A stretch of DNA of 64,000 nt from Candidatus Hydrogenedentota bacterium (GTDB lineage: Bacteria; Hydrogenedentota; Hydrogenedentia; Hydrogenedentales; SLHB01): the NCBI GenBank assembly GCA_963745075.1, contig CAVUWV010000020.1, positions 160,001 through 224,000 on the forward strand. The letters are read 5' to 3'. Positions 1 through 64,000 of the stretch are shown here, one piece after another (position 1 is the first letter of the stretch; the number at the start of each line of letters is the position of its first letter). The notes under the pieces are model-generated. The model was not told where the DNA came from, did no database searches, and saw only the letters and a program-made list of their open reading frames with translations. A program made the translations under genes and the position numbers.

Positions 1-45
1 GCCCAATATATTGAGTAACTTAGGGTGATCGGGACGATTATCGGG

Positions 46-74
46 TTGACTTCGCCATACCGCCGTGCTATAGT
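46..74 (+). promoter_or_regulatory. Putative sigma70-type promoter for the M23/bactofilin/mnmA genes
   Basis: TTGACT (46-51), 17-nt spacer, TGc-TATAGT (extended -10, hexamer at 69-74), upstream of the ATG at 219. Confidence 0.6.
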
Positions 75-218
75 GACGCCGATTCACGGGGAACCCCGAA
101 CATACATGCGGGGATATATCATCAGCGGACGGAAGATATATCAGCGGTGGGGAGTATTTCCCAAAACCCTCAATGGTGCAGAGTCTTTGTGCCATGAAAA
201 GCTCGGAGCAATGCCTGC

Positions 219-1241
219 ATGAAGCGTTGGACAGTCATGCTAATTCCCCACGATCAGGGGAATACACGTAGTCTCAATCTTTACTCTCTTCAGATTTGGG
301 TTGTCATTGGCGTTTTCGCGTCCTTGTCGTTTGTTTCTGCGTACGCATACCAGCGGTATGGCGTCGCGCAGGCCAAAGTCGAACGGCTGCAAGTGGAGAA
401 TCGGGAACTGGGCGTGGCCGCTGCGGCCAAGCCGGAGCCGGTCGACTCGGGTCTGAGCGAAACGCAGAAAGCCGATATCGAACAACGGGTGCGCGATGAA
501 TACGAAGTGCGCCTGACCGCGATTACGAGCCAGTTGAGCGAGCTGTACGATCTGGAGACGCGGTTCCGGACCATTAACGGACTTCCCCCGAAGTCGAACA
601 CGCCGGCCGGTTTTGTGGGTGCGACGGAAGAATCGGGAACGGGCGGCGGAAAAGGTGGCGCCCCGGCGACGGGACCAGACTCGGAATTGGAGTCGAGTGA
701 CGACGCACTGATGCGGCCACCGAGTGTAATCAATGGTGTGTATCGGCCCGGAGCGGACTTGATCGTTCAGGAAATCAACCTTCGCGCCGAGAGTCTGCGC
801 GAGTATGCGATTGCGAGTGACGCGCGGAAAGACACCATCGAGCGCATGCCGGCGGTGTGGCCGGTGCGCGGGCGCAAGGGAATCGTAACGTCGCGGTACG
901 GCTACCGCAAGGATCCGTTCACACGGGATTTGAGCTTCCACGACGGATATGACATATCAGCGCCGTATGGTTCACCGATTGTCGCCACCGCGCGCGGCAC
1001 GGTAATCTTTGCGGGTTGGGATAGGTATTTGGGCAATTGCGTCCGTATCGACCACGGGAACGGACTGGTCACGGTGTATGGCCACATGCAGAAATGTCTG
1101 GTCAGTGAAGGCGACAGAGTTTCTCGCGGCGATCAAATTGGTAAACTCGGCAGCACGGGTCGAAGCACGGGAGCCCACGTGCATTACGAAGTCCGCAAAC
1201 GCGGCAAGACCGTGGACCCCGAGAAATACCTGGGATACTAA
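219..1241 (+). CDS. M23 family metallopeptidase with N-terminal TM helix and coiled coil (LmdC/Csd1-like)
   Basis: HDGYD (HxxxD) and STGAHVHYEV (HxH) M23 motifs; N-terminal TM segment; adjacent to bactofilin. Confidence 0.93.
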   Translation: MKRWTVMLIPHDQGNTRSLNLYSLQIWVVIGVFASLSFVSAYAYQRYGVAQAKVERLQVENRELGVAAAAKPEPVDSGLSETQKADIEQRVRDEYEVRLTAITSQLSELYDLETRFRTINGLPPKSNTPAGFVGATEESGTGGGKGGAPATGPDSELESSDDALMRPPSVINGVYRPGADLIVQEINLRAESLREYAIASDARKDTIERMPAVWPVRGRKGIVTSRYGYRKDPFTRDLSFHDGYDISAPYGSPIVATARGTVIFAGWDRYLGNCVRIDHGNGLVTVYGHMQKCLVSEGDRVSRGDQIGKLGSTGRSTGAHVHYEVRKRGKTVDPEKYLGY

Positions 1242-1250
1242 CCACACCTT

Positions 1251-1703
1251 ATGCTTGATGCATCGAAGAAACGTTCATTTGGCGACACCAAGGTCGTCAC
1301 CATCATCGGTCAGGGCACTACGGTCATCGGTGAACTGAAATCCAAGGGGACGATCCGAATTGAGGGGGTCGTGTCCGGCCGGGTTCACAGTGACGACACC
1401 ATCGTGGTGCAGGAATCGGGCCGCGTGAAGGCCGACTTGTATGCCGGCCAGATTACGATCAGCGGCGAAGTGGAAGGCAACGTCTTCGCCCAGGATCGCC
1501 TGGAGATTGCCACCAACGGCAAACTGGTGGGCGACATCGTCTCCCCGCGGGTGAGTATCGCCGAGGGGGTCCTGTTTGAAGGCAAGTGCACCATGAAGCC
1601 CCCCGGTCAGGCGGCTTCAAGTCAAGGGGCAGCCCAAGCAGCGCCCGCGCGAGTTGACGGCGGTTCCCAGTCGCAAGGCGGATCCGCGCCGAAAGCCGAG
1701 TAA
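1251..1703 (+). CDS. Bactofilin (polymer-forming cytoskeletal protein, CcmA family)
   Basis: TIIGQGTTVIGEL...IRIEGVVSG...IAEGVLFEGKCTM beta-helix repeats. Confidence 0.93.
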   Translation: MLDASKKRSFGDTKVVTIIGQGTTVIGELKSKGTIRIEGVVSGRVHSDDTIVVQESGRVKADLYAGQITISGEVEGNVFAQDRLEIATNGKLVGDIVSPRVSIAEGVLFEGKCTMKPPGQAASSQGAAQAAPARVDGGSQSQGGSAPKAE

Positions 1704-1708
1704 CTTAG

Positions 1709-2812
<1,104 letters not shown>

Positions 2813-2816
<4 letters not shown>

Positions 2817-5800
2817 CGCGCCACTTCAGCGTGTTTCAGGGGATGGATCATCACCGGCCCTAACAGACCCGATCGCGGCAAGGGTTCAAAACCAATCAGC
2901 CGCGCCATCGCTTGCGGCGTATCGTTCACGCCTTTGCCAAGCCGATCCCGCAATTCCTCGGGTACCGGGGGCGGACCGGTCAATCCCGAAACGCGATTGA
3001 TGAGCGTATTGGTCACTTGCACTTCCAGACGGTTCACACCTTCGCGGACGAGTCGCGTGATATTGAGCTCCTGTCCGCGCATCCATACGACGCCTGCCGC
3101 CTGGTCGTTAAGAGACACTTCCGCGACGTTCCCTACATCACCGAGATCCAGTTGCAATTCGATATCCTCGCGGACGTATTCGGCGGGCAAATCGAAGTCG
3201 AGCGTGTAGATTCCCGTACCGCTGAAGTGGCGTGTGGCGCGGTGCTCCGTCCAGGAGGTAAGCGCCTCCATGGTCTTCTCAACCCTTGAGAAATGCTCGG
3301 ACTCAAGGACAAGGGACCAGGGGCCCGAGATGTGAAATGGCGAAGGCACATCGTCAACCGTCACGCGGTGGACGGCGACGCCACCGAATTGTAGTGCGTA
3401 CAATCCATTTTCGTTGACAGTGAAATGCACATGGTCATCTCCGACTGCCGACACGTCGCATGCGTCCGTATAGGTCACATGATCGACCGGCGCGTCGGCC
3501 TCGAAAACAACGAACGTCGAGGCATAGGGGGCCAGCCGGATGGGCACGGCCGTCACTCCACCGCGGTCGTCGTATACAAGCATCCGCCGGACCAATCCGT
3601 CGTAGGGGTTCCACATCCACGGCATCTTCCCGGTCACGTGGAATGCGACGGGAATATCGACGGCGTGTTCCTGAATGTTGGTGACGAAATAAATGTCGCG
3701 TTCGCCCTCACGACGGTGGACGAAAGTCAGACCCGGGTTGTCCCGCCAGGCCAGCCGCACGAAGTCGATGCCGAAATCGGGCTGACACTCCTTGCGGAGA
3801 ACTTTCAGGAAAGGGTCCAGGACACTGCTCCGCCGGTCGAGCACGTCGGACCGGTCCATCACCGTGTTAAGCTGATAAGTCCGCCCTTGGCCGAATTCAT
3901 GATATCCATTGCCATTGCGGCCGCGCGGGACCTCGAACAGTTCGCCTGCCATTGTGCGCACGGCTTCGTCTTTATGAGCGTAGTCATCGAGGCCGGTCGA
4001 TTGATCCGGCACGCGTTCGAGGGCGATAACCGTTCCTCCCTGCTGGACATACTCTTGAATGCGTTGCAATGATGCCAGGGGCATCGCTTCAATATTGGGA
4101 AGGATAAGAATGCGATAGGCGTTCTCACCTACGCGCAAGCGCTCGCCGTCGAGTGCTGCGGCGTGCTGCAACACGTCATCGTTGATGAGATCGAAGTCGT
4201 AGCCGTTGGCGATGAACAGGCGCCCCACATCGCCCCAATCGAAGTCGCGGGTCCAGCGGCGGGCGTTCAGCACATCTTTGGTCCATTGGTTGGCGAGGGG
4301 AGAATAGATGGCGACGTCGGCGGTGAATGCGCCTTGACGAAGCAGATAGCTGCATCGCGAAACGTAATCGCTCAAATATGGGTAGTACGGCCACCAGACA
4401 TTGTCGGGACTGATGTGGATAGCGGCGTAGAACCCGCGCGTCGGGGCGATGTCGCGTTCGGGAATCCCGGTAAAGCCGTGGTTGTAGATCTTGTTCGCAC
4501 CGGACCGCAGGAAGATGTCGTCGGCGATCTTCAGTTCCTCCAACGTCGCGCGATAAGGGTCCCAATGTTGGTACGTATGCGCTTCCGTCGTGACGATGTT
4601 GCGGCCGTATAGATGCGCGCCGGAGGCCACGTACTTTTTCGGCCCGATCCGCGTGTCGAACCAGGGAACGGCATCTTTCTCGCCGGCCGTGATTTCCATT
4701 TCGGGCACGTCCGCGAGGCCGGCGCCTTGGATGTTATCCGTGACGAATCCGTAGGGCTGGATGCGCGCTTTCACGTTGTGCGCGGCGCACCAACGCAACA
4801 TGGGTTTGAAGAACGCCTCGATACCGGTGTGGTTGAGGAACGCGTTCACGTCGTATCGAATCTTCGGGGAGAGGTTTCCCACGTCCCACCACAGTGCGGG
4901 AAGGTACGGGGTAAGGTCGTAGCCCTTGTATTCGCGGAATGCTTCGAGCAGATGCTGGTTCCAGTAAATCCCGTTGCGGTGGATGGGCACTTCAAAACTG
5001 TCGGAGAACATGGACTCGACCGTTTTGCCGAATTCATCGCCGACCGCCGATTCCAACAGTCCGCCAACGTGGTCGAAGTAGCGCGTCATGGCGGCCTCGT
5101 TGAGGTGGTCCACGACGGTGCCGTCATCTACATAAGTCAGCCAGAAGGCCATGACGCGCCATTGGCCCCGCGGCACATCCCAGCGAAGCGTACGGCCATC
5201 GACGCGGTCCGTCAGAACCGCGAGCGACGACTCGTCGATCCGGTTCCCGTCGAGTAATCCCGCAACCACAGCAACCAAGCGATCGTCGGGGTTAATGTCC
5301 GGGCGCGAACGCCAATCGCGCGGATTCAGCGTGGCTTCCTCCGAGAGCGGTCCTTCAAATGACCGGCCCCCTTCGATATCGAAGGAACTGGCGAGGAGAT
5401 TCTGGTTGCGTTCTTCCTGCGGCACAAAATCGCCGCCAAAGACCCACCCCGGCCCGCCGAAGTTCAAGGAGAACTCCATTCCCAACCGTTTAGCTTCGCT
5501 GACGGCGTGCCGAAGCAGTTCGAGGTACTCGGGTGAGAGATAGGGGTGGTTCCCCTTCTCGTAGACGTCGTCCATGGTGATTTGTTCGACGCCGCCGATG
5601 CCGTGGTCGTGCATTTGTTCGAGCTGCCACGTAATGTCGTCTTTGGACAGGGCATTTCCCATCCACCACCAACGCGTGTGGGGCCAGCACGAGACCGGCG
5701 GATCGGCGAACTGGGATTGCATGGCTGAAGGTGGCTCGGCGGACACGGGTGTGGCGGGGGCGACTGCCAGCACCCAAATGAGAGCTAGTGAGAACTGGAC

Positions 5801-5818
5801 CGTGATTCGTTTGGACAT
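2813..5818 (-). CDS. Secreted glycoside hydrolase, GH106 (alpha-L-rhamnosidase)-like
   Basis: Signal peptide; [29 protein letters not shown]-terminal [12 protein letters not shown]...NRLEVQVTN...SGLLGPV. Confidence 0.8.
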
Positions 5819-5855
5819 GGTGGCTCCCCCAAGTGCAAAAGCTCAGTGTAGCACG

Positions 5856-5949
5856 ATGGACGAAATGGACTGTATGGACGAGATGGACATGGAGGAAGAT
5901 GGCCACGGGCTGAGGGGACCGTGCAGCCCGGTGATTCCATATCGTCCAT
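5856..5949. repeat. Intergenic 9-bp-period ATGGACnnn tandem repeat with inverted partial copy
   Basis: ATGGACgaa ATGGACtgt ATGGACgag ATGGAC (5856-5888); TCCATatcGTCCAT (5936-5949) is the reverse complement of the same unit. Confidence 0.65.
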
Positions 5950-5952
5950 TCT

Positions 5953-6693
5953 TCACCGGACCGCCAGCCACACGAGCCAGGCAGGGACAATCTGCATGGT
6001 CGCGTTGTCCCAGCCGTGCGGTGTGACGGCTTCGCAGCATGCAGATACGATCCCGATACCCAACGCAACGAGCAAGAGGCGTGGTGAAAGATCGACGCCG
6101 GGCAGGAGCATGAAGCTCAGGACAACGGCCAAGGCCGAGACGATCAGCACGGCGAAGGAGCCTTCCCAACTGCGGGTGCACATGACGCCGCGCAGGGCCG
6201 GTACGCGGTAGGTGTGCTGTCCAAAGCGGGTGCCGATGGGTTCGCCGATTGCGTCGCCGACGCCGGTGACGAGAAATCCAGCCAAGGCAATGGGACCGAA
6301 CCAGATCGCGGAAAGCACGCCGCCTACGAGAGTCGCAAGATATGGCACAACGATATAGTGCGTGCGGTGCGGCGCGTCTTTTTCCCGCGCGATGGCTTCG
6401 TAAAAAGAAGCTCCGGGACCGCGCAGGAGAGCAAAGGCAATCACGACAGTCGTCATCGCACCGAACAGGCATACGGCCCGCGTTCCGACGGCGGCCTGCA
6501 ATAATGCGGCGGAGAAGAATATGCCGAAGTGGAAGACTTTGCGCGTGAATCCGGTGGGCCACCGGGCGCGGCGTTTCAGGTACGCCGCAAGGGCCAAACA
6601 AAAGAGCGCCCAAAGCAGGGCCGGTGGACCGTATATGGCAACCTCGGCCGGCGTGGGCAAATTGTCGATGAAAAATTGGGCCAGCGCCCGCAT
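5953..6693 (-). CDS. Polyprenol/phytol/dolichol kinase-like membrane protein
   Basis: TRKVFH, GVGDAIGEPIGTRFG, RSWEGS, DNA motifs; multiple TM segments. Confidence 0.8.
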   Translation of the reverse strand: MRALAQFFIDNLPTPAEVAIYGPPALLWALFCLALAAYLKRRARWPTGFTRKVFHFGIFFSAALLQAAVGTRAVCLFGAMTTVVIAFALLRGPGASFYEAIAREKDAPHRTHYIVVPYLATLVGGVLSAIWFGPIALAGFLVTGVGDAIGEPIGTRFGQHTYRVPALRGVMCTRSWEGSFAVLIVSALAVVLSFMLLPGVDLSPRLLLVALGIGIVSACCEAVTPHGWDNATMQIVPAWLVWLAVR

Positions 6694-6718
6694 CGCTTAC
6701 GGCCTCTCCGAAAGAACG

Positions 6719-8086
6719 TTAATCCATCGCCGCTTTATCGGGGTACGATTGCACACCATTTTGAAGTTCATCCGCGGTGATGACGAAAGGTTTCCAGGCC
6801 GGATTGCCTTCGGCGTCGTAGAGGTTGAACGTCAGCGTGGGAATGCGGGTGAGGTCGAAGGACAGGATCCCCACGTTCGGTTTCTCGAAGCCGGGACGCA
6901 AACGGACTTCCGGATTCCGGGTCCGCCAGTTGTCGGAGGCCGCTTGCGCCAATGGCGAACTGACGAGATCGTAGAAGTCGTAGCCGCCTTTTTCGGACCA
7001 TGGGATGGCGTTGAGTTCGCCAACATGGGTATCGCCGGACAGCAACACGACGCCGCGGATGTCGTTGGTGCGGATGAACTCGAACAAGGCGTTACGCTCG
7101 TGGAGAAAGGCAGCCCAGGAGTCGCCCCCCTCCCCTTTTGCCGAAGTCCAGCCACTGCCGCTGACGAGCACCTTGAAGACTCCATCGCTCGACTTCAGTT
7201 CGTCCTTCAACCACTGGAGTTGCTTCGCGCCGAGAAAGGTCTTGTCCGGCGTGTCGGGGGCGTCATTGGGATCGCGGTAGTAGCGGCAGTCCAGGAAGAA
7301 GAAGTCGACGCCGCCGTATGAATACGAAAAGAACACGCCGGGTGCATCGGGAAGGCCGTAGGACGGGTTGGGCCAGTATTGCTGGAAGACCGCGAGGGCT
7401 TCGTCTTTGATTGGATTGGTCCGATCGTGATCGTTGAGCCCGTAGTCGTGGTCGTCCCAGACCGCCAACTGCGGGACTTTCCGGTTCACCGGACGAAGAT
7501 TCGGGACGTCGCGCGCCCGCCGGTATTCCTCGGCGAGAATGGTGGGTTCCAGGGAATCTCCGTACATGTTGTCGCCGAGCCAGAAGAAAAGGTGGGGCGC
7601 GAAGTTGGAAACGGTATTCCAAATTGGTTGGACGGGGTCGCGCTGATACCGCGCGCAGGATCCGAATGCGACGGTAAACTTCGCGGGCGTGCCCGATGCG
7701 GGCGCCGTCATAAACGTACCCAGCGAGCCTTTCTCAAAGTAGGCGGGGGCGCCACCGTTCACTTCGACCCGGTAGAAATAGCGGGCGCCGGGCTGCAGGC
7801 CCTCCACTTTCGCGACCACGATGAAATCGTTTTCCCGCTGCGCGGTAACGGGTTCGCCCCAGGTGATTTCGGTTAATGCGGCATCCTGCGCGCACCCGAC
7901 CCGAAACGTGAATTCGCCGGAGAGCCGCGCCCAGACCGTGATGCTGTCTTCGGTGACCGGCCCCAGCATGGGCCCCTGCATACAGCGGGGAGAGCCGAGG
8001 TCGCTTTTCGCGGAGGCCAATGGGGACAGGATTAGGAATGCACAAAGCAGGAAGAATCCCACCCGATAAGAGCGCTCTGCGATCAT
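6719..8086 (-). CDS. phoD: PhoD-family alkaline phosphatase/phosphodiesterase
   Basis: Signal peptide; AFGSC, WLGDNMYGD, WDDHDY, LDCRYYR, LSGDTH. Confidence 0.88.
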   Translation of the reverse strand: MIAERSYRVGFFLLCAFLILSPLASAKSDLGSPRCMQGPMLGPVTEDSITVWARLSGEFTFRVGCAQDAALTEITWGEPVTAQRENDFIVVAKVEGLQPGARYFYRVEVNGGAPAYFEKGSLGTFMTAPASGTPAKFTVAFGSCARYQRDPVQPIWNTVSNFAPHLFFWLGDNMYGDSLEPTILAEEYRRARDVPNLRPVNRKVPQLAVWDDHDYGLNDHDRTNPIKDEALAVFQQYWPNPSYGLPDAPGVFFSYSYGGVDFFFLDCRYYRDPNDAPDTPDKTFLGAKQLQWLKDELKSSDGVFKVLVSGSGWTSAKGEGGDSWAAFLHERNALFEFIRTNDIRGVVLLSGDTHVGELNAIPWSEKGGYDFYDLVSSPLAQAASDNWRTRNPEVRLRPGFEKPNVGILSFDLTRIPTLTFNLYDAEGNPAWKPFVITADELQNGVQSYPDKAAMD

Positions 8087-8138
8087 CGCAAACCTCCCAC
8101 GTCGTGGCTAGCGTGTTGGTATCTATCCGCGGCTGATT

Positions 8139-9200
8139 CTAACTGTACTTGGCGCGTAACGTTTGTGCGGCTTTCGCCTCATTCGACAGTTTCTCGTACG
8201 CTTCGTCGATGGGAATCTCTGCGGCGTTGCCGGGGGCAAATCCGCAATCGGGATTCAGGTACACCTGCTCGGGTTTGAGGTACTGCAATGCCTTTTCGAC
8301 GCGCTCGACGATGGCGTCGACCGAGTCGATAGTCTCGCCGCGGCAGTCGACACAGCCCAACCCGACCTGGCAATTCGCCGGTAGCTGTTGGAGCACGGAA
8401 AGATCGCCCGCCACGGGAATGGTAAATTCCATGACGTATTGATCGACGTTCAACCGTTGTAGGGCGGGAAGAATGGGATCGTACCCGCCCTCGCCGACCC
8501 ACCCGGCGCGGGCCTTGTTGCGGCGGCAGAGGTGAATCGCTTTGGTGACGCCGTCGACCCCATCCATGATTTGGTTCAACAGGTCGACGCACAAATCGAT
8601 TTCGCGCTGCGGATTGTCGTATTTGGCGCGGACCCGATCGTCGACGAAAAGGCAGAGGTGCGGGTCGTCGAATTGCACGATGTCGGCCCCGGCGTCCCGC
8701 AACGCGATCAATTCACCACGCAGAATGGGAACCAGCGCCTCCATAAACGCGTCCCGCGTCGGATACGCGGCCGCCGAGTCCGCTTCACTCCACATCCGCT
8801 GTCCCAACAAGTACGGAGACGGGAGTGCAACCTTGATCAATCGGTCGGTGCGCTCGTGCAGGTACGCGGCCTCCTTCGCGGCCAACCCAGGACGTACGGG
8901 CTTCAACGGCGCAACGACCGTGTGCCACCAGACTCCATCCTTCCGTTCCAGTCGAAACCCGTCGCACACGTCCGCGATGATGCCGATGTAGGAGCGGCGC
9001 CGGTACTCGCCGTCGGAGACGATATCGAGCCCGGCCGATTCCTGCACGGCCAGGATGTAGTCCACGGCCGCATCCATCCGTTTCTCGAACGCTCCGGGTT
9101 CGGATGGTGTCTTTTCGGGGTCCAACAGGTCCCGGACAAACTGGGATCGCGGCATGCTTCCCACCACGCCGGCGGGGAAAAGTGGAATTGCGCGGCTCAT
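8139..9200 (-). CDS. Cobalamin-independent methionine synthase II family (MetE C-terminal/core-like) Zn enzyme
   Basis: VVGSMPR, SDGEYRR, IVQFDDP, HLC Zn motif, NPDCGF; ATG at 9200 overlaps the upstream stop (ATGA). Confidence 0.85.
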   Translation of the reverse strand: MSRAIPLFPAGVVGSMPRSQFVRDLLDPEKTPSEPGAFEKRMDAAVDYILAVQESAGLDIVSDGEYRRRSYIGIIADVCDGFRLERKDGVWWHTVVAPLKPVRPGLAAKEAAYLHERTDRLIKVALPSPYLLGQRMWSEADSAAAYPTRDAFMEALVPILRGELIALRDAGADIVQFDDPHLCLFVDDRVRAKYDNPQREIDLCVDLLNQIMDGVDGVTKAIHLCRRNKARAGWVGEGGYDPILPALQRLNVDQYVMEFTIPVAGDLSVLQQLPANCQVGLGCVDCRGETIDSVDAIVERVEKALQYLKPEQVYLNPDCGFAPGNAAEIPIDEAYEKLSNEAKAAQTLRAKYS

Positions 9201-9952
9201 AGGGCCCATTCCTTTCGTGCAATCTGAAAATCCTGGTTGGTGTCGATTTCCATATAGCCGCCGTGCGTCGGCAAGGCGTGCATATCAATACCCGCATCGA
9301 TCATGTGCTGAAACAAATCGATGAGGTACGCTTTCCGGAACGTCTTGGAGGCCTGAAAGGGACCGTCGCCGTGCCGCTCGCGGGCTTGGTGGTAGTGGGT
9401 CTTCAGCGCCGCCGCACCTGCGGGGGTAAACCGCGCCACGCCGATGTACTCGCCGAAGGCTTCTTCCGAGGGCATGGTCCGGTTGACGTGCGCGACGCGC
9501 AGGTTGCCGTCCAGCCGAATCTTTTCCCCGTCTTCCTCCGGGTGATTGGTTCGCTGGACGTACCGCGTTCGCCAGTCCGTATCGCACACCAGCGTGCAGT
9601 CGTGGGTGGATTGCATCAAGTCGCGGACGATATCCGGGGTGTACAGGATATCGCTGTACGCGCAGACGAATCCGTCGTCCATGTGTACTTCCGCGTGCAG
9701 GAGCGATTCCATGATGTTGTTGTTGGGCCAGTCCGCGTTGTGACAGAACGTGAACTGGGGATATTCGCGCTTGATGAGTTCGATCTGATATCCGCCGATA
9801 TAGACGACGTCCGTCAATCCGCCCGCACGAAGGGACTCGAGGCCCCAGTCCAGAATGCGCTTCCCACCCACTTCCGCAAAACACTTGGGCGCGTCCGCGG
9901 TATGCGGCATCAGCCGCGCCCCACGCCCGGCGCCGATAATAATCGCTTTCAC
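9197..9952 (-). CDS. LicC-like NTP transferase (phosphocholine/phosphonate cytidylyltransferase family)
   Basis: KAIIIGAGRGARL, PKC, GGYQ, NNIMESL, YSDIL, EIDT. Confidence 0.82.
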   Translation of the reverse strand: MKAIIIGAGRGARLMPHTADAPKCFAEVGGKRILDWGLESLRAGGLTDVVYIGGYQIELIKREYPQFTFCHNADWPNNNIMESLLHAEVHMDDGFVCAYSDILYTPDIVRDLMQSTHDCTLVCDTDWRTRYVQRTNHPEEDGEKIRLDGNLRVAHVNRTMPSEEAFGEYIGVARFTPAGAAALKTHYHQARERHGDGPFQASKTFRKAYLIDLFQHMIDAGIDMHALPTHGGYMEIDTNQDFQIARKEWAL

Positions 9953-9989
9953 AGTCGCCCTTTCCTTGTCTTTCTACCGCGGTGGTTCG

Positions 9990-10565
9990 TTACCGCGCTC
10001 GCGTTTTCGCCACTTGCCCGTATCGAAAGCAATCGACGGTATGATCGTTCACCATGCCGGTCGCCTGCATGAAGGCATAACATATCGTGGAGCCCACGAA
10101 TTTGAATCCCCGTTTCTTGAGATCTTTGCTCATGGCGTCGGACTCGCCGGTCTTGGCCGGAATATCCTGGAGCCGCTTCCAGCGGTTTACAATCGGGCGA
10201 CCGCCGACAAACTGCCAGATATACGCGTCGAACGATCCAAATTCGCGTTGGACCTTCAGAAAGGCCTTCGCATTGACGACGGCCGATTCGACTTTGAGCC
10301 GGTTGCGCACGATACGTTCGTCGGTGAGCAGCCTTGCAAGCTTTCGAGCATCGTAGCGGGCAATCTTCTTCGGGTCAAAGTCGTCGAACAGCGCGCGGTA
10401 TCCGTCCCGCTTTTTGAGAATGGTCGACCAACTCAACCCCGCCTGGGCGCCTTCCAGGATAAGAAACTCGAAGAGCAGCCGGTCATCGTGAACGGGAACG
10501 CCCCACTCGGTGTCGTGGTAGGCGATATCGCGTTCGCCGCGGGCCCAAGCGCATCGATTCGGCAC
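9990..10565 (-). CDS. tag: DNA-3-methyladenine glycosylase I
   Basis: RCAW...YHDTEWG, LEGAQAGLSW, IVRNRLK, FKFVGSTI, NDH...CF. Confidence 0.95.
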   Translation of the reverse strand: MPNRCAWARGERDIAYHDTEWGVPVHDDRLLFEFLILEGAQAGLSWSTILKKRDGYRALFDDFDPKKIARYDARKLARLLTDERIVRNRLKVESAVVNAKAFLKVQREFGSFDAYIWQFVGGRPIVNRWKRLQDIPAKTGESDAMSKDLKKRGFKFVGSTICYAFMQATGMVNDHTVDCFRYGQVAKTRAR

Positions 10566-10659
10566 AGTGCGAGTCCTTTCCAGGCATACGCTACGAGGGG
10601 TCGTGTTCGAGATCGCCGCGCGGACGATAGCTCCGTTCTCGCACCGTGCGGCGCCCGCA

Positions 10660-12048
10660 TCATTGTGCGGGCACTCCGGCCGCCATCACCCGGGGATTGC
10701 GGCACACAAAGCGCAGGATGCAATATCCGCCGACACCGGACAGGAAACTGGCAAGAAAAATGCCGACTTTGGCGTCCGCCAAGTGGCGGGCCATCATTGC
10801 CGGGTCTTCTCCCGCGACTCCACCGGCTTTGAAGGCCAGCTCATCGATGAACAGGGCCATGGTGAATCCGATCCCCGCCAGCCAGGCGACGCCGTAAACG
10901 TGACTCCACGAAATGCCGTGCGGCAATTCCGCCCAGCGCAGTTTGACTGCGGCAAACGAGAACACCATGACGCCCAGTTGTTTCCCGAGCATCAATCCGA
11001 CCAGCGCGCCCAAGGTGACCGGTTCAATGAGGGTGCGCCCGAGCCCGGAGAAATCGATCGCGACGCCGGAATTCGCAAAGGCAAAGATCGGCATGATGAC
11101 GAATACGCTGAAGGGATGCAGCAGGTGCTCGATCCGTTGCAGCGGCGCTTCGACGTGATGGCATTCCTTGAGAATGGAACTAATCAACGACTGCTGCCGG
11201 GCATTGACCAGGAGCGGGTTCTTGTAGTCCTCGGCGTCGGTAAACCGGTAGAGCAACGTGGTCATGCGGCCGAAGAAATGGGGCGTCTCATAGCGCGCGT
11301 CGGCCGGAATGGTGAAGGCCAGGAGCACGCCGGCGATGGTCGCATGCACGCCGGATTGGAGGAACTCGAACCAGATGATGACGCCGACAATGACGTAGGG
11401 GAAGGTGCGCCGAATTCCCATGCGGCTCATTCCGTAGGATAGTAGTATCAGGAACGCGCCTACGAGTAGGGGCCGTACGGCCAGTTTCTCCGTATAGAAC
11501 ACGGCGATAACGAGGACCGACCCGATGTCGTCGACGATGGCCAACGCCACGAGAAAGGCGCCAATGGCCGCAGGGACCCGTTTCCCGAGGAGGGCCAGAC
11601 AGCCCGTCGCGAAAGCGATGTCGGTGGCCATTGGAATGCCCCAGCCTTTGACGGCGGGAGTTCCGAAGTTGAACACCACGTAGATCAGCGCCGGAAAAAT
11701 CATGCCCCCTGCCGCAGCCATGGCCGGAAGCAGGGCCTTGCGAAAGCTGGCGAGTTCGCCAACGAGAAGTTCCCGTTTGATTTCAAGCCCGACCATGAAG
11801 AAGAAGATGGCCATCAGGCCGTCGTTAATCCAATGGTGGAATGATTGATCCAGTTTCCAATCACCGAAATTAAGGCCTAAGTGGGTATGCCACAAGTCCT
11901 CGTACCAGCCGTGAGCGGGACTGTTCGCAACGATCAATGCAGCAAGCGCGGAGAACAGCAGGAGGCACGCGGCAACCGCGTCCTGCTTTAAAAACTGTGC
12001 GAGCGGGGAAACTTGTTCCAAATCGGGAAGCGGATCTTCTTTGGCCAT
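10660..12048 (-). CDS. nhaA: Na+/H+ antiporter NhaA
   Basis: WINDGLMAIFF, GLEIKRE, GWGIPMATDIAF, LAIVDD, SGVHATIAGV, GIGFTM. Confidence 0.96.
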   Translation of the reverse strand: MAKEDPLPDLEQVSPLAQFLKQDAVAACLLLFSALAALIVANSPAHGWYEDLWHTHLGLNFGDWKLDQSFHHWINDGLMAIFFFMVGLEIKRELLVGELASFRKALLPAMAAAGGMIFPALIYVVFNFGTPAVKGWGIPMATDIAFATGCLALLGKRVPAAIGAFLVALAIVDDIGSVLVIAVFYTEKLAVRPLLVGAFLILLSYGMSRMGIRRTFPYVIVGVIIWFEFLQSGVHATIAGVLLAFTIPADARYETPHFFGRMTTLLYRFTDAEDYKNPLLVNARQQSLISSILKECHHVEAPLQRIEHLLHPFSVFVIMPIFAFANSGVAIDFSGLGRTLIEPVTLGALVGLMLGKQLGVMVFSFAAVKLRWAELPHGISWSHVYGVAWLAGIGFTMALFIDELAFKAGGVAGEDPAMMARHLADAKVGIFLASFLSGVGGYCILRFVCRNPRVMAAGVPAQ

Positions 12049-12171
12049 GTATTCGGGTCCCTTCAGCTAACGACGGCCTATTTTGGTGATTTTGTACGCG
12101 GATGTCTAGTAGTGCGTTTCTATTGAGTTTGTGCACCACTAAATATGAGCGCCCCGTACAACGGACCACCA

Positions 12172-12281
12172 AAGTAGACGCGGCTTCCAGCCGCGAAAGT
12201 TCTTCAGGTTCTGTCGGTTGGTCAGACTTGATAGTGCGGTTAAGTGCGGATAATTAACGCGGCTGGAAGCCGCGTATACTT
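12172..12281. repeat. GTAG-type REP doublet (REPIN-like inverted repeat)
   Basis: AAGTAGACGCGGCTTCCAGCCGCG (12172-12195) and CGCGGCTGGAAGCCGCGTATACTT (12258-12281) match 23/24 when inverted; each arm has a 7-bp hairpin CGCGGCT-TCC-AGCCGCG. Confidence 0.8.
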
Positions 12282-12550
12282 CGTCCGCCGTAATTCAGAA
12301 CCCCGCGCTCCGATTCAAATGAAACGGACTACTGGACGGAACGACCAAAAGCAGGGCGTTGCCGCGTAACCTCCATTTGAAAGGAAGGTTGATTCGGAAG
12401 GCCTTTGCCGGATATATTACAGTTCCTCTCGGAGGTCTATGGGCGGTGCGACACCCACGGCTTCCGGCACTGGGCGGACAACGCAAGAAGAACCGGTACG
12501 GGGGAGCGGCGTCATTGGGGGACGGAGCCTGTACGGAAACGGAGAACAGT

Positions 12551-13825
12551 ATGAGCACTGCGAAATTAATCTTCGAGGGCAACGAGCACGAATTTCCGGT
12601 ACTTGAGGGAACGGAGCACGAGAAGGCGATCGACATCAGTACGCTTCGTTCGGCGACGGGGGCCATCACTTACGACAACGGCTATGGCAACACGGGCTCG
12701 TGCAAAAGTTCCATTACGTTTATTGACGGCGAAAAGGGGATTCTTCGCTATCGCGGGTACCCCATCGAAGAACTCGCCACCAAGTCGAAATTTCCGGAAG
12801 TCGCGTATCTGCTGATCCACGATCATCTGCCCAATAAGGAGGAGTTACTGGAGTGGCGCCGGCAATTGACGAAACACAGTTTCATCCATGAGGGAATGCT
12901 GAATTTCTTCGACCATTATCCTCCGACAGCCCATCCCATGGCCATCCTTTCCGCGATGGTCGCCTCGCTCCATGCGTTTTTCCCGGGCTCGGATTCGGAA
13001 GATATGGTCGAGACCAATATCATGCGCCTTCTGGGCCAGGCAAAGACGATCGCCGCGTTTTCGTACAAGAGTTCACGTGGGGAGCCCGTTCTCTACCCGA
13101 AAGCGGAACTGAGTTACGCCGCCAACTTCCTTCGCATGATGTTTGGCTCACCGGCCGAAGAGTTTGAAGTTTCCGAAGTCCAGGAACGCGCGCTGAACCA
13201 GCTGCTGATTCTGCACGCGGATCATGAACAGAACTGCAGTACGTCCACGGTTCGTATGGTGGGCAGCAGCCATGCCAATCTGTATGCCTCGGTTTCGGCG
13301 GGCGTCAGCGCGCTGTGGGGTCCGCTCCATGGGGGCGCGAATCAGGCCGTCATCGAGATGCTGGAACGGATCGTTGCGGACGGCGGCGACTACAAGAAGT
13401 ATGTCGAGATGGCCAAGCACAAGGATTCGGGATTCCGGCTGATGGGCTTCGGCCACCGGGTATACAAGAACTTCGATCCGCGGGCGAAGATCATCAAGAA
13501 GGCGTGTGACGAAGTACTTGCCGAAATGGGCGTTTCGGATCCGTTGCTGGACATCGCGAAGAGCATTGAAGAAGCGGCGCTCAGGGACGATTTCTTCATC
13601 GAGCGCAAGCTTTATCCGAACGTTGACTTTTACAGCGGCATCATCTACCGCGCCATGGGCTTCCCGACGAATATGTTTACGGTGATGTTCTCCATCGGCA
13701 GGTTGCCGGGTTGGATCGCGCAATGGTTGGAAATGCGCAAAGATCCGGATGGCCGCATTCATCGTCCACGGCAGATCTACATTGGTGAGAACGAGCGTAC
13801 GCTTACGCCGGTCAACAAGCGATAG
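12551..13825 (+). CDS. gltA: Citrate synthase
   Basis: ITFIDGEKGILRYRGY, LHADHEQNCST, LHGGAN, MGFGHRVYK, YPNVDFYSG; RBS GGAG before ATG 12551 (the ORF track's longer start is unlikely). Confidence 0.97.
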   Translation: MSTAKLIFEGNEHEFPVLEGTEHEKAIDISTLRSATGAITYDNGYGNTGSCKSSITFIDGEKGILRYRGYPIEELATKSKFPEVAYLLIHDHLPNKEELLEWRRQLTKHSFIHEGMLNFFDHYPPTAHPMAILSAMVASLHAFFPGSDSEDMVETNIMRLLGQAKTIAAFSYKSSRGEPVLYPKAELSYAANFLRMMFGSPAEEFEVSEVQERALNQLLILHADHEQNCSTSTVRMVGSSHANLYASVSAGVSALWGPLHGGANQAVIEMLERIVADGGDYKKYVEMAKHKDSGFRLMGFGHRVYKNFDPRAKIIKKACDEVLAEMGVSDPLLDIAKSIEEAALRDDFFIERKLYPNVDFYSGIIYRAMGFPTNMFTVMFSIGRLPGWIAQWLEMRKDPDGRIHRPRQIYIGENERTLTPVNKR

Positions 13826-13892
13826 CATCGGAGAGTTGTTGCCGGCCGTGCGCGATGGATCCCGGGCCGCTTCCCGGATCGCGTGAGGGGGT

Positions 13893-15773
13893 ATGGGCGT
13901 CGATTCGGTTACCGTGACCTTTGAGCCGCAAGGCCGGGCCGTGCGCGTGCACCCGGGGGTGACGGTGCGAGAAGCAGCAGCCCGGGCGGGGGTCTTTCTG
14001 GACTATCCGTGTGGGGGGCAGGGCACCTGTGGCAAGTGCCGCGTTCGGATGTCGGCGGATTCGGGGCAATTGACCTCTGTCGAGCGCGACCTCCTGCCGG
14101 AATCGGAACGGCGACATGGCATGCGGCTGGCGTGTCAATGTGTGGTCAAGGATTCTTTGACTGTTACCGTGCCGGAAACCTCGCTTCTCGCGTCGTCCTA
14201 CAAGATCCTTTCCGAAGCGTCGGCCACGACGCACGCGGCCGACGATCCGCCGATACGAAAGCAATTGGTAAACCTCCCGACTCCAGTATTGGCCGACGAT
14301 TGCGCGGATTTCGAACGGCTGCAACGGGTCCTGGGACCTGTCTCGGCCGACCTCGATTTGCTGGCGGCATTACCGGCCTTCCTTCGCACACATGGGTTTT
14401 CAGGAACGGCAGTTGTCGCGGACGGTCGCCTCCTCGATGTGGAATCTGACGATACGGCGGCATCGTGCCACGTGGCGGCGGTGGACATCGGCACCACGAC
14501 GCTGGTGGCGGCGTTGCTCGATTTGGTTACGGGAAATGAGCTTGCCCGCGTGTCGCGGATGAATCCCCAAACGAGCCTGGGGGACGACGTGCTTACCCGG
14601 ATTCTGCATGCCCGCGAGGGCGGCGACGGGCTTCGGGAATTGCAGCGCGACGTGGTCTTGGCGGTGGATGCAATGTTGGCCGAACTCGCAGCGCAGGCCG
14701 GTATTCACGCCGCTGACATTTACGAAGTCACGGTCGCGGGAAACACCACGATGCAGCATTTGTTCGCTGGTCTGGATCCGAGCGCTCTTGGCGAGATCCC
14801 CTTTGCACCGGCCATCAGCGCGCCGATGCAGATTCCCGCCGAAGGGCTGGGGTTGACGATCCACGCGCGGGGAATCGTGCATGTTTTTCCAGTCATCGGT
14901 GGTTTTGTCGGCGGAGACACGGTGGCGGGCTTGCTCGCTACGGACTTGGATCAGGCGGCTGCGCCAACGTTGCTCATCGACATCGGAACCAACGGGGAAC
15001 TGGTTCTCCAGAAAGACGGGGAATTGTGGGCTACATCCTGCGCGGCAGGCCCGGCATTCGAGGGCGCCCGCATCGCCCACGGTATGCGCGCGGCGGCCGG
15101 CGCGATCGAGTCCGTGTCCTTTAACGGAGACGTACGGTGTGAAACAATTGGAGACGCGACGCCGGTCGGCATCTGCGGTTCGGGGTTGATCGACGCGGCG
15201 GCTGGTTTGCTGCGATCGGGTATCGTCCTTCCTCAAGGTTTGATGCTGGACCGGGACCAGGCGCCGGAGACCGTACCGGCATCGATTCGTGAACGAATCG
15301 TTGACGGGCCGAAGGGTCCCGAGTTCGTGTTGGTGTCGGGCCACGAATCTGCAACGGGACATCCGATCGTGATTACGCAGGTGGACATGCGCGAACTGCA
15401 ACTTGCGACCGCCGCCATTCGATCCGGCACGGCGATATTGCTGAAGCGGGCCGGTATTGGCGCCTCCGATTTACAGCACGTGCTTGTCGCCGGCGCCTTT
15501 GGGAACTACGTGCGCTGTGAGAACGCACAGCGCATCGGGTTGCTGCCACACAATGTTGCGCCGTCTCGCCTGACCTTTGTCGGCAACGCATCCCTGGCGG
15601 GAGCGCGCCGGGCGGCGGTTTCTTCCGGGGCGCGGGGATTGGCGGAGTCCTTGGCGCGGCGTACGCGGCACATCGACTTATCCCTGGATCCGGAGTTCCA
15701 CGAAACCTACGTGGAATGCATGTTCTTTCCCGAGGACGAAGCTACAGAAACGTTGCCCGCGGACCATCCATAA
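13893..15773 (+). CDS. ASKHA-domain ATPase with N-terminal [2Fe-2S] (RACo/RamA-like corrinoid reductive activator, DUF4445)
   Basis: CGGQGTCGKC...RLACQ; DIGTTT, GNTTM, FVGGD, DIGTNGE, AAGPAFEG, GICGSG, AGAFG, GNASL. Confidence 0.9.
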   Translation: MGVDSVTVTFEPQGRAVRVHPGVTVREAAARAGVFLDYPCGGQGTCGKCRVRMSADSGQLTSVERDLLPESERRHGMRLACQCVVKDSLTVTVPETSLLASSYKILSEASATTHAADDPPIRKQLVNLPTPVLADDCADFERLQRVLGPVSADLDLLAALPAFLRTHGFSGTAVVADGRLLDVESDDTAASCHVAAVDIGTTTLVAALLDLVTGNELARVSRMNPQTSLGDDVLTRILHAREGGDGLRELQRDVVLAVDAMLAELAAQAGIHAADIYEVTVAGNTTMQHLFAGLDPSALGEIPFAPAISAPMQIPAEGLGLTIHARGIVHVFPVIGGFVGGDTVAGLLATDLDQAAAPTLLIDIGTNGELVLQKDGELWATSCAAGPAFEGARIAHGMRAAAGAIESVSFNGDVRCETIGDATPVGICGSGLIDAAAGLLRSGIVLPQGLMLDRDQAPETVPASIRERIVDGPKGPEFVLVSGHESATGHPIVITQVDMRELQLATAAIRSGTAILLKRAGIGASDLQHVLVAGAFGNYVRCENAQRIGLLPHNVAPSRLTFVGNASLAGARRAAVSSGARGLAESLARRTRHIDLSLDPEFHETYVECMFFPEDEATETLPADHP

Positions 15774-16352
15774 TCTCGAAGAGGTTGTGCCCGATCGGAA
15801 CGCAGGAGGCGATCCAGCCAAACGATCGGCAAACCCAGGACGTTCTGGTAACATCCGTCATACGCCGCGACCAGGAGACTGCCGGGGCCATCCACCGTGT
15901 ACGCGCCCGCGCGATCGATCGGCTTCACGGCGTGAACGAAGTGGGTGATTTCATCCTCGTGAAGCTCGCGAAACGTCACCCGGGTGGTTTCACTGCCTCT
16001 CCACGTGCCGGCCCGTTTGCGTGTCAACGACCGCGAGACCGGTGATGACCTCATGGGTGCGGCCGGACAATTGGGTGAGCATCGCGCGCGCGTCGTCCAA
16101 ATCGCGTGGCTTTGAGAGGATTTGATCGCCGAGAAAGACCAGCGTATCGGCGGCGATGACGAGGGCAGGTCCGTCGATTCCGCGCGCGACGCCGTCGCGT
16201 TTTGCCACGGCGTTGGCAATCACGATTTCTGCGGGAACTTCCCCGTCGTCGACCTCCTCTACCCCGCTCTTCACGACCGTTACGTCGATGCCTAACGCGG
16301 AGAGCAGTGCGTAACGCCGCGGGGATGCGGATGCGAGAACGATAGGGATCAC
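15742..16352 (-). CDS. maf: Maf-family nucleoside triphosphate pyrophosphatase (frameshift near 15998, probably a second near 15797)
   Basis: IVLASASPRR, IAADT, KP, LSGRTHEVITG, then DRAGAY and NVLGLP in the next frame; GTG start overlaps the lolA stop; end coordinate assumes the second frameshift. Confidence 0.85.
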
Positions 16353-17098
16353 GGCGCGGGCTCGGCGGTCGCGCCGGCCTCTACGGGAATCCATTTTCCT
16401 CCCGGGCCCACTTGTTCCACGTTTTCTTCGTTTTCGATAATCATGGTGCCTTCGGGCAGGTCGATGCGAGCGGCGGCATCGCCGGCCGCATCGTTGATTT
16501 TGAAGTCATCGACGGAGATCTCGACATTCGATTCGGCATCGTTGATTACATGAATGCGGCAAGGGAGCAGATCGTCGCCCCGGAGATACAGGGCGATTTC
16601 CTGAAACAACGGCGCCACGCTTTCGTCTGTCGAACCGGCGGCGCCGGATGGCTCGGCCGGGAGTGGCAGCAACCGCAATCCTTCTTCGCCACAGGTCGAC
16701 GGGTCCGGATCGAAGAGTTCGATTGAATACGCGTCGCGCAACCGATTGGTATCACTGTCAAACCCGAGAAAGAGGGCTTCCAGTTGGGGATCGTCGTCGA
16801 GATCGTAGACTTGGACCTGTTCGAGCTCGACGTTGTATTGATAGACGCGATTGCCATCGACGAGGTAGGTCACCTCGGGATCGAGATACCGCAGCATAAT
16901 CCGGCGCGGTTTCTGGTAGACGATATATCCGATCGTGCGCGTGGTCTCGTCGGGCGTGACGGTGTCCTGCACGAATCGCGCTTCCAGTCGTTCGATAGGT
17001 TCCCGTTTCTTCGCGAAATCCGCGAAGAACTCATCGACAGTCGGCGCCGTGGTACTCGCAGCAACCGCGAATATTGCGGCCAGCGATAGAAATCTCAT
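16349..17098 (-). CDS. lolA: Outer-membrane lipoprotein carrier LolA-like protein
   Basis: Signal peptide; ARFVQ, KPRRIMLRYLDP, LVDGNRVYQYNVELEQV. Confidence 0.75.
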   Translation of the reverse strand: MRFLSLAAIFAVAASTTAPTVDEFFADFAKKREPIERLEARFVQDTVTPDETTRTIGYIVYQKPRRIMLRYLDPEVTYLVDGNRVYQYNVELEQVQVYDLDDDPQLEALFLGFDSDTNRLRDAYSIELFDPDPSTCGEEGLRLLPLPAEPSGAAGSTDESVAPLFQEIALYLRGDDLLPCRIHVINDAESNVEISVDDFKINDAAGDAAARIDLPEGTMIIENEENVEQVGPGGKWIPVEAGATAEPAP

Positions 17099-17934
17099 GG
17101 AAAGCGGCCCTCCGGGGACTCGTCGGGGTCGACTTCCACATCCTCCCGGATGGGTGGCGTCTCGTCGACCAGTTCTTCCAACCCGTCCAGGATATGATCC
17201 CCGGAATCGACTTCGAGTTCCGCGTCGTCTTCCGCCGGCGCTTCGGCATCCGAGGGCGTTTCGGCGTCAGAGGGGTCTTCCAGGTCCGAGTCGTCTGTAT
17301 TGTCGGACTCCTGCGGATCGGCGACCGGCGCATCTGCGGCCGCCAATTGTGCGGTTGCAGCCGGTTCGTGATGTTCCAAGAGGTCATCGGGCTCACCGGC
17401 CTCGAAGAAGCTGGTGGGGGTCTGTACGGCGTCTTCGGGCACGAGGCTGTCGATCAGTTTCCGATGGGTCTCCAGAATAGCCATCATTTCCACGCGGAGC
17501 CGCGAACGTTGTTGTTCGAGGATGTGAATGTCGCGGGTCAGGGCGGCGGGAACCCGGGAAACCGCGAGTTGGGCCTGGGCTTTCTTCAATCGGGCTTCCT
17601 CGACGATAACGTGGGCCTCGCGCTTGGCGGAGTCGAGCACGTCGTCGCCAAATCGTTGCGCCGAGACGAGGGCGTTGCGCAGGGTGGTCTCGACTTCTTT
17701 CAGTTCCGCCATGGCCTTTCGTTGTTCCTCGGCCTTGTCCTTCAATACGCGCACCTGAACGATCAGATTTTCCACGGCGTCGGCGACGTGTTCCAGGAAA
17801 TCGTCCACTTCGCGCCGGTCGTACCCGCCGAAGTGGCTGCGCCTAAACTGTTTCGCGAAAATGTCGCTGGGCGTCAGGGCGTGCTCGTCGCCCAGGACTT
17901 CCTCGACAATCTTGTCATCGCTATTCATGTGCAT
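17095..17934 (-). CDS. DivIVA-domain protein with acidic disordered tail
   Basis: LTPSDI..KQFRRS.FGGYDRREVDDFLEHV; coiled coil; D/E-rich C-terminus. Confidence 0.9.
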   Translation of the reverse strand: MHMNSDDKIVEEVLGDEHALTPSDIFAKQFRRSHFGGYDRREVDDFLEHVADAVENLIVQVRVLKDKAEEQRKAMAELKEVETTLRNALVSAQRFGDDVLDSAKREAHVIVEEARLKKAQAQLAVSRVPAALTRDIHILEQQRSRLRVEMMAILETHRKLIDSLVPEDAVQTPTSFFEAGEPDDLLEHHEPAATAQLAAADAPVADPQESDNTDDSDLEDPSDAETPSDAEAPAEDDAELEVDSGDHILDGLEELVDETPPIREDVEVDPDESPEGRFP

Positions 17935-17997
17935 CGCTCCCTACGCCGGAATTCTCACACGCACCCGACGTTGGATCTGTAACGTCAAGGCGATCCT

Positions 17998-18807
17998 TCA
18001 CTGCCCCAGTTCACGCGAACGTTCGACGGCCGCATTCACGGCCGCTTTGACCAGATTCTCCAATCCGTCCGCGGCGAATTGTTTCAACGCGGCTTCGGTG
18101 GTGCCTCCCTTGGACGTAACCCGCTCGCGCAGTGTCGCGGCCGATTCGCCGGAATCGCGCAGCAGCAATCCGGCGCCGACAAGGGTCTGGCTCGCAAGCC
18201 GGGCCGCCTGGGATTCGGGCAGTCCTTGAGCCACGCCGGCCCGGGTGAGCAACTCCACGACATAGAAGAAATAGGCGGGCCCACTGCCGCTGAGCGCCGT
18301 CACGGCGTCGATGAGCGGTTCGGAGACCATCTCCGCAACGCCGATGGAGCTGAAAATCGTGCGGGCCGTGCTTGCATCCTCTTCCGAACAATTGGGACTC
18401 GGCGCCAGGCCCGCGGCGCCCGCACCAACCATGGCCGGCGTGTTCGGCATGACGCGGACCACACGGAAATTCGCGCCGATCCGATCCTGGATGAATTTGA
18501 TCGAGATACCGGCGGCGATGGATACGATGAGCGTGGAGGGAGCCAGAGCCGATCGAATCTCGTCAAGCGCTTCGTCCATGCTTTGGGGTTTTACGGCAAG
18601 AACCAGCGTGTCGCAGGCGCCGGCGAGTTCCTGTGCGGAACCATAGACGGTGAGCCCCATCACCTCGGCGGTCGTTTGCTTCTTTGGATCGAGGTCGAAC
18701 GCGGCGACGTGTTTGCCGGCAATCGCGCCGTTCTCCAGAAGCCCGCCAGCGATGGCCCGGCCCATGTTGCCGAACCCAAGAAATCCAAGTGTGCCCCCAA
18801 GTGCCAC
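17998..18807 (-). CDS. proC: Pyrroline-5-carboxylate reductase
   Basis: GFGNMG, LAVKPQ, SIAAG, RVMPNTP, SGSGPAY, VTSKGGTT. Confidence 0.96.
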   Translation of the reverse strand: MALGGTLGFLGFGNMGRAIAGGLLENGAIAGKHVAAFDLDPKKQTTAEVMGLTVYGSAQELAGACDTLVLAVKPQSMDEALDEIRSALAPSTLIVSIAAGISIKFIQDRIGANFRVVRVMPNTPAMVGAGAAGLAPSPNCSEEDASTARTIFSSIGVAEMVSEPLIDAVTALSGSGPAYFFYVVELLTRAGVAQGLPESQAARLASQTLVGAGLLLRDSGESAATLRERVTSKGGTTEAALKQFAADGLENLVKAAVNAAVERSRELGQ

Positions 18808-18838
18808 GGGTCGATCTCCTTTTCCGTCCGGACGGGCG

Positions 18839-19327
18839 CTAGCGGTCTGCGGCCCCCACCTCTCGTATCATCGCGACCGATTCGCAGTGCATGAACAGAT
18901 GGCACTGGATACAGTCCCGCTCCACTTTCTGCGGCAGTTCGTATCGGTCGATTTCCCGGAAACCCCGCCGGCCGAAGAATCCCGGGGACTTGCTCAATGC
19001 GTAGACCCGGGTCACGCCGCGGTCGCACGCGTCGTCGAGGCAGGCCTCGACCAGGTCGATGCCGACATGGTTTCCCCGCAGGTCCTCGCGAACCACAAGG
19101 GCCCAGATTTCGGCCAATTCCGGCGTGTCAAGATGCAAGGCGCAGCACCCGCCGATTCCGTCCTCGTCGGCGTAGACGAAGAATTCGTGCAGGTTGTCGT
19201 AGAGTTCGGCGTGTGTCCGGGGCAACAGCAAGCCCCGCATGACGGCACGGTCAATCAATGCCTTCATGCCCGGCACTTCCGATACATCCGGTCTGCGAAC
19301 TCTGTGTAGACTCAAGGCGTCTGTCAT
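18839..19327 (-). CDS. GNAT acetyltransferase (short ArgA-like)
   Basis: LLPR, GCCALH, LAEIWALVV, RGNHVG, FF.RRGF, LPQKV..DC..C....C; start taken at ATG 19327. Confidence 0.8.
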   Translation of the reverse strand: MTDALSLHRVRRPDVSEVPGMKALIDRAVMRGLLLPRTHAELYDNLHEFFVYADEDGIGGCCALHLDTPELAEIWALVVREDLRGNHVGIDLVEACLDDACDRGVTRVYALSKSPGFFGRRGFREIDRYELPQKVERDCIQCHLFMHCESVAMIREVGAADR

Positions 19328-19679
19328 GTCACCACTGCAGCCGATCGCCACGAACTGAACTCCCAGGGCCCGGGACACCCGGTTCGTCGCTGGGAATCCC
19401 GCTGAATTTCGCGGTAGTGTAGCATAAGGTGGGCTGGCTTTCGACCGGATCGCTGCGGCCGGGTCGCCGTATGGCCCGGAAATGGGGCGCGGTTCCCGTT
19501 TTCTGCGTTGACCCCGAACGCCGTGTCTGTCGATAATCGTGGCGCAACAGCGAATCGGTTGAGGTGTTTCTTGGCGCGCGGGCGGCGCGTCGTTTCGCGG
19601 AAGTTTCTCGCGCATTCAGCCACGGACGACGCTTGCCCACGGGATGCATCACGAGAGCGTAGAGGAGCGAGGACCGGCC

Positions 19680-21335
19680 ATGAGCTGGAACGCGATTGGG
19701 GTACGGCCGTCACGACGGCACTCCGCGGCACTGGAAGTTTGCGGCGTTGGCGGTTTGCTGCTTGTGGCGTTGATTCTACGATGTATCCGGTTGGATTCCA
19801 GTCTTTGGGAAGACGAAGTGCTCACCTACCGGGGCGCCAACCAGCCGCTCGTCGACGTTTTCATGCACCGTACGCAGTTCCTGTATTACGTGCTCGCCCA
19901 CTTCGCACTCAAGATTTCGGATACGGAAGCGATGCTTCGCCTGCCGAGCGTGCTCGCGGGTGTTGCGGGTGTCGCGGCAATGTACGGATTTACGCGGAAA
20001 TTGGCGGGCCGACGCGTCGCCTTTGTGGCCGCTTTCGCACTCGCCCTTTCGCCATATCACGTGGAAAAGAGTCAGGAGGCACGATTTTATGCTTTCGTCA
20101 TGTTGGCGGATATTCTCCTGGTCTGGAGCCTTTGGCGGGCGACCAAGGGCGGTCACTGGAAGGCCTTGGCTGCCTTCGCTGCCGCGGCCAACCTGGGCAT
20201 TGCATCGCAGTTTACGGTCGCACCGTATGTCGTGGTCCTGGCCATTGCCGCCGTTATTTGGATTGCGTCGATCGCGCGTGACTTGTCTCCGAAGCAGCGA
20301 ACCAAGCGTATTCTGCATTTGGCGATGGCCGCACTTCTCGGGTTATCCTGCCTCGGTGCAAGCATCAACGCCCGGGGCACCTTTCCATTCGTGATCGCTG
20401 GTGAAACGCATCAACTTGTTGGAACCGAGGAGGGAATTGCCAACGTGGGCGATGCCGGAACCTACGTATCCACGTATCGACTGCATCTCCGCCAGTACCT
20501 CGGAATACTCTACGATTACGTGCCACGGCATGGCACATGGATCGGGCTGGTGTTTCTCTTGCTCATCATAGCGGGGGCCGCGGTTCTGGTCCGACGACAA
20601 CGGCTCGTCGCGTATTTGATCGCGGTCCAGTTTATCCTCGTGCCACTCCCCCTGTTTTTCCTCGATGTAAAGCACTGGTATCACGAACGGTATTTTTCCG
20701 CTGTGTACCCAAACTATGCCTTGTTCATCGCCGTGGGCGGAATCTTTCCGATCGAGCAATGCACACGCCTCGGACTACGGGGTATTTCGTTTCGCCGGTG
20801 GGATGCGCAACGCCTGCGTATGCTTGTGAGCACGATTTTGATCGTCATTTTCATGGTGGGATACGCGCGAGTCTCGTACACCCAATTAATTCATCAATAC
20901 GAATATGGGCGGCTGAACGACTGGAAAACGGTGACCCGTTGCCTGGCGACCCAACTGGCGCCGGGGGACACCATCGGGCTCGCATTGCCTTCGGCATATG
21001 CAACCCGACAATTACCGAAGCACCAACAGGTGTTTTCGTCAACGCACGTCGCGCTGGAGTTCTATCTGCCGCGCGCTCTTTCCGCAGCAAACCCCGCAAA
21101 TGGAGCGATATCGGCCGATGCGGTTCACATCGTCGCGGCGGGGACGAAGAAACAAATCGCGCGGTTGCGCTCCGACGCCCGGAAGGGAAACGTATACATT
21201 ATTGTCGAGGATTACCGCGAGGCCGATCGTGCGCCCGACGAAGATCTCGAAAGACTCCCTACCGTTGATCTGATCCGGGCGCCGGGGCTCACCCTGCGAA
21301 AACTGGTTTCACCCGATGAGCCAATCGGGCAATAG
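19680..21335 (+). CDS. GT-C (GT39/PMT-like) membrane glycosyltransferase
   Basis: SLWEDE, RLPS, SPYH...SQEARFY; many TM helices; start uncertain (19644 or 19680). Confidence 0.75.
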   Translation: MSWNAIGVRPSRRHSAALEVCGVGGLLLVALILRCIRLDSSLWEDEVLTYRGANQPLVDVFMHRTQFLYYVLAHFALKISDTEAMLRLPSVLAGVAGVAAMYGFTRKLAGRRVAFVAAFALALSPYHVEKSQEARFYAFVMLADILLVWSLWRATKGGHWKALAAFAAAANLGIASQFTVAPYVVVLAIAAVIWIASIARDLSPKQRTKRILHLAMAALLGLSCLGASINARGTFPFVIAGETHQLVGTEEGIANVGDAGTYVSTYRLHLRQYLGILYDYVPRHGTWIGLVFLLLIIAGAAVLVRRQRLVAYLIAVQFILVPLPLFFLDVKHWYHERYFSAVYPNYALFIAVGGIFPIEQCTRLGLRGISFRRWDAQRLRMLVSTILIVIFMVGYARVSYTQLIHQYEYGRLNDWKTVTRCLATQLAPGDTIGLALPSAYATRQLPKHQQVFSSTHVALEFYLPRALSAANPANGAISADAVHIVAAGTKKQIARLRSDARKGNVYIIVEDYREADRAPDEDLERLPTVDLIRAPGLTLRKLVSPDEPIGQ

Positions 21336-21391
21336 CAGGGGTCCCACGTTGGTGGATGCACCTGCATCGCGCAGTTTGGTAGTCTGGGTGC

Positions 21392-23500
21392 ATGCGATGC
21401 CTGGAGCCCATTCCGGTTTCTTCGAAGTTCACTGGGGTTCGACGCCTACCGGCGGCCCGTGTGGTTGTCTGCGCAGCACTGTATGCACTATTCGCGGGAT
21501 TGACCGCCTCAGGGGAACGCGCGGAACACGTGACCCCGCGACCTCACATGTTCGTGACCGGCCAGCCGGTGAAGGGACTGCGCTCCCTGGACGATGTACG
21601 GAAGGCCATTCGGACTGGACACGCCGCCGCGCTGTGGAATGAACTCCTCGATAAGGTGAAGCGCGAAGCTCAGGAAGAGGCTTGGACGCCCGCTACTGCC
21701 CTTCCCGGACGCGGCGAAGCGCAAATCAAACACGCTAACCGCGATTTCTCCATCGTTGCCATGACGGCAAACCGTATTCTTGACGCGTCGCTGGCAGCAC
21801 TGATAACCGATAAGCGGACGTATGCCGATGCCGCGCTCACGCAGTTGGACGCGTTGTTCGACCCCGAGCAATGGCCGGATTGGGAAGATAAGGCCCATGT
21901 CGAGGCCGGTCTCATTACCGATCTTCGCCACGGCCAGCTTGCTTTTGCCGTCTCCGTGTCCTACGACTGGCTGTACGATCTCCTCCGGCCGGAGGAACGC
22001 AAACGCATCATCGACGGCCTGGATCGGTGTGCGATTCAACGGTACAAGGCAGGAATTGACGCGAAGGAGAGTTGGACGCGAAACCGCACGAACTGGATGA
22101 CGGTCGTTGTGGGCGGATTTGGCATCGCAGGAATGGCCTTGGGCGAAGACCATCCGGACAGCGAATTTCTCGTGGATTTTGCGCGTCCCCGGATGGAAAG
22201 CTACCTGGAGGTGGCGGGCCCCGACGGCGAGTTCAACGAAAGTGTCCAATACGCGGGGTCGATGCTCTTTTTGGTGCGCTACTTCACCGCGGTTCGGTAC
22301 GCGTCAGGAGGTCTGGACAACCCGTTCGATCGGCACTCGCTCGCGGAATTCTGCCGCTGGTACCTGTATATGACCTTTCCCCCGGGGAGGGTTGCGGGGT
22401 TTGGGGATCCGGCTCCCGATATGCCGCCGGTGGTTAATTATATCAGCGCGGTTGCGGCTGCGACGCGGGATCCGCTTCTCCAATGGTTCTATCTCCAGTA
22501 CTGCGACATGATGCTGGAAACCCACCGCAATCTGGCCATGGAGTTGCTCTATTACGACGCGACGTTGGACGCAAAATCTCCCGAAGGACGCCTGCCACTG
22601 GGAAGAGCCTACCATCATCAGGGCAAACTTATCAGTAGCCGCAGCAGTTGGGATCCGGTCTCGACCCCATCGGTCGTCTACGCGAAAGCCAGCCGGGAAA
22701 GCACGCACAGTCACGCGGATTGGGGACAGGTCTGCATCGACGGTTTCGGCGAACGTCTCCTCATCGACCTCGGATCGCCGCCGGGCTACCCGAAAAGCCA
22801 CAAGGAGCGGTATTACAACTATCAACAGTGGGGACACAATGTATTTGTGTTCGGCAAAAACGATACGGGGGGGATTCCCTGGGCCGAGCAAAAGCGGGAA
22901 GGACGCATCGCGTGGGCCGAGTTCGACGATACTCGGGGCGCCGCGTGGACGATGGACCTGACGGCGATCTATGATGGCGTTAAAACGGTGACACGGACGG
23001 TCGTGCACCTGCTTCCGCGCGTCGCGGTCGTACTCGATTCCGCGGCGTTGCAGGAATCGCAACCCATCAGCATGCGGTGGCATCTCGCTGCGCCAGCGAA
23101 TCCCGGCGCCGACGGCGGGTTCCATACGGCGTCCGGCCGCGCGAAACTGGCCGGGTTAACCGCGCGGATCGACGGAGACGCTACGGTCCGATCCGGGCGG
23201 CACGCCTACGAAGCCCCGTACAACCGGGATCGTCTAGGAGAAATTTATCCGCAACGGCACGAACCATACATCGAAGTGGCAGCCGAGGACGATGCGTGTC
23301 GCGTCCTGTCGTTGTTTTGTGTGTACGGCCCCGACGACATCGAAGATTCCTGGAAGACGTCTCCAAAAGGTTGGTCGATTGAAACGCCGGAAGGACTGGT
23401 TCGAGTCCAACTGGAGGAAAACAAACTTACCGTCGAGTGTGCGGAAACGGGGAAAAGCTGGTCCGTCGTCGCCGGACCGACGGGGAAAGGCAGCTCATGA
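21392..23500 (+). CDS. Heparinase II/III-family (DUF4962-like) secreted lyase
   Basis: YDWLYD, NWMTV, DGEFNESVQY, FGD, HSHAD, HNV; start uncertain. Confidence 0.78.
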   Translation: MRCLEPIPVSSKFTGVRRLPAARVVVCAALYALFAGLTASGERAEHVTPRPHMFVTGQPVKGLRSLDDVRKAIRTGHAAALWNELLDKVKREAQEEAWTPATALPGRGEAQIKHANRDFSIVAMTANRILDASLAALITDKRTYADAALTQLDALFDPEQWPDWEDKAHVEAGLITDLRHGQLAFAVSVSYDWLYDLLRPEERKRIIDGLDRCAIQRYKAGIDAKESWTRNRTNWMTVVVGGFGIAGMALGEDHPDSEFLVDFARPRMESYLEVAGPDGEFNESVQYAGSMLFLVRYFTAVRYASGGLDNPFDRHSLAEFCRWYLYMTFPPGRVAGFGDPAPDMPPVVNYISAVAAATRDPLLQWFYLQYCDMMLETHRNLAMELLYYDATLDAKSPEGRLPLGRAYHHQGKLISSRSSWDPVSTPSVVYAKASRESTHSHADWGQVCIDGFGERLLIDLGSPPGYPKSHKERYYNYQQWGHNVFVFGKNDTGGIPWAEQKREGRIAWAEFDDTRGAAWTMDLTAIYDGVKTVTRTVVHLLPRVAVVLDSAALQESQPISMRWHLAAPANPGADGGFHTASGRAKLAGLTARIDGDATVRSGRHAYEAPYNRDRLGEIYPQRHEPYIEVAAEDDACRVLSLFCVYGPDDIEDSWKTSPKGWSIETPEGLVRVQLEENKLTVECAETGKSWSVVAGPTGKGSS

Positions 23501-24486
23501 GAGCGAGGGTGGTCGTCGCGGTAGTCGTAATCATGCTTGCACCGTTGTCCTGTGCCAAGGCCAATCGTATCGCCGTCGCGCGTCTTTCGGAAACCGAGCA
23601 CGAGAGCGAGCCGGTCTTCGTTTACGAGAAGGCGCACGGTTCGTTTTACGTGGAGAACATTGGTCCGGATGCATTTCGAATCGCCAGCGTCAAGACCACG
23701 TGTGCGTGCACGACGGCGGTACAAACCAAGGGCACGATCGCGCCGGGCGACCGGGCGGAAATCGAATATGACATCAGCTCCGCGGCTCCGCGGGAGAAAT
23801 CCGTAACGATCGTCGTGCAAACCAACCCGCCGCTTCCGGAGCCGTTGCGATTCAAGGCCTCCGGGATCTTCAAACCCGTTCTGGTAGGCGAGCCGGACGG
23901 GTTGTCCATCGAGGCGCGATTCGGAGAACCGTTCGAGCAATCGATTGCACTGCATCCCGCACCGGGCGTTGGATCGATTCGGGTAACGAAGGTGTCGACC
24001 CGCCAGACGTGGGCCGAGGTAACGCTTGAGAACACCCCAAATAGTGCAGATCCGGTCGTCCACGTGCAGTCGAAGGATTCGCTGCAACCCGGCACCCACC
24101 AACTCGGCATCGCGGTCGAGTTCGAGCGCGAATCTCCCGGCCGGCAGGACATCACGGCGGAGGTCCACGTGGATTCGGATTACTCCGTCGAGCCCCGGCA
24201 ACTAATCGTCAACATCCCGGAAGACGGCAGCGATCCCACGACGGAAATCACGATTCGCAATAAGAAAAAGATACCGTTCATTCCGCGGTCGGTGCGGGCG
24301 GAGAAATTCCAAATCGAACCTCCGGAATTGCCGACCGAGCCGAGTGCCTTCCAAAGGATTCCCATCACGTTCAAACTTCAGGACGGCACGATCGCCCGTC
24401 GCGGCCGGCTTTTGCTCGACCTGGGCGACAAAAGGGGTCTCTATACCATCGACGTATTCTTTTCGGAACCGAGAAAGAAGTCCTGA
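23497..24486 (+). CDS. DUF1573-domain Ig-like secreted/lipoprotein
   Basis: F.VENIG...I..V.TTCACT...IAPG; hydrophobic N-terminus ending in LSC; ATGA overlap with the lyase. Confidence 0.7.
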   Translation: MRARVVVAVVVIMLAPLSCAKANRIAVARLSETEHESEPVFVYEKAHGSFYVENIGPDAFRIASVKTTCACTTAVQTKGTIAPGDRAEIEYDISSAAPREKSVTIVVQTNPPLPEPLRFKASGIFKPVLVGEPDGLSIEARFGEPFEQSIALHPAPGVGSIRVTKVSTRQTWAEVTLENTPNSADPVVHVQSKDSLQPGTHQLGIAVEFERESPGRQDITAEVHVDSDYSVEPRQLIVNIPEDGSDPTTEITIRNKKKIPFIPRSVRAEKFQIEPPELPTEPSAFQRIPITFKLQDGTIARRGRLLLDLGDKRGLYTIDVFFSEPRKKS

Positions 24487-24614
24487 TTGGGGACAGGAAA
24501 CACGGGGCATTTTGGGCATCCCAGCCGCGCTTTGGTATCATAGCGTGCTTCGGAACCGGGTGCGTCCCATCGATGGCACCGGGTAACTATCGGCGGAAAG
24601 GAGTTACGGGGAAA

Positions 24615-26285
24615 ATGGCACGAAAATACGCCATCGGGCTGGATTATGGAACAGAATCGGGCCGCGCACTGCTCGTCGCGGTCGACAACGGCGAGGAAAT
24701 CGCGACCGCCGTGGAACCGTATCCGGATGGCGTGATCGATGACAAGCTTCCGGGCACGGGCGAATCGCTCCCGCCCGATTGGGCGCTGCAGAATCCCCGG
24801 GACTACCTCCACGTGCTCGAGAAGGTTGTTCCGCAGGTGCTTAAGGATTCGGGGGTCAGCGGAGACGATGTTATCGGTATCGGGACGGATTTCACCGCGT
24901 GCACGATGCTTCCCATCGACGCGACAGGCACGCCGCTGTGCATGAAACCCGAGTTCGCCAAGAATCCCCATGCCTGGGTCAAGCTCTGGAAACATCACGG
25001 CGCCCAACCGGAAGCCGACAAAATCAACGAACTCGCCGAAAAACGCGGGGAAGATTTTCTCGCGCGGTACGGCGGGAAGATTTCCAGCGAATGGTTCTTC
25101 CCGAAGGCGCTTCAGATTCTCGATGAGGCGCCGGAGATTTACGATGCCGCGGACAAATTGATCGAAGCCGGCGACTGGCTGGTGCTGCAACTTTGCGGGG
25201 AAGAGAAACGCAATGCGTGCGCAGCCGGGTACAAGGCCATCTGGGATGACGGATACCTGAGCCCGGACTTTTTCAAAGCGCTTGACCCGCGGTTTGAGAA
25301 TATCGTGCGGGACAAGATGAGTGAAGACGTTTATCCCGCGGGCGTGAAGGCCGGTGGTCTTCTCCCTGAAATGGCGAAGAAGCTCGGGCTGAAGGCGGGA
25401 ACGGCCGTTGCAACGGGCGGTATCGACGCCCACGTCGCTGTCCCCGCGACCGCGGCCACGGAGGCCGGTAAGATGGTCATGATCATGGGGACGAGCCTGT
25501 GCCACATGGTCTGCGGTACCGAGAAGAAAGTCGTGGAAGGCATGTGCGGCGTCGTGAAAGACGGTATCCTGCCGGGGTTCTACGGCTTCGAAGCGGGCCA
25601 GTCCGCCGTGGGCGACATCTTCGCGTGGTTCGTCAATACTTGCGTGCCGGCCAGTGTTGCCGAAGCAGCGGCCAAGGCGGGAATGGATATCCACGGATAC
25701 CTTGCGAAAGAGGCCGAGGGACTGAAACCGGGCGAATCGGGCGTGCTGTGCCTGGACTGGTGGAACGGGAACCGTTCGATTCTGGTGGACGCCGACCTTT
25801 CGGGCTTGATGATCGGCATGACCCTGACGACGACCCCGGCCGAAATGTACCGCGCGGTGCTCGAGAGTACGGCTTTTGGTACGTACACGATCATCCGGCA
25901 GTTGGAAGAGGGCGGAGTACCCATTTCCGAGTTGTACGCCTGCGGAGGACTACCCGGGAAAAATCCGTTCCTCATGCAGATCTTCGCGGACGTCACGAAT
26001 CGGGAGATCAAGATCAGCGCCAGCGACCAGACGGTTGCGCTGGGCTCGGCCATGTGGGGCGCGGTGGCAGCCGGATCGGGGGCGGGCGGTTTTGACGACG
26101 TTACCCAGGCCGCGAAGAAAATGGCGCGCCTGCGCGACACGGTCTACAAGCCGGACGCGAAGGCCCACGCGGCCTACGAGAAGTTGTATGCGATCTACCG
26201 CCGTCTTCACGATTTGTTTGGGTGCGGCACGGATATGGCGATGAAGGAACTCAAGTCCATCAAAGCGGAAACGCGCCAAGGGTAG
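24615..26285 (+). CDS. araB: Ribulokinase (FGGY family)
   Basis: IGLDYGTESGRA, DFTACT, KLWKHH, YGGKISSEW, IDAH, GTS.CH, EAGQSAVGD, DWWNGNRS. Confidence 0.93.
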   Translation: MARKYAIGLDYGTESGRALLVAVDNGEEIATAVEPYPDGVIDDKLPGTGESLPPDWALQNPRDYLHVLEKVVPQVLKDSGVSGDDVIGIGTDFTACTMLPIDATGTPLCMKPEFAKNPHAWVKLWKHHGAQPEADKINELAEKRGEDFLARYGGKISSEWFFPKALQILDEAPEIYDAADKLIEAGDWLVLQLCGEEKRNACAAGYKAIWDDGYLSPDFFKALDPRFENIVRDKMSEDVYPAGVKAGGLLPEMAKKLGLKAGTAVATGGIDAHVAVPATAATEAGKMVMIMGTSLCHMVCGTEKKVVEGMCGVVKDGILPGFYGFEAGQSAVGDIFAWFVNTCVPASVAEAAAKAGMDIHGYLAKEAEGLKPGESGVLCLDWWNGNRSILVDADLSGLMIGMTLTTTPAEMYRAVLESTAFGTYTIIRQLEEGGVPISELYACGGLPGKNPFLMQIFADVTNREIKISASDQTVALGSAMWGAVAAGSGAGGFDDVTQAAKKMARLRDTVYKPDAKAHAAYEKLYAIYRRLHDLFGCGTDMAMKELKSIKAETRQG

Positions 26286-26321
26286 GGCCGGGCCGCGCCG
26301 AAACTCGGCAGGGAGCCAACA

Positions 26322-26723
26322 ATGATTATTGAATGGAACGACGAACGGTTCGCAACCGGGATTGTAGAAATCGACGAGCAGCACAAAGAGCTGTTTCGTC
26401 AGATAAACCGGTTGACGGATTCGCTGGAGCGCAATCCCGACGGCAAGGCGGAGGCGGGCAATTTCCTGTACTTTCTCGAAGACTACGTGAAAACCCACTT
26501 CGGATGTGAAGAGGACATCATGGAGAAGCGCCGGTGTGCTGCATGCCCGCGAAACAAGAAGGAGCATAGCGGATTCCTGCGCACGTTTCACGAAATCCGT
26601 CTCACGTTCGATCGAGAAGGCATCAGCCCTTCGTTTGTGGAGCGCATCCACCGGGAAGTGGTGGACTGGATTCAGGGTCACATCGCCAACACGGATACCG
26701 AACTCAGGTCGGTCGCCACGTAA
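26322..26723 (+). CDS. Single-domain bacteriohemerythrin-like protein
   Basis: W....TG...IDEQHKELF, HF..EE..M, W...HI...D. Confidence 0.88.
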   Translation: MIIEWNDERFATGIVEIDEQHKELFRQINRLTDSLERNPDGKAEAGNFLYFLEDYVKTHFGCEEDIMEKRRCAACPRNKKEHSGFLRTFHEIRLTFDREGISPSFVERIHREVVDWIQGHIANTDTELRSVAT

Positions 26724-26783
26724 CCGATATCACCACGGCCCGCATCGCGGGTCGTTCTTTCAAATCAACTCAGGGATTTGTCC

Positions 26784-27843
26784 ATGCGTAAAGAGTCACT
26801 CAATTTCCTCAAACAATTACTATCCACGCCAAGTCCGTCCGGGTTTGAAGAGAGAGATCCAACAAGTCTGCAAGTCGTATGCGAAACCGTACGTGGATAA
26901 GATCTATAAGGACGTTCACGGCAACCAGTACCACGTGAAGAACCCCGGCGCGGACTTGCGCGTTATGCTCGCGGGGCACGTCGACGAAATCGCCCTGATG
27001 GTCAATCATATTGACGACAATGGTTTCTTGGGATTTCAGGCCATCGGCGGTATTGACGCGTCGGTGCTTGATGGACAGCGGGTGCAGGTCCACCACGAGA
27101 AAGGGTCGGTCCCCGGCGTCATCGGGCGCCGCGCGATTCATCTGACGGATCCGGAGGAACGCGGCAAGCCCTTGCCGATTCATCAGTTATGGATCGATAT
27201 TGGCGCGCGCGACAAGAAAGAAGCGGAACGGGTCGTCGCCATCGGCGATCCTGCCACGATCGACGTGGGATTTGTAGAGCTCCGGAACGAGCGCGTCGTC
27301 GCGCGGGCCCTGGACGACCGCATCGGCGCATTTGTCATCCTCGAAGCCATGCGGCTGCTGCACAAGCGCAAGATCAATTGCGCGGTTTACTGCGTGACCA
27401 CCGTCCAGGAAGAGATCGGCCTGCGGGGTGCAACAACCAGCGCCTACGGCTGCAATCCGCACGCAGGTATCGCGGTGGATGTAGCCCACGCGACCGACCA
27501 CCCGAACTGCGACAGCAAACGTTTCGGTTCGTTTTCCTTGGGTGGTGGTCCCATCCTCAACCGGGGACCCAATATCAATCCGATCGTGGCCAAAGGGCTG
27601 ATCGATACGGCAAAGAAGAAGAAGATCCCCTACCAGATGGAAGCGGCCCCACGCGGCACGGGCACGGACGCAAACGCCATGCAGCTCAGCCGCGGCGGGG
27701 TGGCCACCGGTCTGATCGGGATCCCGAATCGGTACATGCATTCGCCCGTCGAGATGGTGTCGCTGAAAGACGTCGAGCACTGCTCGCAACTGTTGGCGGA
27801 ATGGATCGGCACCCTGAAGCCCAAGCACAATTTCATCCCATGA
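26784..27843 (+). CDS. M42 family (TET-like) aminopeptidase (frameshift at about 26850 in a GA repeat)
   Basis: MRKESLNFLKQLLSTPSPSGFE, then GHVDEI, IGGID, ALDDRIG, VQEEIG, VDV, GTD, RYMHSP. Confidence 0.9.
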
Positions 27844-28572
27844 GCGAGCCGGTTCGGATCGAAGTGGCCGACAATTACAACGACCTCAGCCGCCGCGGCG
27901 CATCGATTGTCTTGGAGTCCCTTCGCACGAATCCTGCGGCGTTACTTTGTGCCGCAACTGGAAGTTCCCCCCTGGGTGTCTATTCGGAATTGGCGAAGGC
28001 ACACACGCAAGACGCCACCGTCTTCTCCAAGCTGCGCGTTATCAAGCTCGACGAATGGTGCCCACTGGGTCCAGACGATCCGGCATCGTGCGAGTTCTAC
28101 GTTCGTACGAAGGTAATCGAGCCTTTGGCCGTCGCTGAGGATCGAACCATCACCCTGCGCGGAGACGCCGCCGACGCGGAAGCCGAATGCCGAACCTTCT
28201 CCTCGGCACTGGCGAAGGCGGGGCCCATCGACGTTCTGTATCCTGGGTTTGGGCGTGAACGGGCATCTGGGAATGAACGAACCGGCGGACTGGCTGCATG
28301 AGACCGCGCACGTTACGGCGTTGGCGAAGGAATCGCAGGGCCATGCCATGCTGGAAGGCGCCCGTACCCAACCCACGTACGGGCTCACGCTTGGGATGGG
28401 GGAAATTCTTCGGTCGGATTTGATCCTGCTGCTGGTCAGTGGCGAGAAGAAGCGGGACGCCCTGACCCGGCTCATGTCGCGCCAGATTACGACGCGGTTT
28501 CCCGCCTCCTTCTTATGGACTCACGGCCATACGATCATTATTGCGGATCGCGATGCGTATCCGAATCCGTGA
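27840..28572 (+). CDS. Glucosamine/galactosamine-6-phosphate isomerase/deaminase (NagB/AgaI family; +1 frameshift near 28237)
   Basis: AATGSSP, LDEW, D(V)CILGLGVNGHLGMNEP, TLGMGEI, PASFL. Confidence 0.87.
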
Positions 28573-29248
28573 CACCGACGATTGCGGCGTTCACTTGAGC
28601 AATGCTCAAGGCCAGGACCGCTTGCCCTCCAAAATAGAGCGGTAGGCCGACAATCGCGTTTATTGAGCCCGGCGCAACGAATTGTTGCCGGGCCACGAAG
28701 ACGTCGGATATGTAAAACATCACTGCGCCCAGCAGAATAAGTCGGCCGCCCGGCTTCGATATCGTCCCGCCGGCGAGCGCGACCATCGTGCTGATGACGG
28801 CAACGTATGCCGCGACCGGAATCTTCATATCGCTGGGAACGTGCGGCCAGACCCATCGAACGACAAAGACCGATGCAATCACCATCGCCGCACCGGCTAC
28901 AGCCGCCCCAGGGAGTCGGGTTCCTCGCACGGCGTACGCTACGCAATAGGCAACGTGCGCGATGAAGAAACTGACGAGACCGGCCAGAAACCGGCTATCC
29001 GTTGGTGCCAGGAGAAAGTAGTCGCCAAAGGACGAGGCTATGAGCCCGGCGAATAATACCCAGCCATAAGTCGAGTGCCTCGCACCGGCCAGCCAGGCGG
29101 TGGCGATAAAGCTGAACGACGCCGCCATCTTGAAAGCTTTGGCGGCCAGCGAGAATCCCGCAGCGTTCAGCGCCAAACAAAGGCCGCAAAAGACGACCGT
29201 GAGCGCCGCGGCGGTCAAGGTTCGATTCCAGTTCGAGACAGACTTCAT
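28538..29248 (-). CDS. YhhN/lysoplasmalogenase-family membrane protein
   Basis: K, GD..L, F.AGL..F..AH..Y, Y...I..M, F.ISD, Y..GQ. Confidence 0.85.
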   Translation of the reverse strand: MKSVSNWNRTLTAAALTVVFCGLCLALNAAGFSLAAKAFKMAASFSFIATAWLAGARHSTYGWVLFAGLIASSFGDYFLLAPTDSRFLAGLVSFFIAHVAYCVAYAVRGTRLPGAAVAGAAMVIASVFVVRWVWPHVPSDMKIPVAAYVAVISTMVALAGGTISKPGGRLILLGAVMFYISDVFVARQQFVAPGSINAIVGLPLYFGGQAVLALSIAQVNAAIVGVTDSDTHRDPQ

Positions 29249-29260
29249 TCTGAGAACAGG

Positions 29261-29696
29261 TCAACCGCCGGGCGCGTCGTTGAGATACCCCTCGAGCGCT
29301 TGAATCTCATTCACGAGATCGTTGATCCGGTCGTGCAACAGATACCGAAGCGAGATCATCCCCGCCATTTCACCGTTGGCCTTCATGATGGGCAGATGGC
29401 GAATTCGCTTCTCGCTCATCAGACGGATGGCGTCGGTCAACTCGATGTCTTCGCTGGCCACGGTGATGTCCGCGGTCATTACGTCGCGTAGCAAAGTCAT
29501 ATTTGGATCTTTGCCGGCCAGTACGATGCGCGACATGAACGTCCCGTTCGCTGAATATGCCGCGCACATCGGTCAAGTCTCCAACCAGCACGACGCCGGA
29601 CCGATGCTCGACCATGACCTCGATAGCCCGTTTGGCCGTGTCGTTCTCGGTAAGCATCAGCAGAGATGTGTTCTTCAAAAACGGCTTTAGAGACAT
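29261..29696 (-). CDS. Tandem CBS-domain protein (+1 frameshift near 29538)
   Basis: GIFSERD / VM.RIV..G.D...LRDVMT, M.EKRIRHLPI, GMISLR. Confidence 0.85.
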
Positions 29697-29868
29697 CGTT
29701 GCACCCTCTCACATAGTTCGTACAAACCCCGCAGCCCGTCTACCATGCACGAGAAGGGGAAAAAGCGCAAGATAAATCGGTCAGAAATGGGGTGGACACG
29801 CGGCAAGGGGTTTCACCCCAAGCACATACAGAGAATTGCGAATACGTATACTGGACCTAGTCAAGGGT

Positions 29869-30348
29869 TCACGATTTGGGGCTGCTGCGACCGCCAATTT
29901 GCTGGTCCAGTTCGTCGAGGAACCAGCGAAGTGTCCGTTGATCTTCCTCGCTGAGGGCGCGGAACTGGACACCGCACGCATGACCCTTCTTTTCCGGGAC
30001 CGGCTTGGTCCAGCGCACCTGCGCGCGCGGATGAATGGTTGTCGTCGCTTGCAAGTCCACGTGCAGCGTGACATCTTGGCCGGGAGTGATTTCATATTTG
30101 ATCAGCACGCAGGCGCCGCCGGAACTGAGGTCAAGCAACCGCCCCTTGGTTGTGTGCGTGTCCATCTGCATATCCCCGCCGGAGGAGAATCCGACCGCGA
30201 ATTCGACTTTGACCTGGCAGGTCTTACGGATGGTGCGCCGGCGAAGACGCCGCTGATCGGAGGAGCTATCGCCGCCGGAATGACTCGAGGACTCCGGGCT
30301 GTACCTCGCGATTGAACCCGGGACCGGGCGCGTAATAGACATGGCCAT
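29869..30348 (-). CDS. PilZ-domain c-di-GMP-binding protein
   Basis: RRxxxR and DLSxGG motifs; AQVRW, GVQF. Confidence 0.85.
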   Translation of the reverse strand: MAMSITRPVPGSIARYSPESSSHSGGDSSSDQRRLRRRTIRKTCQVKVEFAVGFSSGGDMQMDTHTTKGRLLDLSSGGACVLIKYEITPGQDVTLHVDLQATTTIHPRAQVRWTKPVPEKKGHACGVQFRALSEEDQRTLRWFLDELDQQIGGRSSPKS

Positions 30349-30457
30349 CTCCCTTTCCCAATGTCGCGATACCGGCTGTAACCATAGCGCGTATGCTATC
30401 GTAGCTACAATGTTGGATATCGTGTCGCGACGTACCTAATGAATTGGGGGTTGTCAA

Positions 30458-33400
30458 GTGAAACGGCGTAGCTTTGCACACGGTGGGCTGTCCCTGTTGG
30501 AAGCAGGTCGAGGTACCGGATTGCAACGGCGTTACACGATCATCACGGTGGGCGTGTTGGCCGCTATGGCTGTCCTCGGAACAGCGCGAGCCGACGTGCT
30601 CCGGGAAGGCTTTCAAAACCCGCCGCGCGAATTCAGCATGGTGCCGTTGTGGTCCTGGAACGGGACACTCGACCGGGACGAATTGCGGTTCCAGATCGAC
30701 GAATTCGTGGACAAAGGCGTCTACGGGGCGTTCATGCATGCCCGGGCAGGCATCGACAGCAGCGAAACCCCGTATTTTTCTGAGGGATGGTGGGATGCGA
30801 TCGCGTTCTGCGTCGAATACGGCGAATCAGTCGGATTCTCCCCCTGGATCTATGACGAGGATAAATGGCCCAGCGGCGCCGCGGGTGGCCGCACGATGGA
30901 ACGCAATCCCGAACGAAACAGCCAGAAAACATTGCACCGAATCGAGCAACGGATCACGGGACCCCAAAAGGTTGACGTTTCGATCCCTGGTGCACGATAC
31001 GTGGTAGCGGCGAAGGTTGTCGAGGACGGCGGACTTGACCCGGATAGCATGGTCGACCTCAGCCGGTTCAACCACGAAGCCGACACGCAAAGCATTCCCT
31101 GGACCTGCCCGGACGGTGAGTGGCTGATCGCAGGGTACGTGTTCGGCCCGTACGGACATGGCGTCAATTACTTGAACAAGAATACGGTTCGCGATTTCAT
31201 CGACATCACCCATGAAGCATATGCCAGCCGGATTGGCGATGCCTTCGGGACGACCGTTCCCGGCGTGTTCTTCGACGAAATCATGAATGACGCAGGTAAG
31301 GACCCGGAACAAGTGGTCTGGGCCGAAGGTTTTGAAGAACGCTTTCGCGAAATGAAAGGGTACGACATCGCGCCGCTTCTCCTGGCGTTGACATACGATA
31401 CCGGGCCGCGCACGCCGGTCATTCGCTGCGACTACTACGATGTGTATACCACGCTTTATGAAGAGGCTTGGTTTGAACAGATCTCGGACTGGTGCGCGGA
31501 TCACAACCTCATGCTGTGCGGACATACGATCGAGGAATTGAACCGGTATATCACGCAGGGCGACTACATGCGCACCGAACGCCACCTGCAAATCCCCACG
31601 ACCGACAACGAGGATTTCCGGTACACGTGGCCGCGTACCATCGGTGCCTGGAAACCGAAGCAACTCGCGAGCATCGCGCAACTCTACGAGAAACCCCGGG
31701 CCGCGGTGGAAGCCATGGGCGGCGCCGGATGGTCATTCACGTTGGATTCGGGACGGTACGGTTTCAATATGCTCGCGGCCTACGGCATCGACTTCTATAT
31801 CTCCCATCTCTTTCACTACGCCCAGGACACGCCGACCCAGGTGGGAGACTGGCCGAACAGTTGGTTCTTCCGGAATCCGTACTGGAAGTATTTCAAGACG
31901 TTTGCAGACCACGGCAGCCGGATTAGCTATGTCGTTCGCGGGTCCACTCCAGTCGTCGACGTGGCGATTCTCTACCCGCAGGCAAACCAGTGGAGCGGCA
32001 ACGGTCCGGGCACGACGCAGGCAACCATGGAAACGCTGGTGGCAGCCCAAATCGATGCCGACCTGATCGATACGGACTCGTTGCAGCGCGTGGATATCCA
32101 CGATGGTCAACTTAACGTTGGCAAACTGTTATTTCGCGCGATCATCGTACCGGGGGTCCAGTGCATTCGCACGTCCGAGTTGGAGAAAATCGCTGCGTTT
32201 GCGGACGCGGGCGGCCTTGTGATCGTTCACGATCGATTTCCCACCGCGTCGATGGAACATGGACGCGACGATCCGGCGTTGCAGCCGCTGGTCGAAAGAC
32301 TCCAACGTGCCGGGGTCGAACCGGAGCCGCTGGAAACCACTGTGACGCACCTCGCACGAGCCATCGGGCGGGATGTAGCGATTCCGGACAATCCGGCGAG
32401 TCCACTGCGCTACCGGCATGTGCGGCGCGATGGCTTGGATGTCTATTGGATTGCGAACGGCAGCCGCAAGGGAGGCGAATGGCATATACGCTTCCGCACC
32501 ATTGGACGACCCGAGCGTTGGCAGCCCGAGGATGGAAGCATCACTCCCATCGGAGAAATCGTCCGGGACGGCGAATACACGGAATGTCCGATGCGGCTCG
32601 ATGCCTGGCAGGGATGCTTCATCGTATTCGACCCCGCGCAGATGCCAGACCAAGGCGGCGTGCAGGTTGCCGATACCAATCTCGAAGGCATGCGCGTTGT
32701 TACCGCAGACAAGAATGGCGTCGTCGTATCGGGTCTTCTTCCTTCCGGGGAATCGAGTGCGAAGGCACGGGTTCGCGTCGTGGATCGCGAAGGCAACGAA
32801 TCGTTCGTCGAAGGGCAACGGGCGGTTGCGGCCGCACCCGAGACAATCGTCCTTGACGGAGGCTGGGAATTCCTGCCCGTGGACCATCAACTGGACCACG
32901 ACTGGCGGATAGACGTGGCGTCAACCGACCTCGATCTGCCGGTGATGCGCGTGCGTTGGGAGCAGGATAACGGTCCTGTGGCGTCAGATTGGGAAGACCC
33001 GGCGCTCGATGACCGCGATTGGCGCGAAATTAAAGTTCTCGACTCGATGCATCCCGACGCGGGCGCGGATCGCTACCGAACGCGTTGGGACGGTCAATTC
33101 ATATCGTACTACCCCTACACGCCCTTCGATGTGGAGGAGTTCTTCGTACCCGTACTCGGGGGAAAGGGCCTATCATGCCGTACGTCGGTGCAGCTTCCCC
33201 CGGAGGCCAGTGGAGGCTGGATTGCGGTGGTTTGCCCGAGTCCGTTCCAGGTTAACCTGAACGACGAACCAGTGGGGACTGGTCCCGGAGAAACGGATGC
33301 GTCCGTGTTTGAATTCACCTCCGTGCGCCCGGGTGAGTCCGTGATCGAAATCGTGGCGGACGATGCGCCCGCACTCATGGCCGAAGGAGCGTTTGAAACG

Positions 33401-34222
33401 GAGTACGGTGAACCGATTCGGTTCCATACGGATGATTCATGGCAGACCCGGATTGAAGGCCGGGATTGGATCGATGCGTGGGTGTATGTCAGCCCGCCCG
33501 AGAAGCCTTATGGCGAACCGGCCCATCCCTACAGGAAACAGCTTCCGGATGTCGTGTGGTATCGCCAAACGCTGCCACCGGGCGTCGTGTCGATCTACGA
33601 GCCGGAAATCGAGGGATCGTGGAATGCCTGGCTGGGTGGCGCTTTATTGTCCTTTACAAATGGCAAGACCCCTATCGCAACGGGGACCGACGCGCGCGTC
33701 TTGGCGCTGCGGGTCAAACTTGGCGAGAATGAGCGCGGGCTCATGAAGCCGATTCGCGTGCGGTGCGAGCTCTCGTCGCAGCGATTAGGTTCCTGGACCG
33801 GGCAGAACCTCGCGTGGTACAGCGGCCGCGCCTTGTACACGAAGGAGTTCACGCTCGATTCAGCGTATTGCGAGGAAGGCGTCACCCTCACCCTGGATTT
33901 GGGAAAGGTGTGCTACAACACCGAAGTCTGGATGAACGGCACCCTCGTCGCCACGCGCGTCTGGCCGCCCTACCGTGTGGACGTCACGGACCACGTCAAG
34001 GTGGGCAAGAATGAGCTTACGGTTGTCGTGGCCAACCTTCTGGCAAACCGCATGCATTGGGATATCTTTGACGACGCCAAAACCAATCTGATCTTCCGCC
34101 GTTGGCATGACAGCGTGCTCATGCGCGACGCGTGGTGTTTCGAGTCGGGGCTTGTCGGACCGGTGCGCGTCGAGCCGTACCGGCGCGTGGCCCTGACGAT
34201 TTCGGAGCCGACTCACGACTGA
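30458..34222 (+). CDS. Large secreted GH106-like glycoside hydrolase with inserted beta-domains
   Basis: PLWSWNG, FMHAR.G, YFSEGW, WIYDEDKWPSG, FFDE; C-terminal LDLGKV...NELTVVVAN...SGLVGPV; true start probably downstream of 30458. Confidence 0.78.
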   Translation: MKRRSFAHGGLSLLEAGRGTGLQRRYTIITVGVLAAMAVLGTARADVLREGFQNPPREFSMVPLWSWNGTLDRDELRFQIDEFVDKGVYGAFMHARAGIDSSETPYFSEGWWDAIAFCVEYGESVGFSPWIYDEDKWPSGAAGGRTMERNPERNSQKTLHRIEQRITGPQKVDVSIPGARYVVAAKVVEDGGLDPDSMVDLSRFNHEADTQSIPWTCPDGEWLIAGYVFGPYGHGVNYLNKNTVRDFIDITHEAYASRIGDAFGTTVPGVFFDEIMNDAGKDPEQVVWAEGFEERFREMKGYDIAPLLLALTYDTGPRTPVIRCDYYDVYTTLYEEAWFEQISDWCADHNLMLCGHTIEELNRYITQGDYMRTERHLQIPTTDNEDFRYTWPRTIGAWKPKQLASIAQLYEKPRAAVEAMGGAGWSFTLDSGRYGFNMLAAYGIDFYISHLFHYAQDTPTQVGDWPNSWFFRNPYWKYFKTFADHGSRISYVVRGSTPVVDVAILYPQANQWSGNGPGTTQATMETLVAAQIDADLIDTDSLQRVDIHDGQLNVGKLLFRAIIVPGVQCIRTSELEKIAAFADAGGLVIVHDRFPTASMEHGRDDPALQPLVERLQRAGVEPEPLETTVTHLARAIGRDVAIPDNPASPLRYRHVRRDGLDVYWIANGSRKGGEWHIRFRTIGRPERWQPEDGSITPIGEIVRDGEYTECPMRLDAWQGCFIVFDPAQMPDQGGVQVADTNLEGMRVVTADKNGVVVSGLLPSGESSAKARVRVVDREGNESFVEGQRAVAAAPETIVLDGGWEFLPVDHQLDHDWRIDVASTDLDLPVMRVRWEQDNGPVASDWEDPALDDRDWREIKVLDSMHPDAGADRYRTRWDGQFISYYPYTPFDVEEFFVPVLGGKGLSCRTSVQLPPEASGGWIAVVCPSPFQVNLNDEPVGTGPGETDASVFEFTSVRPGESVIEIVADDAPALMAEGAFETEYGEPIRFHTDDSWQTRIEGRDWIDAWVYVSPPEKPYGEPAHPYRKQLPDVVWYRQTLPPGVVSIYEPEIEGSWNAWLGGALLSFTNGKTPIATGTDARVLALRVKLGENERGLMKPIRVRCELSSQRLGSWTGQNLAWYSGRALYTKEFTLDSAYCEEGVTLTLDLGKVCYNTEVWMNGTLVATRVWPPYRVDVTDHVKVGKNELTVVVANLLANRMHWDIFDDAKTNLIFRRWHDSVLMRDAWCFESGLVGPVRVEPYRRVALTISEPTHD

Positions 34223-34273
34223 CGAATATCGCGATGCGTGTCTTCTCGGTGTCGATCTGGACAGATTACGCGC

Positions 34274-34633
34274 TCACGACGCCAGGATGACGGTCTTTTC
34301 CTCCACGCCTTCTCCCGGAGGTCCGTAGCGAAGGAGGGCTCGCGCGCCTTGCATGAAATCCGTCGATTCGAGAATGGGCCGGACCACATCGAAGAGGCGG
34401 TCGGCGTCGGGGCCGTACATGTAGAGGCTGCCGTCGCTCCCGTCCACGGCGATCTCGTTGCCGTCGTATTCGCCCGCGTGCGCTTCCTCGATCGCGTCTT
34501 CCAGCCGTTTTTCCAATTGAAAGATGCGGGACAAGTCTGTCGAGCCGTATTGAAAGCTAACGATAACGGCATGCTCGGGCGCGGCTTCCGGCTTATCGGT
34601 CTTGCCGCCGAAGAGTTTTGCAAAGAAGCTCAC
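34274..34633 (-). CDS. Conserved-looking hypothetical protein (last gene of the SSS operon)
   Basis: 119-aa ORF starting 3 nt after the upstream stop; GEYDGNE and YMYGPDAD motifs. Confidence 0.65.
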   Translation of the reverse strand: MSFFAKLFGGKTDKPEAAPEHAVIVSFQYGSTDLSRIFQLEKRLEDAIEEAHAGEYDGNEIAVDGSDGSLYMYGPDADRLFDVVRPILESTDFMQGARALLRYGPPGEGVEEKTVILAS

Positions 34634-34636
34634 CGT

Positions 34637-36394
34637 TTATCGGCCCCAACGTTGTTCCAAGGGCTGGCGCAACTGAATGCTTGCGTGATCGATATCTTCG
34701 TATCGCCTTTCGCCGTCTTTGAGGAAGAACGGCACGAAGGCCATCTTCTCGATGTAGGTCGAGCCCGGGTCCACGGGTATGATGGGGCCGCGCTGGTAAT
34801 CACTGAAAGGATACACCCAGCCCCGCGTGAAATACGTCACCGGGATCGCCCAGAAATGATGGTAATACAGATAGAACGCGGGCCGGTGCGTCGTCGCTTC
34901 ACCGCGATTCGGGTTAAATGCGATGGAGGATTCAATCGCTTCGCCGATCCCGTAGTTCCCCGCCTCACACGTGAGGGCCAACCAAGGCACGTCGTGATCG
35001 ATCCGCACGGCCCATTCATCCTGCCAATCCGGCCCGTGCAAGGTGCGGCCGCTGCGCAGCGAGCCGTTTTTCTCCTTCCACACGTAATGATCGACGAGAT
35101 AGGAGTCCAGGACGATCTCGCCGTTGCGGATGGCGGAAGCATTCAAGGGATCGCGCACTTCCGTGATCGTCGTGCATCGCACGTATGGCACGCCCGCGTA
35201 GAACGTGTAGGTCACTGACGCGTGGACCTGTGGCGTGGCATCGGGCATGCGGCCGCCGTTCGTTATGCGAAACATGAGCGGGCCCCGCGCAGTCACGACG
35301 GTCTGGTCCGGCGGATCCCACGCGAAGGTGTGCCCCCATTTCCCGTTGTCGGAAAAGGAATCCGGGTTCCAATGAACCGCCCGGCTGTAGCTGTTTGTCA
35401 AACGCGGGACGGGATTGTCCTCCCGGCCTTTCAGGTCGATGGACGCGATCTGGCCGGATTTCTTATCGAGTTCAACGAGGTAGTGCGCGTTCTCGACGGT
35501 CGCGCCGAGCGAAGGACCGGTCACGACGAGATCGGTTGCCGGTTCTGCGGGCGGATCGACGTTCGGATTGTCGTAGAGAAAGACGTAGACCGCCGCACCG
35601 TTGGCCGGAACCGTGGCCAGGAACACACCCTCCAGCGATTGGGAAGGATGCTGGAGATAATTCTCATTGGACGTACCCGGCGGCGTACCAGCGAATCGCT
35701 TCGCATTGAACGTTTGCAGCGGTACCGGCGTGTAGGTGCCCTGCTCGGGATCGCAGGCGAACAACCGGAGTTCCTTTTCGAGGTCGGCGCAGTCTTCTTT
35801 TCGGGCCGTCAGCGAGAACTCGACCGGTTCGCCGTTTCGGGCAAGCCCGGCCGGTTCGTAAAGGGCCAGAGACTGATACCGCTGGAATCCGGCGGGCGCA
35901 CCGCCTTTGTCCGGGGCTTTCGCTTCGAAGTCGCGCGTAACGGTCTTCGACTGACCGTCTTCCCCGCTTGCGCTGAATTCCACCTCCGCTTTGACATCTT
36001 CGCCGTTGTGCCAGACGGAGCGCGTTACGAGCACCACGTTCTTGGCGGTTGTGCTTTCCTGCGTCACCCACCCGGACTGCACGTGGGAGAATCCGTCCAC
36101 AAAGACGTAGAACGAATCCGAATCGGTCCCGTTCACCGTCACGCGTTTCACGGTTGCGGAAGCGCCTTCCGTCCAATCGCCTATCGGAAGCACGACCTCG
36201 AAAAACGGGTGTTCCACCGTTGGCGCGACAAAGAGGACTTCGGAAACGCTTTTCGGATCGAAGGGTATCGGATAGAGCACTTGCCCGTCGCCGACGTCAC
36301 GGCCCGACTCGGCGGACGGCGGTAACTGCGCCGAGGCGCATAGGACGGTCAGCGCCGAAAACACGAGGGTGATGGATTTGCGTGACAACATCAT
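34637..36394 (-). CDS. Secreted protein of unknown function (paralog B)
   Basis: Signal peptide; ATGA overlap with the upstream gene; collinear motifs shared with 36391..38598. Confidence 0.8.
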   Translation of the reverse strand: MMLSRKSITLVFSALTVLCASAQLPPSAESGRDVGDGQVLYPIPFDPKSVSEVLFVAPTVEHPFFEVVLPIGDWTEGASATVKRVTVNGTDSDSFYVFVDGFSHVQSGWVTQESTTAKNVVLVTRSVWHNGEDVKAEVEFSASGEDGQSKTVTRDFEAKAPDKGGAPAGFQRYQSLALYEPAGLARNGEPVEFSLTARKEDCADLEKELRLFACDPEQGTYTPVPLQTFNAKRFAGTPPGTSNENYLQHPSQSLEGVFLATVPANGAAVYVFLYDNPNVDPPAEPATDLVVTGPSLGATVENAHYLVELDKKSGQIASIDLKGREDNPVPRLTNSYSRAVHWNPDSFSDNGKWGHTFAWDPPDQTVVTARGPLMFRITNGGRMPDATPQVHASVTYTFYAGVPYVRCTTITEVRDPLNASAIRNGEIVLDSYLVDHYVWKEKNGSLRSGRTLHGPDWQDEWAVRIDHDVPWLALTCEAGNYGIGEAIESSIAFNPNRGEATTHRPAFYLYYHHFWAIPVTYFTRGWVYPFSDYQRGPIIPVDPGSTYIEKMAFVPFFLKDGERRYEDIDHASIQLRQPLEQRWGR

Positions 36395-38598
36395 TCTTTT
36401 TCGTCCTTCGTTTCTTTGTGGCCGCTGATCGCGCCCGCAACGCCTTCATTAAAGGGCATGGTCAGGATCGGCATGACCCAAGCCTTGGGCGTCCGGTCGT
36501 CGGTGGCCATCCATTCGCGAACTTGCAGCGGATGCGTCAGTCGTTTCTGAAGGGTCTCGATTTCGGCGAACGGGTCATCGCCTTCCGAGAATCGGAACGG
36601 CACCCACGCGTTTCGCTCGAAGTAAAAGCTGCCCGCACGCACGGGCATCATGCGCGTGAAGTTCAATCCGCCGAAGGGGTACACCAGCGGACGCGCCCAG
36701 TATACCCACGGGCCGTTTTCCACGTAGAAGTACGGTTGGGTGAGACTGGGCGGTTGACCGTATTTGTTGCCATTCGAGAAGTCGAGTTCGATATTGGCGA
36801 ATCCGACTTTTTGTTCTCGATTCACAAAGGCGAGCCACGGAGTATCCGCCGGAACCTCGATCGCGTGGATGGGGTGCTTTCTAGCGTTCTTGAGGTTCAG
36901 GCTCTCCGTTTTTCCCAACGGGTCTTTCCACACGAACTCGTTCAGGACGACCTTGTTGAACACCAGTTCGCCGTTACGCAAGGCCTGGACGAACATGTCC
37001 TTCACGACCTCCATATAAGACGACTCGATCACGTAGGGCTCGCCCGCATAGAACTCGTAGGAGATGGACACGTCCACCGAGTCCATGTGGGGCAAGGGGG
37101 CGTAGCGGCGTGTGCGATGCATCAGCGGGCCGCTGATTTCGTCGTAGATGGGTGTTTCCCAGTCGCTGGCGTGCACCCACGGTGTCGGCGGCGAGTAGAC
37201 GCCCGGATTCCAATGTACGGCGCCGTTGGTTTCGAGCTTGTGCTCGAGCAACACGGGGTCGCCCTTTCCAAGCACGGTCACCTGTTCGACCGCGCCGCTG
37301 TTCTCCGAGAGGAAGAAGCGATACGAGTCATTCTCAATGGTCTGGCTCATCCCTTCGCCCTTTTGCACCGTCAAGTCGGCGCTCTGCTCCATAGGCTGGG
37401 CCTTGGGATTGCCGTACACGACTTCGTAAACCTTCTCTTCGTAGGGCTGCACATCGGCCAGGAAGACCAGTTCAACGGAGGTCGTGGCGTCGTAGCGGTG
37501 CACGGGCTCGCCCGTCTCCGCGTCACGTTCGTCGGAGTTAAGCAGACGCTCGTCGCGCCAGATGTTCACCGAGGTGACTTGGACCGGTGCGACGACGTAG
37601 CCATCGGCGCCGGCCTTGGGACTGGTCGGTTCATAGGTGACCACGCGAATCTCGTTTTCGGGTTTCGTGATGTCGTCTGCAAACAGGCCCAGATTCAGAT
37701 GCACAGGCTCGCCCTGGCGCAGCAGGCCCACGGTCTCGTGCAGCACGATCGAGACGGAATGGGGCCAGTCCGCGTTCCAGTAACCGCCCGACCCCGGAGC
37801 GGTCCCTTCCGCTTCGTAAGTCTTCTCGCCTGCCTTGGTGTCGACCACGACCTTGATGCTGTGCTTGGACCCGTTGAGCCAATCCACCGGTGCGACGATC
37901 TGAAAATCGCGATTTCCGTCGATGGTCCCTTCGTACGTTTCCCCTTCGACCGTGCCGTTGCCGGTCGTTCCCGGAAGGGCCATACCGGTGTTAAAGAAGC
38001 GCGCGTCGCGATTCTCCTTGCCATCGACCGATACTGAAACCACCTTGCCGGCGGAAATCGCTTCTTTGGCCAGGGTCAGGGTCACGCGGTGGTAGGGAAA
38101 CTCCGCGGTGGGACCGGCGAAGCTTGGACCACGAACGGCCTGATGTTCTGCCGGGGCCGTTTCGTTGGCGGCAAGTTGTACGGGCTGGCCAGACTCGCTT
38201 TTCCCCTCGACATCGACGGTATAGGTTTTCCCGGGCTGCCAGTCCGCGTAAAGCGAAACGGAGAAGTCTTCGCTCCCGTGCACCCAGCGGGCTCCGTTAA
38301 AGACGCCGTGGTTCGCAACGACGAAGGGCGTCTTCTCGTCACCATTCACGAGTACGCGTTCGATCTGAAACGCAGGGACTTTCCCCTTCGGAAACTTCGC
38401 CACCAAGTCGTACGGCACGTTGGCGAATTCTGCCACGGATTGGAATTCCACCGTCTGCGGACCCGCAGGCGCCCCGACTTCGGTGGTGCCGGATGGGCGC
38501 GGGTGGTGAAGCGGAGTGGCATCGCCGGCGGCGAGGGGTGTCAGTCCGGCAAGAACAACCGCCAACGCGAGCGACGTTGCCAAGAGTCGGTTTCGCAT
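36391..38598 (-). CDS. Secreted protein of unknown function (paralog A)
   Basis: AGGAG RBS 7 nt before ATG 38598; signal peptide; beta-rich. Confidence 0.8.
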   Translation of the reverse strand: MRNRLLATSLALAVVLAGLTPLAAGDATPLHHPRPSGTTEVGAPAGPQTVEFQSVAEFANVPYDLVAKFPKGKVPAFQIERVLVNGDEKTPFVVANHGVFNGARWVHGSEDFSVSLYADWQPGKTYTVDVEGKSESGQPVQLAANETAPAEHQAVRGPSFAGPTAEFPYHRVTLTLAKEAISAGKVVSVSVDGKENRDARFFNTGMALPGTTGNGTVEGETYEGTIDGNRDFQIVAPVDWLNGSKHSIKVVVDTKAGEKTYEAEGTAPGSGGYWNADWPHSVSIVLHETVGLLRQGEPVHLNLGLFADDITKPENEIRVVTYEPTSPKAGADGYVVAPVQVTSVNIWRDERLLNSDERDAETGEPVHRYDATTSVELVFLADVQPYEEKVYEVVYGNPKAQPMEQSADLTVQKGEGMSQTIENDSYRFFLSENSGAVEQVTVLGKGDPVLLEHKLETNGAVHWNPGVYSPPTPWVHASDWETPIYDEISGPLMHRTRRYAPLPHMDSVDVSISYEFYAGEPYVIESSYMEVVKDMFVQALRNGELVFNKVVLNEFVWKDPLGKTESLNLKNARKHPIHAIEVPADTPWLAFVNREQKVGFANIELDFSNGNKYGQPPSLTQPYFYVENGPWVYWARPLVYPFGGLNFTRMMPVRAGSFYFERNAWVPFRFSEGDDPFAEIETLQKRLTHPLQVREWMATDDRTPKAWVMPILTMPFNEGVAGAISGHKETKDEKE

Positions 38599-38628
38599 GT
38601 TCAATCTCCTTGTGTCGTCGAATCGGGA

Positions 38629-38802
38629 TCAGTCTTGTTTCTTCGCATTCTTGGCTTCATGCTCTTCGCGCAGAATGCGGAGCAGTGCCTTGATATCCAG
38701 CGCGCCGCCGACCGTCACCCAGAGGGACATAATCGAGAACGCCGCCACGCTGATGATAAAGACGGCTTTCCATAAGCCCATCCAAAACGCTAACGAACCC
38801 AT
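38629..38802 (-). CDS. 57-aa single-pass membrane protein (probable SSS accessory subunit); not in the ORF track
   Basis: GAAGGAG RBS; MGSLAFWMGLWKAVFIISVAAFSIMSLWVTVGGALDIKALLRILREEHEAKNAKKQD*; fills the gap between the SSS and paralog A. Confidence 0.8.
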   Translation of the reverse strand: MGSLAFWMGLWKAVFIISVAAFSIMSLWVTVGGALDIKALLRILREEHEAKNAKKQD

Positions 38803-38839
38803 CACACAGCTCCTTCACTCCGTGCGCGATTGCGCGCGG

Positions 38840-40519
38840 CTAATTTGTCGCAGCCGCTTCGTCGTCCTCGACTGGACGGTTTTTGTCCGGAAACGCCAGG
38901 GATCCCACGACCATGACGACCAACGCAAGCACAACAACCGCCAAGCCCACGCGTTGGCTCGGCAGGTAGGTCGCCATGATCGATTCGGCTTTCGCCACTT
39001 CAAGATGCAACACCGATACGAGCAAGAATCGCTGCAGCGCTTCCAGTCCGAGCACCGCGAGGCCTCCCGTACACATCGCCAAGACGGCCCCGGTGGAACT
39101 TGCACGCTTCCAATACAGGCCACCGAGCAGCACGCTGAATGCCCCGGTAAAATAGATCGCCCCGCTCACCGTGAGAAAGTCCCACAGGTCTTGTCGCAAG
39201 GGATAGGCGTAGCTCATGATGAAGATGGTGAGTCCGATCAAGAGAACAAAACTGCGTGTGGTCCACACACGGGCACGTTGCGAGATTTGGCCTTTAGCCA
39301 TTGGCACGACCACGTCGTTGGTGAGTACCGAACTCCAACAGAGAAAGTAGCCGCTGTCGGTCGACATCATGGCAGCCACCATGGCAGCCGTAATTAACCC
39401 AATCATACCGACGGGGAGCGTTCTCGCGAAAAACACGGGCATGCCGTACAGGGAGTTCAACGGTTCCACACCCTCCGCGGTCGGGAAGAATGCTTCTTTG
39501 AGATGGGGCGTACCCATGATGAAGACGAAAGCGGCGATGCCCCAGAAATAAGGCACAATCATTCGGATCGCGTACGAGATAGAGGCCCACATGAATTGTT
39601 TCTTCACGACGGCCACGTTTTCGCTGGCCAGGGCCCGCGCCACGGAGGTGGGCCAGACCGCGCAACTGACCACTCCCAGGAAGAACATCCAGAGCACATA
39701 GTCCACGCCGAACGCGCTTTCCGCTTCGAGTGGATTGAAACCGGCCGAACCCTTCAACGCCGCCACGGTGTCGAACACATGGTTCCAGCCGGCCGCGAGC
39801 GTCGCAAACACGCCCGGCGAATTGGATACCGCCTCGGCCGTGGCGGTGGCCGCAAGCGCGTGGACCCCGGTCTCGTGGATGGCAAGCATGGTACCCAGGA
39901 CCATGCCAAATGCAAGCACGACGAACTGCAGGTAGTCGGTCAGCACGACCGAGACCATCCCCCCAAGGACGGTGTAGAAAAGTTCCACGGCAACGAGAAC
40001 GACCATGAGCGTGAGCAACGCCCGCTCGGTCTCGAGACCCATCACCGCCTGGAGGAACATGGCCCCGGCTTTCAGGAACATGCTCATGTTGAGGATGCCG
40101 CCAAAGGCCAGCATGAGCCCGCCGAGGATTTGCGTCTTGCGCCCAAACCGTTTGCGGTAGAAGTCGGGAATTGTTAAAGCGTTGTGTCTTCGCAGGGGGC
40201 CGATGATAAACCCGCTCGCGCCAATCAGGAATGCCACGATGCCTGCCGCAAGCCCAATGTGAAATGCGGCGAAGCCCCCGTTAAACCCCTTCTGTGCGGC
40301 ATACATGACCGTAACAAGGCCCAGTTCGGTGCCCGTCAAGGTCGCCACCCCGAGGGCCGTCCGCACGCCGCGTCCGGCCACGACGTAATCGTCCATGTCG
40401 GAGATGTAGCGACGCGCGATCAGCCCGAAGGCGATCGTGGCGACCATGTAGACGAACAGGATGGCCCAATCGATTCCCGTGAAATTGGTGTGCTGAAAGA
40501 TCTCGCCGAATTGACCCAT
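38840..40519 (-). CDS. Sodium:solute symporter (SSS family)
   Basis: IDW.I...Y, DYVVAGR, YT.LGG..SV..TD.LQ, AAMMST; many TM helices. Confidence 0.92.
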   Translation of the reverse strand: MGQFGEIFQHTNFTGIDWAILFVYMVATIAFGLIARRYISDMDDYVVAGRGVRTALGVATLTGTELGLVTVMYAAQKGFNGGFAAFHIGLAAGIVAFLIGASGFIIGPLRRHNALTIPDFYRKRFGRKTQILGGLMLAFGGILNMSMFLKAGAMFLQAVMGLETERALLTLMVVLVAVELFYTVLGGMVSVVLTDYLQFVVLAFGMVLGTMLAIHETGVHALAATATAEAVSNSPGVFATLAAGWNHVFDTVAALKGSAGFNPLEAESAFGVDYVLWMFFLGVVSCAVWPTSVARALASENVAVVKKQFMWASISYAIRMIVPYFWGIAAFVFIMGTPHLKEAFFPTAEGVEPLNSLYGMPVFFARTLPVGMIGLITAAMVAAMMSTDSGYFLCWSSVLTNDVVVPMAKGQISQRARVWTTRSFVLLIGLTIFIMSYAYPLRQDLWDFLTVSGAIYFTGAFSVLLGGLYWKRASSTGAVLAMCTGGLAVLGLEALQRFLLVSVLHLEVAKAESIMATYLPSQRVGLAVVVLALVVMVVGSLAFPDKNRPVEDDEAAATN

Positions 40520-40762
40520 GATCCCCTTCCGCGGCGCGTGCCGTGTCGCGGAAAGCCGCATTCACGGGGGCGCCATGACCGCTAGATGCAACCCAAAACG
40601 TAGGCTGTCATGCTAGCATGTGGGGATCATTTACGCAATCGTGGGGGCCGGCTCGTTCGAACTTGCGCGGCACACCCCCGCGGGGCAGGGCCAAGAAAAT
40701 TCATGGCGGGTACCGGGAACCTTCAGAGGTAGATTCCCCGATACCCGCCAAGAGCTATTGCG

Positions 40763-42988
40763 TTATCGCCAATGCTTGTTCGGCTTGCCTCTACCTGTCC
40801 TATGCCCGTCTCGGTGGCCCTGGGAATGGTAGCGCGAAGGGCCGGTTGCTGAATATGCAGTGGCGTTGTACTCTGGCAAGAATTCGATGAGGGAAATCGC
40901 CAACTGAATCTCTGCGGCCAGTTCCTCTTTCTCACTGGACGGGAGGATCCAGTCCGGCGGATTGCGCTCGCCGTCGAGTTTATTCAGGAGGCTCTCCAGT
41001 TCCTCGATTGCCGCGTCGTATGCACCGGCCGCGACCAACCTTGCGGCCGCTTCCAGTTTGTTCGTCATCGCGCCGATCCGTCCGGCGGCGCACTTCGCGT
41101 TATTGGCGTCGATGAGTTTGGGCGGCAAGGACCCGACAACGATTCCGGTTTCCTGAATCGTTGCGACGATGTAGTCGACCGGCACGCCCGGTTCCAGCGG
41201 CGTTGGATCGTTGCCATCGATCACCCCGTCACCGTCGGTGTCGGGATCGCAGAAGCTGGTGCCGACCACCAGGTACTCATCCCCGTCGGACAGGCCATCC
41301 CCGTCCGAGTCCCCGACGTACGGGTCCGGACAGGCGCCACCGTTTGCCAGGCTGACTTCGAGTCCGTCCAATAGCCCGTCGCCATCCGTGTCGATGATAT
41401 CGTCGGTGGGATCGAGCGGGTCGGTACCGTCGATCAGCACCTCTTCCCCGTCACCGATCCCGCCGCCGTCGGTATCGATTGCGAGCGGGTTGGTGCCGTA
41501 ATCGAGAACTTCATCGCCGTCCCATAAGCCGTCCCCGTCGGTATCGGCCTTGGTGGGATCGGTGCCGTATACGCCGGTTTCGTCGGCGTCGGTCAGGCCG
41601 TCGCCGTCGGAATCCACGTTAACAACGACGGCTTCGAGACTCAATACCCAGACCGCGCCATGGGCGAAACCACCGCCACCGTCGTAATACGCGCCCACGC
41701 CTATTTCCGGGACACCGTCGGAGTCCAAATCGCCCAGTGAGCTAATTGCGTTCCCGAAACGATCGCCCGCCACCAGCGGCCCCGTGAAATTGCCGAAAAG
41801 CGCGCTGACCTTTCGATAGTCGTGGACGGTACCGTCGCCGTTCATGAACAACACGTACACGGCGCCGGCGGTATTGGCGCCGTCATCGTCGCCGTAGGCG
41901 CCCGCGGCCAAATCGTTGATTCCGTCATTATCGAGATCGGGCAGGGCCGCGACGGCGTTGCCGAACCAATCCGTATTCTCCAGGGGTCCCGTGAATCCGC
42001 CCGCCGTACTACTGATCTTTTGCTCCGACTTCACGGTGCCGTCCGCGTTCAGAAAAAGGATCCAGACCGCGCCACGGACGGATCCGCCGTCGTCGTCGCC
42101 CATCGCGCCGACCGCCAGGTCCGGGACCCCGTCCATATCGAGGTCACCGATCCCCGCCACGGAGGTGCCAAAATTGTCGAAGTTATCGAGTGCAGGCGCG
42201 AAACCGCCTTCCAGGTCACTGATCTTCTGATGGGACTTGACGGTTCCGTCGGCGTTCAGAAAAAGGATCCAGACCGCGCCGCGGTTGGTGCCGCCATCGT
42301 CGTCGGTCCAGGAGCAGACGGCCAGTTCAGGAACCGCGTCGCCGTCGAGATCGCCCAAGGATGCGATGGCGTTCCCGAAGTTGTCGAAGAACCCCAACAA
42401 TCCAGTAAAGCCTCCCGCCGCAGCACTGATCTTCTGGTGAGACTTGACGGTTCCGTCGGCGTTCAGGAAAAGGATCCAGACCGCGCCAAAATCCGTGGCG
42501 CCGTCATCGTCGTTCATGGCGCCCACGGCCAGGTCCATAACGCCGTCCCCGTCCAGGTCTCCCAGCGAGCACACCGACGAACCGAACAGATCGCTGTTAT
42601 CGAGTGAGCCGGTGAAGCTGCCTTCGGTGGAACTGATCTTCTGGTGGGCTTTGACCGTGCCATCCTCGTTCAGGAACAACACCCAAACGGCGCCTCGGTC
42701 ATTCCCGCCATCGTCATCATAGATGCTGCCGACGGCGGCATCGCCGATCCCATCACCGTTGAGATCGCCGACCGAGCACACCGAGTACCCGAACTGGTCG
42801 TTGCTGTCGAGGGGCCCGGAGAAGTTCCCCTGGAGACTGTTGATCTTCTGTTCGTCGACCACTTCCCCGGGAAGCGCGAATGCGACCAACGAAGCAAACA
42901 GACATCCGATCAACAGGAAGCTGAAGGGGGGCAGATTGCGGACAGGCGGCAACCCGCGGGCGGAATACTTACGCGTGTGTGCAACCAT
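40763..42988 (-). CDS. Secreted FG-GAP/integrin-alpha beta-propeller protein with Ca-binding DxDGDG repeats
   Basis: Six ~69-aa repeats (DxFGxxV...GDLDGDGVxDLAVGA..DDDG...GAVW.LF; 207-bp DNA period), six D(S/T)DGDG-type repeats, helical C-terminal domain. Confidence 0.85.
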   Translation of the reverse strand: MVAHTRKYSARGLPPVRNLPPFSFLLIGCLFASLVAFALPGEVVDEQKINSLQGNFSGPLDSNDQFGYSVCSVGDLNGDGIGDAAVGSIYDDDGGNDRGAVWVLFLNEDGTVKAHQKISSTEGSFTGSLDNSDLFGSSVCSLGDLDGDGVMDLAVGAMNDDDGATDFGAVWILFLNADGTVKSHQKISAAAGGFTGLLGFFDNFGNAIASLGDLDGDAVPELAVCSWTDDDGGTNRGAVWILFLNADGTVKSHQKISDLEGGFAPALDNFDNFGTSVAGIGDLDMDGVPDLAVGAMGDDDGGSVRGAVWILFLNADGTVKSEQKISSTAGGFTGPLENTDWFGNAVAALPDLDNDGINDLAAGAYGDDDGANTAGAVYVLFMNGDGTVHDYRKVSALFGNFTGPLVAGDRFGNAISSLGDLDSDGVPEIGVGAYYDGGGGFAHGAVWVLSLEAVVVNVDSDGDGLTDADETGVYGTDPTKADTDGDGLWDGDEVLDYGTNPLAIDTDGGGIGDGEEVLIDGTDPLDPTDDIIDTDGDGLLDGLEVSLANGGACPDPYVGDSDGDGLSDGDEYLVVGTSFCDPDTDGDGVIDGNDPTPLEPGVPVDYIVATIQETGIVVGSLPPKLIDANNAKCAAGRIGAMTNKLEAAARLVAAGAYDAAIEELESLLNKLDGERNPPDWILPSSEKEELAAEIQLAISLIEFLPEYNATAYSATGPSRYHSQGHRDGHRTGRGKPNKHWR

Positions 42989-43286
42989 ACTTTTCCACTC
43001 CTATGTGTGGCAAAAGCACGGTCGCCGGACGCATGGTGCGTCCCATAAACAGTCCCATATGGCCACCCTACAACGCGCGCTCGTTGGCGCTGATTACCCC
43101 CGTCGCAGGGAAGCACCCGGATTGTACCATCTAAGTCGATGACTCGTGCGCGAAAGGCCCACCGAGAAAATACAGAAGCCCACAATTGTGCGAAATTCAA
43201 CAGTCGTGTATCGTTGAGAGACAGTAACTTACGAAAAAAGTCTTTTTGTGTCATTTTTCCGTTGTTGCACGGAAGACACGGCGAAT

Positions 43287-43590
43287 ATGCCTCGCATTTC
43301 CCTTTATTCCACCGGCCTGAATTATCGCAACCCGGTTCCGAATGTCCGGTCATGGCAAGTCCACTTCCCATCCCTCGTTGAGTTGCCGAATGAGGAGCTG
43401 CTCGCGTCCTTCGAGTTGGGAAGCGCAAGGGAAAACCTCGACACAATCGTGCGAATCGCGATCGCAACACGGCGGGCAGACGTGGTCGGAACCGATCGAG
43501 GTTTATGAACCGAGGGGATTCGACTTTCCCGCGTCCGCGCTGAGACGTCTGAGTAAAATGCGCAACGGGGCGCTGATTGCGGCGTTCTAG
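43287..43590 (+). pseudogene. N-terminal remnant of a BNR/Asp-box (sialidase-like) gene
   Basis: MPRISLY...YRNP.P...HFPSLVELPN.ELLASF, then after a frameshift SQHGGQTWSEP (degenerate Asp-box); ends after about 100 codons. Confidence 0.6.
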
Positions 43591-43790
43591 CGCATCGAAG
43601 ATCGCGCCGCGCGCATTCGGTGATTTCGCCTGACGCTCGACACAGCGCGAAAGCCGTCGTCAATATCCGCCAAATCTCTCGCGAGCATGAGTGGACTCGG
43701 GGTCACGACGGGCATATACTGCGGCCCGCGTGTAAATGATGGCGCGCGTCGCACTCTGGTCTCCTGCGCGGAAAGGGGAAACACTCACAC

Positions 43791-44891
43791 GTGGTTCAGG
43801 TAAAGGCGGCATTCATACACGAACGCTACGTCTGGTTGGACCAGGCCCGTGGCATCATTGCGTTGCTGTTCATTATCTCCGCGCTCACGTGGGCCCATCG
43901 AGGTGATTTGCTCTTGGGTGTGCCACTACTCGGCCCGACCTACCTCGACCACGGGTACAATTACTACAACGGATCTCCGCCGATGATTACGCTCATCGAT
44001 GTGGGACAGTCTATCTTTCTCTTCTTCGTCGGCCTGACCGGGTACATCGCATTCTCCAGCCGCCTCCGAAAACGCGGCGCAAAGGGCGCTTTGGTATACG
44101 GCTTGCAGCGCGTGCTGATGCTTTACGTGCTTAGTGTCATGGGGGAGTTGATTGGTGACGCATCCGGTGAGGCCGGGCTCAACATCGGATTACTCATGGA
44201 GAAATTCGACTGGCAGATGGTCTTTTTGAAAGACATCATGGCCGTCATCGCCGCCGGCGCCGCCGCGACCTATCTGGCGGTGTATTTTGTGCCCAACGCG
44301 GATCGCCGGGCCTGGATCGCCATCGGCATCTTTGCGGTGCACGCGCTTGCCTATGCAGCGTACGTGGTCGATCGGCACTCCTCTGTCGACGACGTATTGG
44401 GCCTCCCTCAGTTACCCATCGGGACCATCGCGCTGGCGGGCCTGTCCATTCTCGGCTCGTGTTTTGGACAATGGCTGCGATACGATCCCGAGGATGTTCT
44501 CGTCGGCATGCGCAAGCGCATCGTTCCCGTGACAGGGTATTGCCTGCTGGTTTCCTACTGCCTGGAGTGGATCCAGCACAGCGATCCGCACGACGACACG
44601 GCGGCGCTCATGCTCCTTGCTGCGGGCCTCTCGGGGCTCTTGCTGGTGTTTATGTACGGCCTGAACAGCATCGGAATCGAACTGCCCATTCTTACACCGT
44701 TGGGTAAGAACCTGTTGCTCGTATTCATAATTGGAGCTATCGGGTTCGACTTCTATTTCGAGCTGATTCCCGATTGGTTGATCTACGGCTATCCCTTCGG
44801 AGCGCTGCTCTTCATCGGATTCCTCCCCTTGTATGCCTTGGTGCTGCTGACCCGGTTTCTGGATCGGCACAACATCATCATTCGGGTGTAG
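43791..44891 (+). CDS. HGSNAT/DUF1624-like membrane acyltransferase
   Basis: LDQARG, TLID....IFLFFVG; many TM helices. Confidence 0.6.
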   Translation: MVQVKAAFIHERYVWLDQARGIIALLFIISALTWAHRGDLLLGVPLLGPTYLDHGYNYYNGSPPMITLIDVGQSIFLFFVGLTGYIAFSSRLRKRGAKGALVYGLQRVLMLYVLSVMGELIGDASGEAGLNIGLLMEKFDWQMVFLKDIMAVIAAGAAATYLAVYFVPNADRRAWIAIGIFAVHALAYAAYVVDRHSSVDDVLGLPQLPIGTIALAGLSILGSCFGQWLRYDPEDVLVGMRKRIVPVTGYCLLVSYCLEWIQHSDPHDDTAALMLLAAGLSGLLLVFMYGLNSIGIELPILTPLGKNLLLVFIIGAIGFDFYFELIPDWLIYGYPFGALLFIGFLPLYALVLLTRFLDRHNIIIRV

Positions 44892-44964
44892 CCGGGATTT
44901 CTCACGACGACGCGATACACCACGAGAACGGCGTCGTTTATCGCGCCGAAGAACAAGGGGTCCT

Positions 44965-46509
44965 TCATCGGGGACGGGCCCAACGTTCCTGCGGTAAATG
45001 GAGCACGTCGATGTCGAGGGTGTCATTCAATTGATCTGGCCCCGGCGTGCTGCGACCGCGAGCGACATAGTCGTTGAGGAGGTTGAGTAAATCCTGGACC
45101 ATCTCAGGATGCGTCGCGCTCAGGTCCCGGGTCTCGGCCCAGTCAACATCGACGTTGTATAGTTCGAACGTTGGGTCCTTGTCTTTCTCCGCATAGATGA
45201 TGAGTTTCCAGGGTCCCCGCCGGATGCCGAACCGGCCCCAGCGATCGTGATGCACGATAGCCTTACGCACAGGACGCCGGGTCTTGCCGCGGAAAACGGG
45301 CAGCATGTCAAAGCTATCTTCGCCGGCAGTGGCCGGGACATTAGCACCGATGACGTTGGCGCAAGTAGCCATGATGTCGGTCAGACAGATCAACCGATCG
45401 GTCGAAGTCCCGGGTTCGATCTGCCCGGGCCAGCGCACGATGAACGGCACGCGGTGGCCGCCTTCCCAAATTTGGGCCTTGTGTCCGCGGTACGGCCCGC
45501 TGGGCTGGTGACCGGCCGCAATCAATTCCTCCCAACCGGTGTAGTGGGAGTGGCCGTTATCGGCGGTGAAGATCACCAGCGTGTTATCCGCAACCCCGGC
45601 ATCGTCGAGGGCCTGGATTACCTGGCCGGCCGACCAGTCTGTTTCCATGACCAAATCGGCAACCGGCGCAATTCCGCTCTTGCCTTTGAATGGTTCGGAC
45701 GGCGCGATAGGCTCGTGAGGTGTGGTCATGGAAAAGTACAGGAAGAAGGGAGATTCCTCCTGCGCTTGTTGGTGGACGTAGTTCACGGCGCGCTCGGTAG
45801 TGGTCGGCAGGATCTCGTCGAAGCGCCACCCCGGCGCCATGGGAGCCCCCGGAAATCCGATGTGCATTTCGCGGTCTTCCACGTTCTTTGCGGTCGGCTG
45901 AATCAGGATATGGTCGTTCTCGATAAACGTGAAGGGCGGGAAGTTGGGGACGTGCGTTCCGAAATAGTAATCGAATCCGCGCGTCGTGGGGCCGGATTCG
46001 ATGGGCGCGGTGAAATCCGGTTTCTTCGCGCGGCCTTCGCCTTCCCCACTCCAATCCCAGCCCAAGTGCCACTTACCGAAACACGCCGTGTGATACCCGT
46101 GTTGTTGGAGCATTTTCGGGAGCGTCAGTCGATCTTCGGCAATGAGCGGCGGTTCGTAGGCGTCGATGACCCACTCCTGCAGGCAGGTGCGCCAGGCGTA
46201 GCGTCCCGTCAGTAACCCGTAGCGCGTCGGCGTGCACACCGCCGAACCGCTGTGGGCGTCGGTGAAAACCAGCCCTTCCTCGGCAAACGTATCCAAGAAA
46301 GGCGTTGGAATCTTGCCGCGAGGGTATAGCGATTGCACGTCCCCCACGCCCATGTCATCGGCAAGAATCACGACAATATTCGGGAAACCCGGCCGGTACG
46401 GATCACGGGTCTGACAAGCCGCCACGGAACCCGCCAGTGCAACGGTGGAGGTTCGCAGAAAGGCTCTGCGGCTCACGTTGCGCGTCTTGTTCGTGTCGGA
46501 TCGCTCCAT
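44965..46509 (-). CDS. Arylsulfatase (Cys-type, S1) with Tat-lipoprotein signal
   Basis: SRRAFL...VAAC; NIVVILADDMG, CTPTRYGLLTGRY, GKWHLG, ADNG, EGGHRVPFIVRWP. Confidence 0.93.
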   Translation of the reverse strand: MERSDTNKTRNVSRRAFLRTSTVALAGSVAACQTRDPYRPGFPNIVVILADDMGVGDVQSLYPRGKIPTPFLDTFAEEGLVFTDAHSGSAVCTPTRYGLLTGRYAWRTCLQEWVIDAYEPPLIAEDRLTLPKMLQQHGYHTACFGKWHLGWDWSGEGEGRAKKPDFTAPIESGPTTRGFDYYFGTHVPNFPPFTFIENDHILIQPTAKNVEDREMHIGFPGAPMAPGWRFDEILPTTTERAVNYVHQQAQEESPFFLYFSMTTPHEPIAPSEPFKGKSGIAPVADLVMETDWSAGQVIQALDDAGVADNTLVIFTADNGHSHYTGWEELIAAGHQPSGPYRGHKAQIWEGGHRVPFIVRWPGQIEPGTSTDRLICLTDIMATCANVIGANVPATAGEDSFDMLPVFRGKTRRPVRKAIVHHDRWGRFGIRRGPWKLIIYAEKDKDPTFELYNVDVDWAETRDLSATHPEMVQDLLNLLNDYVARGRSTPGPDQLNDTLDIDVLHLPQERWARPR

Positions 46510-46959
46510 ACCAGGTGCTCTCCTCTCGTCATCGACGGATTGTATGGTGTTCCGTAACTTCATGGCGACATGTGATGAGCCAGCATAGCAGATCCGGCTC
46601 CGGCGCGGCGGTCGGACGGTGCGGTCCGGTACGCTGATTTGGTGAGGCAACGAACGGTTGTTAGTGGGAGAACGAACTGACGTGGAAACGAAACGACCGG
46701 CCGACGCGAGGTGGCAAGTCCCTCCCATGGTTTCCTGCCGCCATAACCGCACGGTTCGTCGCCAACCATTGTGTCGCCGATCAATGCCACGACGACTCCC
46801 ACAAGCCATTGAAGCGCTTTGCGTTGCACCCAGCCACCCATACCCGTCGCACCGTGGGCGACGGCAGTCAGGATTGAAACGTTACCGAACTCGGTCTATC
46901 ATGCACTCGTTCGCGCGGCCTGCGGGGAAATGGCGCCGCGCACTGAAAGGGGGCATTAG

Positions 46960-48285
46960 ATGTCTACGCAAGGTGTATCGATTTCCAACCGACCTTCCCG
47001 CCGTGACTTCCTGATTGCTTCGGGCGCCGCGACCGCGAGCGTGTCGCTGGGGCTGGGCAGCCGCGCATACGGCGCGTCGGTCGAGAAACTTGCCGTCGCG
47101 GGTGGACCCAAAGCGGTTACCGTCGATACGAGCGACGCCACGAAATGGCCGCAATACGGCGAAACCGAGGAGCAGGCCGTCCTCAAGCTGCTGCGTGCGC
47201 CGAACTACGATCCCAATGGGGAACTGGAAAAGGAATGGGCGGAGTTTCTGGATGTGCCGTACTGCTCGTCGCACTGCAACGGCACGAGCGCCTTGTGTTC
47301 TATGTTCTTCGCGTTGAACCTGCCGCCGGGCAGCGAAATCATGGTGCCGAGTTATACGTTCTTCGCCACGATCGTGCCCATGCGTCTGTTCGGTTTCGTT
47401 CCCAATTTTGTCGACATCAATCCGCGCACGCTGAACTTCGACCTCGAAGACGCCAAGAAGCGGCTCACACCGAACACCAAGGCCGTCTTGCCGGTGCACT
47501 GGATTGGCTTGCCGGCCGACATGGACCATATCAGCGATTGGGCCAACGAGAAAGGTCTGATCGTTCTCGAAGATTCGGCGCATGCGCACGGCGCCAGCCT
47601 TAAAGGCAAGAGAATGGGGTCCTGGGGCCGGATGAGCATTTTCAGCTATCAGGCGTCCAAACCGCTCCCGGCGATCGAGGGCGGCATGGGCGTGTACCAG
47701 AATGAGGAAGACTTCGGCCGCGCGACGGCCTTCGGCAATTACGATATGCGCGGCATGACCGAAAACATGCCGTACTACAAGTACAAGGGTTCGGGGCTGG
47801 GCCTGAAATTCCGGATGCACCCCATCGCGGCGGAACTCGCGCGGTGCCAGTTGCACGGCTTGGTCGAGCGCAACGACGCCGGCGCGGCGCAGGTACGGAG
47901 CCTTAACGACCGCATCCTCGAACTTCCAGGGCTCTACGAACAGTCCAGTCACCGGGACGACGTGCATCGCCTGTATTACGCGTGGAACATGCTCTTCATC
48001 GACGAGGCGGAAGTCGGCGTATCGCGGGATAAGCTGATCGAGGCCCTGACCGCGGAGGGCGTCAACGTCACCGGACGTCACTACACGCTGCAACATGAAC
48101 TGCCGCTCTATGCGGAAGAACAGTGGTGGCACCACAAGCCCGTGATCCCTGAACTGCCGGGGTCCACGCAAGCCAACGACACGTGTCTCGGGCTGCCATT
48201 TTTCACGAAGCAGGTACCGGAACTTTGCGACCAGTACGCGAATGCCTTCGAGAAGGTCTGGGCGCACCGCAAGGAACTTGCGTGA
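46960..48285 (+). CDS. DegT/DnrJ/EryC1/StrS PLP aminotransferase with twin-arginine signal
   Basis: SRRDFL + hydrophobic stretch + AYG; NGTSAL, PSYTFFAT, PVHW.G, EDSAHAHG, FSYQASK(PLP Lys)...EGG. Confidence 0.9.
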   Translation: MSTQGVSISNRPSRRDFLIASGAATASVSLGLGSRAYGASVEKLAVAGGPKAVTVDTSDATKWPQYGETEEQAVLKLLRAPNYDPNGELEKEWAEFLDVPYCSSHCNGTSALCSMFFALNLPPGSEIMVPSYTFFATIVPMRLFGFVPNFVDINPRTLNFDLEDAKKRLTPNTKAVLPVHWIGLPADMDHISDWANEKGLIVLEDSAHAHGASLKGKRMGSWGRMSIFSYQASKPLPAIEGGMGVYQNEEDFGRATAFGNYDMRGMTENMPYYKYKGSGLGLKFRMHPIAAELARCQLHGLVERNDAGAAQVRSLNDRILELPGLYEQSSHRDDVHRLYYAWNMLFIDEAEVGVSRDKLIEALTAEGVNVTGRHYTLQHELPLYAEEQWWHHKPVIPELPGSTQANDTCLGLPFFTKQVPELCDQYANAFEKVWAHRKELA

Positions 48286-48338
48286 GCGTGTCCGTGCCAC
48301 GGGAGCGACTACTGCTTCGTACATACCTTTGAGACAAC

Positions 48339-48466
48339 CTCGTAATCGTAATCGAGGCTTTGGTCTCAAATAGAACGGGAAAGACGATTTCGGTCGAATC
48401 CTGCACTTTGACCTGAATTTGATGGTGTTTTGTCGATTACGACAACGATTACGAGCGCGATTACGA
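48339..48466. repeat. Intergenic CGATTACGA short-repeat element, inverted arrangement
   Basis: CTCGTAATCGTAATCG (48339-48354) faces three CGATTACGA copies at 12-bp period (48434, 48446, 48458). Confidence 0.7.
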
Positions 48467-48524
48467 TCGGGGAAGTCGTCGTGGGTTAACCTGCGTTTCA
48501 TGGTGTCAATAGAGGGGGTTCTGT

Positions 48525-49382
48525 ATGAACAGGGGAATCATCGGGATTCTTTGTGTCTGTTGCGGGCTTTCGATGACCGCGGGATGCGCGTCCACCGCGG
48601 GTGGAATGCAAGACAACGCGCCGTGGCCGTTGGCGGTGCGCATCATGAGCTACGGCGACTATCAGGAGGCCGGGTGGGCGCAGCTTCAGCAGATCGGCGT
48701 CAAGTACATCTTTATGTCGGTGCCCGCGCCCGGTGAGGTGGACGCTGCCAAACAGAAGCTGGCGCGGTATGAGCTGACGCCGCTCGTGTTTCGTGGCAGC
48801 GCGGACCTGAGCAAGGAAACCTTTGCCCAGGACCTCGAGCCGCAGCTTGCGGTCTGCGAAGCGATGGGTGTGAAGTACCTGTTCCTTTCGGCCAAGCGGG
48901 GAGATGCGCCCAAGGAAGCCGCATATCAACGGCTGCGCGCCGCAGGTGACAAAGCAAAGAAACACCGCGTCACCATTGCGCTGGAAACCCACCCGGATCT
49001 CGGCACGAACGGCGCGGTTCAGGTCGAAACGATGAAGTCGGTCAACCATCCCAATATCCGCGTCAATTTCGACACCGCGAACATCACGTACTACAATCAC
49101 GACACGAGCGCCGTGGATGAACTCAAGAAGAGCATCGATTACGTGGCCACGGTCGAGTTCAAGGACCACAACGGCGGATTCGAGACATGGGACTTCCCCG
49201 TTCTGGGTCAGGGCAACGTGGACATCCCATCCATCATTTCCATGCTGCGCGCGAAAGGGTACGCCGGGCCGGTGACACTCGAATTCGAAGGGACGGAAGG
49301 CGTCAAACTCGATCAGGAACAGACCCTGCAGGCCATCGCCGATTGTGTCGCATACGCGCGATCCGTGGGTAACTTCAACTAG
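48525..49382 (+). CDS. Sugar phosphate isomerase/epimerase (AP endonuclease 2/xylose isomerase-like TIM barrel) lipoprotein
   Basis: Lipobox TAG-C; IALETH, NFDTAN, EFKD, G.G.VD, GY.GP.TLE. Confidence 0.85.
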   Translation: MNRGIIGILCVCCGLSMTAGCASTAGGMQDNAPWPLAVRIMSYGDYQEAGWAQLQQIGVKYIFMSVPAPGEVDAAKQKLARYELTPLVFRGSADLSKETFAQDLEPQLAVCEAMGVKYLFLSAKRGDAPKEAAYQRLRAAGDKAKKHRVTIALETHPDLGTNGAVQVETMKSVNHPNIRVNFDTANITYYNHDTSAVDELKKSIDYVATVEFKDHNGGFETWDFPVLGQGNVDIPSIISMLRAKGYAGPVTLEFEGTEGVKLDQEQTLQAIADCVAYARSVGNFN

Positions 49383-49398
49383 CGGGAGACGTGGAATC

Positions 49399-51120
49399 AT
49401 GCCGGTGACGCAGGGGCACTTCGAGTTTCCCGACATTTTGATGATTGTGGGGTATTTCGTACTGATGCTCGGGATCGGCGCGTACTTCTACAATCGCATG
49501 CGCCGCATGAAGGATTTCTTCAGCGGCGGTAACCGTATCCCGTGGTGGCTGAGCGGCGTCTCGTTTTACATGAGCAGTTTCAGCGTCGCGGCCTTCGTCT
49601 TTTATCCCGGCCTGTGTTATCGCTACGGCTGGGTGGGTATTACCCTGTTGTGGGTGGCGATCCCGGCAACGATCTTCAGCGTGATGCTTTTCGCCGTCCG
49701 CTGGCGAAGGGCGCGGATCGATAGTCCGGTCGAGTACCTTGAAACGCGGTACAGCTCGTTCCTCCGGCAACTCTTCGCGTGGCACGGCATTCCGGTTAGA
49801 ATGGTGGACGACGGGATTAAACTCACCGCAACGGCGACGTTTATCTCAGTTTGCGCCAACGTCAGTCTCACGAATAGCATTCTCGCAGCGGGCATCATTA
49901 TTCTCATCTACACGTTTATGGGTGGTCTCTGGGCGGTGACCGTAACGGACTTCATTCAGTTTGTGGTCCTCGCGGTGGGTGTCATCATCATCCTCCCCCT
50001 TTCGATAGCAAAGGCAGGGGGTATCAACACCGTCCTTACCCAGGTTCCCGAAGGGTTCTTTCGTTTGACGTCGGACGAATACGGCTGGAGCTACATCATA
50101 CCGCTCGTACTCATGTATGCCCTGGCCTGGAGCAGTATCAATTGGTCGCTTATCCAGCGGTATTACTGCGTGCCGAGAGAGCGCGACGCGCTCAAAGTGG
50201 GCTGGCTCGTGGTGGCGCTCTACGTGATAGGTCCGCCTCTCATGTTTTTTCCAGCCATTGCGGCGCGGCAATTCATTCCCGAGTTGGAGGATGCGGGGCA
50301 GATTTATCCCCTACTTTGCACACAGCTCCTGCCCGCCGGCATGCTCGGTCTCGCCGTGGCCGCCATGTTCGCAGCGACCATGTCGACGTTGAGTTCCGAC
50401 TACAACGTGTGCGCGGGGGTATTGACGAACGACGTATACCGCCGCCTGGTTCGGCCCGACGCGTCGCAGAAAGAGCTTGTGCTCGTAGGACGGTTCATGA
50501 CTTTACTCGTCGGAATCGTGGCACTCCTCACCGCGATCCTCATGTCTCACGGCGCTGCCGAAGGACTATTCCCGAAGATGGTCACGCTGTTTGGTCTGGC
50601 CACCGCGCCGGTAGCGGTGCCCATGTTGCTGGGTCTCGTGTCGCGGCGGTTCACGAATCTCAGCGCAGTGCTCGGGTGCGTGTTCGGACTCGCCGTGGGA
50701 CTAGCGCTATTCCTATTCGGCCCAAAAGACGAACTGACGATCGCCGGTCTGACGATGAAAATGGAAATCGTTCTCATTTTGAGTACCGCTACAGTAACGT
50801 TAGCCGTCATGATCGTCGTGAGCGCGATCGCGCCGGCGGGTCCCTCGGCACAGGCCCGTACCGACGAGTTCTTGCGCCGCATTGAAATTCCAATTGGCGA
50901 CCTTCCCGAAGACGAGGATTCGGCCTCTACTGAAGGCGCCTTTTCGCCCTTCCGGGTCGTGGGGATCTCGGTTGGTTTGATTGGGCTGCTGTTGCTGGGC
51001 GTCCTTCCCTGGGTCAGTGGCCGGACGGAAGTCTTGCTCGCAGGAGCAATCGGTGCGATCCTCGCGGTGGTGGGAGGTCTTGTGACGTGGGCCAGTAAAA
51101 GGCCGGTCCAGGCGTCGTAA
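49399..51120 (+). CDS. Sodium:solute symporter (SSS family)
   Basis: DFFSGG.RIPWWL.G.S, EYLE.RY, YTFMGG.WAV..TD..Q, QRY, AATMSTLSS. Confidence 0.93.
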   Translation: MPVTQGHFEFPDILMIVGYFVLMLGIGAYFYNRMRRMKDFFSGGNRIPWWLSGVSFYMSSFSVAAFVFYPGLCYRYGWVGITLLWVAIPATIFSVMLFAVRWRRARIDSPVEYLETRYSSFLRQLFAWHGIPVRMVDDGIKLTATATFISVCANVSLTNSILAAGIIILIYTFMGGLWAVTVTDFIQFVVLAVGVIIILPLSIAKAGGINTVLTQVPEGFFRLTSDEYGWSYIIPLVLMYALAWSSINWSLIQRYYCVPRERDALKVGWLVVALYVIGPPLMFFPAIAARQFIPELEDAGQIYPLLCTQLLPAGMLGLAVAAMFAATMSTLSSDYNVCAGVLTNDVYRRLVRPDASQKELVLVGRFMTLLVGIVALLTAILMSHGAAEGLFPKMVTLFGLATAPVAVPMLLGLVSRRFTNLSAVLGCVFGLAVGLALFLFGPKDELTIAGLTMKMEIVLILSTATVTLAVMIVVSAIAPAGPSAQARTDEFLRRIEIPIGDLPEDEDSASTEGAFSPFRVVGISVGLIGLLLLGVLPWVSGRTEVLLAGAIGAILAVVGGLVTWASKRPVQAS

Positions 51121-51245
51121 TACGACACGGGATATCGGAGCTGAATCACCTCGCACTGTACCCGGGAAATCACGTGCCAAGCCTTTGTTTGACGGCTCAG
51201 TCACAAGATGGAATCCCGCTCGAGTCCCATTCCGAGTCCTAACAA

Positions 51246-51277
51246 CGAGAGGCGGCCGGTAGTCCGGCCGCCTCTCG
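51246..51277. terminator. GC-rich hairpin between convergent genes (probable terminator)
   Basis: Perfect 14-bp stem CGAGAGGCGGCCGG-tagt-CCGGCCGCCTCTCG; only a weak T-rich tail on the minus strand. Confidence 0.65.
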
Positions 51278-51318
51278 CGTGCAATCTGTCCAACGTCGCG
51301 TTCGGACGTATATAGAAA

Positions 51319-52644
51319 TTACGTAATCTCGGGCACCACGAACGGATCGCGGTAGTAGTCCTTCAGCATCGCGTTCGCTTCATCGTCGTTCTTGAACATC
51401 CCCGCGTCGGGATCGAATTCAAGCGACCGTTGCAGACGGTAGGCGATGTTGCCGAGATGAATGTGCGCGCAGGAAACAAACGCGTCGTCAGGGTTCCCGT
51501 GGATCTTATCCCAGTCGCGGTTCTTGACCGATTCCAGGAAGTTCCCGAAACATCCCTTGGACGGCGGTTTCTCGGCGTTATCCGGAATCGCAATGGGTTT
51601 GTTTTGATAATCGAAGAAACCGCGCTCCTTCACCCAGTACCCGTCGGTGCCGAAGGCGCTGTTCGCGCAGGCGTCATCGCAGTCCTCGGGGAACGAACCC
51701 AGGTTCCGCACTTCAAACGTCAGCATGGTGCCGTCAGCGTAAGTGAAATCGATTTGCTGCGTGTTCGGGGTCTGGCCGTCGTCGTCCCACTTGTAGCGGT
51801 TACCCGTGCTGTAGACGCGTACGGGCAGTCCTTTGTGCGCGGCCCAGGCCGCAACGTCCATTTCGTGGACGCCCTGATTCCCGCTTTCGCCGTTGCCGAA
51901 ATCCCAGAACCAATGCCAATTATAGTGCACGAAGAGGCCGCCCGGATCGTTACGCACATCGCCGCCCTCGCGCCACATCCACTGGCGTTCGGCCGCCGGT
52001 CCCAGCCAGAGGTTGTAATCCAGGAACTCCGGCGGATCCCCGGGTTTGCCTTTGCCGATGCTTGCGCGGTTGCCGTTCTTGTACACGTAGCCGCGGGCGT
52101 GAACCACCGGCCCGATGATTTCGCCCTTGTGGAGCAGATTCATGTCGCGGATCCGTTCGGGATCGGAGCGCTGCTGCGTACCGTGTTGCACGACGCGGTT
52201 GTACTTTCGCGCCGCTTTCACGAGTTGCTGGCCTTCCCAGAAGCTGTGGGCCATGGGCTTCTCGACGTACACGTCTTTGTTCGCCTGGCAACCCCAGGTC
52301 GCGGCGAGGGCGTGCCAGTGGTTGGGCGTGGCAATGCTGATGGCGTCGATGGAATCATCGGCGAGCGCGTCACGCAAGTCGCGATAGGCCTTGGGTTTCT
52401 TCCCGGTCTTCTGTTCGATTTGTTTGACGCGCGCGTCGAGGACACGCTGGTCAACGTCGCACACAGCGACAACGTCCGATCCGTCCTCTTCGACGAAGGC
52501 TTCGATGTGGGAGCCCCCTCGCCCGTGCAGACCGATGCAACACATGTTGATCCGATCATTTGCTCCGAAGGCGGTGCGTGGGAGCACCGTCGCGGCCGCA
52601 ACTGCCGCCGACGTGCCCAGGAATGTTCTACGCGATATGCTCAT
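51319..52644 (-). CDS. Gfo/Idh/MocA NAD(P) oxidoreductase with Tat signal
   Basis: SRRTFL; IG..GRG, IATPNHWH, DVYVEKP, GTQQRS, GVHEMD. Confidence 0.93.
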   Translation of the reverse strand: MSISRRTFLGTSAAVAAATVLPRTAFGANDRINMCCIGLHGRGGSHIEAFVEEDGSDVVAVCDVDQRVLDARVKQIEQKTGKKPKAYRDLRDALADDSIDAISIATPNHWHALAATWGCQANKDVYVEKPMAHSFWEGQQLVKAARKYNRVVQHGTQQRSDPERIRDMNLLHKGEIIGPVVHARGYVYKNGNRASIGKGKPGDPPEFLDYNLWLGPAAERQWMWREGGDVRNDPGGLFVHYNWHWFWDFGNGESGNQGVHEMDVAAWAAHKGLPVRVYSTGNRYKWDDDGQTPNTQQIDFTYADGTMLTFEVRNLGSFPEDCDDACANSAFGTDGYWVKERGFFDYQNKPIAIPDNAEKPPSKGCFGNFLESVKNRDWDKIHGNPDDAFVSCAHIHLGNIAYRLQRSLEFDPDAGMFKNDDEANAMLKDYYRDPFVVPEIT

Positions 52645-53237
52645 GTTTCCGTGCCTCCTTCATTGGCTGGAGATAGTGAATTATCGCCCGCTTGTTAGAA
52701 AGTCCTATTCTGGACCTCTACGAAGGGGAGCGTCAAGTGCGGCAGAACATGAGGGCCCCGAAACATGGGCGAAAGCGTGTCTAGATCATGCCTTATCAGG
52801 CGGTTGGCGCGTTGAATAGGCGCCGTAATTTCACCGTGTGCGTATACGGTTCACACCATCCGGCCGGATGATTCTTGCACGTCGGCTCGTGGAGATACGG
52901 TTTGATCTCGGCGTCATCGCTGCCCGGTGTGAAGGTGAATACGCGGCTCATGGGCAGGAACCGGCGTGGGATTGCGTGCCGTCCACCACGTTGAGAAACG
53001 TGACGCCCCATTTCTGGTCCTCGATGCGTATTCCGCCGGTCGCGATTGAAACGCAACCACCACGCAGCTCATTCGCCCAAGCCGCGCTCAGCCTCCCCAT
53101 GGACAAGGCAGTCTTGCCCGCCCGTTGTTTCGGGTGATAGGCTGCTGAAAGGGCCGGGCTTCCACGCGGGCGCGGGGAATCGGTTTGGCACGAGGGGGGG
53201 GCAATTGCATCGCCCAAGGATTGGAAGGGAGTCAAAG

Positions 53238-56200
53238 ATGTATCGCGTCGTGGGATTGCTATTTGTCACCACCATTCTGAGCATGACGGCATCCGCCCAG
53301 GAGCCGGCATGGACCTACATGCCACCTTCCGGCGTGATCGACTCGTCGCCTGCGTTGGGTGACCTGGACCTGGACGGCAATGTGGAGATCGTTGTCGGCA
53401 CAACATGTCCGGGCAGGTTATCGCCCTGGACGAGAAAGGGCGCGATATCTGGCAATACGAGATGCGTGGCCCCATTCACATGGCACCCACGATTACCGAT
53501 CTGAACAACGACGGAAAACCCGAGGTGCTGGTCGCGAACCGGCAGGGCCAGATCCGGTGTCTGGACGGCGCCGGCGGGAACGTCCTCTGGGAAGCGGCAC
53601 TGCCCGCGTTCATCAATTGGGGTATGACGGAAATCGCCGTGTCGGACCTCGACGGCGATGGAAAGGCCGAGGCCGTGACGGGCGACCGTGAAGGCTCCGT
53701 GCTTTGCGTGAACGCTGACGGTACGCAAGAGTGGCTATACAAGGGCGACCACGGTGAGACCTTGTGCCCGGCCCTTGCCGATCTCGATGGTGACGGCCCG
53801 CAGGAAGTCGTCGTGGGTGGGACACAGGTTCCGCTCGTCTGTCTGGACGCAAACGGCAAGGAATTGTGGCGTCTCGATGCCGGTAGCCGTGGGTCCAGCC
53901 CGATTGTCTGCAACCTTGACGGGAAGGGGTCCATGGAAATCGTCGTGGGAATCGACCAATCGCTGGCGGCGGTTGACCACGCGGGCAAACTGCTATGGAC
54001 GCAACCGATGCACGACACCATCGATAGCGCCATTTCCGCCGCTGACGTCAATGGCGACGGGGCCGTCGAAATCGTGGCCGTCGATCTCTCGGGCTACGCG
54101 GCGTGCGTCTCGTCTGACGGGAAACTGTTGTGGTCGGGCGACGTGGAAGAGCGCGCGCGCCGGTCGCCATCCATTGGCGACGTGGACGGGGACGGCGAGG
54201 TGGAGATCCTTATCGCCGGATACAGCGGCGCGATTCACGTGTTCGGACCGGACGGTAAGCTGGAGGAGCGCATCGCACTTGAGGGCTCCCCCAATGCAAC
54301 GGCTACGCTCGCACGTTTCGACGACGGCGGGCTGTACATGATCTGCCCCACCGACAGCCTGATGCAGGTGTATCGCTGGCCCGATGCCAAACCGGATGCC
54401 ACGATGCTGTGGCCGGAATATCGGTTCAACTCCGCCCGGACCGGCACGCCGGAATTGCCCGCGTCGCGGTCCAACGTGCGGATTGCTCGCATCGATTTCG
54501 GCGAGCGTTACGTCGGCTCCAACGCGTTTTCCGTGACCGTCGAAAACCCGGACGCCGAACCACTCGAACGTCAAACTGGCGATCGGCGTGAATCAGCAAG
54601 AACCGTCGCGAGCGGACGTATCGAGCGCGGAAACACAAATCGAACATCAAATGCCGTACACAATCTCCGGCAATGCGACGGAGAACCTCACATTCAGTTG
54701 CACCGTCCTTCAGAACGGAGAGGTCGTCGCGCGACGCACGCACACCGACTACGTCGTGCCTTTCGTCAATGAGGTCTCCGATGCGGAACGCGCCCTGGCG
54801 GACACGAAGAATCGTCTGTCTCATCTCGCGGTCACGTCGCGGCCGAAAGAGCGGTGGTACCTGTTGCAGGGCCGGTTGGACGAATTGCGGGACCGCGCAA
54901 ACGCGGCCAGCGCGTACAGCGATGACACGCGGCGTACCTTGCGCGACGATCTGCGGGAACTGGTGGCTCAGTCGCAAACGCTTCAGCAAATGGTCATCGC
55001 TGCCGATCAAGCCGGCACACCGCTGCTTGTGTGCGCGGCCAATCCATGGGCGCCGTTCGGCGGCATGGAGGAACTCGTCGAAGGCCGCGCGACGCCGCCG
55101 GACCTGTCGGTGGAAGCTTTCGCCGGCGAAACGGAATCCGCCGCGCTGAATCTGTTCAACTTCACCGACATCGCGCGCACGTTTCGCGTGGAAGTCGCCG
55201 ATCTCACGCTGGGCGACCAGTCCGTCGCGGCCAGGAATACCGTGCACCTCCACGAAGTCGTGGCCGTTCCCACGGAAATGCGGGACTATTCCGCCGACGC
55301 GATCCCGGAACTGTCCGACGCGCGCATCATCACCGTCCCGGCATGGGACGCGCGCCAACTTTGGCTGAACGTGGAGACGAGCGCATTAATGCCCGGCGAA
55401 TGGAGTTCCGCCGTGCACGTGCGAAGTCTCGATCCCGAACCCATCGAGGCCGCCGCGCCGCTTTCCGTCACGGTATGGAACGCGCACCTGCCCAAAACCC
55501 AGCCCATTCGTTCGTGCCAGTGGGGCTACGTGCACAGCTCCATGTTGCGCGATTATCCGCAGGAAGCGTTGGAGGACCAGGTGCGCCACGGCACGAACGT
55601 GTTCGTGGGCCTTTTTCCGCCCAAGGCCACATACGACGAAGACGGGAACCTTGGACCAATCGACTTTGCCGAGCACGACGCCTACGTCAAAGCGCACGGG
55701 CCTCACGGACTGATTCTCTTCTTCAATTACCAGCACGCGTTGAAAGGGCCCGGGGACCGGGATTCCGAGGCGTTTCACAAAGCCCACGTGGCGTGGCTGC
55801 GGGCCTGGGTGAAGCATTTAGCTGAACTCGGGGTGGGATACGACGGTTTTGCGCTGTATCCCGTAGACGAACCCGGGCTTCGCGACGGCTTGGTCGAGAC
55901 CTACCTCGTCTTCGCCCAACTCGCACGGGAAGCCGACCCGAAGATTCATCTGTACACCGATCCCGTCGGCCGCATCACCGCCGAGGAACTGGAACGCATG
56001 ACGCCATACGTGGACATCTGGTGCCCGAACCGAAACGGGCTCCTGCTGCACGAGAATGCGGACAAGTTCGCCGTCATCCAGAATAGCGGCGCGACGGTCT
56101 GGACCTACGAATGCGACGGCAACGCGAAGCACCAATCGCCATTGGGGTATTATCGGGCGCAGGCATGGCTGGCTTGGCACGATGGCCTCACCGGCATCGG

Positions 56201-56594
56201 GTTCTGGTCGTATTGCACGTCGAGCGCCGATCCGTGGTTCCGGCCGGAGGCTACGAAGGACTACCTGCTCGTATACCCCGGAAAAGGCGTCATCTCGAGC
56301 AAGCGCTGGGAAGCCGTTCGCGATGGGATCGAGGATTACAGCATGCTCTGGGTATTGCGCCAGGCGGTGAACGATCGTCCAAGCGCAGATGCAAAAACGC
56401 GAGACGCTGCGCAGAAACTGTTGGAAACCGACGCTTCCGCCGTCGCGCAATTCTGTGGCCTGGACTCGGATGACACGCAACCCCGGAAGGACGGCTTGCG
56501 GGGCGTGCGGGCGCTGGCGGACCGGCGTTGGTCCACCATACAGGAGACCCGGCGCGAACTGGCCGGTCTATTGTCCGAGTTGATCGCGAATTAG
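53238..56594 (+). CDS. Large secreted protein: FG-GAP/PQQ-like propeller fused to a GH123/DUF4091-like domain (frameshifts near 53405 and 54568)
   Basis: Signal peptide MYRVVGLL...ASAQ; repeated DLDGDG..E.V; C-terminal VDEP, DIWCP, G.GFW.Y, LVYPG, SSKRWEAVRDGIEDY; three ORF-track pieces join into one frame-corrected gene. Confidence 0.75.
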
Positions 56595-56640
56595 CGTCGG
56601 GCACACGATTCCACATAATGCCAACCAGGGAGACGGGGCG

Positions 56641-57633
56641 ATGAAAGCGGCCGCGGTTATGCTGCTGGGTATTGCGATCGGAATACTGTTCTCCCCGGCG
56701 GTCCTCGCCGGTGAGACGGATCAATTCCTCGTTTGGGGGGTGGAGCTAAACGACTCGGCCCCGGCGATCAACCGCTTTATCAACGAGCAAACCGAACGAT
56801 ACCTGGAATCCCTGAACCAGGAAGAGGACATCCCGGACGATCCGGATGAAATCGTAAACGGCGTGTACCGGAACCTCTTTCGGGGACTTCAGGCGTCCAA
56901 ACTGCGGAACTGGCTACAACATTCGGACGACGTTGACCGCTATCCGCCGTCATCTGTTTCGTACTGGCGCTATGAGAGGATGAGCATTTACCGGGGTCGC
57001 TCGTTCCCGTACATTCTCCCCATGGCTCGTACGGTACGAGTCGGCGACGTGTATTTCGGCATTGATAAGTTTTCCCACTTCTTCGGATTCGGACGACACA
57101 GCTACAACCGGTATCAGAAGCTGCGCGGGCGAGGGTTGGACGAGCGGGAAGCGCTGGAACGGGTGGTCCGCCGAAGCATTTGGTGGGAAAATACGACGGT
57201 CGGAAAGCTTGTGGACGGCATCTTTTCCCATGCGGATATCGAAGCGAGCTTTCAGGGTTGCCAACTTGCGCGCGATCTCTGCGGAGAAGACGACGCGAAT
57301 ATCAAGCGCGTGGACGGCGAATGGAAGCTGGTGCGCCCGATCGATCTGCGGGATTATGTCACACCGGATTTCGACGAGTCCTACAATCCCAACCACTATT
57401 GGGCTTTGCGCAAACGGTTCGTGCTGCCACTTCTTGAGAAGGAGTATAAGGACAAGTTCTCAACACCGGAGGTGCAGGAACGGTTCGCCAGTTACCAGCG
57501 CCACGAACCCAGTTTGTCGGTGCGCGCGATCGAGCGCCACTTCGCCAGCCAGGGAATGGACCCTCAGAAGGCCCAGTACCGGCAAGTCTTTCATCTCCCA
57601 CCGCGGCGTCTGGCCTCGAACACGGAACCCTGA
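56641..57633 (+). CDS. Secreted hypothetical protein
   Basis: 330-aa ORF, signal peptide ending VLA; GIDKFSHFF and GIFSHAD motifs. Confidence 0.7.
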   Translation: MKAAAVMLLGIAIGILFSPAVLAGETDQFLVWGVELNDSAPAINRFINEQTERYLESLNQEEDIPDDPDEIVNGVYRNLFRGLQASKLRNWLQHSDDVDRYPPSSVSYWRYERMSIYRGRSFPYILPMARTVRVGDVYFGIDKFSHFFGFGRHSYNRYQKLRGRGLDEREALERVVRRSIWWENTTVGKLVDGIFSHADIEASFQGCQLARDLCGEDDANIKRVDGEWKLVRPIDLRDYVTPDFDESYNPNHYWALRKRFVLPLLEKEYKDKFSTPEVQERFASYQRHEPSLSVRAIERHFASQGMDPQKAQYRQVFHLPPRRLASNTEP

Positions 57634-57647
57634 GCGAGTCAGCGCCG

Positions 57648-58346
57648 TCACGTATCGCTTTCTTCATGTTTTTGCACGGGCGTGGATGACGGCTTCTCCC
57701 GCGAACCTGCGACGTGTTGCAGTCGCTTCCGAAGTCCCTTTATCACGTTTGGCATGGCGGTTTCCGAAGCCATATTGGCCACCCAGCCCGGGATGTTGCC
57801 GCCGGGGTCGGTGAAAACCGTGTAACGCACGGAAGATTTGCCGCCGGGGTACGGCCGCACTTCCCACGATCCGTAGGTATCGTTGATATTGCCGCTGCCG
57901 GGTTCGTACGTCCAGCTATTCACCAGGACCGACCCCTTGGCGGTGTCGACGGTTTTATCCTTCATCCGCAGCACGTAGTAGCGATCGCCAATCGGCCACG
58001 GGAAATCCAAGTCGAACCGGACCCAGGTTTGTTCGTCATTCTTCTTCTGCACCTTGACTTTCCGGCAATACGGCATGAATTGTGTAAAGGAGTCGTAGTC
58101 GGTGAGTACCGCAAATACCTGTGACGGCGTTGCGTCGACTACGGCAACGGCCGTTGCCCGCTTTATCGCGGTTCCCGAAACGGCGGCAAGGTCAACCAGG
58201 ATTTCCCCGCGCTCGAGTTGCGCGCGCTCGGGTTCGGTAAGTGCGGTCCCTTGCGGCGAGAGCAGTTCCGTGCCAGGTTCCGCCGCGAAGGCAGCGAGAA
58301 TCAGGGCAGTGCCTGTCACGAGCAAAACAGTCCAACGCCGGACCAT
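57648..58346 (-). CDS. SRPBCC/START-fold lipid/ligand-binding protein, secreted
   Basis: Signal peptide; VFAVLTDYD...FMP, PWPI.DR.Y, GSW, DPGGNIPGW; RBS GGAGG before ATG 58346. Confidence 0.82.
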   Translation of the reverse strand: MVRRWTVLLVTGTALILAAFAAEPGTELLSPQGTALTEPERAQLERGEILVDLAAVSGTAIKRATAVAVVDATPSQVFAVLTDYDSFTQFMPYCRKVKVQKKNDEQTWVRFDLDFPWPIGDRYYVLRMKDKTVDTAKGSVLVNSWTYEPGSGNINDTYGSWEVRPYPGGKSSVRYTVFTDPGGNIPGWVANMASETAMPNVIKGLRKRLQHVAGSREKPSSTPVQKHEESDT

Positions 58347-58512
58347 CGTAAGAGCCCCTCCATTGATTGCCACGCATCGGAGTAACGCCGACCAGCGTAG
58401 CACAACGCGCCTCTTACCCGCGTTGACCCGCGATTGGGCCGGGCCCAATACCGGTAGAAACGTCATTTGTGGCATAGTGTCGGGCAAACAAACTGACTGC
58501 GAGCGTATCCGG

Positions 58513-59535
58513 ATGAATCGATTCACCGTCATAGCAGCCTTCTTAGTGGCATTCGGCCTGATGCCCGCGTTTTCGATCGGCGCCGTTGCCGCCGATGTGC
58601 AACCGGACGGCGGCGCGCTGGCCGGGTTGCGGCCCCGCGTCGTCATATCCACCGATATCGGAGGTTCGGACAACGATGACTTTCAGTCCATGGTCCATCT
58701 CCTCTTGTATGCGGACGTCCTTGCTATCGAGGGGCTGCTCGCCTCACCGCCTGACAAAGGGCGCGCCGCCGACTGTCTTTCGGTGATCGACGCGTACGAG
58801 AAGGACTATCCGCGATTGAAGCAGCATTCCGCCGCGTACCCGCCACCGGAAACCCTGCGCGGTCTCGTCAAGCAGGGCGCGACCGATCCGGCGCCACCGG
58901 CAGGGTTCTCCGAGAGCACGGACGCATCCAGGTGGCTGATCGACCGGGCACATGCCAACGCTCCCCGCCCGCTCTACGTGCTCGTTTGGGGGTCGATCAC
59001 CGATATCGCCCAGGCCGTCCATGATGATCCCGCGATCGAACAGAATATCAGGGTCTATTCGATTGGATCGTGGAATACGAGCAAGGACCCTTCCGCCCGC
59101 GACTACCTCTTCAACAATCACCCGGATCTCTGGTGGATCGAGGCGGATACCACCTTTCGCGGAATGTATATCGGCGGCAATCAGGACGGAGATTTGGGCA
59201 ACAAGAGCTTTCTGGATCGCCACGTGCGCGGCCACGGCGCATTGGGCGATTTTCTGGTGGATAAACTCGACGCCATCAAAATGGGCGACACGCCGTCGCT
59301 TCTCTATCTGCTCCGTGGTAACCCGGACGATCCCACCGGTCCGCATTGGGGCGGACAATTCGTCGCTACCGGACACGGCCCCCACTACTGGACCGACGAC
59401 CCGGCGCCCGCACAACAAGAGGGGCGGTATGCCGGCGCCAAGACGGTAAACCGATGGCGAGAAGATTTTTTGCGCGACTGGCAGCGGCGGATGGAGCGCG
59501 CCGTGCCGAAAGCACCTGCCGCAGCGAAGAATTAG
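58513..59535 (+). CDS. DUF1593 nucleoside hydrolase-like secreted protein
   Basis: RVVISTDIGG.D.DD.QSMVHLLLYAD, IDAY..DYP.L, WGS...AQA, MGDTPS, WGG.F. Confidence 0.85.
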   Translation: MNRFTVIAAFLVAFGLMPAFSIGAVAADVQPDGGALAGLRPRVVISTDIGGSDNDDFQSMVHLLLYADVLAIEGLLASPPDKGRAADCLSVIDAYEKDYPRLKQHSAAYPPPETLRGLVKQGATDPAPPAGFSESTDASRWLIDRAHANAPRPLYVLVWGSITDIAQAVHDDPAIEQNIRVYSIGSWNTSKDPSARDYLFNNHPDLWWIEADTTFRGMYIGGNQDGDLGNKSFLDRHVRGHGALGDFLVDKLDAIKMGDTPSLLYLLRGNPDDPTGPHWGGQFVATGHGPHYWTDDPAPAQQEGRYAGAKTVNRWREDFLRDWQRRMERAVPKAPAAAKN

Positions 59536-59544
59536 TCCGGCGCG

Positions 59545-60699
59545 CTACTCCGAGTAAATCCCGTATTCGAATGCCGCGTCAAAGAGCGCAACGATATTCT
59601 CCGGCGGAACACCTGCCTGAATATTGTGGCAATTGTTGAACACGTAGCCGCCCCCGGGCTTAAACGCATCGAGATTGCGCTTCACATGCTCACGCACTTC
59701 GGCCGGGGTCGCGGCCGGCAGAACGTGTTGCGCGTCGATACCGCCGCCCCAAAACGTCAGATCGCGGCCGTATTGACGCTTCAACATTTCGGGGTCCATA
59801 TTCGCTGCGCTGATCTGCACGGGGTTCAGGATATCGATGCCGTTGTCAATCAAATCGGGGATGTACGTGACGCACGAGCCGCAAGTGTGGTACCAGATAC
59901 GCGCGTCGGTGAGAGACCGGATGTGCTGCACGAGGCGCTTCTGCCGAGGCTTGACCACGGTACGGTAGAACTCCGGGGAAAACAACGGACCAGCCTGACC
60001 GGCAAGGTCATCCCCGATCATGATGACGTCGACCAGATCGCCAACCTCGCCCATGAAGTCACTGTAGTAACCGGTCCAAAACGCCAGCATGCGGTCCAGC
60101 AGGGCCTCGCAGAATGCGGGATTCTCCAGCATATCGACAAGCCACCGTTCGAGGCCGCGCAGGTACCAGCAATACTCGTAGACCACGCCGCCGATGCCGG
60201 TGCAGGTCGCATATGGCGTCTCGTCGCGCATGTGCTGGGCTTTGTCGCGGAGACCTCGGAACCGCGTGGGATCGTTGCCGCGGGGAAAGGGGTAGCTGTC
60301 GAGGTCACCAATGGTGGCGTTCGCCAGCGGGTGGTGGGAAATGTCCATAAAGAATGGCTGGTCGTCGGGCATGGACCACACCACGCCGAATTCATCGCGC
60401 AAATCGTGCCACAGCCGGCCTTCGCGGGTATTCTGCTCGATGCCGCCAGCAAAGCTTTCCGGCGCCCCCGCCACGAGGTAACGCGTGTCCACGTGCAGAC
60501 GTTCCAGCACCGCTTCGCAGGGACGGGCCAACTGCTGGACGGGGTCCAGGATCGCCAGGTCATCCTGAATACCCAGATGCTCCAGCAACTGGAGGTAAGG
60601 GAGCCGGTGGATGCCGGTCTGAAACCCGCCCAAATCGATTGGTACGCGGTCGGGCTCTTCGTGGTTTAATGCAGTGACCAGACGTTCGCGTGATGTCAT
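59545..60699 (-). CDS. Uroporphyrinogen decarboxylase-like (URO-D/MtaA-CmuA) family protein
   Basis: MTSRER...ALNHEEPDRVP.D.G, GDD, SPE.YR..VKP, HTCG, ILNPVQ, FWGGGID.Q, HNIQ..VPPEN. Confidence 0.88.
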   Translation of the reverse strand: MTSRERLVTALNHEEPDRVPIDLGGFQTGIHRLPYLQLLEHLGIQDDLAILDPVQQLARPCEAVLERLHVDTRYLVAGAPESFAGGIEQNTREGRLWHDLRDEFGVVWSMPDDQPFFMDISHHPLANATIGDLDSYPFPRGNDPTRFRGLRDKAQHMRDETPYATCTGIGGVVYEYCWYLRGLERWLVDMLENPAFCEALLDRMLAFWTGYYSDFMGEVGDLVDVIMIGDDLAGQAGPLFSPEFYRTVVKPRQKRLVQHIRSLTDARIWYHTCGSCVTYIPDLIDNGIDILNPVQISAANMDPEMLKRQYGRDLTFWGGGIDAQHVLPAATPAEVREHVKRNLDAFKPGGGYVFNNCHNIQAGVPPENIVALFDAAFEYGIYSE

Positions 60700-60898
60700 C
60701 GTCCCCCCATTTTTCGACTTCCCAGTGATGCGCGACAATTAATTATCTTGTTACTCGCCAGGCAATTCAATCTGTCGCGGAAGCCACCGTGATTCGCAAT
60801 ATGCAGCGATTCGTGTTTGCAGACCGGCACGACTAAAATGAAGTCGGGCGTTTGCCAATGTGGGGGAAACCGGCCAACCAGATTCAACGGAGGCAATC

Positions 60899-61742
60899 AT
60901 GATCGAGCTGGGCATGCACACGGACAACTGGCGCCCGCTGAGCGGGGGATTCAATCAGGCGGCGGAGACCGCGGTCAAGTACGGCATTCAACACCTCGAA
61001 TTTGTCGCGATCCACGGCCAGTACTTCATCCAAGCCATGGGTTATGAGCCGGGCATTTCGTTGGAATCCAATCCGCGCGCGTTGAAACGCTACTGTGACA
61101 AGCGGGGCCTGAAGATCTCGCAGATCGACGGCGCGTACCCGCTCATGGGGCCCGACGGCTCGACCTACGGCGTGCAGTACGTCCGGCAATGCATTCGCTT
61201 TGCGGCGGAACTGGACTGCCCCATGGTGGACACCACCGACGGCGCTTCCACCATCGAGGGCCTCAGCCGCGACGAAGTCTTCCGCATCACCTGCGACAAC
61301 TATCGGCAGGTGCCTGTCCTGGGCGGAGGACTACAAGATCGTCATCAACGTCGAGCCGCACGGCCCCTATACGAATGACGGGGAGTTCATGCTCAAGCTG
61401 TTCAAGTATTTCGATTCCGAATGGCTGCGCTGCAATTTTGATACCGGCAATTCCTTCATCGCGGGCCACGACCCGCTGGAGTACCTGAAGACCTTGCGCC
61501 CGTACGTTTCGCACTGCCACATCAAGGATGTAAGCGAAGGGTTGGCCGCCGCCGCCCGCGGCGAAGACACCGGTATCGCGTGCAGCGAAGTCCCCATCGG
61601 CGGCGGCGTCAACGCCGGCAACATCACGAACTGCCTCGCCTTCCTGAACGAAACCAACTGGGACGGCGTCGTCTCCCTCGAATGCTACGGCTCCGACGAA
61701 AACATACAGAAGAGCGTGGAGTTCCTGCGCGCGTTGGTATAA
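60899..61742 (+). CDS. Cytoplasmic sugar phosphate isomerase/epimerase TIM barrel (+1 frameshift near 61309)
   Basis: INVEPHG, NFDTGN, HCHIKD, G.G...VSLE; CAG-G-TGC extra base. Confidence 0.85.
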
Positions 61743-61758
61743 GCGCTGATCGGTGTCC

Positions 61759-61804
61759 CTGGGAGCGCCAGGCCGTCATCCTCGCGAAGGCGGGGCCAGC
61801 CTAG
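61759..61804 (+). repeat. Single REP copy interrupted by a CGTC-type palindrome
   Basis: CTGGGAGCGCCAGGC [CGTCATCCTCGCGAAGGCGGGG] CCAGCCTAG versus the intact copy CTGGGAGCGCCAGGC A CCAGCCTGG. Confidence 0.65.
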
Positions 61805-61806
61805 TT

Positions 61807-61934
61807 CACTGGGAGCGCCTGGCTCCGGCCTGGCGTGCTTCGGAGGAATGACGGCTGCAAACACAGCGCAGTCGTTGCAGCGAGTTACGCGCACGCTCCG
61901 AAGCACGCCACGCTAGAGCGAGGCGCTCCCAGTG
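61807..61934. repeat. REPIN-like unit left of the RAYT
   Basis: 39-bp inverted arms CACTGGGAGCGCC...GGCGTGCTTCGGAG (35/39 match) with a 50-nt spacer. Confidence 0.85.
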
Positions 61935-62632
61935 GGGCCATCAGTGTGGCCGTCTTCCAAGTGTATGCGGGCGCTGCTCCAGCGCCAGGCTTCGGGTGTA
62001 GCGCACAGGCTCGCCGCGGTTGGATTGTTGTGAACATACGCCATGACGGCGTGAAAATGTCTTTGGTCGCGGACATATCGGTCCCGGTATTCGCGATACC
62101 ACACATGACGTGCCGAACCCATTCCGGGAAGCACACGCATCATCGGGATTAGCCGCCTTCCGGTGTAGGATTTCCAAGTTGTGACCACACGCGCCAGCTT
62201 CCACCCCCGTATCTGTTCAAAAAGGACATGGACATGGTTAGGCATGATCGCCCATGCAAGGAGACGGTAGCGAACGCCATCGAAATACAGAAGCGCGTCT
62301 TGTGTCAGTTCGGCCGCTCGTGGCTCCCGAAGCAAACAGCATCCGTGCCCCGCGTCGATCCAGGCCTCGATACGCTTGTAGCGCTCGACCTCCCGCTCGG
62401 ATTCCGGCATCTCGCGGATTTCATCTTCGAAACGATCGAGGACGACCTTCGGCAAGCTGTCCGCGAGGTGAAACGTCACATGTTGAATGGAGCCCGGCGA
62501 GTCGAAGTGCGGGATGTAGCCGCGCGAATGCCAATGCGGTTGTGCGGAACTGTCATGGTCCTGCCTGAGGACAGCGCGACCTCGGTATTCGCCGGACTGG
62601 TGCCCCACACCTTCACGCACCTCCCCCATCAT
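61913..62632 (-). mobile_element. REP-associated tyrosine transposase (RAYT, IS200/Y1 superfamily)
   Basis: W.SRGY.PH.D, HVTF.LADS, D.G.G.C.L, MPNHVH (HUH), WKSYT, DRYVRD, AYVHNNP (catalytic Tyr), W.WSSA; flanked by REPs. Confidence 0.92.
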
Positions 62633-62684
62633 CGATATCCTCCCTTGGGGCCGTCACACTATTGCATGCCATAGTAACATATCA

Positions 62685-62819
62685 CCCCACTGGGAGCGCC
62701 ATGCACCAGCGCGGCGTGCTTCGGAGCGTTCAAGTCACTCCCTGCAACAGCCGCCTTACCGCCGTAACCGTCACTCCTCCGAATCTTCGCCAGGCTGGTG
62801 CCTGGCGCTCCCAGTGGGG
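62685..62819. repeat. REPIN-like unit right of the RAYT
   Basis: CCCCACTGGGAGCGCC...CTTCGGAG and CTCCGAATC...GGCGCTCCCAGTGGGG inverted arms with a 50-nt spacer. Confidence 0.85.
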
Positions 62820-62919
62820 GCATCCACGATTGCAAGCCGACCCACTGCAACGCCCGGCACCTAAAGGGTAGGAGGATGTTTGCTATGGGTTACCCTGAAA
62901 TACCCCCGAGGACAACACC

Positions 62920-64000
62920 ATGCCGGCGGTAGTGGAACGCAAACCAGGCCTCGATCCCGGCGTGGATTTGCGACAGGCGGCGGCGACGTTGTGTACCGAT
63001 GTCGCGAATGCGGGACGGTTTGCGGAGGCGGCCGGTTCGCTCATCCGGTTTGTCCCGGAATGGGGCTGGCTGCGGTGGGACGGGCGGCGTTGGGCGCGGG
63101 ACACCCTGGGCGTCGTGCGGAAGATGGCGCAAGATGTGCACACCTTCGTGCGGGCCGAGGCCGCGGCGGCGGAGAACCCCCAGGTCGCGGACGCCCTGTG
63201 GAAACACGCCAAATACACGGCGAAAAGCTCGGCCATCACGGCCTTTCTACGCGAGACGGAACCCATGTGCGCGGAACGGGCGGAGGTCTTCGACCGGATA
63301 CCGGATCGCGTGAATTGCCGCAACTGCACGCTGGACTTCAGCCGGATTGACGGCGATCTACCCCATCACGGCGACCATTCAAGCGCCAACTATCTCACGC
63401 GGATGATTCCCCACGACTGGCACCTGGGTGCACGGCGCGTTGCATGGGAGAACTTCCTCGAAGACGTGTTGCCGGATGCGGAAGTGCGGGCTTTCGTGCA
63501 ACGGGCGCTCGGCTATTCCTTGCTGGGCCACACGCGGGAGCAGTGCTTCTTCATCCTCCACGGCACAGGGTGCAACGGGAAATCGGTGTTTCTGAACACC
63601 ATCAAGGCCGTGCTCGGCGAGGACTACGCCCGGCAGGCCGACCCGGAATGTTTCATGGCGGGCCGCGGTCCCGCGACGCGCAACGACCTGGCGCGGCTGC
63701 AGGGCGTGCGGTTTGTCACCGCCGTCGAATCGGGCGACGGGCACCGTCTCGACGAGTCGCTGATTAAATCCATCACCGGCGGCGATGCCGTGCAAGCGCG
63801 ATTCCTCTATCGCGAATACTTCGAGTTCGTGCCGCAGTTCAAGCTGTGGCTGGCGACCAACCATCCGCCGCGCATTCGGGGCACGGACCACGCCATCTGG
63901 CGGCGCGTCATGCTGGTGCCGTTCACGGTGACCATCCCCGGCGACCGGCGCGACCCGGCGTTGCAGGACACGTTGCTCCGCGAGGCGGAAGGCATCCTCG
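62920..64000 (+). CDS. Phage/plasmid P4-family D5-type SF3 helicase (partial, open to the window end; absent from the ORF track)
   Basis: Manual translation: TDVANAGRF, W..WDG.RW..D, NC.N.TLD, W.NFL.DV, Q...GYSL.G...EQ..F.L.G; Walker A GTGCNGKS; LARLQG.RFV...E, IK.ITGGD...ARFLY..FEF.PQFKL..ATNH.P, D.AIWRR. Confidence 0.92.
   Translation, partial: MPAVVERKPGLDPGVDLRQAAATLCTDVANAGRFAEAAGSLIRFVPEWGWLRWDGRRWARDTLGVVRKMAQDVHTFVRAEAAAAENPQVADALWKHAKYTAKSSAITAFLRETEPMCAERAEVFDRIPDRVNCRNCTLDFSRIDGDLPHHGDHSSANYLTRMIPHDWHLGARRVAWENFLEDVLPDAEVRAFVQRALGYSLLGHTREQCFFILHGTGCNGKSVFLNTIKAVLGEDYARQADPECFMAGRGPATRNDLARLQGVRFVTAVESGDGHRLDESLIKSITGGDAVQARFLYREYFEFVPQFKLWLATNHPPRIRGTDHAIWRRVMLVPFTVTIPGDRRDPALQDTLLREAEGIL

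What the first reader, a model, noticed from the sequence alone, without database searches (positions are those of the whole stretch)
46960..52644. Candidate exported amino-sugar/3-keto-glycoside catabolic system built on a Tat-signal DegT aminotransferase
Seen in sequence: a DegT/StrS aminotransferase with a clear twin-arginine signal (SRRDFL), followed on the same strand by a TIM-barrel isomerase-family lipoprotein and an SSS importer. A Tat Gfo/Idh/MocA oxidoreductase converges on them and a Tat sulfatase is divergent. Established: characterised DegT enzymes are cytoplasmic and biosynthetic (nucleotide-sugar or aminocyclitol transamination, often at C3/C4). Gfo/Idh/MocA dehydrogenases plus AP-endonuclease-2-like barrels form non-hydrolytic 3-keto-glycoside elimination pathways. 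Inference: the exported PLP enzyme could run in reverse, converting an amino-sugar or aminoglycoside-like glycoside into a keto-glycoside. The barrel would then cleave or epimerise it and the SSS import the product. No NDP-sugar biosynthesis genes are nearby.
Basis: partly seen in the sequence, partly recalled or inferred. Interest (0 to 1): 0.72.

Follow-up and report, generated by a model that had tools for sequence, protein, structure and literature searches.

The report
Exported amino-sugar deaminate-cleave-import module
Three genes here (an exported vitamin-B6 aminotransferase, an exported metal barrel enzyme and a sodium symporter) are inherited together across about half of an uncultured bacterial phylum, and likely form an undescribed route that strips the amino group from an unusual amino sugar outside the cytoplasm so it can be cut or rearranged and taken up.

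Summary
Observation confirmed; interpretation partly. The DegT aminotransferase (46960-48285) carries a twin-arginine signal kept in 112 of 120 homologs and an intact PLP site. It belongs to a distinct exported clade closest to non-nucleotide enzymes (Fic25, SerTA, BtrR). The conserved unit is three genes: Tat-DegT, exported AP_endonuc_2 barrel, SSS symporter. In 135 genomes of the host phylum (Ca. Hydrogenedentota by homolog names), DegT and barrel co-occur almost perfectly (66 both, 4 and 1 alone, 64 neither). The SSS ortholog occurs only in DegT-positive genomes (58 of 58). Most carriers hold a second Tat-DegT paralog, often in the same operon, and a ceramidase-fold amidase is a frequent neighbour. 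The Gfo oxidoreductase and sulfatase are not part: they do not track the module, and the genome has 70 and 64 homologs. The barrel keeps the E-x-H motif of keto-glycoside eliminases, with an all-carboxylate metal site. Most likely: periplasmic de-N-acylation, transamination to a keto sugar, elimination or rearrangement, import. Substrate, C3 specificity and direction are untested. Not found in print in my searches; other windows of this scan noted Tat-DegT/amidase pairs.

The parts
46874..46902 (+). sigma70-like promoter match (TTGAAA-17-TATCAT) 57 nt upstream of the Tat start codon; weak evidence
   Evidence: 4 sites found versus 3.0 expected in shuffles
46960..47076 (+). twin-arginine signal peptide of the DegT enzyme (SRRDFL, Ala/Gly-rich h-region; cleavage near residue 38-39 inferred)
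46960..48285 (+). Tat-bearing DegT/StrS PLP aminotransferase, paralog A; D205, H208, S229, Q231, K234, E240, K283, R285 kept
48340..48475 (.). intergenic imperfect palindrome made of a CGTAAT/ATTACG-type repeat found many times in the genome; not specific to the module
48525..49382 (+). exported AP_endonuc_2 TIM barrel; invariant E154-T-H156, D183, N186, E211, K213-D-H215, E253
49399..51120 (+). sodium:solute symporter, best solved relative SiaT (5NV9); conserved D137-D138 where SiaT aligns Arg135
51246..51277 (.). 14-bp perfect hairpin between the converging SSS and Gfo genes, likely a shared terminator
   Evidence: z -6.4 and -7.7
51319..52644 (-). Tat Gfo/Idh/MocA oxidoreductase: neighbour only, not part of the module
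44965..46509 (-). Tat sulfatase: neighbour only, not part of the module

Best explanation
The Tat-signal aminotransferase, the exported barrel and the symporter are a co-inherited three-gene module that likely works in the periplasm to scavenge an unusual amino sugar: the PLP enzyme would remove the amino group to give a keto sugar, the barrel would cleave or dehydrate it by metal-assisted beta-elimination, and the symporter would import the product. Shown: signals, intact catalytic motifs, operon order, co-inheritance, the second paralog and the amidase neighbour. Inferred: export itself; the catabolic direction; de-N-acylation by a ceramidase-fold amidase as the step before (in this genome encoded on contig C1); elimination (about 60%) rather than isomerisation or epimerisation (about 35%) by the barrel; and different amine positions or stereoisomers for the two paralogs (B has Thr-Trp where A has Thr-Phe at the PLP-stacking site). 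How PMP is recycled (a periplasmic 2-oxoacid, or the released keto sugar) is open.
For: Tat motif in 104 of 108 rows of the clade and 112 of 120 homologs. PLP residues equivalent to those tested in SerTA are kept. Best profile and fold hits are non-NDP enzymes: Fic25 216 bits, TM 0.81; SerTA 178; BtrR 170. All NDP-sugar equivalogs score far below cut-off. DegT and barrel: 66 both, 4 DegT only, 1 barrel only (a contig-end fragment), 64 neither, of 135 genomes; the link persists where the genes lie on different contigs (e.g. G036, G085, G007). SSS ortholog in 58 genomes, all DegT-positive. Barrel co-oriented within 2.5 kb of a DegT in 39 of 46 loci with room; SSS within two genes of the barrel in 29 of 39. 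One barrel-SSS fusion, P0186. Ceramidase-fold genes in 17 of 51 genome loci and 24 of 80 metagenome loci, mostly one orthogroup; a formamidase-like gene sits directly upstream in two Verrucomicrobia. Barrel E154-x-H156 matches the metal ligand plus catalytic His of CGE/OGE eliminases (PMC10628242, passages) and the H-x-H of AL1/BT1 (bioRxiv 2024.03.25.586180, parts 1-3 of 4). Precedent for Tat-exported deaminating PLP enzymes: PtaA (PMC6206403, passages).
Against: No activity data; no substrate can be read from the neighbours. No glycosidase or outer-membrane transporter is conserved with the module. The barrel is only 13-21% identical to any solved structure; Art22 (an isomerase) is the top match (Z 27.3), and IolE, UlaE and ketose 3-epimerases follow at Z about 25. 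Its beta-7 ligand is Glu, unlike the His of the known eliminases. The NDP-sugar enzyme Pcryo_0638 scores 168 bits, level with BtrR. Some clade members lack the barrel ortholog (L080, L082, L089). The amidase also occurs in 22 genomes without the module and is not adjacent here. Kin are not independent, so the co-occurrence figures overstate the number of events.
Confidence: 0.55

Rival explanations
1. Transient-deamination cycle (a variant of the best explanation): the PMP formed on the amino-glycoside is recycled by re-aminating the keto monosaccharide that the barrel releases, so the net reaction is hydrolysis of an amino-glycoside and the symporter imports the free amino sugar.
For: No reductase or 2-oxoacid source is conserved in the module. 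The NAD pathway is proposed to recycle its cofactor on the released 3-ketoglucose and cannot attack 3-amino glycosides (bioRxiv 2024.03.25.586180). The SSS has D137/D138 (63 and 64 of 64) where SiaT aligns R135 (R135 as carboxylate ligand is recalled). Sister SSS proteins with the same DD motif lie beside a class-III aminotransferase in 3 of 5 loci fetched, two from one genus.
Against: K141, one helical turn away, is also conserved and may neutralise the Asp. One barrel would have to both eliminate and hydrate. Two paralogs are not needed for a closed cycle.
Confidence: 0.15
2. The substrate is an aminocyclitol or aminoglycoside fragment (inosamine, streptamine type): two transaminases remove two amines and the barrel acts as an inosose isomerase or dehydratase.
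For: BtrR/RbmB are among the top profile hits. IolI is the second sequence hit and IolE the third fold match of the barrel. 55 of 70 carriers give two or more DegT matches (counted; matches are not copy numbers).
Against: No IolD or IolE over cut-off in this 90% complete genome. No iol genes cluster with the module. A neighbouring amidase fits N-acyl sugars better.
Confidence: 0.1
3. The substrate is an open-chain N-acyl-2-amino-1,3-diol (aminoalditol, sphingoid or nonulosonate side chain): amidase, then transaminase to a ketose-like 1,3-dihydroxy-2-one, then C3 epimerisation.
For: The closest structure, Fic25, interconverts an acyclic 5,7-dihydroxy-6-oxo and 6-amino chain (PMC11726168, part 1 and passages). 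The amidase's only solved relatives are neutral ceramidases. Ketose 3-epimerases share the barrel fold. The SSS's best hit is the sialic-acid carrier SiaT.
Against: An amine flanked by hydroxyls is common to most DegT substrates. Identity to Fic25 is only about 30%. Ketose epimerases lack the His two residues after the metal Glu (recalled). SiaT's Arg is replaced.
Confidence: 0.08
4. Periplasmic biosynthesis or tailoring: the enzyme adds amines to a keto group on an exported glycan or metabolite, in the way PtaA and PvdN tailor pyoverdine in the periplasm.
For: Characterised DegT enzymes are biosynthetic; periplasmic PLP tailoring exists.
Against: An importer and amidases are the conserved partners. 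No glycosyltransferase, flippase or synthetase is conserved; an NAD-dependent epimerase is near in only 2 of 73 loci.
Confidence: 0.08
5. The RR leader does not export the protein (vestigial, or a membrane tether), and the enzyme is cytoplasmic.
For: Export was not measured; the h-region is only mildly hydrophobic (mean Kyte-Doolittle 0.57).
Against: The motif is kept across paralogs A, B, C and a second clade. The partner barrel has a leader in 50 of 51 orthologs, while 69 of 78 sister-clade barrels, which are not DegT-linked, have none.
Confidence: 0.04

Closest known systems
AL1-4 / BT2156-2159 periplasmic 3-keto-glycoside pathway (bioRxiv 10.1101/2024.03.25.586180) and the OGE/CGE eliminases (PMC10628242)
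   Same: A Tat-exported cofactor enzyme makes a keto sugar and an exported AP_endonuc_2 barrel with a (H/E)-x-H motif acts on it.
   Different: Entry is by PLP transamination (inferred), not NAD oxidation; no conserved Gfo or DUF1080; barrel beta-7 ligand is Glu; an SSS importer and an amidase are partners; that pathway cannot act on 3-amino glycosides.
PtaA and PvdN, Tat-exported PLP enzymes of pyoverdine tailoring (PMC6206403)
   Same: PLP enzyme exported folded by Tat; PtaA removes an amine in the periplasm.
   Different: Not DegT family (recalled); they tailor a siderophore; no barrel or importer.
Fic25/Vzb9/SerTA (DADH aminotransferases) and BtrR/RbmB
   Same: Closest solved DegT enzymes; non-nucleotide substrates; same PLP site.
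   Different: Cytoplasmic and biosynthetic; about 23-31% identity. SerTA pairs an active chain with a Lys-less one, whereas both paralogs here keep the Lys and their own Tat signal.
Ong pathway for GlcNAc1A (PMC9537276)
   Same: De-N-acylation, then PLP-dependent deamination, with an SSS importer.
   Different: OngB and OngC act in the cytoplasm after import; OngC is a fold-type III deaminase (passages).

Membership tests
DegT/DnrJ/EryC1/StrS aminotransferase (PF01041) | Pfam score over cut-off and fold-type I structure | tested here: met
   228.8 bits versus 19.8; TM 0.81 to Fic25
DegT/DnrJ/EryC1/StrS aminotransferase (PF01041) | Schiff-base Lys and PLP Asp, Ser, Glu, Arg | tested here: met
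   D205, S229, K234, E240, R285 invariant in 55 rows; equivalents described
Named NDP-sugar transaminases (PseC, ArnB, DesI, WecE, LegC, RfbH) | NCBIfam curated cut-off | tested here: not met
   best 152.8 versus 423.5 bits
Named NDP-sugar transaminases (PseC, ArnB, DesI, WecE, LegC, RfbH) | nucleotide-binding pocket | not testable with these tools
   model coordinates could not be inspected or docked
Tat substrate | conserved [ST]RRxFL followed by h-region; TatC in genome | tested here: met
Tat substrate | TatC-dependent translocation | not testable with these tools
   needs fractionation or a reporter assay
AL/BT 3-keto-glycoside pathway | co-inherited NAD-dependent glycoside 3-dehydrogenase | tested here: not met
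   Gfo scores 130.5 versus 750 for BT_2158_fam and does not track the module
AL/BT 3-keto-glycoside pathway | DUF1080 alpha-lyase/hydratase in the cluster | tested here: inconclusive
   none among conserved neighbours; not searched genome-wide
3-keto-glycoside eliminases (OGE/CGE/AL1) | (H/E)-x-H on beta-5, Asp beta-6, Glu beta-8 | tested here: met
   E154-T-H156, D183, E253 invariant in 37 rows; reference residues
3-keto-glycoside eliminases (OGE/CGE/AL1) | His metal ligand on beta-7 | tested here: not met
   E211 invariant in the exported clade; His in 75 of 78 sister-clade barrels
3-keto-glycoside eliminases (OGE/CGE/AL1) | elimination activity on keto-glycosides | not testable with these tools
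   needs an assay
IolE / UlaE / Hyi | NCBIfam cut-off | tested here: not met
   25-40 bits versus 200-353
SiaT-type sialic acid symporter | Arg135 and Thr63 equivalents (their role is recalled) | tested here: not met
   Asp and Ala at the aligned positions

The most novel reading that the evidence does not exclude
A PLP-based non-Koshland glycoside-cleaving system: a periplasmic aminotransferase turns a 3-amino (or de-N-acylated) glycoside into the keto form that NAD enzymes cannot reach, the barrel eliminates the aglycone, and the same cofactor hands the nitrogen back to the freed keto sugar for import. This would be the missing degradation route for amino-blocked sugars of bacterial envelopes and antibiotics.
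Probability: 0.2. Interest if true: 0.88.

Novelty: new variant of a known kind. Interest (0 to 1): 0.66.

Why it matters
DegT enzymes are known as cytoplasmic makers of amino sugars. An exported, catabolic clade coupled to one barrel and one importer in 70 of 135 genomes of a phylum whose loci here come largely from environmental MAGs points to a common, unknown substrate. How bacteria degrade rare N-acyl amino sugars of other microbes' envelopes and of natural products is poorly known (own knowledge), and the periplasmic 3-keto pathway is reported to fail on 3-amino glycosides. This module gives a small, defined gene set to test that gap, and asks how PMP is recycled in a periplasm.

Tried and rejected
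Gfo and sulfatase as members: rejected. glpK-phnX-phnW upstream of the barrel in five metagenome loci: one lineage, with variable loss, taken as rearrangement. Cytoplasmic sister barrels: 26 of 401 Planctomycetota genomes; no DegT in 20 of 20 loci fetched and varied neighbours, so no substrate clue; no plasmid match for P0125. Inositol route: IolD and IolE not found over cut-off in this genome. Heterodimer of paralogs A and B: not needed for export, since each has its own signal and Lys, and some near-complete genomes give one match; not tested by folding. Complex prediction of DegT with the barrel was not available, so binding is untested. No RNA holder was listed. Literature: ten full-text searches listed no paper on a Tat-exported DegT enzyme or this module; subscription journals are largely not covered, the Fic25 and Art22 papers were not seen, and bioRxiv supplements were closed (the SI of the 3-keto preprint holds its aminoglycoside tests). 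The 73-locus counts contain duplicates, so counts are given on the 51-locus set. Genes in loci were called by my own heuristic, which clips signal peptides and some SSS genes. The careful amidase tree did not finish; the quick one was used. The amidase figure at 580 bits or more (51 of 52 in DegT-positive genomes) is biased by how the profile was built and is not relied on.
Full report
Observation. The DegT protein (46960-48285) opens with SRRDFL and an Ala/Gly-rich stretch, behind an SD-like run. The motif is in 112 of 120 best homologs, with synonymous variation in the Arg codons. In this genome only it and one paralog (C12:150154-151557, 53% identical) of 15 DegT homologs carry it, and TatC is present. 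Named homologs place the host in Ca. Hydrogenedentota.

What belongs together. In 51 related genome loci the barrel is present in 39 (39 of 46 with room), and an SSS follows it within two genes in 29 of those 39. Across 135 genomes of the phylum the DegT clade is in 70 and the single-copy barrel in 67, with 66 shared (phi 0.93). The SSS ortholog (55% or more) is in 58, all DegT-positive. Kin are not independent, but the pattern is patchy inside family f1 (25 of 53 for both genes) and holds where the genes lie on different contigs. The Gfo fails these tests: phi 0.14 for the broad group and -0.04 for close orthologs, adjacent in one other genome of the same genus, and set off by a 14-bp hairpin. 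The sulfatase ortholog is adjacent in one other locus. This genome has 70 Gfo and 64 sulfatase homologs, so such neighbours are expected by chance.

Further parts. 55 of 70 carriers give two or more DegT matches, often as DegT-A, barrel, SSS, DegT-B in one operon. A FastTree of 134 rows shows one long-stemmed clade of 108 (support 0.82; 104 with Tat) holding paralogs A, B and C, plus a second clade (7 of 9 with Tat) that also lies beside the barrel. All keep the catalytic Lys; B differs at the PLP-stacking site. A ceramidase-fold amidase (PF04734) is in 17 of 51 genome loci and 24 of 80 barrel-centred metagenome loci, mostly one orthogroup; its best match in this genome is on C1. An unnamed beta-propeller protein is in 19 of 80 loci and never together with the SSS (45 of 80), and is sometimes fused to the barrel; many of these loci are short or redundant. 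One protein fuses a barrel that has lost its catalytic residues to the SSS (P0186). Three clade-A loci from Verrucomicrobia and a planctomycete have no barrel ortholog in their genomes.

Enzyme anatomy. The DegT model (pLDDT 90.7) and profile rank Fic25, SerTA and BtrR first, but an NDP-sugar enzyme is level with BtrR, so the lean toward non-nucleotide substrates is mild. The barrel model (pLDDT 92.4) matches Art22 (Z 27.3, rmsd 2.2 over 239 residues), then IolE, UlaE and ketose 3-epimerases near Z 25, all at 21% identity or less. Its invariant E154-T-H156, D183 and E253 match the metal and catalytic His of CGE/OGE eliminases (PMC10628242, passages) and AL1/BT1 (bioRxiv 2024.03.25.586180, parts 1-3 of 4). 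E211 replaces the usual His, which 75 of 78 sister-clade barrels keep; an all-carboxylate site would favour Mg or Ca (inference). The SSS is nearest SiaT but has conserved Asp where SiaT aligns Arg135, and sister carriers lie beside a class-III aminotransferase in 3 of 5 loci: a weak hint of an amine cargo.

Mechanism. Most likely a periplasmic scavenging route: an amidase unmasks the amine, the Tat-DegT converts it to a ketone, the barrel eliminates or dehydrates (less likely isomerises), and the SSS imports the product (0.55). Gene content, signals and motifs are shown; every reaction is inferred. A closed cycle that returns the nitrogen to the freed keto sugar (0.15) would solve the amino-acceptor problem, as the NAD pathway is proposed to recycle its cofactor; that preprint also reports that 3-amino glycosides resist it. 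Aminocyclitol (0.10; no IolD or IolE here), acyclic amino-diol (0.08), periplasmic biosynthesis (0.08) and no export (0.04) remain.

Comparison and novelty. It works like the AL/BT 3-keto pathway in layout, like PtaA in exported deaminating PLP chemistry (PMC6206403, passages; PMC13673990, passages, lists only those enzymes for PLP) and like the cytoplasmic Ong route in step order (PMC9537276, passages), but is a member of none. Ten literature searches listed nothing on it. Other windows of this scan reported Tat-DegT genes with amidases; those are unchecked notes, not support. What this locus adds is the near one-to-one tie to one exported barrel and one importer. Verdict: real, conserved, undescribed; narrower than proposed; interest 0.66.

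Noticed in passing
window 60860-61742 (+): An AP_endonuc_2 barrel is split into two overlapping ORFs covering Pfam positions 5-109 and 106-248; a frameshift or an assembly error.
   Followed up: no
window 53405-56594 (+): FG-GAP beta-propeller and GH123-like ORFs overlap by about 185 nt and look like one frameshifted gene.
   Followed up: no
window 48340-48475: CGTAATCGTAATCG-type palindromic repeat; 58 exact copies of the 14-mer in the genome, REP-like.
   Followed up: partly
window 43791-44891 (+): 366-aa multi-pass membrane protein with no Pfam or NCBIfam hit; its LDQARG start recalls acyltransferase-like families (recalled).
   Followed up: no
L034:10737-12077; L154:8956-10311; weaker homolog at G000:C1:196161-197351: Unnamed exported beta-propeller of about 450 aa, common in Acidobacteriota and Bacteroidota clusters, that takes the SSS's place beside the barrel and is sometimes fused to it.
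   Followed up: partly
L234:6283-10384 (G000:C1 about 121-125 kb): Operon of a sister SSS, a Gfo dehydrogenase and a class-III aminotransferase: a possible cytoplasmic amino-polyol route.
   Followed up: partly
L227:12980-19037 and L228:11006-13871 (G000:C1 203-224 kb): SiaT-like SSS, non-Tat DegT and Gfo, with two ceramidase-fold amidases about 13 kb away.
   Followed up: partly
L059, L070, L072, L084, L086, L147: In these loci (five named as planctomycetes) a third, non-Tat DegT lies in the module; LacI/XylR-type regulators are near in several planctomycete loci.
   Followed up: partly
L080:6891-7958; L082:6906-7973: DMFA2_C (dimethylformamidase-like) gene directly upstream of the Tat-DegT in two Verrucomicrobia that lack the barrel ortholog.
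   Followed up: partly
P0186; P0122: Fusions: degenerate barrel plus SSS (867 aa, one sequence); alpha/beta-hydrolase plus barrel (644 aa, two members).
   Followed up: partly
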